Part shown: in pieces, positions 1 through 64,000 of the stretch
Numbering within the stretch: position 1 is the stretch's first letter
How the letters are laid out: each line of letters starts with the position of its first letter
NCBI RefSeq assembly: GCF_902713615.1
Contig: NC_052154.1
Span: forward strand, 107,482,016-107,546,015
Length of the DNA stretch: 64,000 nt
Direction: 5' to 3'
From: Scyliorhinus canicula
Taxonomy: Eukaryota
Position numbers and translations under genes: made by a program
The notes under the pieces: model-generated
Databases searched by the model: none
What the model saw: the letters and a program-made list of their open reading frames with translations, nothing else
Told to the model about the DNA's origin: nothing

Positions 1-335
1 TTACGGGGATAGGGTGGAAGCGTGGGCTTAAGTAGCCCAAGGGCTATTGCAAACATGATGGGCCGAATGGCCTCCTCCTTCCCTGTCGGGAATCTATGAT
101 TTTATGGGGATTAGAGGAAAGACCCTTACATCCAGAGGCTGGTGAGAATCTCAAACTAACTACCTGAAAGGGTGGTAAGGTGGTAAACCTCAACATTTAA
201 GATTCAGATGAGCACTGACGCGCCATAGTATGTAAGGCTATGGATCAAGTGCTGCAAAATGGGATCAGCATAGATTGGTGCTTTATGGCCACAATGGGCA
301 AAAGGGCCTCTTTGCCCTGTAAAATTTTAATACTC
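1..335 (+). mobile_element. HE1-type SINE 3' tail followed by a decayed CR1 LINE 3' fragment
   Basis: 'gggccgaatggcctcct...ctatgattttatg' tail matches the other HE1 copies here; 107-335 resembles the CR1 ORF2 end and 3'UTR. Confidence 0.6.
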
Positions 336-602
336 TTCACAATGTTAATAGTTCAGGTTTCTTAACCTTCCCTGCTCTAATAACAACCGTGCCAGTTCTT
401 CTCATCTCTACTCATCTGTATCATCTTAATGAATTACTTTTGTATCCTTTCCATGGCCTTGACATCGTTTCTAAAGATGAGCACCGCCAAGTCTATCTTG
501 TAATGCTACAACATACTTGAATCCATTGGGTCATCACAAGTATCAACACTTAAATATTTAGTTCACAAAATGCTAAAACCTTTCATTCTAAACGTTTCTT
601 AC

Positions 603-680
603 TGAGTTCATTGTTGGCTTTCGATATTATACTAAATATATCCGGTTCATTTATGCTCTGTTGTTTCTCTCTCAAGCCAT
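603..680 (-). CDS. Internal coding exon (phase 1-1) of an astacin/hatching-enzyme-like metalloprotease propeptide: (D)GLREKQQSINEPDIFSIISKANNEL
   Basis: Acceptor ttttttgattccttttcag and donor A|gtaaga; 78 nt; its phase joins exon 20079-20106; DIFSIISKAN resembles astacin propeptides upstream of the EGD aspartate switch (from recall, not searched). Confidence 0.62.
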
Positions 681-734
681 CTGAAAAGGAATCAAAAAAT
701 ATTAATTTCAAATTTTACCATATTTGGACATTTT

Positions 735-1125
735 GGGTTGATGACAACATAGCTATAATGTCACTAGACTAGTAATTTAGTGGTCCAAACTAATGTTCAA
801 GGGACATGGGTTAAAATTCCACGATGCCAGCTGGTGGAATTTAAATTCAATTCATATAATCTGAAAATCTTTTCTTGGTAATGGTGACCATGAAACTATT
901 ATTAATTGTAATTTTAAAGACAATCTGGTTTGTCAATTTCCATTAGGGAAGGAAGTTTGCCATCCAAACCCAGTCAGCCATTTCTGTGAATCCAGCTCCA
1001 CAGCAATGTTGTTGGCTCTTAACTACCATCTGAAATCACCTAGAATGCTCCTCAGTACCAGGTCAAATGGAAGGGCAACAAATGCTGTCATTGTTAGCGA
1101 CACTGACATCCGAAATAATAAAACA
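735..1125 (+). mobile_element. Old shark SINE (SacSINE1/DeuSINE-like), decayed
   Basis: 'atgtcactagactagtaat...ggtggaatttaaattcaat...gtgaccatgaaac...gggcaacaaatgct...aataaaa' layout. Confidence 0.5.
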
Positions 1126-1249
1126 ATAGACTACATCTATCCTTGGTGAGGGAAACATCAATCTACTAAGGTTACTTTTTTCAGCTGTGGGTCACTGGAG
1201 AAGGTGACATTGCTTGTCATGAGTTCTGTCTAAACAAATGTCAGATGGT

Positions 1250-1439
1250 GGGCTGGATTCGCCTGTCCCAAGCCACATGTTTCTCGGTGGCATGCTGTTC
1301 GCTGGCGGTGGTTTTCTCTATTCCCACTGCTTGCCAACGGGATTTCCCATTGAAGCCACCCCATGCCGCCAGGAAACCCACGGGTGGGAGTACACTGCCA
1401 ACAAGAACAGAGAATCCCAACAGCCGGAAAATTCCAGCC
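1250..1439. mobile_element. Harbinger-type MITE (~190 bp)
   Basis: Terminal inverted repeats GGGCTGGATT... / ...AATTCCAGCC. Confidence 0.65.
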
Positions 1440-2661
1440 ATATCTGTCGTCAGGTCATTACACCAATATCCATCCGTTTTGCAACGAATTGAACAATGTA
1501 ATGAAATTGGTCCTGTCATAACCCGCACGGGACTTAAAAAGTAGCAATGATTAAACTCCAGTGAACCTCACTGAATACGAGCTTTCCATTAAAGGAGGTG
1601 ATAATCCTAAACCATGTAGCTAAAGGTCTGTATAAAGTATGCCAGTTTGGATAGTATACCGACATAGAGAAGGGACCTGGTTGGGATCTTTCATAACGAG
1701 TACATAATATTTATTGTAATAAAACTTAATTTCTTTCTTCAACTCAAGTGTAGACTCCCTTTGTGGTCTACTAAACTGGAGACAAGGGTTGAATTGGTTT
1801 TCTGTAGACGCTGCAACTCTTGTCAGTTAAGCCACCTCACTAACCCTGCTGGATACAGGTCAGACTCTTTTCGTTTACTATGCCACTGTTTGGAATATTA
1901 GATGTGTTTGACCAATGTGGAGGTTTGGACTCAGAATGCGGAAAGAATGCATGTTTTTTCAGGCCAATAGTATCAGAATGATTGTCAGACAGTAATTCTG
2001 TTATCTGCCTGTGGCGTACTTATCTAGGGAGTGATATGGAGCCTCACCTATCCTGCAGCTCCTGATACTCATACTTTCAACTATAACGCTAGTGGGGAAA
2101 CATTTTAACGTAACACCATTTGTAATTGGTACAGAGATATTGCTTTAATACAGCGGAAAGCACCCCGGGAGAGTCCGTCACTGTGTTTTTGGCGAGATTA
2201 CGGAAAATAGACGAATTCTGCGTGTTTGGTACATCCCTGCCGGAAATGCTGCATGACCCTTGGTGTGCGGCGTTAAAAATGTGGCCACTCAAAATAAATA
2301 GTTCGCTGAACTGTCCTTAAAATTGCAGCAAGCTGTGCAAATTTCCCTATGACGTGAAAGTGGCAAACGAGGGATGCAGGAAATCCAGGGAATTTAAGTG
2401 AATGCCTTAGGGAGTGCCTCTACCGACGATCGACCTCGCCCAACTAAGGGAAGTACTCCGCTCTGGGCTGAGCACCGTGCAGGCCCATTGGTTGAAGACC
2501 AGGTCGTCCGACAGGATACCTCCACAGGATCTGCAGAGGAACTCAGGCCGTTGTGGGACATGTTCTCCCTGTGTCTGCGTGGGCTTCTCTCGGTAGGCCG
2601 GTTTCCTTCCATGAAAGACATGCTGTTAGGTGAACTGGACATTCTGAATTCTCCCTCAGTG

Positions 2662-2768
2662 TACCTGAACGGGCGCCGGAGTGTGTTGACTCGGGGATTT
2701 TCACTGTAACTTCATTGCAGTGTTAATGTAAGCCTACTTGTGACACAAATAAAGATTATTATTATTAT
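2662..2768 (+). mobile_element. SINE 3' tail with (TAT)n end inserted in Gypsy A
   Basis: 'ttcattgcagtgttaatgtaagcctacttgtgac...aataaagattattattat'; same tail at 35945 and 50395. Confidence 0.7.
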
Positions 2769-2966
2769 GTGGTCCGAGGCCCCGACGTGAACTCAAGCTG
2801 TGAGGTTCTGGCACCCCGGTAGAGGTAGACACCTGCTGAGGGCCAGTATTTTCTGGATGAACTGAACAATTATGTGGCAGCACCTCGGGTTGCGCACATC
2901 AAACTCGCTGTGTAAGTGAACGGATACCTTTCGGATATGGAATTTGATACTGCTGCTGCAGTGTCT

Positions 2967-5292
2967 TCAGCCAAGATGGGAGCAAAAGCCCCCCGTGGTA
3001 GTGCACCTAAGGAAAACAAATAATCGCTCGTGAGGGGTCTGATTAGTGGCCGTACACAGGAGGGAACTAATTGCATGGAGCGCGTCGGGGAGGAGCTCCT
3101 GCCAGTGGGATGTCGGGAGATTCCTGGACCGTAGGGTCAGTAGGACGGTCTTCCAGACCGTCGCGTTCTCCCTCTCCACCTGCCCGTTCCCCCTGGGGTT
3201 ATAGCTGGTAGTCCGCTCGAGGCAGGTACTAACGCAGCTCGTCGCTCATGAAGGACGAACCCTGGTCGCTGTGGACGTAGCTGTGGAAACCAAACAGGGT
3301 GAAGACACTGTGCAGGGCTCTGATGAGTATATGGGAGGTCATATCGGGGCACGGGATAGCAAACCGAAAACGGGAGAATTCGTGTATGACATTGAGGAAG
3401 TACACATTACGATTGGTCGAGGAGGGAGGGGCCCTTTGAAATCGATGCTCAGGCGTTCAAAGCGCCGGGAAGCCTTTACCAGGTCGGCCTTGTCTGGTGT
3501 ATAGAAGTGCGGTTTGCACTCCGCACAGATCGGGCAATTCCTGGTGATGGCTTTTACCTCCTCATTGGAGAAAGGCAGATTTCGGGCTTTGATGTAGTGG
3601 GCGCGCCGAGTGATCCGCGGGTGGCAGAGGTCATTGTGGATAGCATGTAATCGGTCGTCTTGCGCGCTGGCGCATGTGCCGCGGGACAGGGCCTCTGAAG
3701 GCTCGTTGAGCTTTCCTGGCCGATATATGATGTCATAATTATAGGTGGAGAGTTCGATCCTCAACCTCAAGATTTATCGTTTTTAATTTTGCCCCGTTGC
3801 GAGATTGTTGAACATGAAGGCAACCGATCTCTGGTCGGTGATGAGGGTGAACCTCCTACCTGGGAGGTAGTGCCTCCAGTGCCATACGGCTTCCACAATG
3901 GCTTGAGCTTCTTTTTCGACTGAGGAGTGTCGAAGTTCTGAAGCGGAGAGGGTTCGGGAGAAGAAAGCTACTGGTCTCCCTGCCTGGTTCAGAGAGGCAG
4001 AGACGAGCGACTCTGAGGCGCCACTCTCCACTGAAAGGGGACGGATTCATCCATCGCCGCATGGCGGCTTTAGCGATGTCCTCCTTGATGCAGTAGAAGG
4101 CCTGGCGGGCCTCGGCTGACAGTGGGAAGAGTGTGGTCTTAAATAGTGGGCGGGCTTTGTCCGCATACTGGGGGACCCACTGGGCGTAATAGGAGAAAAA
4201 TCCAAGGCACCTCTTGAGGGCCCTGGAACAATGAGGGAGAGGGAGTTGTAAGAGGGGGCGCATACGGTCCGGGTCAGGCCCAAGAACCCCGTTTTCCACG
4301 ACATAGCCGAGGATGGCTAGTCTGGTTGTGCGGAAAACGCATTTATCCTTATTGTATGTGAGGTTGAGTTTCTGGGCGGTTTCGAGAAATCGGTGGAGGT
4401 TGGCGTTGTGGTCCTTCTGGTCATGGCTGCAGATGGTGACATTATCCAAATACAGAAACGTGGCCCGCAGCCCGTACTGGTCCACCATTCAGTCCATTTG
4501 CTCGTTGGAACACCAAGACCCCATTCGTGACGCCAAAGGGAACCCGAAGGAAATGGAAAAGGCTGCCATCTGCCTCGAACGTCGTGTAGTGGCGGTCCTC
4601 CGGGCGGATTGGGAACTGGTGGTATGCAGACTTCAGATCCACCATGGAGAAGATGTGGTACTGGTTGACCATGTCTGCAATTCGGGGGAGGGGGTACGCA
4701 TCGAGGTGCGTGAACCGGTTAATGGTCTGGCTGTAATCAACCACCATCCGGAACTTTTCCCCGGTCTTGACAACCACCACCTGAGCTCTCCAGGGGCTAC
4801 TACTGGCCTCTATGACTCCCTCACGTAGGAGCCGCTGGACTTCGGCTCTGATAAATACCCTGTCCTGCAGGCAATACTGCCTGCTGCGAGTGGCTGCGGG
4901 TTTGCAGTTAGCAGTGAGATTAGCGAAGAGTGGAGGGGGGTCGATTTTTAGCGTCGTTAAGCTGCATATAGTGAGAGGGGGTAGGGGTCCACCGAAGCTG
5001 AGTGTGAGGCTTCTAAGATTGCATTGAAAATCGAGCCCGAGTAGGAGGGGGGCGCAGACGTCTGGGAGTATGTACAACTGGAAGTTAGAGTAGTTGCGTC
5101 CTGTATTGTCAATGTCGCAACGGTGCACCCTTGTATTTGGACCGAGTGCGACCCCGAGGCGAGGGAGATAGTTTGCCGTACTGGGAAGATTGGGAGCGAA
5201 CAGCGTCTTACCAGGTCGGGATGAACGAAGCACTCAGTGCTCCCGGAGTCGAAGAGGCACGGTGTCTTGTATCCGTTGACCAGAACGGACAT
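2967..5292 (-). pseudogene. pol: Gypsy D pol (PR-RT-RH-IN), frameshifted
   Basis: ORFs 4957-5718, 4442-5233 (WRAQVVVVK...DYSQTINRFTHLDAYPLPRI), 3856-4488, 3783-4031, 3339-3770 (HHCC zinc finger), 2967-3179. Confidence 0.9.
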
Positions 5293-6628
5293 CATTGAGC
5301 TTCTGAGGTGCTTTGGCCGCGACTGTTCCAAAGTGACTGCGTTGAGTTGCGGGTAGTCGGTGGCTTCATCAGCGGTGCTGGAGCGGCCCCGTGATGACTG
5401 TCCGCGGAGGTCGTAGTCGTCGATATGAACATCGGGTGATGGCCGAGATGGCGGCCCCCGTTGATCGCACATGGCGGGCGGGGAGGAATATGGCACCCAA
5501 GATGGCGGTCCCCATGACTCACACATGGCCGGCCGCGTGGGGTAGGATTGCCAAGATGGCGCCCATGAGTCGCACATGTCGGGCAGAGGCAGAGTTGGCA
5601 GACACGCTGCAACATTGCGGGGCCTGCGAGTTTGGGGAGCGATTGCTCTGAATAGCGGGAGCGTTAGAGGGTTTAGATTTGGACTGGCATACCTTAGCAA
5701 AATGTCTTTTTCGACCACAGCTGCTGCAGGTCGCGTTGCGGGCCGGACAGTGCTGCCGTGGGTGTTGGGCCTAACCGCAGAAATGGCACGATGGCGCTCC
5801 AGAGTGGGCGGGTGGCCGCGCAGCGCAGGCCTGAGGCAGTCTCTGGTCGGGGGTCCACAATGGGGTCGCGTGGTCAGCGAGGAACGAGTTCAAACTTTGA
5901 AACGCGACCTCCAGCGAGGTTGCTAGCGTTACAGTGTCCTCCAAGTTCTGGCCCGCTTTTTCAAGGAGACGGTGGCGCACGTAGTTAGACCGGACCCCTG
6001 CAACATACACATCACGGACAGCGAGTTCCATATGCTGGGAGGCAGTTACAGCCTGAAAGTTACATTTCCGTGTAAGAGCTTTTAGGTTGCGCAGGTAGTC
6101 CTCTAGCGACTGCGGGGCGCTGGCGGCGGGTAGTGAAATATGCCGCGCGGTAAACTACATTTACAGGCCGCACGTATAGGCGGTCGAGTATAGCGAGGGC
6201 TTCGGTGCACAAGTCGGTACTATCGAGTTGCGTAGAGATGCGATGGCTCACCCGTGCGTGTCGGAGACTGAATTTTTGCTCTTCAGTAGTAGTGGAGGTA
6301 GTCGACGCAGCCAGATAGGCATTGAAGCACCGAAGCCAGTGTAGAAAGATTTCCTTCGCTTCTGCGGCCTGCGGGTCAAGTTCTAGTCGATCAGGTTTGA
6401 GGGCTGATTCCATGGTGGTTTTTTAAGTCTATTAAATTGATGTGACCATCAATTCACTCAAGACACGATAGGAAATAAACTGTGGCTTTAATAGACTAAC
6501 AACTGAGCCTGCCTGTGACCAGAAGAACTGAGGCAGACTCACAAGACCGCAGCACTTTATACTTCCGGTAATGGGAGGGGCCATGGGCGGAGCCAAGGGT
6601 GGAGCCCTGTACAAGCTCCTCATCTACA

Positions 6629-6970
6629 GGGCAGCACGTAGCATGGTGGTTAGCATAAATGCTTCACAGCTCCAGGGTCCCAGGTTCGATTCCCGGCTGG
6701 GTCACTGTCTGTGCGGAGTCTGCACGTCCTCCCGTGTGTGCGTGGTTTCCTCCGGGTGCTCTGGTTTCCTCCCACAGTCCACAAAATGTGCAGGTGAGGT
6801 GGATTGGCTATGCTAAATTGCCTGTAGTGTCCTAAAAAGTAAGGTTAGAGGGGGGGGGGTTGTTGGGTTACGGGTATAGGGTGGATACGTGGGTTTGAGT
6901 AGGGTGATCATGGCTCGGCACAACATCGAGGGCCGAAGGGCCTGTTCTGTGCTGTACTGTTCTATGTCTA
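6629..6970 (+). mobile_element. HE1/V-SINE, full length, inserted into the LTR of Gypsy D
   Basis: tRNA-like head GGGCAGCACG...GGTTCGATTCCC, V-domain, CR1-derived tail; LTR sequence resumes at ~6972. Confidence 0.9.
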
Positions 6971-7999
6971 TCTCCCCCTGTGGGCAGAGCCATGCAACGG
7001 CTCACAGACGGAGCCCACAGGGACCCAGTGATACAGAGTGTGAATTATGCATTATACATTCACCACAAATGGAAAACATCCTGAGTGGGTTTTCATGTGT
7101 AGTGGTGTACTTAGATGACATGCTGGTCACCTGAGCAACCGAGCAGATGCATTTGGACAACTGCTGGAAGTTCTACGCCGTTTGTGGACTCTGACCTCCG
7201 CCTGCAAGGGCCAAGTATGTTTTACGTCAAGGATGTGATGTATTTCGGCTACTGGGTGGACTGCAAAGGTTTACACCCAGTCGCAAAGAAGGTGCATGCC
7301 ATTCAGCAATTTGATCATTTTTTGTGTAAGTGAACTATTATGACATGTTAATCGCAAATCACGCAACGTTACTGGTATCCCTGCAGCTACGTTTGGTGGG
7401 CGTGGCGCAGGCCGTAGGAAATGGCTTTCAAAACAGGTGAAGAAACAGTTTTCGTCATCTGGCTTGTTGACTAAAATCCCGCAAAGCCTCTCATCGTCAC
7501 GCAAGACATCGCGCCATATGGCAGTGGGGCGGTTCTTTCTCACAGGTTGGCACATATCTGCCAATTGCTTTCGCCTCCTGAACGCTAGCTGGAGATGAAT
7601 GTAAATATGCACAGAGAAGGAGAGCCCAGCAGTGGTTTCCGCTATGAAGAAATTCCACAAATATGTATACAGCCACCATTTCACCGTCATCACCGACCAC
7701 AAAACATTGCTCAATTTATTCAAGGAGGACACGGCCATCCCGCCTATCTCTTCCATGAGAATTCATCGGTGGGGCCTTGGCTGCCTACGAATACTTCTTT
7801 TGAACATAGGTCAGGCACTCAAATTGCACACACTGATGCATTGATCCAGCCGCCCTTGCCGATTAGCCCCCCCCCATCTCCTTCCAGGGTGGATAAAATT
7901 GTCGCAACACTCAACTTCATGGACTTGTTGCCAGTTCATTGCTGGATCCATGAGTGGACCCAAACGAACCCGGTTCTTTCCAAGTCTGATTAGAGAGTT

Positions 8000-8530
8000 A
8001 GAACATGAGAACATAACAGCGCAGTACAGGCCCTTCGGCCCTCGATATTGCGCCGACCTGTGAAATGAATCTAAAGCCCATCTATCCTATTCCATTATCA
8101 TCCATTAGCATGGATTGGTAGAGTCAATTACTTCAACAAACCTGATTTCATGTTTTTGAAGAAGTGACGAAAGGCACGGATAGCGCAGTGTCAATGGGTG
8201 CTATTTACATGGACTTCCAGTGTGGCATTTAATAATCTCGCTCAAAACAGATATTTAGCTAGAAATGGAGCTGAGAATTATTGATCTGGTTAAGTCACTG
8301 GTCGAGTGGCATGAATCAGAGAGTACGTGATGATCCAGATACATAGATGATTATAATGTCAAAAAGAGGTACAGAAATGAAACATAAAAACCTAATGAGG
8401 AGCGGTTGATAGAAGTTTTGCTTCAGCTATACAAAGCACCGTTAGACCACAGCTGAAGTACTCGAGTAGTTCAGGGCACCACACCCTCGATAGAATGTAG
8501 TGGCCTTTAGGGGAGTAGATTTATCAGAAT
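8000..8530. mobile_element. CR1 fragments: a 3' terminus (-) at 8000-8100 and a decayed RT piece (+) at 8110-8530
   Basis: 'agaacataacagcgcagtacaggcccttcgg' 3' end; TNL..FFEEVT..YMDF remnant. Confidence 0.65.
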
Positions 8531-8562
8531 AATACATAGAATCCCAAGAATCCCTATAGTGC

Positions 8563-11500
8563 AGAACATAGAACATTACAGCGCAGTACAGGCCCTTCGG
8601 CCCTCGATGTTGCGCCGTCCTGTGAAATCCCTCTAAAGTCCCTCTACGCTATTTCCTTATCGTCAATATGCCTTTCTAATGACCATTTGAATGCGTTTAG
8701 TGTTGGCGAGTCCACTACTGTTGCAGGCAGGGCATTCCACACCCTTACTACTCTCTGAGTAAAGAATCTACCTCTGACATCTGTCCTATATCTATCTCCC
8801 CTCAATTTAAAGCAATGTCCCCTCGTACTGGACATCACCATCCGAAGAAAAAGGCTCTCAATGTCCACCCTATCTAATCCTCTGATCATCTTGTATGCCT
8901 CAATTAAGTCATCTCTTAACCTTCTTCTCTCTAACGAAAACAGCCTCAAGTCCTTCAGCCTTTCCTCATAAGATCTTCCCTCCATCCCAGGCAACATCCT
9001 TGTAAATCTCCTCTGTACCTTTTCCAATGCTTCCACATCCTTCCTATAATGTGGCAACCAGAACTGCACGCAATACTCCAAATGCGGCCGCACCAGAGTT
9101 TTGTACAACTCCAACATGACCTCATGGCTCCGAAACTCAATTCCTCTACCAATAAAAGCTAACACACCGTACGCCTTCTTAACAACCCTCTCAATCTGGG
9201 TGGCAACTTTCAAGGATCTATGGACATGGACACCGAGATCTCTCGGCTCATCCACACTACGAAGAATCTTACCATTAGCCCGGTACTCTGCCTTCCTGTT
9301 ATTCCTTCCTAAATGAATCACCTCACATTTTTCTGCATTAAACTCCATTTGCCATCTGTCAGCCTAGCTCTGCAGTTTATCTATGTCCCTCTGTAACTTG
9401 TAACATCCTTCTGCACTGTCTACAACTCCACCAACTTTAGTATCTCACCCATCCTTCTACGCCCTCCTCCAGGTTATTTATAAAAATGACAAACAGCAGC
9501 GGCCCCAAAACAGATCCTTGTGGTACACCACTAATAACTGGACACCAGTCAGAACATTTCCTATCAACTACCACCCTTTGTCTTCTATCAGCTAGCCAAT
9601 TTCTGATCCAAACTGCTAAATCACCCCGAATCCCATGCCTCTGTATTTTCTGCAATAGCCTACCATGGGGAACCTTATCAAACGCTTTACTGAAATCCAT
9701 ATACACCACATCAGCTGCTTTACCCTCATCCACCTGTTTGGTCACCTTCTCGAAGAACTCAATGAGGTTTGTGAGGCACGATCTACCCTTCACAAAACCA
9801 TGTTGACTATCTCTAATCAAATTATTCCTTTCCAGGTGATTATACATCCTATCTCTTATAAACCTTTCCAAGACTTTTCCCAAAACAGAAGTAAGGCTCA
9901 CTGGTCTATAGTTACCGGGGTTATCTCTACTCCCCTTCTTGTACAAGGGGACAACATTTGCTATCCTCCAGTCTTCTGGCACTATTCCTGTAGACAAAGA
10001 TGACTTAAAGATCAAAGCCAAAGGCTCAGCAATCTCCTCCCTAGCTTCCCAGAGAATCTTAGGATAAATCCCATCCGGCCCAGAGGACTTATCTATTTTC
10101 AGACTTTCCAGAATCGCTAACACCTCCTCCTTATGAACCTCAAGCCCTTCTAGTCTAGTAGCCTGTATCTCAGTATTCTCTTCGACAACATTGTCTTTTT
10201 CCTGTGTGAATACAGACGAAAAATACTCATTTAGCACCTCTCCTATCTCCTCGGACTCCACGCACAAGTTCCCACTACTGTCCTTGACTGGCCCTACCCT
10301 TACCTTAGTCATTCTTTTATTGCTGACATATCTATAGAAAGCTTTAGGGTTATCCTTGATCCTACCTGCCAAATACTTCTCATGTCCTCGCCTGGCTCTT
10401 CTTAGCTCTCTCTTTAGAGCCTTCCTAGCTAACTTGTAACTCTCAAGCGCCCTAACTGAACCATCAGGTCTCATCTTTACATAAGCCTCCTTCTTCCTCT
10501 TGACAAGTGTTTCAACTGCTTTAGTAAACCATGGTTCCCTCGCTCAACCACTTCCTCCCTGCCTAACAGGTACATACTTATCAAGGACACGCAGTAGCTG
10601 TTCTTTGAACATGCTCCACATTTCCATTGTGCCCATCCCCTGCAGTTTTCCTCTCCAGCCGATGCATCCTAAGTCTTGGCTCATCGCATCATAATTGCCT
10701 TTCCTTCAGATATGACTCTTGCCTTGCGGTATATACCTATCCCTTTCCATCGCTAAAGTAAACGTAATCGAATTGTGGTCACTATCACCAAAGTGCTCAC
10801 CTACCTCCAAATTTGACACCTGTCCTGGTTCATTACCCAGTACCAAATCAATACGGCCTCGCCTCTCGTTGGCCTATCTACATACTGCATCAGGAAACCC
10901 TCCTGCACACATTGTACAAAAACGGACCCATCTAAAGAACTTGAACTATAGTGTTTCCAGTCAATATTTGGAAAGTTAAAGTCCCCATAACAACTACCCT
11001 GTTTCTTTCGCTCCTCTCCTGAATCATCTTTGCAATCCTTTCCTCTACATCTCTGGAACTTTTCGGAGGCCTATAGAAAACCCCTAACAGGGTGACCTCT
11101 CCTTTCCTGTTTCTTAACTCAGCCCATACTACCTCAGTATTCGAGTCCTCATCAAATGTCCTCTCAGCCACCGTAATACAGTCGTTGACTAACAATGCCA
11201 CCCCTCCCCCTCTCTTACCACCTTCCCTGAGCTTACTGAAATATCTAAACCCGGCACCTGCAACAACCATTCCTCGCCCTGCTCTATCCATGTCTCCGAA
11301 ATGGCCACAATGTCCCAGGTACCAACCCATGCCGCAAGCTCACCCACCTTATTCCGGATGCTCCTGGCATTGAAGTAGACGCACTTTAAACCACCTTCCT
11401 TCCTGCCGGTACACTCCTGCAACTTTGAAACTTTACTCATGACCTCACTACTCTCAGCTTCTTGTGTACTGGAGCTACAATTCAGGTTCCAAATCCCCTG

Positions 11501-12008
11501 CTGAACTAGTTTAACCCTCCCGAAGAGCATTAGCAAACCTCTACCCCCCCCCCCCCCCCCCCCCCCTCCCCCCGAGGATATTAGTACCCCTCTGGTCCAG
11601 GTGTAGACCATCCTGTTTGTAGAGGTCCCACCTACCCCAGAATGGGCACCAATTGTCCAGTAATCTGAAACCCTCCCTTCTGCACCATCCCTGCAGCCAC
11701 GTGTTCAACTGCTCTCTCTCCCTATTCCTCGACTCGCTAGCACGTGGCACTGGTAACAACCCAGAAATGATAACTCTGTTTGTCCTAGATCTAAGATTCC
11801 ACCCTAGCTCCCCGAATTCGTGCCTTACATCCCTATCCCTTTTCCTACCTATGCCACCCCTCCCCCTCTCTTACTACCTTCCCTGAGCTTACTGAAATAT
11901 CTAAACCCGGTCGTTGGTACCTATGAGGACCACGACTTGGGACTCCGCCCCCTCCCCCTTAAGGATCCCGAAAACACGATCCGAGACATCGCGGACCCTG
12001 GCACCTGG
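8563..12008 (-). mobile_element. CR1 LINE, near full ORF2 (APE-RT) plus ORF1 SGNH-esterase C-half, with a few disablements
   Basis: ORFs 8644-9348, 9437-10474 ([10 protein letters not shown]), 10932-11330, 11189-11611 (YFNARSIRNK) and 11541-11759 (DGLHL); 3' tail 'agaacatagaacattacagcgcagtacagg'. Confidence 0.95.
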
Positions 12009-13523
12009 TGTTACACAGGGACAGAATTGACAGCTCATTCATCCAAGATGCCCTCATTTAGTGTGGAGGATGGGTCCTGCTTTGGGGTATGTGTATAGTT
12101 GTTCCGGAAAAGGGTCGTGGTTTGATCCTGCAAATCCTCCACAACAGGGGTGTCACAAATTAGAATGTTAACATGCAGCTATGTCTGGTCGCCGGGCCTG
12201 GATGCTGGTTGAGCAACTGGACTATTGAGCAATTGGCTCAACAGTGTTCTGTTTGTTAGGAGCACCAGAAGCTCCTGCCAGCCGTGCTTCTTCAGCCCTG
12301 GGTGTGGCCAGAGCAGCCATGGACTCAGGTAGTTTCAGGGGTCGATGTTCCTTTTCTGAATTGATGCCCATTCCAAATGGCTGGAGATCAACAAGATATG
12401 GGCAACTACCTCCAGGGCTACGATCAAAAGCTGCGTTTTGTCTTTTTGTACCGATGGCATACCCGAGATATTGTCACAAACAATGGCACACCTTTATGAG
12501 CAGAGTTCTCGGTTTTTCTGAAGGCTAACGGGATACGACACACTCTGACTGCACCATATCACCCAGTTTCGGACGGACTCGCGGGGAGGGCAGTCCAGAT
12601 GTTCATCGTGGATACGGAAACAGTCTTCGGGATCAGTGGACACTAGGCTGGCCCAGTTCCTGTTTTGTTACAGGACTACCCCACAATAACATGATTGGGG
12701 TGGCCCCGGCTGAGATACTAATGGAACGGTGACTTCAGACTCGCCTTATCAAGGTCTTCCCTGACATCAATGGGAAGGTGCACCACAACCAATCCCTGGA
12801 AGGGTGTTGCCCCATTCAACGTTGACCAGGTGACACTGCACCAGGTGACATAGTGTATGTCCAAAGTTTACAGACGGCAGCCAGTGGATTTCTGGGACCG
12901 TAATCCGCCAGACGGGCCCGTTTCCTATCAGGTACAAGTCCAGGGTTCAGTAATACGTAAGCACGTGGATGACATGAGGTTCAAGCGACCAATTCTTCAT
13001 AAAATTCTTTGTGACCAAAAAGTTCTTGTCCAGACGAATCTGATGCTCGAGATGACCAGATCAGAACCATAAGTGGGTCAAGACGCCGACACGAGAGAGG
13101 TTGTCAACACTAATTCAAATATGGAGACCCATGATTGGTGGCCTCCGACGGAGAATCCACAGTGCAGCAGCCTCCGACAGATTTTGATTCGCCGTTCCAG
13201 TCAGAAGCGACGTTCACCTCCCGAGACACACCGCCCAATTCTAAGCTGCTGGTGCATGACGCAAACCCGGAGACAAAGCAAGTGGTTTGGCGCCCTCCAC
13301 TGCCACAGTCATCGGGATGATTCTTCGGACTTTGTGGGGGAGGTGTGTCATAACCTTCGCAGGAGTTATGAAGTGGCAATGATTAAACTGCCCATGAGCC
13401 TCACTAAATAGGAGCTCCCCCGCAACCCCCGCCCCTGTTAAAGGGGGATGTATAGCTAAAGTCAACCAGTTTCAGTACCGACACAGAGGAAAGACCCAGC
13501 TGGGATCTTTTGTGCTGTGTAGA

Positions 13524-14170
13524 TTTGATTTATTGTCACGTGTACCGAGGTACAGTGAAACATATTATTCTGTGTACAGTCCAGGCAGTTTGACCCATAC
13601 ATGAAAAACACAGGACACTCAATAAATACATAGGCCTAGACATTCGGGTGAAGCATATAGAGTGTAGTGCTACAATAGTACAGAAGATGCATTGAGAGAT
13701 CAGTTCAGTCCACAAGTGAGCCATTCGGGAGTCTGGTAACAGTGGGAAAGAAGCTGTTTTTTTTAATCTGTTGGTGCATTTTCTCAGACTTTTGTATCTT
13801 CGGTCCGATGGAAGAAGTTGGAAGAGAGAATAACCCGGGTGGTCTCTGATTATGCTGCCTGCTTTCCCAAGGCAGCGGCAGATGTAGACAGACTCAATGG
13901 ATAGGAGGCGGGTTTGCATGATGGACTGGGCTGTGTTCATCATTCTCTGTAGTTTCTTACAGTCTTAGACCGAGCAGCTGTCATACCAAGCTGTGATGCA
14001 GATAGATAGGATACTTTCTGTGGTGCATCTGTAACAATTGGTAAGAGTCAATATGAACATGCCGAATTTCCTTAGTTTCCTGAGGCAGTATCAGTGCTGT
14101 TGTTGTGCGTTCTAGTTCGTAGCGTCGACTTAGGTGGACCAGGACAGATCGTTGGTGTTGTGTACACCTT
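13524..14170 (-). mobile_element. Rex1/Babar-like LINE 3' fragment inside the 3' LTR of Gypsy A
   Basis: ORF 13536-13943 RCLGKAGSIIRDHPGYSLFQLLPSDRRYKSLR; AATAAAATCAAA end. Confidence 0.75.
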
Positions 14171-14579
14171 ATGTGTACAAAATAGTTATTGTAATAAAAC
14201 TTTATTTCTTTATTCACCTTAATATGGACTCCCTTTGTGGTCTACTAAGGGTTCAATAACCAAATTTGACTCTCCTTGGCGCATTCCACTGCTGGCATTA
14301 ATTAAATTTCAATATGTTTCTCATTCCCTCGCTAATCTCAACCTCACTACAGCTTTAACCCCACCAGTGCACTTCCTCAACAACAGCTTCGCAAATACAG
14401 ATATGCAAATTCCTTTCCGTATGCACACACTGACAATCCTTGAATTAAATTTGGGTCTTTCATTGTCGAATAATGCTTTGCATATTCCTCGTGATTCAGC
14501 TACTGTGAATAGTCTGTGACACACAAAGTGTATAAATACTTGGTGCAAATTTGAAATCATAAACCCAACAATGCAAGAA

Positions 14580-14840
14580 CACCAGAATTGGAAGCAGAAG
14601 TAGGTCACTGGGCTCCTTGAGCCTGCCCTGTCATTTAATAAAATCATGGCTGATCTGATTGGAAAGTGGAGTTGAGGTGACAGTCTGGCCTCCCATAACT
14701 CTGGACTCCCTTGTTGATCAAAAATCTATCCAGCTCTGTCTTGAAGATATTCAGTGTTTCAGCTGCCACTACTTTCTGGGTAAAATAATTTGACAGACTA
14801 ATGGCCTCTGAGAAAACACAGCTCCGTTTTAAATGGGACC
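14580..14840 (-). mobile_element. Decayed CR1 3' fragment
   Basis: 'gaagcagaagtaggtcac...ttgatcaaaaatctatcc' 3'UTR-like sequence. Confidence 0.55.
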
Positions 14841-14845
14841 CCTGG

Positions 14846-15725
14846 GGTGGATTCTTTCCCGCCCTCCGCCGGTAGCTGAATTCCTAATCCGGTGGAGAAT
14901 CAAGAGTTCCTCTAAAAACCAGGTTGGCACCCCTGGTGGTGACAGCAAGCTACGTGCCCCGCACTAGTGGGAGGATGTAACTGGAAGCCCAATTTTCCAT
15001 GCCCCTGTGATGTTCCAGCATTCTCAGCCAGGATTCATACGAGCGTGGATTGGTACAAGTATTTTCAAGTGTGGCCCTGTTGAGGAGGACCCTGAAGTGA
15101 GTCCAGGGGGTAGGTAGGTAATGTGGTACCCACAAAGTTCATTAGAGGACCACTACTCTCCACAGCGCAAATCCTGCCCACCCCACCCACATCAGACCCA
15201 CAACAGAGACTCCCACCTCAGAGACCCCCATCAGGTAAAAATGTTTATAAACATCGAGCTATGATTGACAGCTCCTAACCACACCAAAGGAAGTTAAGTG
15301 CTTTTTGCTGAGAAAAATAGGAGGAAATGAAAGCACTCATCTCCTAGATGTTTATAAACATTGTTGTGAGCTTCACAGCAGGGTACTTGAGATGCATTCA
15401 AGCGTGAAATGCAAATAAACAATCCAGTCACAAGGCTGTGGGGAAACTATTACCCTATCAATTGCAGCCTACTAAAGGTGGTGGTGCAGTGGTTAGCAAA
15501 AGATTTACAACAATGTCCTAACACCATCATTTTGATTAGGTGGCCCAATACGGAGGTATGGTGGTGGGCCCCCCACAATGCAAATCATCCCCCACCCCCC
15601 GCCCCCCTCACCACCACCATTGGAATTACAGATCACCTCCCACAGAACGCATGAATGAGGGTGACCCGACTGACCCACCCCCATCACAGACTCTCAGAGG
15701 ACCCCCCCCCCCCCATCAGAGAACG
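14846..15725. mobile_element. Harbinger-type non-autonomous element fragments
   Basis: GGGGTGGATTCT end at 14846 plus C-rich internal blocks. Confidence 0.45.
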
Positions 15726-15749
15726 GAGGAGAGTAGTGGGCCCTCTGAT

Positions 15750-16040
15750 GCTTCAGGGACCAGGGTTCCGGTCTTGGGTGACTGTGTGGAGTTTGCACTT
15801 TCTCCCCGTGTCTGCGTGGGTTTCCTCCGGGTGCTCTGGTTTCCTCCCACAGTCCACAAAATGTGCAGGTGAGGTGGATTGGCCATGCTAAATTTCCCCT
15901 TAGTGTCCAAAAGGTTAGGTCGTGTTACTAGGTTATGGTGATAGGGTAGAGGCATGGGCTTGGGTAGGGTATTCTTTCTTAAGGTTGATGCTGACCCCAA
16001 GTGCCGAATGGCTCCTTCTGCACTGTAAATTCTATGATTC
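15750..16040 (+). mobile_element. HE1/V-SINE
   Basis: Matches 6629-6970; ends ctatgattc. Confidence 0.85.
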
Positions 16041-16357
16041 CTCTTTGAAAGTGAATAGAATCCTCTCAGATTAAAGGATTTGAGGGAACATAAAAAACTT
16101 TTGCTGTGTTTTTTTTCATTCTATGAAGCCAAGGACACCGATAGCAGCTGTTGCTTTCAACACTTTTGGGAGGGGGGTCCTGCTAATGTGGTGCTCACTG
16201 ATTGGGGGGGGGGGGCATTCTCTGATGGGGGAGGCCTCTGAGAGTCTGTGATGGGGGTGGGTCAGTCGGGTCACCCTCATGCATGCGCGCTTTGGGAGGT
16301 GATCCGTAATTCCAATGGTGGTGGTGAGGGGGTGGGGGTTGGGGGAGGATTGCATTA

Positions 16358-16713
16358 TCATAGAATCATAGAATTTACAGTGCAGAAGGAGGCAATTCGG
16401 CCCATCGAGTCTGCACCGGCTCTTTGAAAGAGCACCCTACCCAAGCCCACATCTCCATCCTATTCCCATAACCCAGTAACCCCACCCAACATTAAGGGAA
16501 ATTTTGAACACTAAGGGCAATTTAGCATGGCCAATCCACCTAACCTGCACATCTTTGGACTGTGGAAGGAAACCAGAGCACCCGGAGGAAACCCACGCAC
16601 ACACAGGGAGAACCTGCAGACTCTGCCACAGACAGTGAACCAAGCCGGGAATCGAACCTGGGACCCTGGAGCTGTGAAGCAATTGTGCTACCCACCATGC
16701 TACCGTGCTGCCC
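16358..16713 (-). mobile_element. HE1/V-SINE
   Basis: Reverse complement of the HE1 consensus; head ends GCTGCCC. Confidence 0.9.
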
Positions 16714-16723
16714 TTATGGGCGG

Positions 16724-17346
16724 TGTCATGTGAGAGTTCCTTTAAGAAAAGGGTGTTTATAAATGGGTGTGTATGTAAATATCTGTAGTGAGAGTACTTT
16801 AAGAAATGGGTGTTTACTACTGCAGTGATGTCAGAGAGTTGGTGGAGCTGGGCTGTCAGCTTTTTACTTTCGTTTTAGGCTGTTTGCTGCAGGGTGTGTT
16901 TTAGTTTTGTTTTCAGTGTTGGAGCTGAAGCCAAATAGAGCAGGTATACTGTTGATCTCTCTGCCATGAAAAGACTGTCTCTTGATCATTTGGTGAATTC
17001 AGAATTATAAATCTTCTCAGTAGTGAATGTAAACCTAATGTGCTTCTGTTAAAAAGGTGATTCTTTTGTCTTCTGGATGTTGTTTGGGAAGTTATTAAGC
17101 ATTACTTGGTGTTGAATTATTTGGACGTTGTATTTGAATTAATGGTTGCTAAGATGTTCACTGTATGTTTTAAAAAGGTTAACTTGAATTCATAGAATAA
17201 ACATGGTTTTGCTTTAAAAAATACTTTTCCATTTCTGCTGTATCACACCGATGGAGTGTGCTCCCCATACCACAATCTATTAAAAGCTGTGGGTCAGGTG
17301 AACTCCATGATACACTTTGGGGTTCTCTAAACCCTCGCCCATAACA
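16724..17346 (+). mobile_element. Solo LTR (~620 bp)
   Basis: TGTCATG...CATAACA termini; second copy at 36751-38081 (-); flanks GCGG/GGGG. Confidence 0.85.
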
Positions 17347-17534
17347 GGGGCCCACCACCAGAACTCAGTTTTGGGCCACCTGCTCAAAATGATGGTGTTA
17401 GGACATTTTTGTAAATCTTACGTCTGCCCAGTGTTCCCTTTTTATCCCTGTCCTGCTGTCTGCTTTGATCGACAGTTTTCTGGTTAGCTGTTATAACATT
17501 ACTGCACCATTTGGGAACTCTGTTTAAACGATAG

Positions 17535-17696
17535 GGGCTGGATTCTCCACCTCGCCGTGCCACATTTCTGCTTCACCACGCCGTTGGGATGCTCCGTTAT
17601 GCCGGCCGGTCAATGGGGTTTCCTATTGTGGGGCAGCTGTCGGGAAACCTCCGGGCGCCGCAAAACGGAGCATCCCGCCGGCGCAGAATTCCGCCT
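17535..17696. mobile_element. Harbinger-type MITE (~160 bp)
   Basis: GGGCTGGATTCT / AGAATTCCGCCT ends with TAG/CAG flanks. Confidence 0.7.
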
Positions 17697-18157
17697 CAGA
17701 TTTTAGGCAGAGTTGAAACCCCCTGTCCTGATGGACCAGGCCACAGTGTCACCTTCAGGTTTTGTGGCAGAAACTGTGATGTTGATTTGATGGTCTTGGC
17801 AAGCAGCCAATTGGTGTAAGTAGGATCCTTGGTCTTCTATTGTTGCCTGTGAGTGGAGGAGCCAGTCAGAAGCTTCCAAAAAGAAAGCAAATCTTTTTGA
17901 AGAGTTCCATCTTTTGTTTCAGTTCTGTTAAGGAAGCCAGCTAATAAAGAGTTTGAAGATTCACTCTCTCCTTCTCTCTCTTTGCCACATGATTTTAAGA
18001 GGCATTCTAGCTAAACCTGTGGAGGCTTTCTTGTTTAAAAGAAACCGAAAGAAAACAGACCTGCCTAAGAGATCTCTGGAATGAGAAAGTGCTAGCCATT
18101 TTCCAAAGGTCAGTAACATTCTAACACTGTCTCAGAGGCTGGGAAGAGCTCAAATTG

Positions 18158-18387
18158 TTTTATTTTGTTATAAATTTAGTGTACCCAATTATTTTTTCCA
18201 ATTAAGGGACAATTTAGTGTGTCCAATCCACCTACCCTGCACATCTTTGCGTTGTGGGGACGAAACCCACGCAAACACGGGGAGAATGTGCAAACTCCAC
18301 ACGGACAGTGACCCAGAGCCGGGATCGAACCTGGGACCTCAGCGCTGTGAGGCTGCAGTGCTAACCCACTGCGCCACCGTGCTGCCC
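18158..18387 (-). mobile_element. Short V-SINE with a 16-bp TSD
   Basis: GGAAGAGCTCAAATTG duplicated at 18142-18157 and 18388-18403. Confidence 0.92.
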
Positions 18388-18514
18388 GGAAGAGCTCAAA
18401 TTGAAGATTAAACTGAGAATATTGCTTCAAGGCCAGAGTTTCTGTCTTCAGACATAGGGAATAAAAACTCTTTGCTCAGGAAGGCAGATGTGGTTATTTC
18501 ACAGGGAGATGAAA

Positions 18515-18645
18515 GCACCATCTGGTGGTAGAGGAGCATACGTGCTCTGAACTGAACATCCTGTGTCCAGAACCATCTGGTGGCCAGCTGTTGGAATTGG
18601 GCTGACCTGAACATCCTGTACACAGCTCCATCTGGTAGCACAGGA
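18515..18645. repeat. Degenerate 55-bp tandem repeat (~2.5 units) with a conserved CCATCTGGT core
   Basis: CCATCTGG at 18518, 18573 and 18628; CTGAACATCCTGT twice. Confidence 0.8.
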
Positions 18646-18689
18646 ATTTAAAACAGGAGTTGGGATGAACGGTTAATTTGCAAGATGGC

Positions 18690-19660
18690 AAACTGTAATC
18701 ACTGGAGTGTCAGAGGGATCAGTGCTGCGGCCTCATCTAGATACCATCTATACCGGTGACTCATTAATATATTAAAGGGACTGTCTGTAATATAGTCAAA
18801 TTTGCTGAAGGTACGAAAATAGGAAGAAAAGCCTCATGTGAGGTGTGCACAAAGATTCTGCAAATGTATTAGACAGTTTAAGTGAGCGAGCAAAAAGTTG
18901 GCAGATGAATATAATATGGGCCATGTGAAATGGTCCAATAGGAAGAATCGGAAAACAGAATATTGTTGAAATGAAAAGAGATTACACAGTGATACGGTAC
19001 AGAGGGACATGGGTATCCCTGTTTATGAATTACAAAAAGTGAGCATGCAGGTATAACACGTAATTAGGTAAGCAAAGAGAATGTTGGCCTTTGTTGAAAG
19101 GAGACAGAGTATAAAAGTCTGGAGAAGTTGTGCTACAACTGTACAGGACATTGGTGTGACCACGCCTAGAAGACTGTGTACAGTTTTGATCACCTTACTT
19201 AAGGGCGGACATTCGGAGAAAGTTCACTCAGCTGATTCCTGGGATGAGAGGTTTGTCTAAAAAGGAAAGGTTGATCAGGTTGCTCTTATCCTCTCAGGAG
19301 TTTAGAAGAATGAGAGGTGATCGCATTGAAACAACTAAGATTCTGAGGGGATTTGACAAGGTACATGCTGAGATGATGTTTTGTGGGTATCGAGAACAAT
19401 GGGGAACAGTTTACAAATGAGGGAGTCTCCTATTTAAGACCAAGATGGGGAGGAATTTCTTTTCAGTGCACTTAGTGATAGCAGGCAGTGGAAGTTGGAT
19501 CATTGAATATATTAAAAGCTGTTTCAGACAGATTTTTGATTGACAAAGGGATCAAGGGGCATAGGCAGGAAAGTGAAGTTAATGCTACAGTCAGATCCTA
19601 TTATACGCCAGACGACACTCAATGGGCCAAATGGCCTACACCTCCTCCTATATCTTATGT
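18690..19660 (+). mobile_element. Decayed CR1 LINE 3' kb
   Basis: GVSEGSVLRP-like RT remnant through 'gggccaaatggcctacacctcctcctat' tail. Confidence 0.75.
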
Positions 19661-19696
19661 AAGGAGAACAACTCCAGGTTGTCTGATCTCACATTA

Positions 19697-19883
19697 GGGG
19701 CTGTTTAGCTCACAGGGCTAATCGCTGGCTTTGAAAGCAGACCAAAGCAAGCCAGCAGCACGGTTCGATTCCCGTAACAACCTCCCCGAACAGGCGCCTG
19801 AATGTGGCGACTAGGGGCTTTTCACATTAACTTCATTTGAAGCCTACTCGTGACAATAAGCGATTTTCATTTTTCATTTCATT
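19697..19883 (+). mobile_element. Short tRNA-derived SINE family 2 (~185 bp) with (TTCAT)n tail
   Basis: GGGGCTG-TTTAGC...GGTTCGATTCCC head; copies at 28005, 41904 and 60663. Confidence 0.85.
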
Positions 19884-20078
19884 AGTCTGGTCTCCTCATA
19901 TTATTCAAGTTCCTTATCCCTCGATTTAGTAAATTCCTTCTACACCTTTTAAAAATGTTTGACATCATTCCAAAAATGTTATGTTGAGAATATTAGCTTT
20001 TCAATTCATTCATAAAACTGCTCATTGTGTTTTTGAATTTAACAGTAAGTGTAGGTGAAAATGTATGCAAGAAAATAC

Positions 20079-20106
20079 CTTGTATGGTTGAATTCATAGT
20101 GTCCAC
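20079..20106 (-). CDS. 28-nt coding micro-exon VDTMNSTIQ(D) of the astacin-like gene
   Basis: Acceptor ttttgcttctggcag, donor G|gtattt; phase 0 in and phase 1 out fit both neighbours. Confidence 0.6.
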
Positions 20107-20196
20107 CTGCCAGAAGCAAAATAAACATGTTACAAGGGAAGTATGAACGTACAATTTTACAATATTTTGTCTTATTTTATCATGCATGTCTCTTAC

Positions 20197-20256
20197 CAAT
20201 ATTAAATGAATGCATACAATGGATAGGTTTAACAGCACTGCAGAAGTGAAGTCCAT
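20197..20256 (-). CDS. First coding segment of the astacin-like gene: signal peptide MDFTSAVLLNLSIVCIHLIL (exon spans 20197-20279)
   Basis: Kozak-like ATCATGG; hydrophobic core; donor G|gtaaga; acceptor tttttctatgttcag upstream of 20279; 90-nt intron to the next exon. Confidence 0.62.
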
Positions 20257-20449
20257 GATACACAAAGTTCTAGCTGCATCTGAACATAGAAAAAGATGGA
20301 GTTTGTTAAACGTTGTAGACAATAAAATTCATAGTGCTATTTATTTAAAATTCTAATCATTTTGGGACCCTACAACGGCAGAGAGATGCCAGCATGGAAT
20401 TTCCAATTTTAATCTTGATAGCTCATTATCACTTTATTTCATATTTTAC

Positions 20450-20502
20450 ATCTCCAATGCTGGAGAGCATGAGCCCTGTATGACACAATATTAGCCTCAG
20501 TG
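20450..20502 (-). other. Candidate upstream (5'UTR or N-extension) exon, 53 nt
   Basis: Strong acceptor ccttttctttttaag; weak donor gtaaaa; one frame is open into the next exon. Confidence 0.35.
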
Positions 20503-20733
20503 CTTAAAAAGAAAAGGTAACGGGGGAATCTGGAGTTCTGAGCATCTGTATGGAAAAATAAAAAAATCTAAGATAATATCAAGGGGATCAATCTCTGTTT
20601 CAATGTTGCATCACTGGATATATTGCTGGATGCAGTAACAAGTAAGGAGGAAGTAATTTTGTTAAGAAAGAAACAAGAAACATTCTGTGGTCACCAAGGA
20701 AGGGTGGCAGCAGGTGACTGAGTAAGTCAGCAA

Positions 20734-21004
20734 TGAAGTAGGCTTCATAGTTTTGAGTATAAACAATAGCTCTTTACCAACAACTCAACAACTGTGTACA
20801 TATATTATATGTATACATACACACACATATATACATATACAATAGAGAGTACAAGCATAGAACTGACTCCATCCTAAGCCTTGCAGATCTCTGTCCATCT
20901 AGAGACTGACCTTATCTCTGGGTCATGTGTCTTCTTACATCACTGTGGGTGAGTACAGTATTCAATCCCACATTACACCTGTGTATACAAGACCCTAGAC
21001 TACA
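20734..21004 (-). mobile_element. Possible old solo LTR
   Basis: TG...CA ends and LTR-like composition; no TSD seen. Confidence 0.35.
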
Positions 21005-21919
21005 ACTCCTCCCAAGGCCAACAATGGTAGCAGCATCAGGGACCAGGGCCTGATTCTGGCCTTGGGTGATCGTGTGGAGTTTGCATGTTCTCCCTTATCT
21101 ATGTGGGTTTCCTCCAGGTGCTCCAGTTTCCTTGCACAGTCCATACAAAATTGTCCAAAAGTGGGCATTGCACTTGGGAGGGCTGCGTGATGCCCTGATG
21201 GCGAGTGGCGGCCAGTGAGTGGGGCTGGTATGGCAGAGGGTTGGGTGCAGGAATAGTGGGGTGGGGGGCACCCATACGCCCGGTTTCACTCAGCAGAACC
21301 AAGTCCAAGGTGGGTGGTCAGTGGGGAGCGCAGCAAGATGGCTGCCTTGCAATGAAGTGGGCATAAATTAGGTGTTCTTTTGGAGGGTGGATGCAGATTC
21401 GGTGGCCTGAATGTCCTGTTGCTGCACTAGAGGGATTCTACGTCATCTATGATACCATCTGTCGTCTTAACTGCTCAGGAGAGAGCTGCTTCTGGACAAC
21501 TTACAGCTCAAACATCCGTTTGTTGCCATTCCTCAGTGGTTCAAGGATCATGACTCACCAGGAGTCATACTCCTTAGGCCAAAGGCCTTAGGCCATGGTT
21601 CATTGTCCGAATCCAACATAAAATTTGTTAATGACCATGGACCAGGACATCAGCATTCCAAAACAAAGAGCCACATTTTCTGATGTCACCCAAGAAACAT
21701 GATCGTGTGCTTTCAGGGTTTTCAGTCTTGATGCCACGGATTGCCTTTGGGAAGTGTGTGTGCTAGATGTAGTAATCCACGGGCGGCAGGGGTTCCGTCA
21801 CCACACCAATATTTATTTACAATAACGATATTACAGGAGCAGCTGCAAACAGTGCTGCTAGCAGTCCAGTCAACTTAAGACTGCTCACAAAGCCTACACA
21901 GGTGATTATATGGGCCCCC

Positions 21920-24900
21920 TCAATGAGCTATCATTGAGGGGAGCTCATACTCCAATTGGCCAACCAATAAAGCCAATTGGAGTTCATTACACTCCTCCCC
22001 CCCAAGGTCTGAGGAATTCCTGCCAGCTGGCATTCCTCTGAGCTTCTTCCTGCTCCTCATGTCTGGGTCTGTCACCTCTGTGTCGTCCGCCGGGTCATTC
22101 TCCAAAGTGGGCGGGGTGTACCTTATAGGTGCCCGTCTTTTCCTTGACGACCTCCTTGGAAGTTGTTCTTCCTCCTCCCTGGGGAGAGGTGTCGCGGCGG
22201 CCTCGTCGAGCATATCCATCTCTGACTCTGACGACTGGATGACGGGGTCTGGAGAAATTGTTCGGGGCTGGGGTGTGGGTATCCATTCCGTCTGGGCTAT
22301 CCCAGCTTGAGGCGGCCCTGCTTCGCCTGCCTCCAGGTGTGGTTCCGCTGCCCTTATTTGGTCTAGGTGTTTCTTCAGCATCTTGCCTCCTATTGAAACC
22401 TCATAGGATATGGGCCCTGTTTGGGACTCTACCGTGCCTTTGACCCAAGTTGGACCATTCCCATAATTCTTGACCCAAACCGGTGCCCCCACCTGGAAAT
22501 GTCTCTGCTGCCGACTATTATCATTCCCCCTGCGTTGGGCCTCCTGTTGTTTCTCCACTTTCCCCGTTAAATTTGGGAAAAGGAGACTCAGCCTCGTTCG
22601 CAGCCGCCTTCCCATTAAGAGTTCAGCTGGCGGTATGCCCGTTGTGGAATGCGGTGTGGTCCTGTAATCAAACAGCCAGCGGGAGAGCTTTGTGTCCATT
22701 GTCGCTGCCGGCTGCTTCTTGAGTCCCGCTTTAAGTGTCTGGACCGCTCTCTCTGCCAGGCCGTTGGTCGCTGGATGGTAGGGGGCCGTTTTGATGTGAC
22801 GGACTCCGTTTTCCTTCAGGAATTTTCCAAATTCCCCACTTGTGAATGCCGTTCCGTTATCCGACACCAATACCTCCGGAAGTCCATGTGTTGCAAACGA
22901 GGACCTGAGATTTTCAATTGTCAATGCTGTGCTTGCCGTGTTTATCTGGTGGACGTCCAACCATTTGGAGTGGGCGTCCACTATCACCAAAAACATTGAG
23001 CCCATGAAAGGGCCGGCGTGGTCAATATGCAGGCGGGTCCACGGTCTGCCTGGCCATTCCCAAGGGTGCAATGGCGCCGCTGGTGGCACTCTTTGCCCCT
23101 CCTGGCACCGACGTACCAAGGCTGATATGTCTGTATCCAAACCTGGCCACCAAACGTAGCTTCGAGCTAGCATCTTCATTTTAGACACCCCTGGGTGTCC
23201 GTGATGTAACTCAGTTAAGATTGCCTGACAGCCCTGAGCTGGGACGATTACCCGGACTCCCCATAATAGGATACCGTCTTCTACGGTTATTTGGTCCCTT
23301 CTGCTCCAGTATGGGTGCATCTGGGGTTCCACTGGTCTTTCCAGTTCCCCGTTAGCAGTAAATGCTTCATCTTGGCTAAAACTGGGTCTTTTTGCGTCCA
23401 CAACCGAATATGTTGTGCGTCTACTGGTAGGGTGTCCAAAAAATTTAGAGTCATTAATGTCTCCTCTACTTTTGGTATTTGCGGCGGAGTGTCCGGGAGG
23501 GGAAGTCTGCTCAAAGTATCTGCATTTGCTACTCGCGTTCCCGGTCTGTGCTCCAGAACGTATCTATACGCCGCCAGTAGCAACGCCCAGCGTTGGATTC
23601 TAGCTGATGCAATCGGGGGTATTGACTTGTCTTCTTTTAATAACCCTAATAACGGCTTATGGTCCGTCACTATGGTGAATTTCCGCCCGTACAGGTAATG
23701 GTGAAATTTTTTTACTGCGAATATCACTGCCAGTCCTTCCTTCTCGATTTGGGCGTACTTCTTCTCAGCCATCGCCAAGGTCCTCGAAGCATAGGCTATT
23801 GGCCGTTCTTCCTCATTCCTTCCTCTATGGGCTAAGACGGCTCCTACCCCAGAGGGGGATGCATCACAAGTGATCACCAACTCCTTCCTTGGGTCATAAT
23901 GCTCTAGGACATTTTCGGATGACAGTTGTTCCTTCATGTCCCTAAATGCTCGGTTTTGGCGGGTGGACCATTTCCATTCTTGCCCCTTTTTTAGTAGCTG
24001 GTGGAGGGGTTCTAGGATGGACGCCCTATTTTCTATAAATTTTCCATAATAGGTTACCAACCCTAGAAATGATCGTAACTCCTGGACCGTGGTGGGAGCT
24101 GGGGCTTCTTTTATTGCCCTTACTCTGTCTTCTAATAGGTGTAAGCCTGACTTGTCTACTTTATAACCCAGGTACGTCACTTGTGGGGCCAGAAAAACAC
24201 ATTTTTCCCTTTTTAGCCGTACGCCTGCCTTTGCGAAACGCCTGAGCACTTCCTCCAGGTTCCTCAAGTGTTCCCTGTTTGTCCTACCCGTGATTAAGAC
24301 ATTGTCCAAATAAATCGCCGCCTGCGGTAGTCCCTGCAGAATATTTTCCATCGCACGCTGGAATATAGCGCAGGCTGATGACACTCCGAAAGGTAGCCTA
24401 GTATAACGAAAAAGGCCCTTCAGGGTGTTGATCATAGCGAACTTCTGGGAGCCCTTGTCCAGTTGTAACTGCAGGTAGGCGTGGCTCATGTCCAGTTTCG
24501 TGAACAAAAGCCCACCTGCTAATTTGGCATATAGGTCGTCTATTTTCGGGATTGGGTATTTGTCCAGCAGTGTGTATTTGTTTACTGTCTGTTTGAAATC
24601 TCCACAGAGACGTATCAAGCCGTCTGGCTTCAAAATTGGTACCACCGGTGCTGCCCATTCCGAGAACTGTACTGGTCTGATAATGCCGTCGCGCCGGAAA
24701 CCTTTCTATTTCATCATCTACTTTTTTCCTTAATGCAATAGGTACCGGCCTGGCCTTACAAAATTTCGGAAGGGCTTCGGGTCCATGTGCAAAGTTGCTT
24801 TGGCGCCTATGATTTCCCCCAAACCTTCCTGGAAGACCTCCGGGTATTTTTGGAGTACTCCACTCAACTGCCCGCTTCCACTCTGGAAAATTTTCATCCG

Positions 24901-25065
24901 ATCTAATTTTAGGTCTTTCAGCCAGTTCCGTCCAATTAAGCTCGGTCCGGAGCCCTCTGCTATAGTCAACGGTAATCTGAGCAATTGTTTCTCATATTCC
25001 ACGGGTACATGAGTCGTGCCTAGAACTTCCAGGGGTTCCCCCGTGCAGGTTTTAAGTTTTGTCAA
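21920..25065 (-). pseudogene. pol: Gypsy B pol with a few frameshifts
   Basis: RLCGDFKQTVN, YLDNV, ITCDAS, HPGVSKMK, VSDNG and GLAERAVQT motifs. Confidence 0.92.
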
Positions 25066-25979
25066 TGTTTTTGTTAGGGTTAGTGGCTGGAGTCCATCTT
25101 TGATTTTTCAAAATGCTGCCACTCCCATTACTGATCCGGCCACACCCGTGTCTATTTCCATTATTGTCGGCCGCCCGTTCACCCGTGGGGTAATCCTAAT
25201 GGGTTCTGCTTTCTTCGTTGCAATATTATATAATTGTTCCTCTTCGGAGGAGGATGAGGTGTCTAGGTTGTGTACTTCCCTGCGTCCCCACCTGCTATTC
25301 CTCTTTTGCCACCTCCTTCTAGGGTTTCTGTCGTTGTTGCCCCCACTCTGTCTGGTGCCAGAAACGGTTCTTCTCTGTTGGGAGAGCCTCAGCCGGTACT
25401 TCCCTCTGTCTCCAGTTAGTCCTGGCAGACTTGGGGGCAGTTCTGGGGTTTTCCTTTTTCCCTCTCTTCCTCAGGTTTTTCCTGAGGGCGGCTTTCTGGT
25501 AGCAGGACCCGTTGTGGTAGTCCCTCTCACAGGTATCTACCTCCATTGGCATGCCCTGTAGTTCCTGCGCCCCACTTGCTGCCTTTTCTAGGTGCGAGCT
25601 GTAACGCCTACCTGCAGTCTAGCTCTGTTTCCACCAACAGGCGTTTCTGTATTGTGAGGTCGTTTATACCACACACTAACCGGTCCCGAAGCATTTCATT
25701 TAGCGTCGGGCCGAACTCACATTTTTCCGCCAGCCTTCTCAGGCGGGTGAAGAAATTCGTGACTGACTCCGACTTCCCGCTTCGCTGTGTAGAATCTGTA
25801 CCTACGCAAAATGAGGGGTGGTTTTGGGTCGTAGTGCTCTTTCACCAATTCCGTTACTTCTTGGAAAGTTTTCGTGTCCGGCGCATCGGGATAAGTCAGA
25901 CTACGTATAATGGCAAAAGCTGAGGGTCCGCACGCCGACAGCAGGATAAGCCGTCTCCTTTCATCCGTCAGTATATCAT

Positions 25980-26231
25980 TGATGTGCCATCAATTGTACG
26001 CGAGGCGAGTGCTTTACCAAAGTCCGGCTTTAATAGACTAGAACACAGCTCTGTGATCGTCTACAATGGAAAGGACGATCGTCAGGCGTCTGACCATTTA
26101 TACCTCGTTAATGAGGCGTGGTTAACTCAGCCTCTCGGCCAATCGGTCGAGAGGCACATGACCGACCAGGGCCAATGGTAAGCCGCCGTTCTGGCCCAAT
26201 GGCAGACAGGTATGCAGATCATATCACCACA
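25980..26231 (-). mobile_element. Solo LTR (Gypsy D-related) inserted in gag of Gypsy B
   Basis: 5-bp TSD ATCAT; TGTGGTGA...CACATCA termini as in the LTR at 6438-7067. Confidence 0.9.
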
Positions 26232-27414
26232 ATCATTTGCCCGGAAGAAGTAACACATTCTCCCCACATACTGAGACCAGTCCTCAATAGCCGGGTCGAA
26301 TGCCTCTAACCTTCCAAAAAAACGGTATTTTTAAAATGGCAAGGCTTACCCTCCGAGTGTGGCAGCTGGTCTCCGCAAAATTCTTTTGTGTGTCCAAGGC
26401 AGTGTCCAGGCACCGGGCTCCATTGCAAGGCAGCCATCTTGCTGTGCTAACCATTGACCATCCACCTTGGACCAGTCCCGCACCCCACCCTCCGCCATAC
26501 CAGCCCCACCCAACAGGCCGCCACTCACCATCAGGGCATCACACAGCCCTTCCAAGTGCAATGCCCATAGTAGCTCCTACAGGGGATGCCTGACAGAGGC
26601 TATGGAATGTACCGTTGGCATGGGCAGCGCCAGCCGATGGTACCCCTGGCAGCAAGGACAGGAGTCAGGGCCAGAGGCCCCCACAGTTCCGGGCACCGAC
26701 GAAGAGACACTGATGGAGAGACATGCGGTGGCAGGGTCCATGTGCCAACTATGTTGCCCAGTAGACCTGGTTGGACATTGAGTTACGCACCATGCTAACA
26801 TGTGTGCCGTTCACCCCCTGCAGACAGTGGATATTGGAATTCAATCAGTAATGGTGGCCTTCCCCCTAGTCACAGCAGCCATGGGGGATGCAGCTGTACC
26901 AGCTGGAGCTGCTCGAGGAGGAGGAAGCTGCAGCAAAAGTCTGCCCTAGAGGAACAGATGGAGACGGATGGAGAGCCGGCTGCCGAACAGGCTGAGGAGG
27001 GGGAGGTGCAAAGGAGCCACCGCATGAGGCCTCGTGTATACTGGCAGTGCCTGTCATTTGAGGACCTGCGGGATCGGGCATGCAGTCGAAAACTTCAGCT
27101 GAGCGTGGGGGCAGTGCAACACATCTGCCAAATCATGCCACACCTTGCACCATGGGGGAATGGGGAGGACACCCATCCCATCAAGGTGACGGTCGCCTCA
27201 ACGTTTATGCCAAATGGTCCAAGTAGGGACCTGTCTGAGAACTTGATGCACAGGTGCATCCACGCCATCATGGAGAACCTATATGCCCAGTCGGCACAAT
27301 ACATCTATTGTAATGTGCACTTAGCCCACCAGGATACCCGAGCAGTGAGGTTTGCTGCCACTGCCTAGATGCCCCGGGCCCAGGGGTGTTCGGCAGGATG
27401 CATGTCACTCTACA

Positions 27415-27994
27415 TGTGGTATTGTGTGAAGCAAATAATGGCATGATGGGAAAACTAGTCAAGTCTTCTTGGTACAATTGAATTTAACCTAAGACACAGA
27501 TTCAGAATACACATAGACAGCATGTCCTGAGAACTGGGTGACTCTGAGAGTCTAGATAAGGCTTGAACTTAGAAGCAGTCTCAATACATAACAAGCTGAA
27601 CAACTATCTCTTCCTGTTCCTAAACAAATTCTTCCCTTTCTTAAAACAAAGACAAGATAATGATATGAAACTCCAGTCCCCTAAAGGTCAGCAAGGTGAC
27701 GCCATTGTAACGATTATTACTTATGTTTTACTTTCGATTAAATTCCTGACCAAGTTGTATTGATGTTATCTTGATCCTATAATGTATAAGAATCGCCTTC
27801 TTTTTCTGTAATATCGCAGACTTGGGACGGACTCAGCAGTTTGTACTGACTGCCTTCCGACTTCAAAAGTCTCAGCCATTTACTGCTAGCAGTCAGTTCT
27901 AATTCGGAAATAAAGTTCAGTTTTGCTTACCTAATGAATCATGTTTGTATTTCTCTATCACAGTCAAGACGCGGGGGAAATATAAAATACAACA
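27415..27994 (+). mobile_element. Solo LTR (580 bp) inside the H1 transposase
   Basis: TGTGGTATT...AATACAACA; TSD TACA; AATAAA near the 3' end. Confidence 0.85.
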
Positions 27995-28004
27995 TACAAC
28001 ATCA

Positions 28005-28190
28005 GGGGCTGGTTTAGCACACTGGGCTAAATCGCTGGCTTTTAAAGCAGACCAAGGCAGGCCAGCAGCACGGTTCAATTCCCGTACCAGCCTCCCCGAA
28101 CAGGCGCCGGAATGTGGCGACTAGGGGCTTTTCACAGTAACTTCATTGAAGCCTACTCGTGACAATAAGCTATTTTCATTTCATTTCATT
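28005..28190 (+). mobile_element. SINE family 2
   Basis: Near-identical layout to 19697-19883. Confidence 0.88.
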
Positions 28191-29306
28191 ACAAGCACCT
28201 GCAGATGACAGACCGCTCGACACAAACCGAAAAGAGTTTCACCTAATGAACGTGCATACCCAGGCAGGGTGCCTGACACCTTCACACGCAACGATTTCCG
28301 GCCTCTTCGAGAAGCACCCCCGGCTAGGGGGTTGGCTCTTGGGCAAAAGGGGTTATCCACTGCAGTCATGGCTTATGATACCTATCCGGAGGCAACAGGC
28401 CGACAAAAAGACCTGCTACAACGACACCTATGCAGCAACTAGGAGCGTGATCGAACGGTGCTTCGGCATACTGAAGTTGCAGTTCAGTTATGGAACTGGA
28501 AAGTCGCCCGCATCATGGCGGCATGCTGTCCTCTGCAAACATCGCGCAGCAGAGGGGCAGCGTGCTTGAAGATGAGAATGAACACCAGGCCACATCTGAC
28601 GAAGAGGATGTGCGGGAGGGAGAGGATGGCCAGGACATGGAACCCGGGCAGGCACGGGAGGCTGCACAACGTGTGCGCCAGAGCCAACACACACAGAACG
28701 ACTCGACCACCTCCAGGTTCACCGACTAGGGGAGGGACTGGCCAGGGGCATGGGCACCACATTCCACCCCCACACCAGCCCACCCCAGCCGACTAACCCC
28801 CTCCATTATACATACCTGCCGCAATAGCGTGCGGGCCCTGGGTTGGCAGTAACCGGGTATGATCCATGGGATAGAGGATAATGACGACCCTGCTCTGCAA
28901 TGAGCTCTGGTGCTCCGCATCGTTTGACCACATCTGACTCCTGCCCACGGCAGCACTTTCCATCATCCACATGGGTGATCCCTGCATGTAAGCTAGCCAT
29001 TCCATCACACGGTCCCTGGGGTGGTGGAGGTTGGAACAATGGGAGGGCTCGGGGAGTGGTGCGGGATGGTAGGTTGGGAATGGGATACCAGCAGGTGAGC
29101 ATTGGCCGAACTGCCCCCCAAGGCCAAGGCCACCCCCAATGTCCACCCATTCCGCCCCCGCGATCCCTTTGCGGCAACCCAGACCAGCTCACCCCTCATT
29201 CCCATCGGACAGAGCACCGAGGTAGGTTGTTAAAACATATATAGAGGACCTTTTCTTGGAGAAAGATTTCTCTCAAAATGTTTGTTATAGCCTGAGGGAA
29301 GCAACA

Positions 29307-30331
29307 ATGATTGCACTGATAGCGCTGGTCCATCTGCGTGGAGAGGTGTCTGCAGGCTTTCACTCTCTCTGGTATTTCGTCACGGGTATAACTCCGATCC
29401 CTGGTTTCCCTGAGGATGTAGGTATCGGTTATGTGGACGATGTCCAGTTTGTTATGTACAACAGCGATCGGAAGGTGTTGATTCCCCGGGAGCAGTGGAT
29501 GATGGACAGTGAGGGGCCTTAGTCCTGGCAACGGAAGAAGTTTGTTGCACAGAGGCAGGAGCAGTATTTCAAAAGCTGATATTCCAATCCTCATGTCCAG
29601 TACCAACCGATCAGGAGGGATCCACGTTTACCAGATGATGGATGGCTGTGACCTGAGGATTCAGCCAATACGTGTGGGATGGACAAGATTTCATCAGCTT
29701 CGACAAGAGTAACATGGTGTGGGTGACTCCGGTCCCCTGGGGAAAGAGCATCAAAAACAGATTGGAACAGAACAACGTCATCAGCCAGGGATGGAAAAAC
29801 TATCTGGAGGTGGAGTGTATCGAGTGGCTGAGGAAATACCTGGAATATAGACAGAGAGAACTGAGCGTCGTTGCCTCCATTGTGTCATTTGCCCGTCTGG
29901 GTGATTCTAACTGACTGTCCTGTGTCGTCACCGGGTTTTACCTTCAAGCCCATCGAGGTGAATCTGTGCGGAGACGAATTGGTGATTGATGTGACCCTGT
30001 CCAGTGGGATCTTACCCAATCACGAAAGGACCTACCAGATCCAGAAATGGGTGGAGTTTGATCCAGAGGACCAGGCCAAGAATTACTGTCGGGTGGAGCA
30101 CAGCGGACTGAATGAGACGCTGGTGGTGATTTATGTATCAAAGCCTCACTCCCTGATTCCTGTTACCGGTCGGGATTGTGTTCGGGATCCATGTGCTGCT
30201 CATTGCTCTAATCAATGTGGCTATCGTCATCTACAACAAGAAATGGAGAGGGAAGAGTGGCTACAATCCTACAAAGACTTCTTATGAAAGGGGTTCTGAT
30301 CCATCCTATTTATCCTGGACAGACTCTGGAG
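29307..30331 (+). pseudogene. Intronless MHC class I heavy chain-like pseudogene (leader-a1-a2-a3-TM-cytoplasmic), probably non-classical
   Basis: Leader MIALIALVHLRGEVSA; a1 HSLWYFVTGITPIPGFPE..GYVDDVQFVMYNSD; a2 HVYQMMDGCD..QYVWDGQDFISFD..YLEVECIEWLRKYL; a3 LSCVVTGF..TYQIQKWVEF..YCRVEHSGL; TM and tail KSGYNP; stops at 29520 and 29912, several frameshifts and an a2 deletion. Confidence 0.93.
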
Positions 30332-30400
30332 CAGTGGTTCCCAATCTTTTATATGTCATGTCACACCTTTATACTATATAAAACGTTTACAGGCATCCCT
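30332..30400 (+). mobile_element. Possible hAT/Charlie-type element end truncating the class I tail
   Basis: CAGTGGTTCCCAA terminal motif only. Confidence 0.35.
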
Positions 30401-31049
30401 CCCATTTTTGTGCCTTCTCCCCTTACTTGGAATGTTGTTTTTAATTTCTCCCTGTCCTCTCTCATGTTTTTTTTAAACCTGTCTCTGTCTCTATCGCTTC
30501 TCCCAGGGTTTCCTGCCCTTTTTGAGTTTTCACTTTTTGGGCAGGCATACCAGACCTTTGTCTTCAGCTCCAAGTCCCGTTAGCCAGGTGCATGGGCCTG
30601 ACCAACATCAAAAATCTAAACTTTGCTTTTGTGCCTCTTTTCCAGACACCACATCGGAGATGCCAAACTCAGAGCTGTTGAATTTTGATTAATTTTTGCA
30701 GCACACTGGTTTCGAATCCATCTCACTCACTGCCAATTCATTCATTGGCAGCTATTTCTCCCTGCCAGCTCCTCTCCTGCTGTTCCCAGATAATACTTGG
30801 AGTCCCTAAATGGAGCTCTCGGTAGGTGCGAAAAGGAGCGCCATGCTCCTGGCCTATGGCACTGGAAGCAATTTGGTTCACACCCTTGCTGGGCATGAAC
30901 CAGATTTGTACATTTAAACTAATTTAAACACGTATTCCTGTTTCTCTGCCCCGAGCCTCCCAGCTCCTGAGATTCTCCGCCCGGAGCCTCCCAGTTCCCA
31001 GGACTCTCCGCCCCCCAGCAAGGCATGAGGCCGGCGGAAATCACTACTG

Positions 31050-33705
31050 GGGCGAAATTCTCCGACCCCACGCAGGGTCGGAGAATCGGCCGGCAGCGGC
31101 GTTAATCCCGCTCCCGCAGGGTTTTTAAATCTCTGACCGGCCAAAAACCGGCGCTGTGCAAATCCCGCCGGCAGCCTCTGAAAACAGCTGGCGCCGGTGG
31201 GATTTCATTTTTTTTTTAGTTTCCACAAATCTCCGGCCCGGATGGGCCGAAGTCCCGCCGACGTGGCCACGGGTCACGTCGGCGAAAATCATAGTTGCTT
31301 TAAAACGGCGTCAACCATTGATGATGGTTGACGCCGTTCAGTGTCGGGGGGTGGGTTGCGGCATCGGGGGGGGGGTGGGTTGCGGCAGCGGGGGGGGGGG
31401 TGCGGCATCGGGGGGGGTTTGCGGCATCGGGGGGGGTTGCGGCATCGGGGGGTGGGTTGCGGCATCGGGGGGGTGGGTTGCGGCATCGGGGGGTGGGTTG
31501 CGGCATCGGGGGGTGGGTTGCGGCATCGGGGGGTGGGTTGCGGCATCGGGGGGGGTTTGCGGCATCCGGGGGGGGGTTGCGGCATCCGGGGTGGGTTGCG
31601 GCATCGGGGGGGGGCATCGGGGGGGGGTTGCGGCATCGGGGGGGGGTTGCGGCATCGGGGGGGGGGTTGCAGGCATCGGGGGGTGGGTTGCGGGCATCGG
31701 GGGGTGGGTTGCGGCATCGGGGGGTGGGTTGCGGCATCGGGGGGTGGGTTGCGGCATCCGGGGGGGGTTGCGGCATCCGGGGGGGGTTGCGGCACCGGGG
31801 GGGGTTGCGGCATCGGGGGGGTTGCGGCATCGGGGTGGGGAGGGTGGGTTGCGGCATTGGGGGGGGTTGCGGCATCGGGGGGGGTGGGTTGCGGCATCGG
31901 GGGGGGTGGGTTGCGGCATCGGGGGGGGTTGCGGCATCGGGGGGGGGTTTGGGGGCAGCGGCATGCAAAGAGGGGGGGCGGCGGATGCCCGGGGCCAACG
32001 CACCGTCGCCCCCCCCCTCTGTACGCCGCTGCCCCCTACCCCAACCACCCCGCCCTCACCACCCCTACCTCCCTCCAACGCCCCTACCCCCCCCACCACC
32101 CCACCCCCCTCCCCACCACCCCTACCCCCCTCCAACGCCGCCCCCCCCATCTCTCGCAACGCCGCAACCCCCCACCCTCAACGCCGCAACCCCCCCTCAT
32201 CGCCGCAACCCCCCCCTCTCAACGCCGGGTCCCCCCCTCTCAACACCGGGTCCCCCCCCCCTCAACGCCGGTACCCACACACCGTCCCCCTCCCTCTGAA
32301 GGCCGGTACCCACACACCCCCCCCTCTCTCCTCCTACCCCCCTTCCTTCCTCCTCCCCCCCTTCTTCCTCCTCCCCCCTTCCTTCCTCCGTCCCCCCTCC
32401 TTCCTCCTCCCCCCCTTCTTCCTCCTCCCCCCCTTCCTTCCTCCGTCCCCCCTCCTTCCTCCTCCCCCCTTCCTTCCTCCGTTAGTGGGGGGGGGGGTGC
32501 GGCGTTGGAGGGGGGTAGGGGTGGTGAAGGGGGTAGGGGTGGTGAGGGGAGGGGGTTGGGGTAGGGGCAGCTGCGTGCAGAGGGGGGGCGATGGTGCGTT
32601 GGACCCGGGCATCCGTCGTCCCCCTCCTCTGCACGCCGTTGCCCCTACCCCAACCCCCCCTCACCACCCCTACCCCCCTCCAACGCCGCACCCCCCCACC
32701 CCCCACCCCCCACTAACGCCGCACCCCCCCCCCCCACTAACGGAGGAAGGAAGGGGGGGAGGAAGGAAGGGGGGGGACGGAGGAAGGAAGGGGGGGAGGA
32801 GGAAGAAGGGGGGGAGGAGGAAGGAAGGGGGGGAGGAGGAAGGAAGGGGGGGAGGAGGAGAGAGGGGGGGGTGTGGGTACCGGCCTTCAGAGGGAGGGGG
32901 ACGGGGTGTGGGTACCGGCGTTGAGGGGGGGGGACCCGGCGTTGAGGGGGGGGTTGCGGCGTTGCGAGAGATGGGGGGGGCGGCGTTGGAGGGGGGTAGG
33001 GGTGGTGGGGAGGGGGGTTGGGGTGGTGGGGAGGGAGGTAGGGGTGGTGGGGAGGGGGGTAGGGGTGGTGGGGAGGGAGGTAGGGGTGGTGAGGGGGGGT
33101 GGTTGGGGTAGGGGGCAGCGGCGTACAGAGGGGGGGGCGACGGTGCGTTGGCCCCGGGCATCCGTCGCCCCCCCCCTCTGCACGCCGCTGCCCCCAAACC
33201 CCCCCCCGATGCCGCAACCCCCCCCCCCCCGATGCCGCAACTCCCCCCCCCCCGATGCCGCAACCCCCCCCCCAAATGCCGGAACCCCCCCCCCCCAAAT
33301 GCCGGAACCCCCCACCCTCCGATGCCGCAACCCCCCACCCCAAATGCCGGAACCCCCCCCCAAATGCTGGAACCCCCCCCCCCCGATGCCGCAAACCCCC
33401 CCCCCCCCAAATGCCAGACCCCCCCCCAAATGCCGGAACCCCCCCCCAAATGCCGGGTCTGTCTCTCTCCTCCCCCCCCCCCCCCCAAACGCCGGGTCAG
33501 TCTCTCTCCTCCTCCTCCTCCAAAAAAACGCCGGGTCTCACCACTTCTGCAGCTGGTGAAACTGACGCGTATCGCGTCAGTCAGCTGCTGGCCCCTCCGG
33601 GAACGGAGAATCGCCGCCTAAAAGAAGGCCCCCACGCCGGAGTCATCTACTCCAATTTTGCTCGCCGGAAATCGGCGTTACGACGATCTGCAGAGAATTT
33701 CGCCC
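31050..33705 (+). mobile_element. Large Harbinger-type non-autonomous element with an internal G/C-rich nested palindrome
   Basis: TIR GGGCGAAATTCTC / GAGAATTTCGCCC, flanks CTG/CTA; both ends shared with 57828-59582; array of CGGCATC(G)nTGGGTTG units at 31340-31950 and inverted at 33200-33450. Confidence 0.85.
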
Positions 33706-34654
33706 CTAGTCTCCATCAACATAGACCTGATGTGATGATCAGGCTGGGCCATTGGAGCATCCGAGCGCTCAGTGAGGCAGTGCCACTGCTATGTTGGCAC
33801 CACCAATGAGTGGCGCCAGAAAGGGGAGAGAGTTGGAGGGGGGGAAACTGAAAGAGGGGTGGAAGTGAGGGGAAGGGAGGAAACGTCTCAAAATGGGGAA
33901 TAGGGCAGTTGGCGACCCCAAATCAGGGTGTTAGTCATTTGGGATGTGGAGGGGGGCTGGATTTCTGCCAGTGCTATAGACGGGGTGTCTATCGGCTTGT
34001 CTGGAGATCAAACTGCCCTTTAGAAATTGCGCCCCCACCCCATCTCTGAGGAACAAGCCTAGCTGGCATCTTTAGATCCTGCACACTTCTTTCCTGGCAG
34101 GAAACTTCCCAAGCTCCAAAGAACTGACTAAGGATGGGAGAATTCCAATGGGAATCGCACCAGAACAGCCAGTGGAATTCACACCGGTTTTCCTGCCCGA
34201 AATGACTGCCATTATTGAGGCGAATGCCGCCCATTGCTTTCATTATGAGGTTGGGTGAGCATGCGGAATGAGGGCATCTGCTGCCTGGGCCAGTCCCAGA
34301 GACTAACACTGGCATGGGGAAGTAAGGTAGAGCTAAAACCATAGGCTGAAATCAAGAGGAATGAACTGCTGGGGATTAGGGATCCTATTTCTCAGAGATA
34401 CTATGAAGACGTGAGGATGTTTTGTTTGTGTTTTTCAAACCAGAATCTGTTTCTCCAATTTTTAAACTTATAAAAATTTAAAACTCCAATTTCTACAATA
34501 AACTATACATATTTTTTGCTTCCTGTCTCTGTAAAGTCCTCCGAACAAAACTAATACCACTATGGTGGAGAACATTGATACTTTAAGAAATAAATTATGA
34601 GGAATCCAAAAAAAAACATTAAAACAAATGCATCCCAGAGAGTATCACCTCGGT

Positions 34655-35936
34655 TGGGCACATTATTGAAGAGGCTCCAGAGGCACTATCTGGTGTGCAC
34701 CACACATCGCATCCGGTACAGTAGATAGAGGTAGGAGCAGTCGAGGGGCCGGACGATCAGAGGGCAGTCCGACCCCAGGAGCCAGCTGCCATCCAGACGG
34801 GTCCCGGGCTTCTGGAACATCCAGTCCCAGCCACAGGGCAGATGCAATCAGAGACCTAGGGACCACAAGAGGGGATGTCGGTGGGTATCCAACACCTACA
34901 GGCACAGGTGGAGGGGTCCATCCTTGTGCAGGAGTAGGGAGTGGCGCCAGTCATGCGTGCCACTCAAGGCTGAAACCCCACGGGTGGCGTACCCAGTGGA
35001 GGAACTGGGACAATGGTTTCGGCTATGGATCAGTGTGTCCAAGGCCTGGGATGGTCTGTGCAGGCGGGGCAGAGGCCTAGGCCAGGACTGCCCTCTCACA
35101 GGCAGCCATGTGCCAGAACCAGATCCAGGGAACGCGGTGGCATGCCCAGACGCTGTCCGCCATTGCGCAGACACTGGGCAGGGTGGTCCAGTCCCAGAGG
35201 GAGGTGGACCAGTCACTGGCTGCTGTGGTACAGTCGCGGCATGATGTGGTACATTTCAAGATTGAGATGGTCCACTCCCTGTGCTGCATGGCCGCGATCG
35301 TGCAAACCCTGATCGAGACCAAAGCGGGCCTCCAGGACTGGCAGCGGCAGGTGGCTGGGGGGCCTCAGGGGTGCTTGCACCCCTGTCCAATGGAGTAGCC
35401 CGGGGGCTATCGGGCACCCCGAGGGAAGAGCAGGTGATGGGGCCCGTGCCTGTGACTCCCGCAGGGGAGGTGCTGGCACACCGCAACACCTCGGACCGCA
35501 CCCACCCCTCCCTGACTATGGTGCATCTGGTGGGCAGTGGGCAGAACAGGGCAGCACCACACTATCCGGGACATCTGAGCAGTGGCCGTGCCCATTCAGG
35601 CCGGGTCGCCCCAGATGACGCGCGCCAAGGGGGACCCTTGAGTCACAGCAGACTGCCTCCACTCCTGCTGTTCGTTTGGGCAACTGCCTGGTGCAGGGCA
35701 CAGTTTAGAGGGGCTAGGATACAGACTGTATATATTTCCGCACTTCTGTTAAACTTCTGTTAAAACCGTTAAAACTCCGGAGAATAGGGTGTCAGGCCCG
35801 CTAATGATATGCCTACTGTACTTCAACCCTTTGCAACGAGCAACACATTTACGCCATGTTCAGGGTGACGGAGCATCCCAATTTGGCATCAAACTGGCGC
35901 CTACCTCGATTTTGGGTCGGAAGCTACTCTCCGCCC
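34655..35936 (+). mobile_element. Harbinger remnant H2: 3' exon of the Myb-like gene plus terminus
   Basis: Collinear with 53700-54950; ends CTCTCCGCCC. Confidence 0.75.
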
Positions 35937-35944
35937 AATCTATA

Positions 35945-36244
35945 AATCTTTATTGTCACAAGTAGGCTTACATTAACACTGCAATGAAGTTACAGTGAAA
36001 ATACCCTAATTCCCACAATCCAGCGCATGTTCGGGTACACAGAGGAAGAATTCAGAATGGCCAATTGACCTAACAAACACGTCTTTCAGGACTTGTGGGA
36101 AGAAACCGGGACACACGGAGGAAACCCACACAGACACGGGGAGAACGTGCAGACCCGCACAGACAGTGACCCAAGGCGGGAATCAAACCTGGAACCCTGG
36201 CGCTGTGAAGCAACAGTGCTAACCACTGTACTACCGTACCGCCC
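35945..36244 (-). mobile_element. V-SINE with the alternative (non-HE1) tail
   Basis: V-domain plus tail matching 2662-2768. Confidence 0.85.
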
Positions 36245-36750
36245 GTAAAGAATTAGTGTTTGTAGGAAACAGGTCAGTTACTAAAGCTTCAAATGGCTTC
36301 ACGTCTCCTTGTTTCAATGAGTCATAATGTTCCATGACTTTGAAGGTACTTTTGGTGTACACTGAGAATTCCCAAACTAACTTTCATCAGTAAAGTGTAG
36401 TGATCTGCATCACTGTAAATACATAAGGGGCTAATGTAAATACACTACAACTAAGTAATCCCTAGAGGGAGCACTAGAGATGTATACAATAGATAGTCGA
36501 AAGCCAGGAGCAGACTCATTACAGGAACGGCAGCTAGTGAGCAGAACAGACAGATATCTCACATGTAACATCTAGTATACGTCTGGAGAGAACACAAAAT
36601 TACTCAATAAAGCATTTACTTCAACTGGAAGACTACGTGCTTTATTCGGAGTGCTATCGGGGGCATCCCCAGGATAGGGATCGCAGGTGGTATGTGTTGT
36701 CCTGAAGCCTTTATTCTCTGTCTTAAACAGCCCAGAGCTATTCTGTAGTG

Positions 36751-38081
36751 TGTTATGGGCCAGGGTTTAGAGAACCCCAAAGTGTATCATGGAGTTCACT
36801 GACCCACAACGTTTACTAGATTATGGTATTGGGAGCACATGGCCCACTCCATAGGTGTGGTTCAGCAGAAATGGAAAAGTATGTTTTAAGGCAAAACGTT
36901 TATTCTATGAACTCAAGTTAACCTTTTTAAAGCATAGTGAACATCTTAGCAACCATTAATTCAAATACAACCCCAAAGACTACAACACAAAGCAAACCTT
37001 TAAGCTTTCCTTTTTAACATCCATACGACTTAAAAACAAAACCTTTATCAGAAGTACATCAGGTTAAAGTCACTACTGAAAACATTTATAATTCTGAATT
37101 CACCAAATGATCAAGAGATAGGGCGCGATTCTCCGCAACTGCCGGGATTCGCGGAAGCCGCCGTGAAAGAGGCCGTCTCTCACGACGGCTTCGGCGCCCG
37201 GTACCGTGACCCGATTCTCCCCCCCCCCCCCCCCGGGCAGGGCTAGGAGCGGGGCCCCGGGGTTCTCGGCCATGCGCCGAGAATGACAAGTGGCTGGCGC
37301 CTGTATGATGTTAGCCGCGCATGCGCGGGTTGGCCGGGGCCAACCCACGCATGCGCGGACGACGTCATCACAAAGACGGCACGAACCCGCGCAGGAGCGG
37401 TGCTGTCTTTTCCCTTAGCCGCCCCTCAAGACGTGGTGGCTTCATTTTGCGGGGTGGCGGAGGGAAAATAGTGCGTCCGTTTTGGACGCAGGCCCGACGA
37501 TCAGTGGGCACCGATCGCGGGCCTGTCCCCTCCCGAGCACAGTCGTTGTGCTCCTATCCTGATCAGGCACCTAGAAGCCCCAAACGGGCTTCAGGCGCCC
37601 GTTTCACGATGGTGGCGACCAGGTGTGGTTGCCGCAGTCGTGAAAAGGTCGGAAACGGCCGGCCACTCGGCCCATCGGGCTCGGAGAATCGGCTTTCGCC
37701 GTAAAAAAACGGCGAGCGGTGATTCGGCGAGCGGGGGTGGGGGAGAATCGCGGGGCGGTTGTACAAAATGTCGGGAGACCCTCCCACGATTCTCCCAGGC
37801 CGCAGGGGGAGCGGAGAATTCCGCCCAGTCTTTTGATGGCAGAGAAAACAGCAGTACACCTGTTTTGTCTGGCTTCAGCTCCAACACTGAAAACAAAACT
37901 GAAACACACCCTGCAGCCTGCTCAAAACGAAAGTAAAATGCTGACAGACAGCCCAGTTCCGCCCACTCTCTGACATCACTGCAGTAATAAACTTCTATTT
38001 CTTAAAGGTACTCTCACTACAGATATTTATATAAACACCCATTTATAAACACCCATTTCTTAAAGGTACTCTCACATGACA
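36751..38081 (-). mobile_element. Solo LTR (family of 16724-17346) split by a MITE
   Basis: 4-bp TSD AGTG; collinear with the reverse complement of 16724-17346. Confidence 0.9.
37121..37826. mobile_element. Harbinger-type MITE (~705 bp)
   Basis: GGCGCGATTCTCC / GGAGAATTCCGCC ends; the empty site in the sister LTR reads gagaCAGtcttt, giving TSD TAG/CAG. Confidence 0.88.
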
Positions 38082-38452
38082 AGTGTGTCGGTCTTAAAAA
38101 CCCTTCAAATGCCAGAATGATTGTAAAGCCTTGCGACTCTCACAGCTGCTCACTGCCATGAGTAAATGTACAGGAATACTTTCTACTTTTCAACCTTTTC
38201 ACAGCCATGACGATTCTTCTGTGATCAAAGAAGTGTCAATGTGCACACAGTGTTAATCTGTCAGTGGCCTGGGGTTTATGAGGTGGGAGCGATGACACTG
38301 AGGGAGGCCAGCCTAAAGAGCTGGCTGGATGAGACCCTAAGAGGTAAGGCTGGACTGCAATGAGGTGAGGAGTGGGGACTTGTCGGGAGGGTGAGAGTAT
38401 CCAGCGACGCTGGGCAGCTTTTATAGAAAATGAAGTGGCTGCCCGAAATCTT

Positions 38453-38557
38453 GGGCGGGATTCTTCGTTCCTGCCACCCACCAATGGGATTTCTCATTGT
38501 GGCCACAGAGAAACCCGCAGATGGGGATGTGCTGCCGCACAACAAAAAATCCCGCCC
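38453..38557. mobile_element. Mini MITE (~105 bp)
   Basis: GGGCGGGATT / AATCCCGCCC ends. Confidence 0.65.
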
Positions 38558-38880
38558 CCCCCCAGTGTCAAGGCATGAGAACGAGTAGCTGTTGGGATAA
38601 CAAGAGCTGAGCATTAATGGATCCTCTCTCGGCCTCATGGAGCGATTATGCCCTCTAACATTCCTGAGAGTCCTGCACCTCTAACTAATTGGCCAGCATG
38701 AATTCAGCATTAGGGTGCCATCAGGAGGGTAATCGAGGGGGGTCATCTAACCTAACTGTCTGCCGCTCTTAACCTTTTAATCACCTTTCAATTGGATTTT
38801 TATAAGTTTCAGTTGTTCTTCGTTTTTGTTTTGGGCTTCTGTGGCATCATTCATGGGAGACGCTGAAGAGGGAACAGGTA

Positions 38881-39290
38881 AGGCATGATTCTCCGAGCCT
38901 CCGCGCTGAAATCACTATTGGCGCGGGTGCGAAGAATGGTGTCAAACCCAAGATCAGGCCTGGCGCCGCTCCCGCGATTCTCCGGTCCCCATAGAATCGG
39001 CTTCAATTGCGCACGCTGTCGACGTACGCCGGTCGGGAGCCATTGAAAGAGGCCCCCATGGCGATTTACCAAGTGCAGCTGGCCGAGTTCCCAACGGTGT
39101 GGTTCTCTCATGGTTCCCCCATCGGCAACGCGGCCGCTCTGGTGGGGCGGGGGGATCATTCTGGGGGGGTGGGGGCTCCAGGATGGCCAGACTACTGGGA
39201 GGGAGGGGGCCTCCAGGACAGCCAGGCTACTGGTCAGGTGCCCCAGGGAAGTCCAGAGTGATTCACATGCGTTTTTTCGCGGGCTTGGGG
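38881..39290. mobile_element. Truncated Harbinger-type MITE
   Basis: GGCATGATTCTCC end with repeated GATTCTCC/GAGAAT subterminal motifs. Confidence 0.55.
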
Positions 39291-39794
39291 ACATTACCCC
39301 ATTATTCCCCAACGTCTGGGGTGCTTTGTTGACCCTTTCAATCACCTTTTGGTTCAAGTTGAATTTGGCTGTTGTTTTTGATTAGGGCAATGTCCCTTTA
39401 AGGAGCTTCCCCTTTTAATTTGTCCCTCAGGTTGTTTGATTTAGTTTAATTGTTGGAACTTAAGTCAGGGGGTGTGGAAACTCAAGTATCAAGTATTAAA
39501 GTTTGGGTGCAGAACATCAGAAGGGAAAGTCTATCTATCGCCTTGCAGTCGCAACCCACCACTTGCCATAGAGAATGCAATAGTCCTCCAGTGTTTACAC
39601 TGTCATCCAGCTGATTCTGCAGGAGGAATGGGCGGCCTTTCAACCTGCCTGCCAGAACCCATTATAATGTTGATATTGAGGAAGTGACAAATCAGACGGA
39701 AAGCCATGGGTGATTCTGAAGGCACATGGGTAATGACTGGGGCCGTTCGAGCAATGAAGTGTGAAGGGCTACTGATATGTGAGTGAGCACAGTA

Positions 39795-40980
39795 AGAAGT
39801 CTTACAACACCAGGTTAAAGTTGCAACAGGTTTGTTTCAAATCACTAGCTTTCAGAGCACTGCTCCTTCCTCAGGTGAATGACGAGGTATTGACAAAGTC
39901 AAAGATGCAAGACGATACTTTGAATGCGTGCATTTGCAGGTAATTAAAGTCTTTACAGATCCAGAGAGCGGGGTAATTCCAGGTTAAAGAGGTGTGAATT
40001 GTGTCAAGCCAGAACAGTTGGTAGGATTTTGCAAGCCCAGGCCAGATAGTGGGGGGTGAATGTAATGCGACATGAATCCAAGGTCCTGGTTGAGGCCATA
40101 CTCGTGTGTGCAGAACATGGCTACAAGTTTCTGCTCAGCGATTCTGTGTTGTCGCACATCCTGAAGGCTGCTTTGGAGAACGCTTACCCAAAGATCAGAG
40201 GCGGAATGCCCTTGACTGCTGAAGTGTTTCCCTACTGGAAGGGAACATTCCTGTCTGGTGATTGTCGCGTGATGTCCATTCATCCATTGTCACAGCATCT
40301 GGATGTTTGCCAGTGTACCACGCTTCGGACCATCCTTTCCTGCAGCCTATCAGGTAGACAGCGTTGGCCGAGTCGCACGAGTATGTACTGCGTATCCAGT
40401 GAGTGGTGTTCTCACGTGTAATGGTGGTACCCATGTCGATGATCTGGCATGTCTTGCAGAGATTGCCACGGCAAGGTTGTGTGGTGTCGTGGTCGCTGTT
40501 CTGAAGGCTGTGTAGTTTGCCGCAAACAATGGTTTGTTTAAGGTTGCGCGGTTGTTTGAAGGCAAGTTGTGGGGGTGAGGGGATAACCTTAGCAAGATGT
40601 TCATCTTCATCGATGACTTGTTGAAGCCTGTGAAGAAGATGTCATAGTTTCTCCGCTCCAGGGAAGTACTGGACGAAGGGTACTCTGTCGGTTGTGCCCC
40701 GTGTTTGTCTTCTGAGGAGGTTGGTCTTCTTCGCAGCCTACAACACGTGATTGATGAAGACGAACATCTTGCCATGGTGTTCTTCTTTCCTGCAGGATCT
40801 TCGGGTAAGCGTTCTCTCAGGCAGCCTTCAGGACACGCGACAACACAATCGGCGAGCATAATTTATAGCCAAGTTCCGCACACGAGTGCGCCTCAACCGG
40901 AACCTTGGATTCATGTCGCATAACATTCACCCCCCTCCATCTGGCCTGGGCTTGCAAAATCCTACCAACTGTTCTGGAAC
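39795..40980 (-). mobile_element. Penelope-like element 3' fragment (GIY-YIG endonuclease) with an inverted partial pseudo-LTR
   Basis: CKTCQII...YSCDSANAVYLIGC...MNGH...PVGKHF..AEQKL...GLNQDLGFMSHY; 40797-40974 is an inverted copy of ~40011-40197. Confidence 0.88.
39842..39879 (-). ncRNA. Minimal type I hammerhead ribozyme motif in the Penelope pseudo-LTR
   Basis: TCAC-CTGAGGA-AGGAGC-AGT-GCTCT-GAAA-GC-TA-GTGA: catalytic core, stems I and II, palindromic AGCT stem III. Confidence 0.75.
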
Positions 40981-41903
40981 ATTTGGAGGCTGTCATTACA
41001 CACTTTTTGGAGGCCGGAGTCCGTTTACGTCGCACAAAGTGCGTTTTTCAGGCGAAGGAAGTAGTCTACCTGGGTTATCGGGTGGACCACGAAGGTTTGC
41101 ACACCGTCGCAGAGAAGGTGCGCGTGATTCAACAGGCCCCCGCCCCGACTGACACTTCGCGTCTTCGTTCGTTTCTCGGCCTCGTAAACTATTACGGAAA
41201 GTTCCTCCCCAATCTGGCAACTATGCTGGCCCCGTTGCACCGTCTGCTAAAGAAGAAACACACCTGGGTTTGGGGTCAGCCGCAAGAAACCCTTTCCAGC
41301 GGGTAAAACAACAATTGTCGTCTTCTGGGTTACTAACCCACTATGATCCTGGAAAGCCTTTGCTCATCACATGTGATGCATCCCCGTATGGTATTGGGGC
41401 CGTCCTGTCCCACAAGATGGAGAACGGGGCCGAGCGGCCGATAGCTTTCGCCTCCCGCACATTGACTGCAGCGGAAAAAAGGTACGCGCAGATCGAGAAG
41501 GAGGGCCTGGCAGTGGTCTTTGCGGTGCCACTTCACTATCGTGACTGATCATAAGCCTCTGCTGGGACTTTTCAGAGAGGATAAGCCAATACCGCCCATT
41601 TCTTCCGCACAGATCCAGCGCTGGGCTTTGTTGCTCGCTGCATACAAGTATTTTCTGGAGCACAAACCAGGAACCCAGATAGGGAATGCCGACGCACTGA
41701 GCCGATTGCCTTTATCGACCGGCCCCATGTCGACCCCCACGACAGGTGAGGTGGTTGCAACCCTAAATTTTATGGACACCTTGCCTGTCACGGCATCACA
41801 GATCCATGAGTGGACCCAAACGGAGCCAGTCCTGTCAAAGGTTTGGCACATAGTTCTGTATGGTGGGCAGCATAGACAGCTCCCAGGCGAGTTGCGGGAA
41901 TTT

Positions 41904-41979
41904 TGAAATGCAAATCGCTTATTGTCACGAGTAGGCTTCAATGAAGTTACTGTGAAAAGCCCCTAGTCGCCACATTCCG
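41904..41979 (-). mobile_element. SINE family 2, 5'-truncated, in Gypsy C
   Basis: Reverse complement of the family-2 3' half. Confidence 0.75.
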
Positions 41980-43409
41980 AATTCAGCGTGGAATTCAGCG
42001 TGTGATTGTCCCGGAAAAAGGACAGCTGATACTGAGAGACTTGCACAATGGGCATCCAGGTGTGACCAAAATGAAAATGTTGGCCCGGAGTTATGTCTGG
42101 TGACCAGGCCTCCACACTGACATTGAGAAGGTGGCCCAAAACTGCTCCATTTGCCAGGAGCATCAGAAGCTTCCCCTACATCACTGGGAATGGTCAGGGT
42201 GGCCTTGGGCGCGCTTGCATGCAGATTTCGCTGGCCCTTTTCAAGGATCCATGTTCCTGCAATTAATCGACGCCCAGTCTAAATGACTAGAGGTGCATAA
42301 GGTGGGAGGCACAACGTCCTGCACAACAATCGAGAAGATGCGTTTGTCTTTCAGTACCCCGAGGTGCAGGTCATGGACAATGTTCACAAGTGAGGAGTTT
42401 GCGAGGTTCATGAAGATGAACGGCATATGCCATATCCACACTGATCCTTACCACCCGGTTTCAAATGGGTTGGCGGAGCGCGCAGTGCAGACATTCAAAC
42501 GAGGCCTAAAGATGCAGACTTCCGGGTTGATGGACACGAGGCTGGCTCGGTTTTTGTTTTCGTATTGGACCACCCCCCATGCGGCGACTGGGGTAGCTCC
42601 CGCAGAACTCCTAATGGGCCGGAGACTTCGCACTCGCTTAGCATGGTTTTCCCGGACATTGGCGCAAAAGTACGCCGCACACAAGAACGGCAGGGGCATG
42701 GTTTTTCTCGGCATTGGCCGATTGGGCAGTTTATGCCCGGTGACCCAGTGTTCGTTCGGAATTTTGCTGCTGGTGCCCAGTAGGTCCCTGCCGTAATTTT
42801 TCGCCAAATGTGCTCACCAGGTACAAGCCCAGGAGCGTCTCCAGCGCAAACATGTAGACCATGTTCGGTCCAGAAGGCTATCCCTTCCAAAGATTCCCCG
42901 CCCCAGGAGCTCATTTCTACAGCCGCAGAGACCAGACACAATGGAAAGTATTCCTCACAATCTTCCTCACTCAAAGCCTGCGCAGGTCGTGACAGAACCG
43001 CGTGGAGATAAAGACGCCTAGATGACGGAGGCAGCAGACTCAGACTCCGAGATGGAGTCACAAGACACCTCAGAGGGGGAATCCTCGGGCGCACGGCCCG
43101 TGGATGTACAACCGTTACGCCGTTCATCACAGAAGCGCCGGTCTCCATCTCGTTACACGCCGCCCGATCCAGCGCCTCGTGCAAATGGTGTCCGGCCTGC
43201 GGCAAAACGAGTCCATGCCCTCCTTCGCCAGGGTCTTAGGTGGATTCCTTGGACTTTGGGGGGGAGGGATGTTATAACCTGCCTGCTTACCATTGGCTGG
43301 GGACTAATGACAATCCCACAATCCAAGCTGGCCAGTTTAGAACCAGAGAGAGAGAGGAGTGAGCAGCAAGGGAAGTTGCTGCTGCTGTTGTGTATATATA
43401 TGTTATTGT

Positions 43410-44325
43410 TGTAGCCACCGAAGCTGGCCACTTGCCGACATAAAATGGAACATTGAGTTGCATGCAGGGAAAATTGGACAATGACAGAGAGGCAAGCAGG
43501 TTGCAGAACCTCTCTGTGGATTCTGTCTGTGAAGAAACCAGACAGACAGCACAGAAACTAACAAGCTGCGCATATTAATTGAGCGATTCCCGGTGATTCC
43601 CGGGCACAATGGACACAATTAAGAATAACAAAGGCCAAGCCAGACTCTTCGGTGCCAGCAGGAGTCCCGGACAATAAGATACAAACAACCCCAAGAACCG
43701 CCCAGTGATCGAGGAACAGCCCTGTTATTGGGGAAATTCAAATCAATCGATTGGGAAGAGACCCAATCGATTGCAAGTTTATAGAGGGTCCACCCAGATG
43801 GGCGCGAAACCCAAAACAGTATAAGACAGAGACCCCGGCCCCAGCTCTCTCTCTTAGCCAGCCCTCCTCTCTCTTAGTCGGCCCTCCCAGCAGAACACCT
43901 TTGCAGCAGCTCTCCAGGAACTTGAACGTGAGGAGAGGCCTGGCCAATTGCTACACCGACAAGTAAGTGTCATACAACGCACGCTACGACAGTAGACACT
44001 CCTGACCCCTTTAGTCCACACCAAGCCTGCGGATCCAGGACAAAGCAAGAGGCCATTGTTCCCTGATCCAGCAGTTCCCTTATTTCAGACAGTATTGGCC
44101 TAGTAGTGGTAGGAACAGTTTAGTCTTAGTTTTATATGCATGAGTAGCAAATAACTGTAATAATAACGTGTCTTGTTTGAACTTACTAACTGGTGTATTG
44201 AGTCATTGATCTGAACTTGAACTTGAACCTCGTGGCGGTACCATCAAGATACCTGGCGACTCTAGAGGTTAGGAATAAAACAGAGCCAATTGAGTGTAAA
44301 GCACACTCACCCAGAACGAGCAACA
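43410..44325 (+). mobile_element. Large solo LTR (916 bp) nested in the Gypsy C 3' LTR
   Basis: TGTAGCC...GAGCAACA; TSD TTGT; TATA-like GTATAAG and AATAAA. Confidence 0.88.
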
Positions 44326-44399
44326 TTGTAAATAAATGTTATTTGTTTGTATCCTGAAAACTCGTGCTGGATTCTTCGTGGCCCTCACAAAACTTCATT

Positions 44400-46520
44400 C
44401 TTGGCCAGGCCTGTCAGACGACAGAGCTCTTGGATTTGTGGCCATCGCTGGACTGTCACAGCTCCAGAACGCCAGCGATGGGAGACATGTTGCTCTTCGC
44501 GCCCATCTGCATCAGGGAATCTAGTTGATCAACAGAAAGATGTTCCACTCCCTAAATGTGCAGCTGGTGTGTGACCTCTGCATGAACATCATGCACCTCT
44601 ATTCACTGTTTCCAGGAAGCGTGCATTAGAGTTTTGTCCTTGGATGTTCTCAAATCCCATGTATTTTTGAGGACCACCCCAGACTTCCGGGATAGCTAGC
44701 AGGGGACAAGGGATACCCAGTGAGGTCTCAGCTGATGGCGCATATGCGGAGGCCAGAGACCAAGGTGGAATCCCAATATATTGAGGCTCAAAGTGCCACC
44801 CGGTCTACAATAGAGCAGTGCATCCGCATGCCAAAGATGTACTTCCACGGCCTCAACAATTTTGGTGCAGCTCTTCAATTTAGTCCCCAATGGGTCTCCC
44901 GCATCATTGTGATGCAATGTGCCCTCCACAACTTAATGCAGCAATGGGGCGACGTCCGAGATGAAAACCAGAAGGAGCAGAATGCTTCCTCTGATGAGGA
45001 AGATTAACAGGAGGGCATGGAGGAGAGCTAGAGGAGCCGGAGGATAGAGGCCAGGCAGCGGGGATGGCTACATGGGCAGGAGGGCATCGCTAACAGATTC
45101 ACTGATTAGGAAAATTTTGCTGTCCGGCAGCCCTAATCACCACCCTCCACGAACACGGGAGGCATCTCATCAGGGTGGTGGGCTTGTGTTGTCCATGCGC
45201 CTACTTAGCATGTCAACACAGGAGGGTGAAAAGGACTCACTGTGAGGAAAGTTCTGATTCTCCACAGGTTCTGCTTATGTCTGTCCCCTGCCTGCTGACT
45301 GCACACTGACTCCATGGCTCTTGATGGAGTGTGGCTTGGGAGCCACATCCCTTTGTACTGTGGCTGCAGAGGGAGATAATAGGCAAGGTCAAGGGTTCAC
45401 TGATGAATGGCAGAGACAAAGAACAAAGAAAAGTACAGCACAGGAACAGGCCCTTCGGCCCTCCCTTTGAGGATGTATGGTTATCTGGGTTTGAGTGGGC
45501 CTTACCATTCACCTTCATTGGTAGTCTGTGGTTAAAGCCACATCCTGATGGGTGAGGACATATCACAGTGGGAGAAGGGTCAAAGACAGCGAGGAGTTAA
45601 GGTCATGACATCATTAGCTTTTCATAAGATGACTTCTGATAATCACAAATTAAGTTGAACCAGAATTACAGGTGATAAATTCACCTTTCCCACTCTGTGT
45701 CCCTAAAATTCCTTAATTTTTTGAGCCCTGCCAGAACATCCAGCTGTATTCCCAAGATGCACATCATTGGTGGAGACGGCCTGATCCCTTCCATGCCCTC
45801 TTGCCTGAGATGCTCTTGGCAGATGTCCTCTGGAGGCACCTGGATGACTTTTGGGTGGATCTGATGTTAGCGCCGCATTCTGTTCTGCCAGCTGCCCGAG
45901 AGGAACCAGTATCAGGAAAGGGGGATTCAGAAGTGTTGGTCACTGCCAGAGTCTCTTGAGTACTCAGAAAACGAGCCATGCCTTCGGAGTTCCCCAGTCA
46001 TGGCTCTGACGCCTTGCCCCAGGCTTTCCACAACACTTGCCAGCCTTAGTGCTGGCCTGGGTGCCATGCAACTCCGGCACCGTCTCCTGCGACTTAAGGC
46101 TCTGGGACTCCTCCATTCAGCTTTCCAGTCGCAGGAACCTTCCAGGTACTCCCTGCTCTGCCTTTACATCTCAAGCACAGCAACTGGCACAAGCACAGCA
46201 CCTGGCTGGGGCACAGCTGTGTCCTGGGATCCAGCAGACTTCCCCCGCCTATATTCCTGGGATGTCCCTGCCTCCACCTGATATGCTTCAAAGGCTGTAA
46301 GATAGTAACACTGAAGCCTGCATACTAAGTTCACCCATCTTATGTGTGTCTCTGCACTGCTGCGAGTGAAAACTGTAACGTTTCTTTGTTATCCTCCTCA
46401 GAGAACTCTTCAGAGATGCTGTCAAGGCTAGAGGAAGGGGGACTCTGCTCATGGAGGGCGAGACTCACTGGTTGACGTTCCTGCAAGGCAAGAGGCGTGC
46501 AGCGGAATTCTCAGTTACCA
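44400..46520 (+). mobile_element. Harbinger remnant H3: transposase C-half (+) and Myb-like gene pieces (-)
   Basis: RALGFVAIAGL..DGRHVALR..FHSLNVQLVCD..GDKGYP..TIEQCIRM motifs. Confidence 0.7.
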
Positions 46521-46690
46521 AGACAAAGGGTTGAAGCCTGGGCAGGATTGTCGAAGTTCTGCAACAGCAAAACTGGTGCCGCACCTGGACCAATTCAACA
46601 ACGGTTATGGGGCTAGCACCAGCACCACGTTGAACACAATTGATTCCAATGAGAAACGTTGCAGGATTCTCCCAGATTCGCGATTGATAC

Positions 46691-47400
46691 CGTAGCCATC
46701 TAAGATGGCCATCTACAAAGGATCATGGGAATCATGGCCAACCCAGGACTCAGACAGATACAGAGCCTATGTGTATCTGAAACACAGATAACCAGACCCG
46801 ATCGAAACTACCGCTCGTTTGTATTTTAATGGCCCATTTTCCCAGGACAATAAAACTCTAATCAAGCAACCGGTACAGCCAGAGACTAATTGGCACCACT
46901 CCCCTTACTCAGAAAGCACAACTGCCAAAGTCAATGACCGCTATGGACCCGCCCAGCTACCAACTACCAGCTACCGCCCCTTTATTGGCCGAAATCGAAG
47001 ACAGTGATCAGAGCCCTGTCAAACTATTGGGTCCAAGGTTAAGGACCGCCCCAAAGAGCGCAAAAGCGCTGAGGGACAAAGAGAGCACAGCCATGTGTTG
47101 TCTCTTTTGGATCCGGCCTATGCCAACCCAATCGTAGCAGGAACAGCCAGCCAAGTCCAAGACCAACGATCACTACTTGACGGATGAGCCCAGCAGAGAC
47201 AGAGCCACTTTCTTCGAACCAGCCAAATGAAATCTAGATAAAGGCCTTATCCATTTGCACAGTGCCAGTCGCCCTGAAGTTAAGTATAGGTTATTGTAGT
47301 TGATAGGTGTAGTTTAACTCGTAATAGATATTGTGTTCGCATGTCGAGATAACTCGTGTATGTAAATAAACCATCTTTTGAACAAACTAGTGATTTGGCG
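46691..47400 (+). mobile_element. LTR related in its 5' end to 43410-44325; 3' end disrupted by MITEs
   Basis: cgtagccatctaagatggcc start, AATAAA and 'ttttgaacaaactag' U5-like block. Confidence 0.6.
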
Positions 47401-47614
47401 TGTACCTGACGACCGCTATGATGTCAGAATCAAACTCGATTCTCCACCCAACTGCCTTTCCCGATTTGAGTCGGCCGAAGGAAAATCCTGCCCTCTGGGC
47501 TGGATTCTCCACTGTCGGAAAGCTGCATTTTGCTGGCGGCGTGGTGATGCTCCACAATGGGATACCCCATTGGCCAGTCGGCAAAACGGAGCATCCACTT
47601 GCATCCTGAACCTG

Positions 47615-48205
47615 GGGCGGGATTCTCTGATCCTGAGGCTAAGTGTTGACGCCGTTGTAAACGGCATCATGTTTTACGACGGCATCAACAGGACCCTAGG
47701 ATTTGTGGTCCTGCTCACAGCATGGCACCAGTACGGCACTCGAGCGACTCACGCAGCTCCAGCTGCCGATACCAGCGTCAAACGGGTGGCACAGGTCTGC
47801 GCATACGCGCTACGGCCGGCGCAAACTCGCACATGTTTCCTTTTCCACACCGGCCTCGATGCAACATTGCAGAGAGCTACAGGGGCCCAGCACGGAGGAA
47901 CATAGGCCCCCACCAGAAGCTGGCCCGCCAATCGGTAGGCCCCGATCGCAGGCCAGGCCACGGTGGAGCCCCCCCCTAGGGTCAGACTCCCATCCTCAGC
48001 AAGCAGCCCCCCACAGTATAAACACCGAGGTCCCACCGGTTGGTCCACGGCACCGAGAATCACGGCGGGGGGGGGGAGGGGACGACCGCTCGACCGGCAC
48101 CAATTGTACGGTGAACGGAGAGTTGGCGGACCGGCGTCGCGTGAATCGCACACCACTCCCCCCGCGCGATTCTCCAACCAAGCCCTGGGTCAGAGAATCC
48201 CACCC
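47615..48205. mobile_element. Harbinger-type MITE (~590 bp) nested in another MITE
   Basis: TIR GGGCGGGATTCTCTGA / TCAGAGAATCCCACCC; perfect TSD CTG. Confidence 0.88.
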
Positions 48206-48328
48206 CTGTGTCTCAGACTTCCATGTGCGGGGGAAAAAAGTTCTGCGTCGCCGGGAATCCCCGATGTCCCCAATTGGAAGTAATACGATAATTTATTTCA
48301 GAAAATTCTACCCTTTTCTCGAACTTAC

Positions 48329-48760
48329 GGCATCTAAAGGAGAACAAGCCTGCACTGTGCAGCCTGTCACTCCCAAACAGACAGAGTCAGATGGATGCAG
48401 GAGAAACATCTTTACGGGGTCGTATATATTTTTTTTAACACCGGAAAGGAGCTACGAGAATCCAAACTGTAAAATCGGACAGCGCTGACAGAAACAAACC
48501 CGAGGTGGTCTCCAGCTGTTGGCGGTTGTGTGGAGCTGGGAACACACACCCAGCACGGCCCGAGCTTTCCCGCTGACTGGCTCCGCACTCGGCTTTTCTC
48601 CCCCTCCGCCGCCGCCGCCGCCGCCCCCGCCCATCAGACTCGCGCTCGCGCCTCCTGCCGTTTGCCGCCCTCTCGCTCTCGGCCGTTTGCCGCTTTTTCA
48701 AAAATAAATCGGCGCTGGCGCGCGGACCCAGCAGCTCCCGCCTCAATCGGCCCCAGAGTA
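48329..48760 (-). promoter_or_regulatory. CpG-island promoter and candidate first exon with a (GCC)n tract
   Basis: Non-TE, CpG-retaining sequence; ~6 CCG units at ~48606-48624; strong donor CC|GTAAGT at 48329/48328. Confidence 0.6.
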
Positions 48761-48785
48761 AAGAGTGGCGGGATTTGATAACCAG

Positions 48786-49443
48786 GGGCGGCATTCTCCC
48801 CTACCCGGCGTGACGGAGGGTCCCGGAGTAGGGGAGTGGCGCCAACCACTCAGGGGTCGCGCCTCCCCAAAGGTGGGGAATTCTCCCCACCTTTGGGGAC
48901 CAGCCCCGAGTTGGAGCGGTTGCCACCAGAAGACCGGCGCAAAAAACCGGCGCCACCGGCAGCGGGGCTAGCGGAAAGGCTTTCGCCAGTCCGCGCATGC
49001 GCCGGCGGTGACGTCAGCGGCAGCTGGCCGCTGATGTCACTGCCGGCGCATGCGCGACGTGGGGTTCTCTTCCGCTTCCGCCATGGCGGAGGCCGTGGTG
49101 GACGCGGAGGAGAAATAGTGCAGCCACAGCACTTGCCCGGAGTCTGAGCCGGGGGCCCCGATCGCGGGCCAGGCCACCGTGTGGGCCCCCCCCCCCCCCC
49201 CCGCGGTTCGATCTCCCCCGTTCCAGAGGTGGTTTAAACCTCGGCGGCGGGAGAGGCCTCCCAGCGGTGGGACTTAGGCCCATCCGGGCCAGAGAATCAC
49301 CGCAGGGGTCTCTGCGGTCGGAGTGGCGAGATTCCGCCGCCGCCACTTCCCGGGTGGCGGAGAATCTCTGCCATGGTGGGGGCGGGATTTTAGGCACCCC
49401 CAGGCGATTCTCCGACCCTGCTGGGGGTCGGAGGATTTCACCC
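48786..49443. mobile_element. Harbinger-type MITE directly upstream of the CpG island
   Basis: GGGCGGCATTCTCC / GGAGGATTTCACCC ends; internal 29-bp-arm hairpin at 48992-49056. Confidence 0.8.
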
Positions 49444-49904
49444 CCTGGGTGGGATTTGCTGGCAGGCGATTTTAAATTTAATTAGGCTGCAGGATGGCTG
49501 GTGGGGATCTATCGCCTTCCATCGTGGGAACCAGCGGCAGGCAGGCCAGGAGGAGGGGGTGTGGGGCAGTATGAGAGGCCAGGAGCACTGGGCGAGACAT
49601 TGGGTGGGATTCTCCATTTGGGAGCCAATGGGCGAGATCTACTGTAGATGCTGGGAGATCCCTCTTCTGGGATGTAACTGGCTCGCAATGCCTCACGAGA
49701 TCGCATTAGATCTCACAAAACTTCTCAATGTGAATCGATGTGATCACTTTGACAAATCTGCATATTAAATTGAGACAGCTCTTCCTACTGTAATATGCAT
49801 TCCCAAGATCCAACCAAACCGTGGAATCTGACCCTTCGCCTTGGAGAAAATTCAGGGCGGGGGGGGGGGGGGGGGGGGGGGGAAGGGGTGAGGTGAGAGA
49901 AAAA

Positions 49905-50351
49905 TGGCGTCCAAGCACTTGCTTCTCAGCTCCAGGGTCCCAGGTTCAATTCTGGGTTGGGTTACTGTCTGTGGAGTCTGGATGTTCTCCCCATGTCTGT
50001 GTGGGTTTCCTCTGGGTGCTCCGGTTTACATAGAACATACAGTGCAGAAGGAGGCCATTCGGCCCACTGAGTCTGCTCTGACCCACTTAAGCCCTCGCTT
50101 CTACCCTATCCCCGTAACCCAATAACCCCTCCTAACCTTTATTTGATCACTAAGAGCAATTTATCATGGCTAATCCACCTAAGAAGCACGTCTTTGGACT
50201 GTGGGAGGAAACCAAAGGACCCGGAGGAAACCCACACAGACACGGGGAGAACATGCAGACTCCGCACAGACAGTGACCCAACAGGGAATTGAACTTGGGA
50301 CCCTAACGCTGTGAAGCCACAGCGCTAATCACTTGTGCTACCGTGCTGCCC
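49905..50351. mobile_element. HE1 SINE 5' fragment (+, 49905-50027) abutting a full HE1 SINE (-, 50028-50351)
   Basis: Similarity to the other HE1 copies. Confidence 0.85.
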
Positions 50352-50490
50352 AAACTTTAAAAACAATTTACAAATGTCATCAAAAGTAAGGTTTCGTGGT
50401 GACTAGGAGCTTTTCCCTGTAACTTTGTTGCAGTGTTAATGTAAGCCTACTTGTGACAACAAAGATTATTATTATATATTTTAAGAATAA

Positions 50491-50761
50491 TGAAGGATTA
50501 ACAATTTACTGTAACTGCATCCAACCACTAGACGGCGATCAAGCGCATAAACTAGGATCACGTGATACTCTTGATTCGGGGAGAAGGATGTTTGGCGAGG
50601 TAGAGAATAGTGTTATCAGGAGCTCTGTATCATAGTTTTAGTGAATCTGTAATCTTTTTAGTAGTAGTGTAAATAAATTAGCTTTGTTCAATACATAGCT
50701 TGATGTTCTTTTGAGACACTACACTTTGAACCCATCCTCATTCAGAAAGCAAAGAACATCA
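50491..50761 (+). mobile_element. Probable solo LTR
   Basis: TGAAGGATT...AACATCA with AATAAA; TSD not resolved. Confidence 0.5.
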
Positions 50762-51700
50762 CAGGAGTGTGCCAGGATAAAAGCATTGTGCATGCTGCCT
50801 GGATAACGTGTGCTCCTTGTGTATAATGTGCAGCCGATGATCGTACATCAACTGCACATTCAGGAAATGGAACCCCTTCCTGGTGCTCTGAGGGCGAAGT
50901 GGTGCCATCAATCGCCACCAAGTCCTGAGGCAAGCCAGTGATGGCAGCAAAACCTGTGACCTGAGTATCCTGTTGGGCTTCATGCCCGGGTGCATTGGGC
51001 ATCCATGACATTGCGGATGCACCTATGCATAGATGTTTGAGAAATTCCGCACAGATCCCCGCTCGAGCCCTGGAAAGATCCAGAGGCATAAAAGTTGAGC
51101 GCAGCCATTAGTTTGATGTCCCCATGAGTGGGTGTCGTCCTCCTCTCACGCATGGTGCCAGATCAGCCATCACCTGTCACAGATGCTGCACATTCACCTT
51201 GCGTAGGTGGAGTCGTTAACACGTGGTGTCTGGCAACTTGTTGAAGGACTAGCACCAACTATAGAAATGCGGCCTCCCCCCACCTCTTCACCCTGTTGGC
51301 CATCTAGCACTTGAGCGTCACTGGCTAGTCCCTGCTGTTCTGGAGTAGGCTCCTGTCGTGCAGGGTCTTGACTGGGTGCTTTCACCACTGTGCATCTGCG
51401 ACGGCAGCAATGTCCAGGTAGGAGGCCAGCATAGCTGGCTGCATCTAAAATCTAACTCTCATCTGTGAGGGGTGGACGAGGAGGGTGGAGCACGAAAGAG
51501 AGGCAGTCAGCAAATTCATGTATCCCTTGACCCTCCATTCTCGCCAATTCCGATGTTCATCATGCGAATGACAGCTGAGCAGCCCTCACCCGCATTCCCG
51601 TTGGCCAGCGCAGCATTGATGAGCTGCTGGACACAACAGGTAGCTTGCACGGTCCCTTACATTGCCCCATGTCCCCTAATGACCTTCGGTCTAGGTGACC
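50762..51700 (-). mobile_element. Harbinger remnant H4 (decayed transposase)
   Basis: GFAAITGLPQDLVAIDGT in ORF 50742-51089. Confidence 0.65.
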
Positions 51701-52543
51701 CTTCCCTTGACCCTTTCAGCAATGGTAAGCCTCAAGTTCCGGTTACAGTGGACAGCCCTGTGCGGCCTCATTGCCATGAGGCTCAAGCCCTGCTTAAGAC
51801 TACCTCTTCCCTGGGCTATGCTTGGACATGCTTGGGGAATAGCTAGATTTGTATTGATGATGGACAGTTAATAGGAGGCTCTAGGCTAGCAGGATTCTGA
51901 GAGAGCACATGCGCTTGCAGAGGCGAGGAAGGATGCCTGATGGATGATCAACGCCTTCTTCCTGACAAGTAGCCACATTCCAAACAGCAGGCCAGCCACT
52001 GAAGGATCTGTCATGTTAACAGTGATCTGGAGCCTAATACTCCCCCCACCCCCTCACCCTTCGACCCCTTCCAGGACATTGACTTGACACCACAGCTCTG
52101 TCCCCATCGCTGAGTTGCACCCGCCCCTTCCTGTGAAAAACCTCTATCCTCACAATCCCCCCCTTTCAAATGAGGAGCCAGTGTCCGCAACAAACGGTGT
52201 TTCCGATGGGATATGTGGCCCTTCTCCCAGGGAGTCGGGGGGGGGGGGGGGGGGGTAGGGGGATGTATCCTCATTGAGTGAGCCTTGTGCCTTCTTGCCA
52301 GAACTGTGACAGCTGCTTGTGAGTTGGAGATGTTCATACTGTGCTGATATGCGCCAAAAACGGTGTGGATCAGTCCGGGGTCGGGCCCCCCCAAACAGCG
52401 CAAATTCGCCAGGCCGCAATGAGCTAGTAGCGGTGTCACGCCATTCGCGACGGCATCGCCCACCACGGACGTGTGGCGTCATTGACGCCAGGTGGCGTTA
52501 CAGCACAAAAGATGCTGCTCCCCTCCCCCGGAGATCCGGCAAG

Positions 52544-54900
52544 ATGGCCACCCGCCGCGCAGCCCCGAGGTTCCAGGAGCGCGACATCGAGGACACAGTA
52601 GAGCAGAGGAGGGAGGCCCTGTACCCCGGACATGGCCGCAGGATTGCCCACGCTCAGCCGGTGCCTGTGGAGGGAGGTGGCAGAGGCCATCAGCTGTAAC
52701 ACCAAGGACAGGCGCACATTGCCACAAAAAGGTGAATGACATTGTCAGGGCAGCCAGGGTGAGTATCCCCCCCCCCCCACCCCCCCCCCCACGATGTGTG
52801 GCACACCCCCAGGTGCAACCAACCTTAACCCTAACCCTAATGTGCTGCGTACCTCTGCCAATATACACACAACCACTGGTCTGCAAGTATATCCCTGGCT
52901 AACACTGTTGCCCTTTATCCCTACCACTCACCCGCCCGCCCCCCCCCCCCCTCCCCACAGGAGAAGCGCGCACGCAACAACAAGGAACATGAGGCAACTG
53001 GAGGGGGCCCAGCTGGTGAGAGACCACTCACCATTCATGAGGAGAGGGCCCTGGACCTGTCAGGTTGCTGATGCAGAGGTCGGGGGCGCACCACCAAGTG
53101 AGACCCCCCCATGACCCGTCCCCATTTTCCCAATATCCCCCTCCCCCCTATCCCCTACCCCATAAGCCCATATCACCCCTCCCCCATATCCCCCCTCCCC
53201 AATATCCCCCCTCCCCCAATTCCCCCGATCACCACCTGCGTGTCTAACCATGTATGCCGTATTGTGTATTGCAGGACCAGGCGCCGAGGCACCCATCCCC
53301 GCGGATGCCGACCGCCCGCAGGACGCCCCAGGGTGGCCACCAGACAAGGACAGGCCCGGAGCAACACGGAGACAACGCACCCGTCTCTTGGTGCGAGTGT
53401 GGCGGCGCAGGCGTGTGACACCCAGTGAGGAAGGGGGCAGCCACAGGCCCCCGTCGCAGCCGAGCCAGGACACCACTACCCAGGACAGCCCTACCCAGGA
53501 CACCACTACCCAGGACACCACTACACAAGACAGCCCTACCCAGGACACCCCTGCCCAGGACAGCCCTACCCGGGACACCACTACCCAGATCTCCCCTACC
53601 TGGGACACCGACACGTATGACACCAAAAGACAGGACAGTTACACACAGCGGATGGGTGGACACGAACCGCCACACCAGGGGACAATGGATTCTGGGTCGG
53701 ACGATGCTCACGACACAACGCCACTGCTGTCTCCAACACCCTCCACCATCACAGAGACACTCACCTCGGTTGGGCACTTTAGTGATGAGGCTTCTAGTTC
53801 ACTCAACACAGCCGTACCGGTACAGCAGGTGGAGGTAGGAGCAGCAGAGAGGCTGGGAGGATGGAGGGCATCCTGGCGCAAGCAAACATCTGCCGCCCAG
53901 ACGGGTCCCGGGTTCCTGGAGTTACCACACCCAGCCATAGACCCGATGCAGTCACCGAACCAGGGACGATCGAAGGGGGGTGACGACCGGCTTGTGGCGG
54001 CTGCAGACGCAGGTGGAGGAGTGCACCCGCGTCCAGGAGCTGGGAGTGGTGCCGGTCATGCGTGCCACCCAGGCTGAAACCGCATGGGTGGCGTCCGCGG
54101 TGGAGGCAATGGGGGCGACGGTGTCAGACATGGGGAGCAGTATGCAAGGCCTGGGCTTTCCGTACAGGCGGTGTCTGTGGCCCAGGACATGGCTGCCCTC
54201 TCACAGGAAGCCATAAGCCAGCTGGCAGAGGCGCTCAACGCCGTGGCCCTGTCTCAGCAGGCCATGGCCCAGTCTCTGCAGGCAGTAGCCCAGTCTCAGC
54301 AGGCAGTGGCCCGTCTCAGCAGGCAGTGGCCCAGTCTCAGCAGGCCATCACTGAGGGCATCGGCGCCATTGCCCATGTGCTGTCCGGCGTCGCCCAGACA
54401 CAGACAGGGATGGCCAACTCCCTGAGTTCCATGGCTGCAAACTTGCAGACCCTTGTCGATACCAGGGCGGGCCTCCAGGACTGGCAGCGCCAGATGTCGG
54501 GGGGGGGCGTTGGATGGCCGGTCCGTTCGCAGCCCCGACCCCTGCAGAGGCCCGGGGGCCATCGGGCACCCCGAGGGAGGAGGAGGTGCTGGGGCCCGTC
54601 CTGGGTCCCCCTGTAGGGGAGGTCCCGGAACACCGTGGCACCTCGGACTCCCCCCTGGCCCCCCCCTTCCGTTCCAGGTGCATCTGGTGGGCAACGGTCA
54701 GGACAGGCCGGCAGCTCGCCATCCCAGTCGCCCGAGGCGCAGCCTGGCCCATCTAGGCAGGCCGCACCAGGAAATGGCCGCCAAAGGGATCCCAAGTCAC
54801 AGGCCAAGAATCACAGGAGTCCACCTCCAGTTCTGCTGTACCGTCTGTGGAACCACCTGGACGTAATCAAAGGGCCTGATAGGCCAAACGATTAGACACT
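52544..54900 (+). pseudogene. Harbinger Myb/SANT-like DNA-binding gene with 3 exons (52544-52758, 52961-53097, 53275-)
   Basis: MATRRAAPRFQERD..LWREVAEAI..CHKKVNDIVRAAR; GT-AG introns; EKRARNNKEHEATGGG. Confidence 0.8.
53466..53609 (+). repeat. 15-bp coding minisatellite (~9.5 units; QDTTT/QDSPT)
   Basis: CAGGACACCACTACC / CAGGACAGCCCTACC units, in frame in ORF 53250-54077. Confidence 0.9.
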
Positions 54901-55479
54901 GAGTAAGTTGGTACGGGTGCAGGGCACAGACAAGTTATAGGACTAGGGCACGTATATGGACTGTTTGTCATTAAAATCACTTTCACACATACTAATTTGC
55001 CTTTGTGTGAGGTGAGCGCCAGTGTGTGTGTGTGTGTGAGGGGTGGTATTACGTCGGTCCCAGGTGAGTATGCCCGCCCTCTCCCCAGGTCGCCCTCGCC
55101 ATCCCCCTAGGCAGAGGACGGGACCGTGTGCTGCAGTGTCACGGCCGCATGCAGGGATGGTCCGGCTGGAGGGTGGTACCGTGGCCATGGGTCAGACATT
55201 GTCCAACGATGTAGAGCCAGGAGCTCATCACAAAGCGGGTCATCATCATCCTCCATGGCATGCAATAGACACGCTTCCACCGGCGACCATGTGAACCCGG
55301 CCCGTTGTGCCGCAGGTGGATGTGCAATGGAGGGGTGGTGTTCATGCGGGTGGGGTGGGGGTGGTTGGTGGTGGGTGGCTGGCAGGGGGGTGAGGGTATT
55401 GGTGGTGGGTGGGTGGGGGGGGTGAGTGTGTTGGTGTATTGGGGGGGTGAGTGTGTTGGTGGTGGGTGGGAGGGGGGAT

Positions 55480-56775
55480 GAGAGTGGTCAGCTGGTGCCG
55501 TGGTGTGCGGCCTGTGCCATACTCGGCGATTCCCATGCCCCCCTAGCTAGTGAACCGTGCGGCTATCAGCCTGTCCCATGCCCGCTCCTCCAGCCAGTCT
55601 GTCCTGACCATTGCCCCCATCCTCCTCATCTGGGGAGGACTGCGTCTCATCCTGCTGCTCCTCAACTCCCCCCTCTTCTGCCTGCAACACATTGCCCCTC
55701 TGCTGGGCGATGTTGTGCAGGACGCAGCACACCACAATGATGTGGCCTACCCTATCTGGCGGGTACTGGAGGACCCCTCCAGAGCGGTCCAGGCTTCTGA
55801 AACGCATTTTTAGCAGGCCAAAGCACCTCTCTATCACACCCCTGGTCGCTGCATCGGCATCATTGTAGCTGTTCTCCACGTCACTGCGTGGCCTCCGTAT
55901 AGGCGTCATCAGCCACGACCGCAACGGGTAACCCCTGTCACCCAGCAACCAGCCACTCAGCCGGGGTGGCGTCCCTCGAACATGCCGGGATGTAAGACTG
56001 CGCGAATACTATGAGTCATGTACACTTCCCGGGTACCGGGCGCAGACGTGCAGGATCATCATGCGGTGGTCGCAGCCCACCTGAATGTTCATGGAGTAGG
56101 TCCCCCTCCTATAAGTGAATACGGCCCTGTTATCTGCAAGTAGCCGCACGGCGATGTGCATCCCATTGTTCGTGCCCTGGACCATGGGAAACCCGGCCAC
56201 GGCAGCGAAGCCCGCTGCCCGGGCATCCTGGCTGGCCCGGTCCATAGGAAACTGGATGTAGCGGTCTGCAATGGAATATAGGGCAACTCTCACTGCCCGG
56301 ATGCACCGATGCCTGCGAGATGCCAGACAGCGCCCCACTCGTCGCCTGGAATGACCCCGTGGCATCCTGTAACCTGTAACCTTGACGGACACGGGGAGAG
56401 GGTGTCCTCCCCCAGTGCCACGCGGTGCCTGGTGTGCTATCAGGTGACAGATGTATGCTACGGTTTCCAGGCTCATCCGGAGTCTCCTCCTGCATGCCCG
56501 GTCCGTGAGGTCCTGGTACGACAAGCGGGACCGGTACACACGGGGCCTCCTCGGGCTTCTCCAACGCCGTGGCACAGCCACCTCCTCCTCCTCGTCCTGT
56601 CGGGCAGGCGGCACTCCAGTCTGGGCGGCTGCCACCTGCCCCTCTGCAGCATGCTTCTCTACGGCAGCCTGCACCGCCCCCCCTGGCACGCTCCTCCTCC
56701 TCCTCCCCCAGGCCAACATGTAGAAGTGCGGCTGCCATGGCAACTAACATCGCTGGCTGATCAGCAAACATAACG
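55480..56775 (-). pseudogene. Harbinger DDE transposase (HARBI1-like family), frameshifted
   Basis: RPRVYRSRLSYQDL..RRLRMS; GFAAVAGFPMVQG; SMNIQVGCD..ARYPGSVHDS; LGDRGYPLRSWLMTP; RGVIERCFGLLKMRF. Confidence 0.92.
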
Positions 56776-57330
56776 GCCTGCAGGGGGTGGGGGAATGACA
56801 ACATGACCTCCCTTGTCCTCTCCCCTCAGCAACGGCACTCGCCCCCCCCCCCCTCCTCAGCACTTGCCCTCTCCCCCCTCCCCGGCACTCGCTCCCTCAC
56901 CCCCCTACACCTCCCCCTCCCCCTCGAACCCCCATCTCACCCCACCCCCCACTCACAGACTGCGGCCACGCCGTCACTTCTCCTGCGGCCACCCCACGCC
57001 GTGACCTAACTCCGCGCTGTCCGGCGTCAACCATGAGCACTGGTTGACACCATTGTATAAGGTGGTTTAATTGGGTCACGCCGGCGGGACTTCGGCCCAT
57101 CCGGCCGGGAGAATTCGGGCAGCCGCGGGGTTCATAGCGTTGCGCCGGTCCCCGCCATTCTACGAGGCAGGCAGCGCAATTCACGTCTCGCTGACTTTTG
57201 GGGGGTCGGAGAATTCGGAGGACGTCAGGGGCGGGATTCACGCCGACCCCCGACGATTCTCCGACCCGGCGGGGGGTCGGAGAATCCCGCCCCAGGTCTC
57301 CTGAGCGTGTCTGTGATTCAGATACATAAT

Positions 57331-57456
57331 GGGCGGGATTCTCTTGCCGCACCCTCCCGGCGATTGGAGCATCCCGTCCGAGGTCAATGGACTTTTCCAT
57401 TGTCCACTGCTTGCCGGTGGTGATCTTACAGCAGACAGGCCAGAAGAATTCAGCCC
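57331..57456. mobile_element. Short Harbinger-type MITE
   Basis: GGGCGGGATTCT / AGAATTCAGCCC ends. Confidence 0.65.
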
Positions 57457-57827
57457 ATACTGTGTGATAAAAATAAGGCTAGGTTGACCTGAAGGACTTG
57501 GAGACATCGCCTGAGCCTTAAGAGAGCTTTAGCTGATTGTCTCAACTGTTACGTTTATACTGCAACAGAGGCTGTGTTTCAGCAGCTACTGGTGCATCTG
57601 TTATTTGTGTGAAGCAAGCTCCTCTAATCGCCTGCTTCGTCTGCTGTGGAACTGTGCATGTAAGGAGTCCAATGATGTGTCCCAGCTTCGAGTGGTCCCG
57701 AGATCCAACTTGATCAGGCTCATCTGTTTGATTCGAATACTGATACAATGGTGAGAGTTTCAAATGGGTGTGGTGGGAAATCTACATGAACTGGAGACCT
57801 TTGAGCTCTCAATGAAGCTGACAACAT

Positions 57828-59582
57828 GGGCGAAATTCACCGCGTACCTACGTGACGCCCATTTCCGGCGGGCAAAAGCGGCGCCGGTGACTCCGACGTC
57901 GCGGCCTGATTTTCGTCCGTAAATCTCCGTTTCCGAAAGGGCCAGCAGCGGACTGACGCTACACGCGTCAGTTTCACCCACTGTGGAAGTGGCGCGTCCC
58001 GGCGTTTGTGTGGGAGGGGGAGAGTACCGCCGTTTGTGTGTAGGGGGGGGGGAGAGTACCGGCGTTTGTATGTGGGGGGGGAGAGTACCGGCATTTCTGT
58101 GGGGGGGGGGAAGTACCGGTGTTTGTGGGGGGGGGGAAGTACCAGTGTTTGTGTGGGGGGGGGAGAAAGGGGGAGGAAGGAGAAAGGGGGAGGGAGGAGA
58201 AAGGGGGAGGGAGGAGAAAGGAGGAGAAAGAGGCCAAGGGGGTGGGGAGGCAGAATTAATCCAAATTCCTGCTTATTTCCTCAGACTCTTCAAAAGGTTG
58301 TTTCTCCCCAGGATTAGAAAAGGTGCCTTGATAATTCACAGTGCAGAACCCTTTCTGTGCTGTGAATTATAAAGGCAGAACCCAGAAACTTTGCCAAAAG
58401 TTTTTCCCTCTCTCTCCGCGCGTTTTTCCTGTTGTTGTGAAACTGACCTGAAATCGCAGAGGCTGAAGCTGAAATAGACAAATCCAGACACATCTCCCAC
58501 CCCGGGATCCCAGCATTTCCCTCTGTATTCTAACCAGGCAATATTCCTGGGTTTAGGCAGATTGCAATATACTCACCAAAGCCCTGCTCTCAGCCAGAGG
58601 ACGGACGGGACTCCCTCTCTCTGTCTCTCTCTCTCTGTCTGTCCCCACAATCTCCCTCTCTATCTCTCAAACAAAGACAAGGCAGCTGGGAGGAAGGGGA
58701 GCCTTGAGGAAGATCTGCTGATGCCCCCATCCAATGGATGCCCGGGGCCAACACACCGTCACCCCCCCCCTCTGCACGCCGCTGCCCCCTACCCCAACCT
58801 CCTACCCCTACCCCCCCACCCCACACCCCCCCACCCCTACCCCCCCACACTCCCCCCACCCCTACCCCCCACAACCCCCCACCCCTACCCCCCACACCCC
58901 TATCCCCCACCCCCCCCACCTGTACCCCTACCCCCCCACCCCTACCCACCCCTACCCCCTCACCCCTACCCCCCCACCCCTACCCCCCCAATCCTACCCC
59001 CCACCCCTACCCCCCCACCCACCCCTACCCCCCCACCCCTACCCCCCCTACCCCCTCCCCTACCCCCCCACCCCTACTCACCCCTACCCCCACCCCTACA
59101 CCCCCACCCCCCCCCACTCCTACCCATCGCTACCCCCTACTCTCTCTCTCCCCCCCACCACCACCCCACAAACGCCGGTACTCTCTCCCCACCACCACCC
59201 CACAAACGCCGGTACTCACTCTACCCACCACCACCCCACCCCCCACACAAACGCCGGTACTCTTCTCCCCCCCGCACTCGATATTGGTAAATGAACGGCG
59301 TCAACCATCATCAATGGTTGACGCCGTTTTAAAGCTACTCTGTTTTTCGCCGGCGTGACCCGTGGCCACGCCGGCGGGAATTCGGCCCATCCGGCACGGA
59401 GAATGTCTGTCTGATAAAAATCAATGACATCCCGCCGGCGCCAGCTGTTTTCAGAGGCTGCCGGCGGGATTTGCACAACGCCGGTTTTTGGCCGCTCGGA
59501 GAATGAAAAACCCGGCTGGAGCAGGAATAACGCCGCCGCCGGCCGATTCTCCGACCCTGCGTGGGGTCAGAGAATTTCGCTC
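57828..59582 (-). mobile_element. Second member of the 31050-33705 family, inverted, with a different internal segment
   Basis: Both termini match the reverse complement of the first copy; flanks CAT/CAG; C-rich CCCCTACCCC array at 58790-59120. Confidence 0.85.
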
Positions 59583-60662
59583 CAGTTGTCCAGCCTACTA
59601 ATCTGTATCTTACAGAATGAGGAGGAACTCTGTGGTCTTGGAGTTGTTACCCCTTACGCTTTTGAAAAGAGAAGTATTGAATTTGAAAAAGGCTGAAATG
59701 TAGTCAGCCTGGGTTCTTCCCTGTGTTTACCACATCACCAATTGACCACAATGACATGATTGATATTTCTGTGCTATCTTATTTCTCTTTTCAAAATTCA
59801 CTGACAAAATATCTGGAAAATTGTTGTACCGATGTTTCATTGTAGAAGCATGTGAAGTTTTAAAATTGTGGTGGTATCCTGGGGTCAAATGCTTACAAAC
59901 TGTGCAAAAAAGTCAGGCTGGAATGAATGGGCTGAAATAATCAAGTTGTATTCAGCAGTACTGTGTTTCTGAAGAACCTAGCAGCAGGTGTTTGTGTTTG
60001 AGAATCTGACACATTACAAGCTGTCTGTGCAGAGATCCCACTGTAAGAGACGAGGCACGGGTTTTCCACATCCTGTACCTTTGCTGCCAGTCATAAGAAC
60101 AGACCGATTAAAGGATTGTCTAAGATGTAAAGGGGTTCCTCTGCCAATAGGAGCAGATGAGGAAAGATTCTGGGCAGGATTCCCCATCCTGGGATGCCCA
60201 GAATGAGTTCCCTGATGAGAATCAGGTGTCAGAGGAAAATCACCTGGCACCGATACAAATGTGGTGCTCCGACTCCCGATGGCGGCGGGAATGAGGTCAC
60301 GCCGTATGCCAGAGGGAATGGTGTGGGGGTAGAATGGGGTGATATATGGGTGGTGTGGGGTAGGTGTCTTCATGACCCATTTGCATCTATTTAGTGGGCC
60401 CGCCATCCTATCCCTGGCGTTCCGTGATTCTCCGGTCCCTGCGGTAGGGAATCATGTTGCCATGGATCTCTTGTGGTCTTTATTAGTGTGGTTCTGGTGT
60501 GGTGGACCTCACGGTGGACCAAGCCCTGTGAGCTGCGGCTGTGCATTCTAAGCGCTAAGTGCATTCCAATGACTCAAGCACGTGATTTCACTGCACTTAA
60601 CTGTCTTTGATGTGGTCAATGTTTACAAACATTGGGGTTTCACCACTCAGGCAATTGAACCA

Positions 60663-60776
60663 TGAAAGGAAATGAAAAATGAAAATCGCTTATTGTCACG
60701 AGTAGGCTTCAATGAAGTTACTGTGAAAAGCCCCTAGTCGCCACATTCCGGCGCCTGTCCAGGGAGGCTGGTACGG
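60663..60776 (-). mobile_element. SINE family 2, 5'-truncated
   Basis: Reverse complement of the family-2 3' part. Confidence 0.8.
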
Positions 60777-60930
60777 AGATGAATAAATCAAAGTTGCAGG
60801 TGGTTTTCAGATGCTGTCAACCACAGACAATACTTGAAAGCTATGAATAGCTGCGGCTAATGGACCTGTGGGAACCAGTCATGGTCACAGCTGCTTTCCT
60901 TCCAGGAAAGGACATGTGGAACTGTAATTT

Positions 60931-61277
60931 ACATAGAATTTACAGTGCAGAAGGAGGCCATTCGGCCCATCGAGTCTGCACCGGCTCCTGGAAAGAGCAC
61001 CCTACCCATGGTTAACACCTCCACCCTATCCCCATAACCCAGCAACCCCACCCAACACTAAGGGCAATTTTGGTCACTAAGGGCAATTTATCATGGCCAA
61101 TCCACCTAACCTGCACATCTTTGGACTGTGGGAGGAAACCGGAACACCCGGAGGAAACCCACGCACACACGGGGAGGATGTGCAGACTCCGCACAGACAG
61201 TGACCCAAGCCGGAATCGAACCTGGGACCCTGGAGCTGTGAAGCGATTGTGCTATCCACAATGCTACCATGCTGCCC
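60931..61277 (-). mobile_element. HE1/V-SINE
   Basis: Closely similar to 16358-16713. Confidence 0.9.
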
Positions 61278-61479
61278 CTTGGACCGTAATGTAAGTGTTA
61301 CAGCTGTAATTCTTCTCTCTCCCCCTGTCTGGACTGCTCTCCAGCTTCAAGACAGAGGCCTGCTTTCCGGTGGAGGTGGTGGGGGTTGGGGGGGGGGGGG
61401 GGGGGGGTGGAGAGAGCGAGAGAGAGAGAGGGTGGATCGGTTGGAAAGGTTGATCTATGGTGGGGAGGGTACCTTTCGG

Positions 61480-61800
61480 CAGGAGGTACCTGTGGGGGGG
61501 ATGCCTCTCTTACAGGGGCCCAGGAGGAAATCTCCTTATTACAGGAGTCCCTGTAGGGGTAGGTGTCTCCCTATTCCAGGGGTCTCTGGGGGTCCCTCTA
61601 TTGTAGGGGTCCCTGGGGACTCTCCCTAGCACAAGTGTCTGGGGGGTCTTCCTATTACAGAGGTCCCTGAGGATTCTCCCTATTACAGGGGTCCTCATGG
61701 GGGGTCTCCTATTACAGTAGTCCCTGGGGGGCTGACCTATTACAGGGTACCCTGGGGGGGAGGTCTCCCTATTATAGGGGTCTCTAGTGGGTGGTCTCTC
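61480..61800. repeat. Degenerate ~29-bp G-rich minisatellite (GGGGGTCTCCTATTACAG core)
   Basis: CTATTACAG-like cores recur roughly 10 times. Confidence 0.7.
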
Positions 61801-61849
61801 TTGTTAGGGCATCCCTGAGGCGTGGTAGGTCGGGTCAACCCCATTTGTG

Positions 61850-64000
61850 GGGAAAGGGGAACATCCAGGCATTCTGGGATGAGGCACTGTGCTGCAAGAG
61901 GGGGATGGAGGGGCTGATTTGTGGTGCAGGTGGGGCGGGTGGTCGACCGCATCACCTCACCACCACCCCACCTTCTGGTGTCCCCCGTCACCCAGCCACA
62001 ATGCCAAGAACATACCATCGACAAGGTGGCAACGGAGAGTGACAGGAGCCCCGAAACACTAGGCCAAGATACCCTGGAGCACCTGTCCGGGGCGACACCG
62101 GTTTTCCGTAACAGCTGTCTCCAACACCATCCCAGGGAAACTCCCCTCGGTTGAGCACTTTAGTGAAGAACATCCGGGGCCACTATCTGGTGCACACCAC
62201 AGATGAGCAGCGGCACATCAGGTAGAGGTAGGAACCCCCGAGTGGGTAGACGGTCCAAGGGCAGCCCGACCTCAGGGATTAGCTGCTATCAGACGGGACT
62301 CGGGCTTTCGGAAATGGCAGTCCCATCGATTGTGGAGATGCAGAGACAGAGCCGGGGACTACATGAGGGATTGTCAGCAACCATCCAGGGCCTACAGGTG
62401 CAGTTGGAGGTGGTGCCTACGATGTGTGCCACCCAGGCCAATGCCACACGGGTGATGAATGTATCAGCCATGGTTCAGGATGTCCAAGGCCTGGGGAACA
62501 CTGTGTGGATGGTGGCTGAGGTACCGGACAGGGCTGGCCACCTGGACATTGCAGCAAAGCTCCAGAGCTTGGCCCATTCACAACGGGCTAAAGTGTCAAC
62601 AGTATTTACTGGGTGCTGGCTGACTTGAGGCTGTCCCAGAGGGAAGTGGCCCACTCCCTGTGCTCAATGGCCACAAGCGTGGAGACGAGAGCGGGCCTCC
62701 AGGACTGGCACCGTCAGCTGGCGGGGGTTCCCTGGAGCGAGCTCCGGCCACACTCCCATCCCAAGGAGTAGCCCGGGGGCAGTTGGTAGAACAGGATGGC
62801 ACCACACTACCTGGGACAGCCGAGATACTGCAGGGCCCGTCCAGATGTACATGATGTGCAGCTCATGATTGCACACCAGCTCTACGTTCATCGAGTGGAA
62901 CCCCTTTCGATTAGTGAAGACCGGCCCTTCATGGGTCGGTGCTCATCGGGGGACATGTGTCCCATTGATCACTCCCTGGATCTGGGCATCCCGGCGATGG
63001 CGATGGACCCCACTGTCCGGGCATCCTGGTGGGCTTGGTCCACAGTGAAGTTGATATATTGTGCCGACTAGGCACACAGGGCCTCTGTTACGACACAGAT
63101 GTACCTGTGCACCGAGGTCTGCGAGATCCCTGACAGGTCCCCTCTCAGCGCTTGGAAGGACCCCGTGGCGTAAAAGGTCAGTGCAGCCGTCATCTTGATG
63201 GGTGTCCTCTCCCATACCCCCGCAGTGCCAGATGCGCCTTGATCCTGCAGATATGTCGTATCGTTCACCTGTTCAGCCAGAATCTTTGATGACATGCTCG
63301 GTCTGACATGTCCTCAAAGGACAGGTACTGCCGGTACACATGAGACCTGATGCAGTGCCTCCTTCCCACCTCCTCCTCGGCCTTGATGTGTTGGGTAAGC
63401 TGGGTCTACGAGTACTGCGTTTACTGCAGCATTGAGAGAGACAGGCTTCAAACACTTGAAGAAATGCAACTCGATTTTATTGAACTCTAAATTATCATAC
63501 ATACTTTAACTGTGGGTTGACACTGTGCTGAGTTGACTGAAGACCTGAGGCTAACCTGACCAGACTATCTTACTACGACATGGTGTATGTTCTAGTTGTT
63601 GCTCACGAGCTCTGACTGTCTCAGAGGCTGGATCCCAAGAGAGTGGGAAAACTAGTGCCCTCTGGCTTTATAGTGGTCGTGTCCTGTCTGGTGATTGGCT
63701 GCTGTGTTCTGTGTGTTCATTGATCATCCTGTGTGTCAATCACTGCCTCTCTGTGCACCATCATATACCTGTGTGTATATTATGACAGGCCTGTTGGGCA
63801 GTTAGCTTTCCATCCTCATCGGCTGCGACCCCCCATCTAGCAGACTCTCTCGCTGCTGGTTCCTCCCCAAGCAGTTCCTGCTCGTGCAGCTTTAGTGCAT
63901 CCCCCCAGGGCTGCGGCGGCCATGTTGAAAGGCAGACATGCCAGCATAGTGCATACCCCCGTGCCCAGCCAGGTCCAATATGCTGCACAGTGGCCCCAGC
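61850..64000. mobile_element. Harbinger remnant H6: Myb-like 3' exon (+) and transposase N-half (-); runs off the window
   Basis: PIKMTAALTFYATGSFQALRGDLSGISQTSVHRYI in ORF 63068-63295; 61990-62800 homologous to 53600-54700. Confidence 0.8.
63384..63787 (-). mobile_element. Solo LTR (404 bp) inside the H6 transposase
   Basis: 5-bp TSD GGCCT; TGTCATAAT...CACATCA termini. Confidence 0.9.

Follow-up and report, generated by a model that had tools for sequence, protein, structure and literature searches.

Within the 64-kb window that we analyzed (64,000 nucleotides of the Scyliorhinus canicula contig NC_052154.1), one MHC class I sequence is present, an intronless and broken copy on the forward strand. 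Translation of 29250-30400 in three frames, together with tblastn searches that used five shark class I proteins, yields a single colinear, frame-hopping class I reading over 29292-30327 (+), and tblastn with the same proteins revealed no second class I stretch elsewhere in the 64 kb. Leader, a1, a2, a3, connecting peptide, transmembrane (TM) segment and partial cytoplasmic tail follow one another with all domain junctions seamless (Table 1). An earlier note, made from the letters alone, had described the copy as contiguous from leader to tail. This holds for the domain junctions, but the tail is incomplete: homology is secure to about 30282-30306 and fades between ~30282 and 30327. In the leader, an in-frame ATG lies at 29307, and a CTG at 29292 stands in the alignment opposite Met1 of Mustelus and S. 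torazame relatives.

Pfam MHC_I scored above its gathering score on both the a1 piece (29307-29519) and the a2 piece (29663-29911), and the nearest solved structure for these two pieces is the nurse shark UAA 6LUP (1e-15 and 3e-20, respectively). The broken a3 piece gave a weak C1-set match below the cut-off (E 0.013). Alignment places both C1-set cysteines in a3, followed by TM and tail, which match the Mustelus asterias protein P0007 at 64% in tblastn. With its a1/a2 homology, an a3 that carries the cysteines, and a TM segment and tail, the copy is derived from an MHC class I heavy chain.

The copy had been placed in a desert of transposable elements (TEs). Instead, it is surrounded by a Harbinger-like remnant, a tRNA-derived SINE, gypsy sequence and LINE reverse transcriptase (RT) fragments. 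Upstream, as far as the bin 29209-29309, the DNA runs reach hundreds to thousands of times the depth of single-copy sequence. A candidate splice acceptor (tttgttatag, 29281-29290), put forward in favor of a 5'UTR intron, lies in or beside this high-copy repeat, and the start codons of relatives align at 29292 and 29307, right after the motif; such an intron is not supported. By read depth, the Harbinger/PIF family numbers from hundreds to thousands of copies in each of the two shark species considered here, and the closest database relatives of the Ty3/gypsy pol are only 44-57% identical and come mostly from environmental and teleost assemblies. Downstream, the repeat at 30293-30621 has about 20-60 times the single-copy depth, with contigs from its other copies (82-86% identity) starting at 30293-30331; it has no Rfam or tRNA match and, by self-BLAST, no second copy in the window.

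Farther downstream lies a G-rich 20-bp minisatellite of ~30 units (consensus TCGGGGGGTGGGTTGCGGCA), followed by C-rich complementary arrays. This arrangement is perhaps what the earlier note had taken for a CpG exon. The antisense location of the copy beside astacin exons could not be confirmed: over 1-21000, a search of all frames for astacin motifs (HExxHxxGxxHE, SxMHY or comparable) turned up nothing but a chance RxDRD match, and the ORFs near 600-1200, at 20.2-20.6 kb and at 33.5-36 kb are uninformative for an astacin gene. Besides the copy, the 64-kb window contains no MHC or MHC-framework gene.

Table 1. Features of the class I copy and its surroundings, by position in the 64-kb window
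Feature	Position	Strand	Evidence or remark
LINE RT fragments	4.4-5.2 and 9.4-10.5 kb		Pfam
Ty3/gypsy pol (RT, RNase H, integrase), two overlapping frames	21920-24645	-	Pfam
Upstream flank: Harbinger/PIF-like remnant, SINE, then high-copy repeat reaching roughly the copy's 5' end	26917-29291	+	Pfam; depth
Harbinger/PIF-like transposase remnant	26917-29053	+	Pfam DDE_Tnp_4 at 28159-28566
tRNA-derived SINE, ~190 bp, inside the Harbinger-like remnant	27999-28191	+	ARAGORN tRNA-like head at 28006-28096
Three further SINE copies	19691-19884; 60663-60776; 41904-41979	+; -; -	91-97% identity across the four copies
Leader-peptide segment (exon-1 equivalent)	29292-29354	+	tblastn: P0007 from 29292; P0175 and P0178 from 29307
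a1 domain segment	29355-29616	+	Pfam MHC_I, E 4e-9; best PDB match 6LUP
Stop TAG in a1 (Glu in relatives)	29520-29522	+	Comparison with intact relatives
+1 insertion in an A run, a1	29574	+	Comparison with intact relatives
a2 domain segment, both cysteines retained	29617-29869	+	Pfam MHC_I, E 3e-14; alignment
20-nt deletion after 29658, a2	29659	+	~7 codons ('DDGxTxG') gone, frame shifted
a3 (C1-set) segment	29870-30134	+	tblastn, 65% to P0007; alignment
Stop TGA in a3 (Arg or Gln in relatives)	29912-29914	+	Comparison with intact relatives
+1 C in a C run, a3	~29949-29951	+	Parent contigs one letter shorter there
Connecting peptide and TM segment	30135-30252	+	tblastn frame change 30167/30169; exon equivalents from bamboo-shark locus L001
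+1 G, connecting peptide/TM	30168	+	tblastn frame change
Cytoplasmic tail, initial part	30253-30306	+	Alignment
Downstream flank: unclassified repeat abutting the shortened 3' end	30293-30621	+	Depth 120-380 vs. single-copy 6-11
Minisatellite and complementary arrays	31344-31949; 32033-32480; 32740-33110; 33195-33447		Large GC-rich (69%) inverted arrangement
Second Harbinger/PIF-like copy	55083-56740	-	62-77% identity to the first; DDE_Tnp_4 remnants

Lineage and parent gene

A HMMER scan of 1.84 billion representative sequences with the a2 piece as query gave P0007 (348 aa) as the best full-length relative, and a search with P0007 as query returned 324 homologues. In a careful maximum-likelihood tree of 47 rows, for which the copy was repaired by reading through with X at every break, the copy and P0175, an intact protein of S. 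canicula, are sisters (support 98/93). Both fall inside a clade (100/100) of 23 galeomorph-shark rows that includes horn shark O19480 and nurse shark O19479 (Bartl et al. 1997), and the classical UAA sequences (Triakis, 6LUP, O19481) stand outside it. A quick tree of 76 rows agrees. P0175 is also the protein to which the copy has its highest amino-acid identity (76.8% over 332 columns).

Reviews use the name UBA for the expanded family that Bartl et al. were the first to report, and describe it as UAA-derived, multicopy and MHC-linked (PMC12562908, PMC10751288); Gici-11 of Bartl et al. is described as a multigene family (PMC1513397). We read the clade here as UBA because of its clustering with the Bartl sequences of 1997, together with the reviews, rather than by a named reference set. 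That O19480 and O19479 are UBA is our reading of a review (PMC12562908). The copy descends from this lineage, for which Almeida et al. 2021 is a further reference.

Motifs in the alignment agree with this placement. The string 'RL[DE]QNNV', with R146 and L147 (K146>R, W147>L), is present in the copy and P0175 only, and 'NLC', a cysteine in place of the Ig-fold tryptophan of a3, is found in the copy and all Scyliorhinus UBA rows and is absent in Mustelus. Among the classical peptide-anchor residues, Y7, Y159 and Y171 are retained; Y59>S and T143>I are UBA-wide, the changes at 146 and 147 are those also seen in P0175, and R84>S is private to the copy. The label non-classical given in the earlier note is therefore correct, but it describes a property of the known UBA lineage and does not define a new one. 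The copy had also been said to depart from the classical pattern by reading 'HSLWYF' in a1. This R>W change is a C>T transition at the CpG at 29370, and parent mRNA contigs as well as the copy of a sister species have C (Arg) there, so that it is no lineage trait.

As an observation on the intact genes, the Scyliorhinus UBA proteins P0175, P0176, P0177, P0191, P0197, P0200 and P0208 all read 'NLCRDG', whereas Mustelus, horn shark and nurse shark read 'NLWRDG'; the cysteine in place of a near-invariant tryptophan is odd in apparently functional Scyliorhinus genes. Elsewhere in the family, the 140.55-Mb chromosome of Mustelus asterias carries a large recent UBA expansion, with one cluster of 11 at 90% identity and several further clusters, among them models that join several genes into as many as 1069 aa.

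Intact UBA genes contain introns, as judged from gene ranges of 7.4-26 kb for proteins of ~345 aa and from exons that lie kilobases apart. Gene length is 7433 bp for P0007, about 20 kb for the gene of 345 aa that occupies the 3' end of the P0175 range, and about 26 kb for P0177; in Chiloscyllium punctatum (locus L001), the a1, a3, TM and cytoplasmic exons are at ~6.0, 24.6, 28.0 and 29.1 kb. Among the 324 P0007 homologues, for which gene ranges were checked, no intact intronless relative was found. One candidate for a second intronless copy, the partial S. torazame sequence P0001 with a1 and a2 within 619 bp, was rejected: by eye, it is ~90% like the intact P0176, and a short intron between a1 and a2 would fit its additional 184 bp.

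An expressed, spliced parent mRNA is present in the same species. Runs were treated as RNA where they had no depth on the unique flanks, and contigs were placed at a likeness of at least 80%. Two RNA contigs (X9 rec 30, covering 29591-29933 at 89%, and X26 rec 13, covering 29710-30103 at 90.6%) are colinear with the copy across the a1/a2/a3 junctions at 89-91% identity; the former is 20 letters longer than the window and includes the nucleotides deleted from a2. A further contig with a depth of ~2.8 at 29876-30192, from the apparent RNA run X9, carries the letters of the pseudogene itself. This could reflect low-level transcription, host-gene pre-mRNA or DNA carry-over, and is too weak to call expression.

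Lesions, orthologous copy and age

Comparison with relatives placed the two stops, several frameshifts and short a2 deletion that had been noticed from the sequence. In total, two stops, three +1 insertions and one 20-nt deletion interrupt the copy, which is non-functional and encodes no working protein; a frame-0 TGA at 29577 is out of frame. The stretch is contained in S. canicula DNA runs from two studies. In a second individual (X3), contigs that differ from the window by 1-4 mismatches and one 1-letter gap cover 29425-29703 and 30013-30277 and span four of the lesions (TAG 29520, +1 29574, the deletion at 29659 and +1 30168). Since a second individual has the same lesions, the copy is not an assembly artifact. 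DNA depth shows it to be single-copy.

A related species (organism B) carries an orthologous copy at ~95%. Its DNA contigs, of single-copy depth, tile 29173-30989 at 93-96% identity, and one of them (rec 2) runs from the upstream repeat into the leader across the 5' junction also present in the window. The copy in organism B likewise has T at 29520 and the additional base at 29949. Hence, TAG 29520 and the frameshift at ~29949 predate the split of the two species, and the copy was already dead in their common ancestor. At 29912, both the parent contigs and the copy in organism B have C (CGA in the latter), and at 29370 organism B reads CGG; TGA 29912 and 'HSLWYF' are thus later CpG transitions in the S. 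canicula line. Over 29425-29857, the copy in organism B is ~14 letters longer than the window, so that the a2 deletion, at least at its present extent, probably also postdates the species split.

The two species' copies have diverged by ~4.9% (57/1159), and the copy has diverged from the parent mRNA contigs by ~10.5% (120/1143). From the ratio of these values, and assuming a slower parent, the insertion would be about three times as old as the species split. The 'NLC' motif and the tree place it later than the Mustelus split. In the careful tree, the terminal branch of the copy measures 0.28 versus 0.094 for P0175.

Origin of the copy

The explanation that we favor, at a probability of about 0.9, is that the copy is a processed pseudogene of the known, intron-containing shark UBA lineage: old, single-copy and non-functional. 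All parental introns are precisely absent, and the copy is colinear with the mRNA of an expressed and spliced parent. Two other marks of retroposition are lacking. In 30250-34000, there is no A-rich 20-mer and no AATAAA or ATTAAA, and at either candidate 3' border there is no direct repeat of at least 9 nt and none of 10-14 nt with 1-3 mismatches; an old or rearranged copy would be expected to lack a target-site duplication. The template would have been a spliced mRNA from a UBA-lineage gene of a catshark, closest to the P0175 gene; it would have been copied into DNA, presumably by LINE-type reverse transcription, and a single DNA copy would have inserted beside or into the Harbinger-like remnant, probably away from the chromosome that bears the MHC. 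This would have occurred after the catshark and Mustelus lineages separated and well before the split of the two related species. Having arrived without a promoter, the copy would have been disabled by TAG 29520 and the +1 at ~29949 in the common ancestor, with neutral decay since then adding the CpG-derived TGA, the R>W change, more frameshifts and the a2 deletion.

The 3' end is less easily accommodated. The copy lacks the stop codon, the 3'UTR and the last ~15 codons, homology ending 30-50 nt before the expected stop; parent RNA contigs reach no farther than 30282, and RNA contigs give no depth over the unique sequence at 30623-30824. Retrocopies made by target priming usually lack their 5' part, and a 3' truncation is unusual for simple target-primed reverse transcription. 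The missing end might be due to a later TE insertion or deletion or to a template switch from another repeat RNA. The latter, a variant of the processed-pseudogene explanation and not a separate origin, would make the copy a chimera for which reverse transcription started on the RNA of the repeat now at 30293-30621 and switched to the UBA mRNA near the coding end, accounting for the absent 3'UTR, poly(A) and stop codon. In its favor, class I homology stops exactly where the moderately repeated element begins, de Bruijn contigs from organism B are interrupted at 30293-30297, poly(A) and target-site duplication are both absent, and CR1-like LINEs dominate shark genomes (PMC1513397). However, the repeat matches nothing in Rfam or among tRNAs and has no other copy in the window, and a later TE insertion or deletion would look identical. 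We regard such a chimera as possible but on balance doubtful.

The earlier note had left two origins side by side, a processed retrocopy and descent from a multigene lineage of single-exon genes, of which the copy would be a dead member. The colinear spliced parent contigs and the introns of relatives bear out the former. A once-functional single-exon class I retrogene or lineage might seem attractive given that the coding region is nearly full length and begins at the start codons of relatives, and that the platypus has an intronless class I sequence with an intact ORF (PMC2375005). Nevertheless, the copy nests within intron-containing UBA beside an intact catshark gene, has single-copy depth and is without an intact intronless relative among the homologues checked; the sister species carries two of the disabling lesions, the terminal branch of the copy has three times the length of that of P0175, and upstream there is only TE sequence and nothing promoter-like that is unique. 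Together, these findings make a single-exon lineage highly improbable. Contamination and large DNA viruses can likewise supply intronless immune genes, but an assembly artifact, cDNA contamination or a captured class I homologue borne by a virus is scarcely conceivable here, as DNA contigs with both flanks exist in two S. canicula samples and a second species, the copy is frameshifted with ~90% DNA identity to host mRNA, and nearby there are only Harbinger, gypsy and LINE fragments and no viral genes.

The closest known counterpart of the copy is the P0175 gene, annotated by NCBI as 'H-2 class I histocompatibility antigen, Q9 alpha chain-like isoform X2'. The two share R146/L147 and 'NLC' in addition to their sister position in the tree, and at the nucleotide level the copy is ~90% identical to the mRNA contigs. 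In contrast to the intronless, broken, single-copy and TE-surrounded copy, the P0175 gene is intact, extends over ~20 kb with introns, and lies on the 163.47-Mb chromosome, clustered with other class I genes. With the UBA lineage as a whole, the copy shares its place in the clade of O19480 and O19479 and the lineage-wide Y59>S and T143>I. UBA genes, however, are described as multicopy and clustered within the MHC, with c4 and rxrb on the flanks (Verissimo et al. 2023, PMC10751288), whereas the copy is a single class I sequence with no MHC neighbor in 64 kb, where the nearby ORFs are only TE-derived. Lacking cluster membership, it is a derivative of the UBA lineage and not a member of the cluster.

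Outside sharks, the platypus carries a processed class I pseudogene on chromosome 3, away from the MHC (PMC2375005), and the tammar wallaby a DAB processed pseudogene (PMC3179965); both are, like the shark copy, intronless and mRNA-derived. The platypus copy has kept a 359-aa ORF, whereas the shark copy is much more decayed. The wallaby copy has kept a putative poly(A) tail, in contrast to the shark copy, which is without its 3' end and is common to two species.

What was found is an ordinary processed pseudogene rather than a novel type of MHC gene, and its import for immunology is small because it encodes nothing. According to Verissimo et al. (PMC10751288), every class I gene of elasmobranchs maps to the MHC, and the corresponding statement that no elasmobranch class I lies outside it holds for genes but probably not for retro-debris; a dead retrocopy off the MHC, if so located, would be a trivial exception to MHC linkage. 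It is rather unlikely that we are looking at the first elasmobranch class I-derived sequence off the MHC, perhaps arisen as a poly(A)-independent, template-switch fusion of UBA and a repeat, and perhaps active for a brief period as a retrogene before its death in the common ancestor. As a single-copy insertion common to two species and with lesions that can be ordered, the copy is usable as a dated neutral marker.
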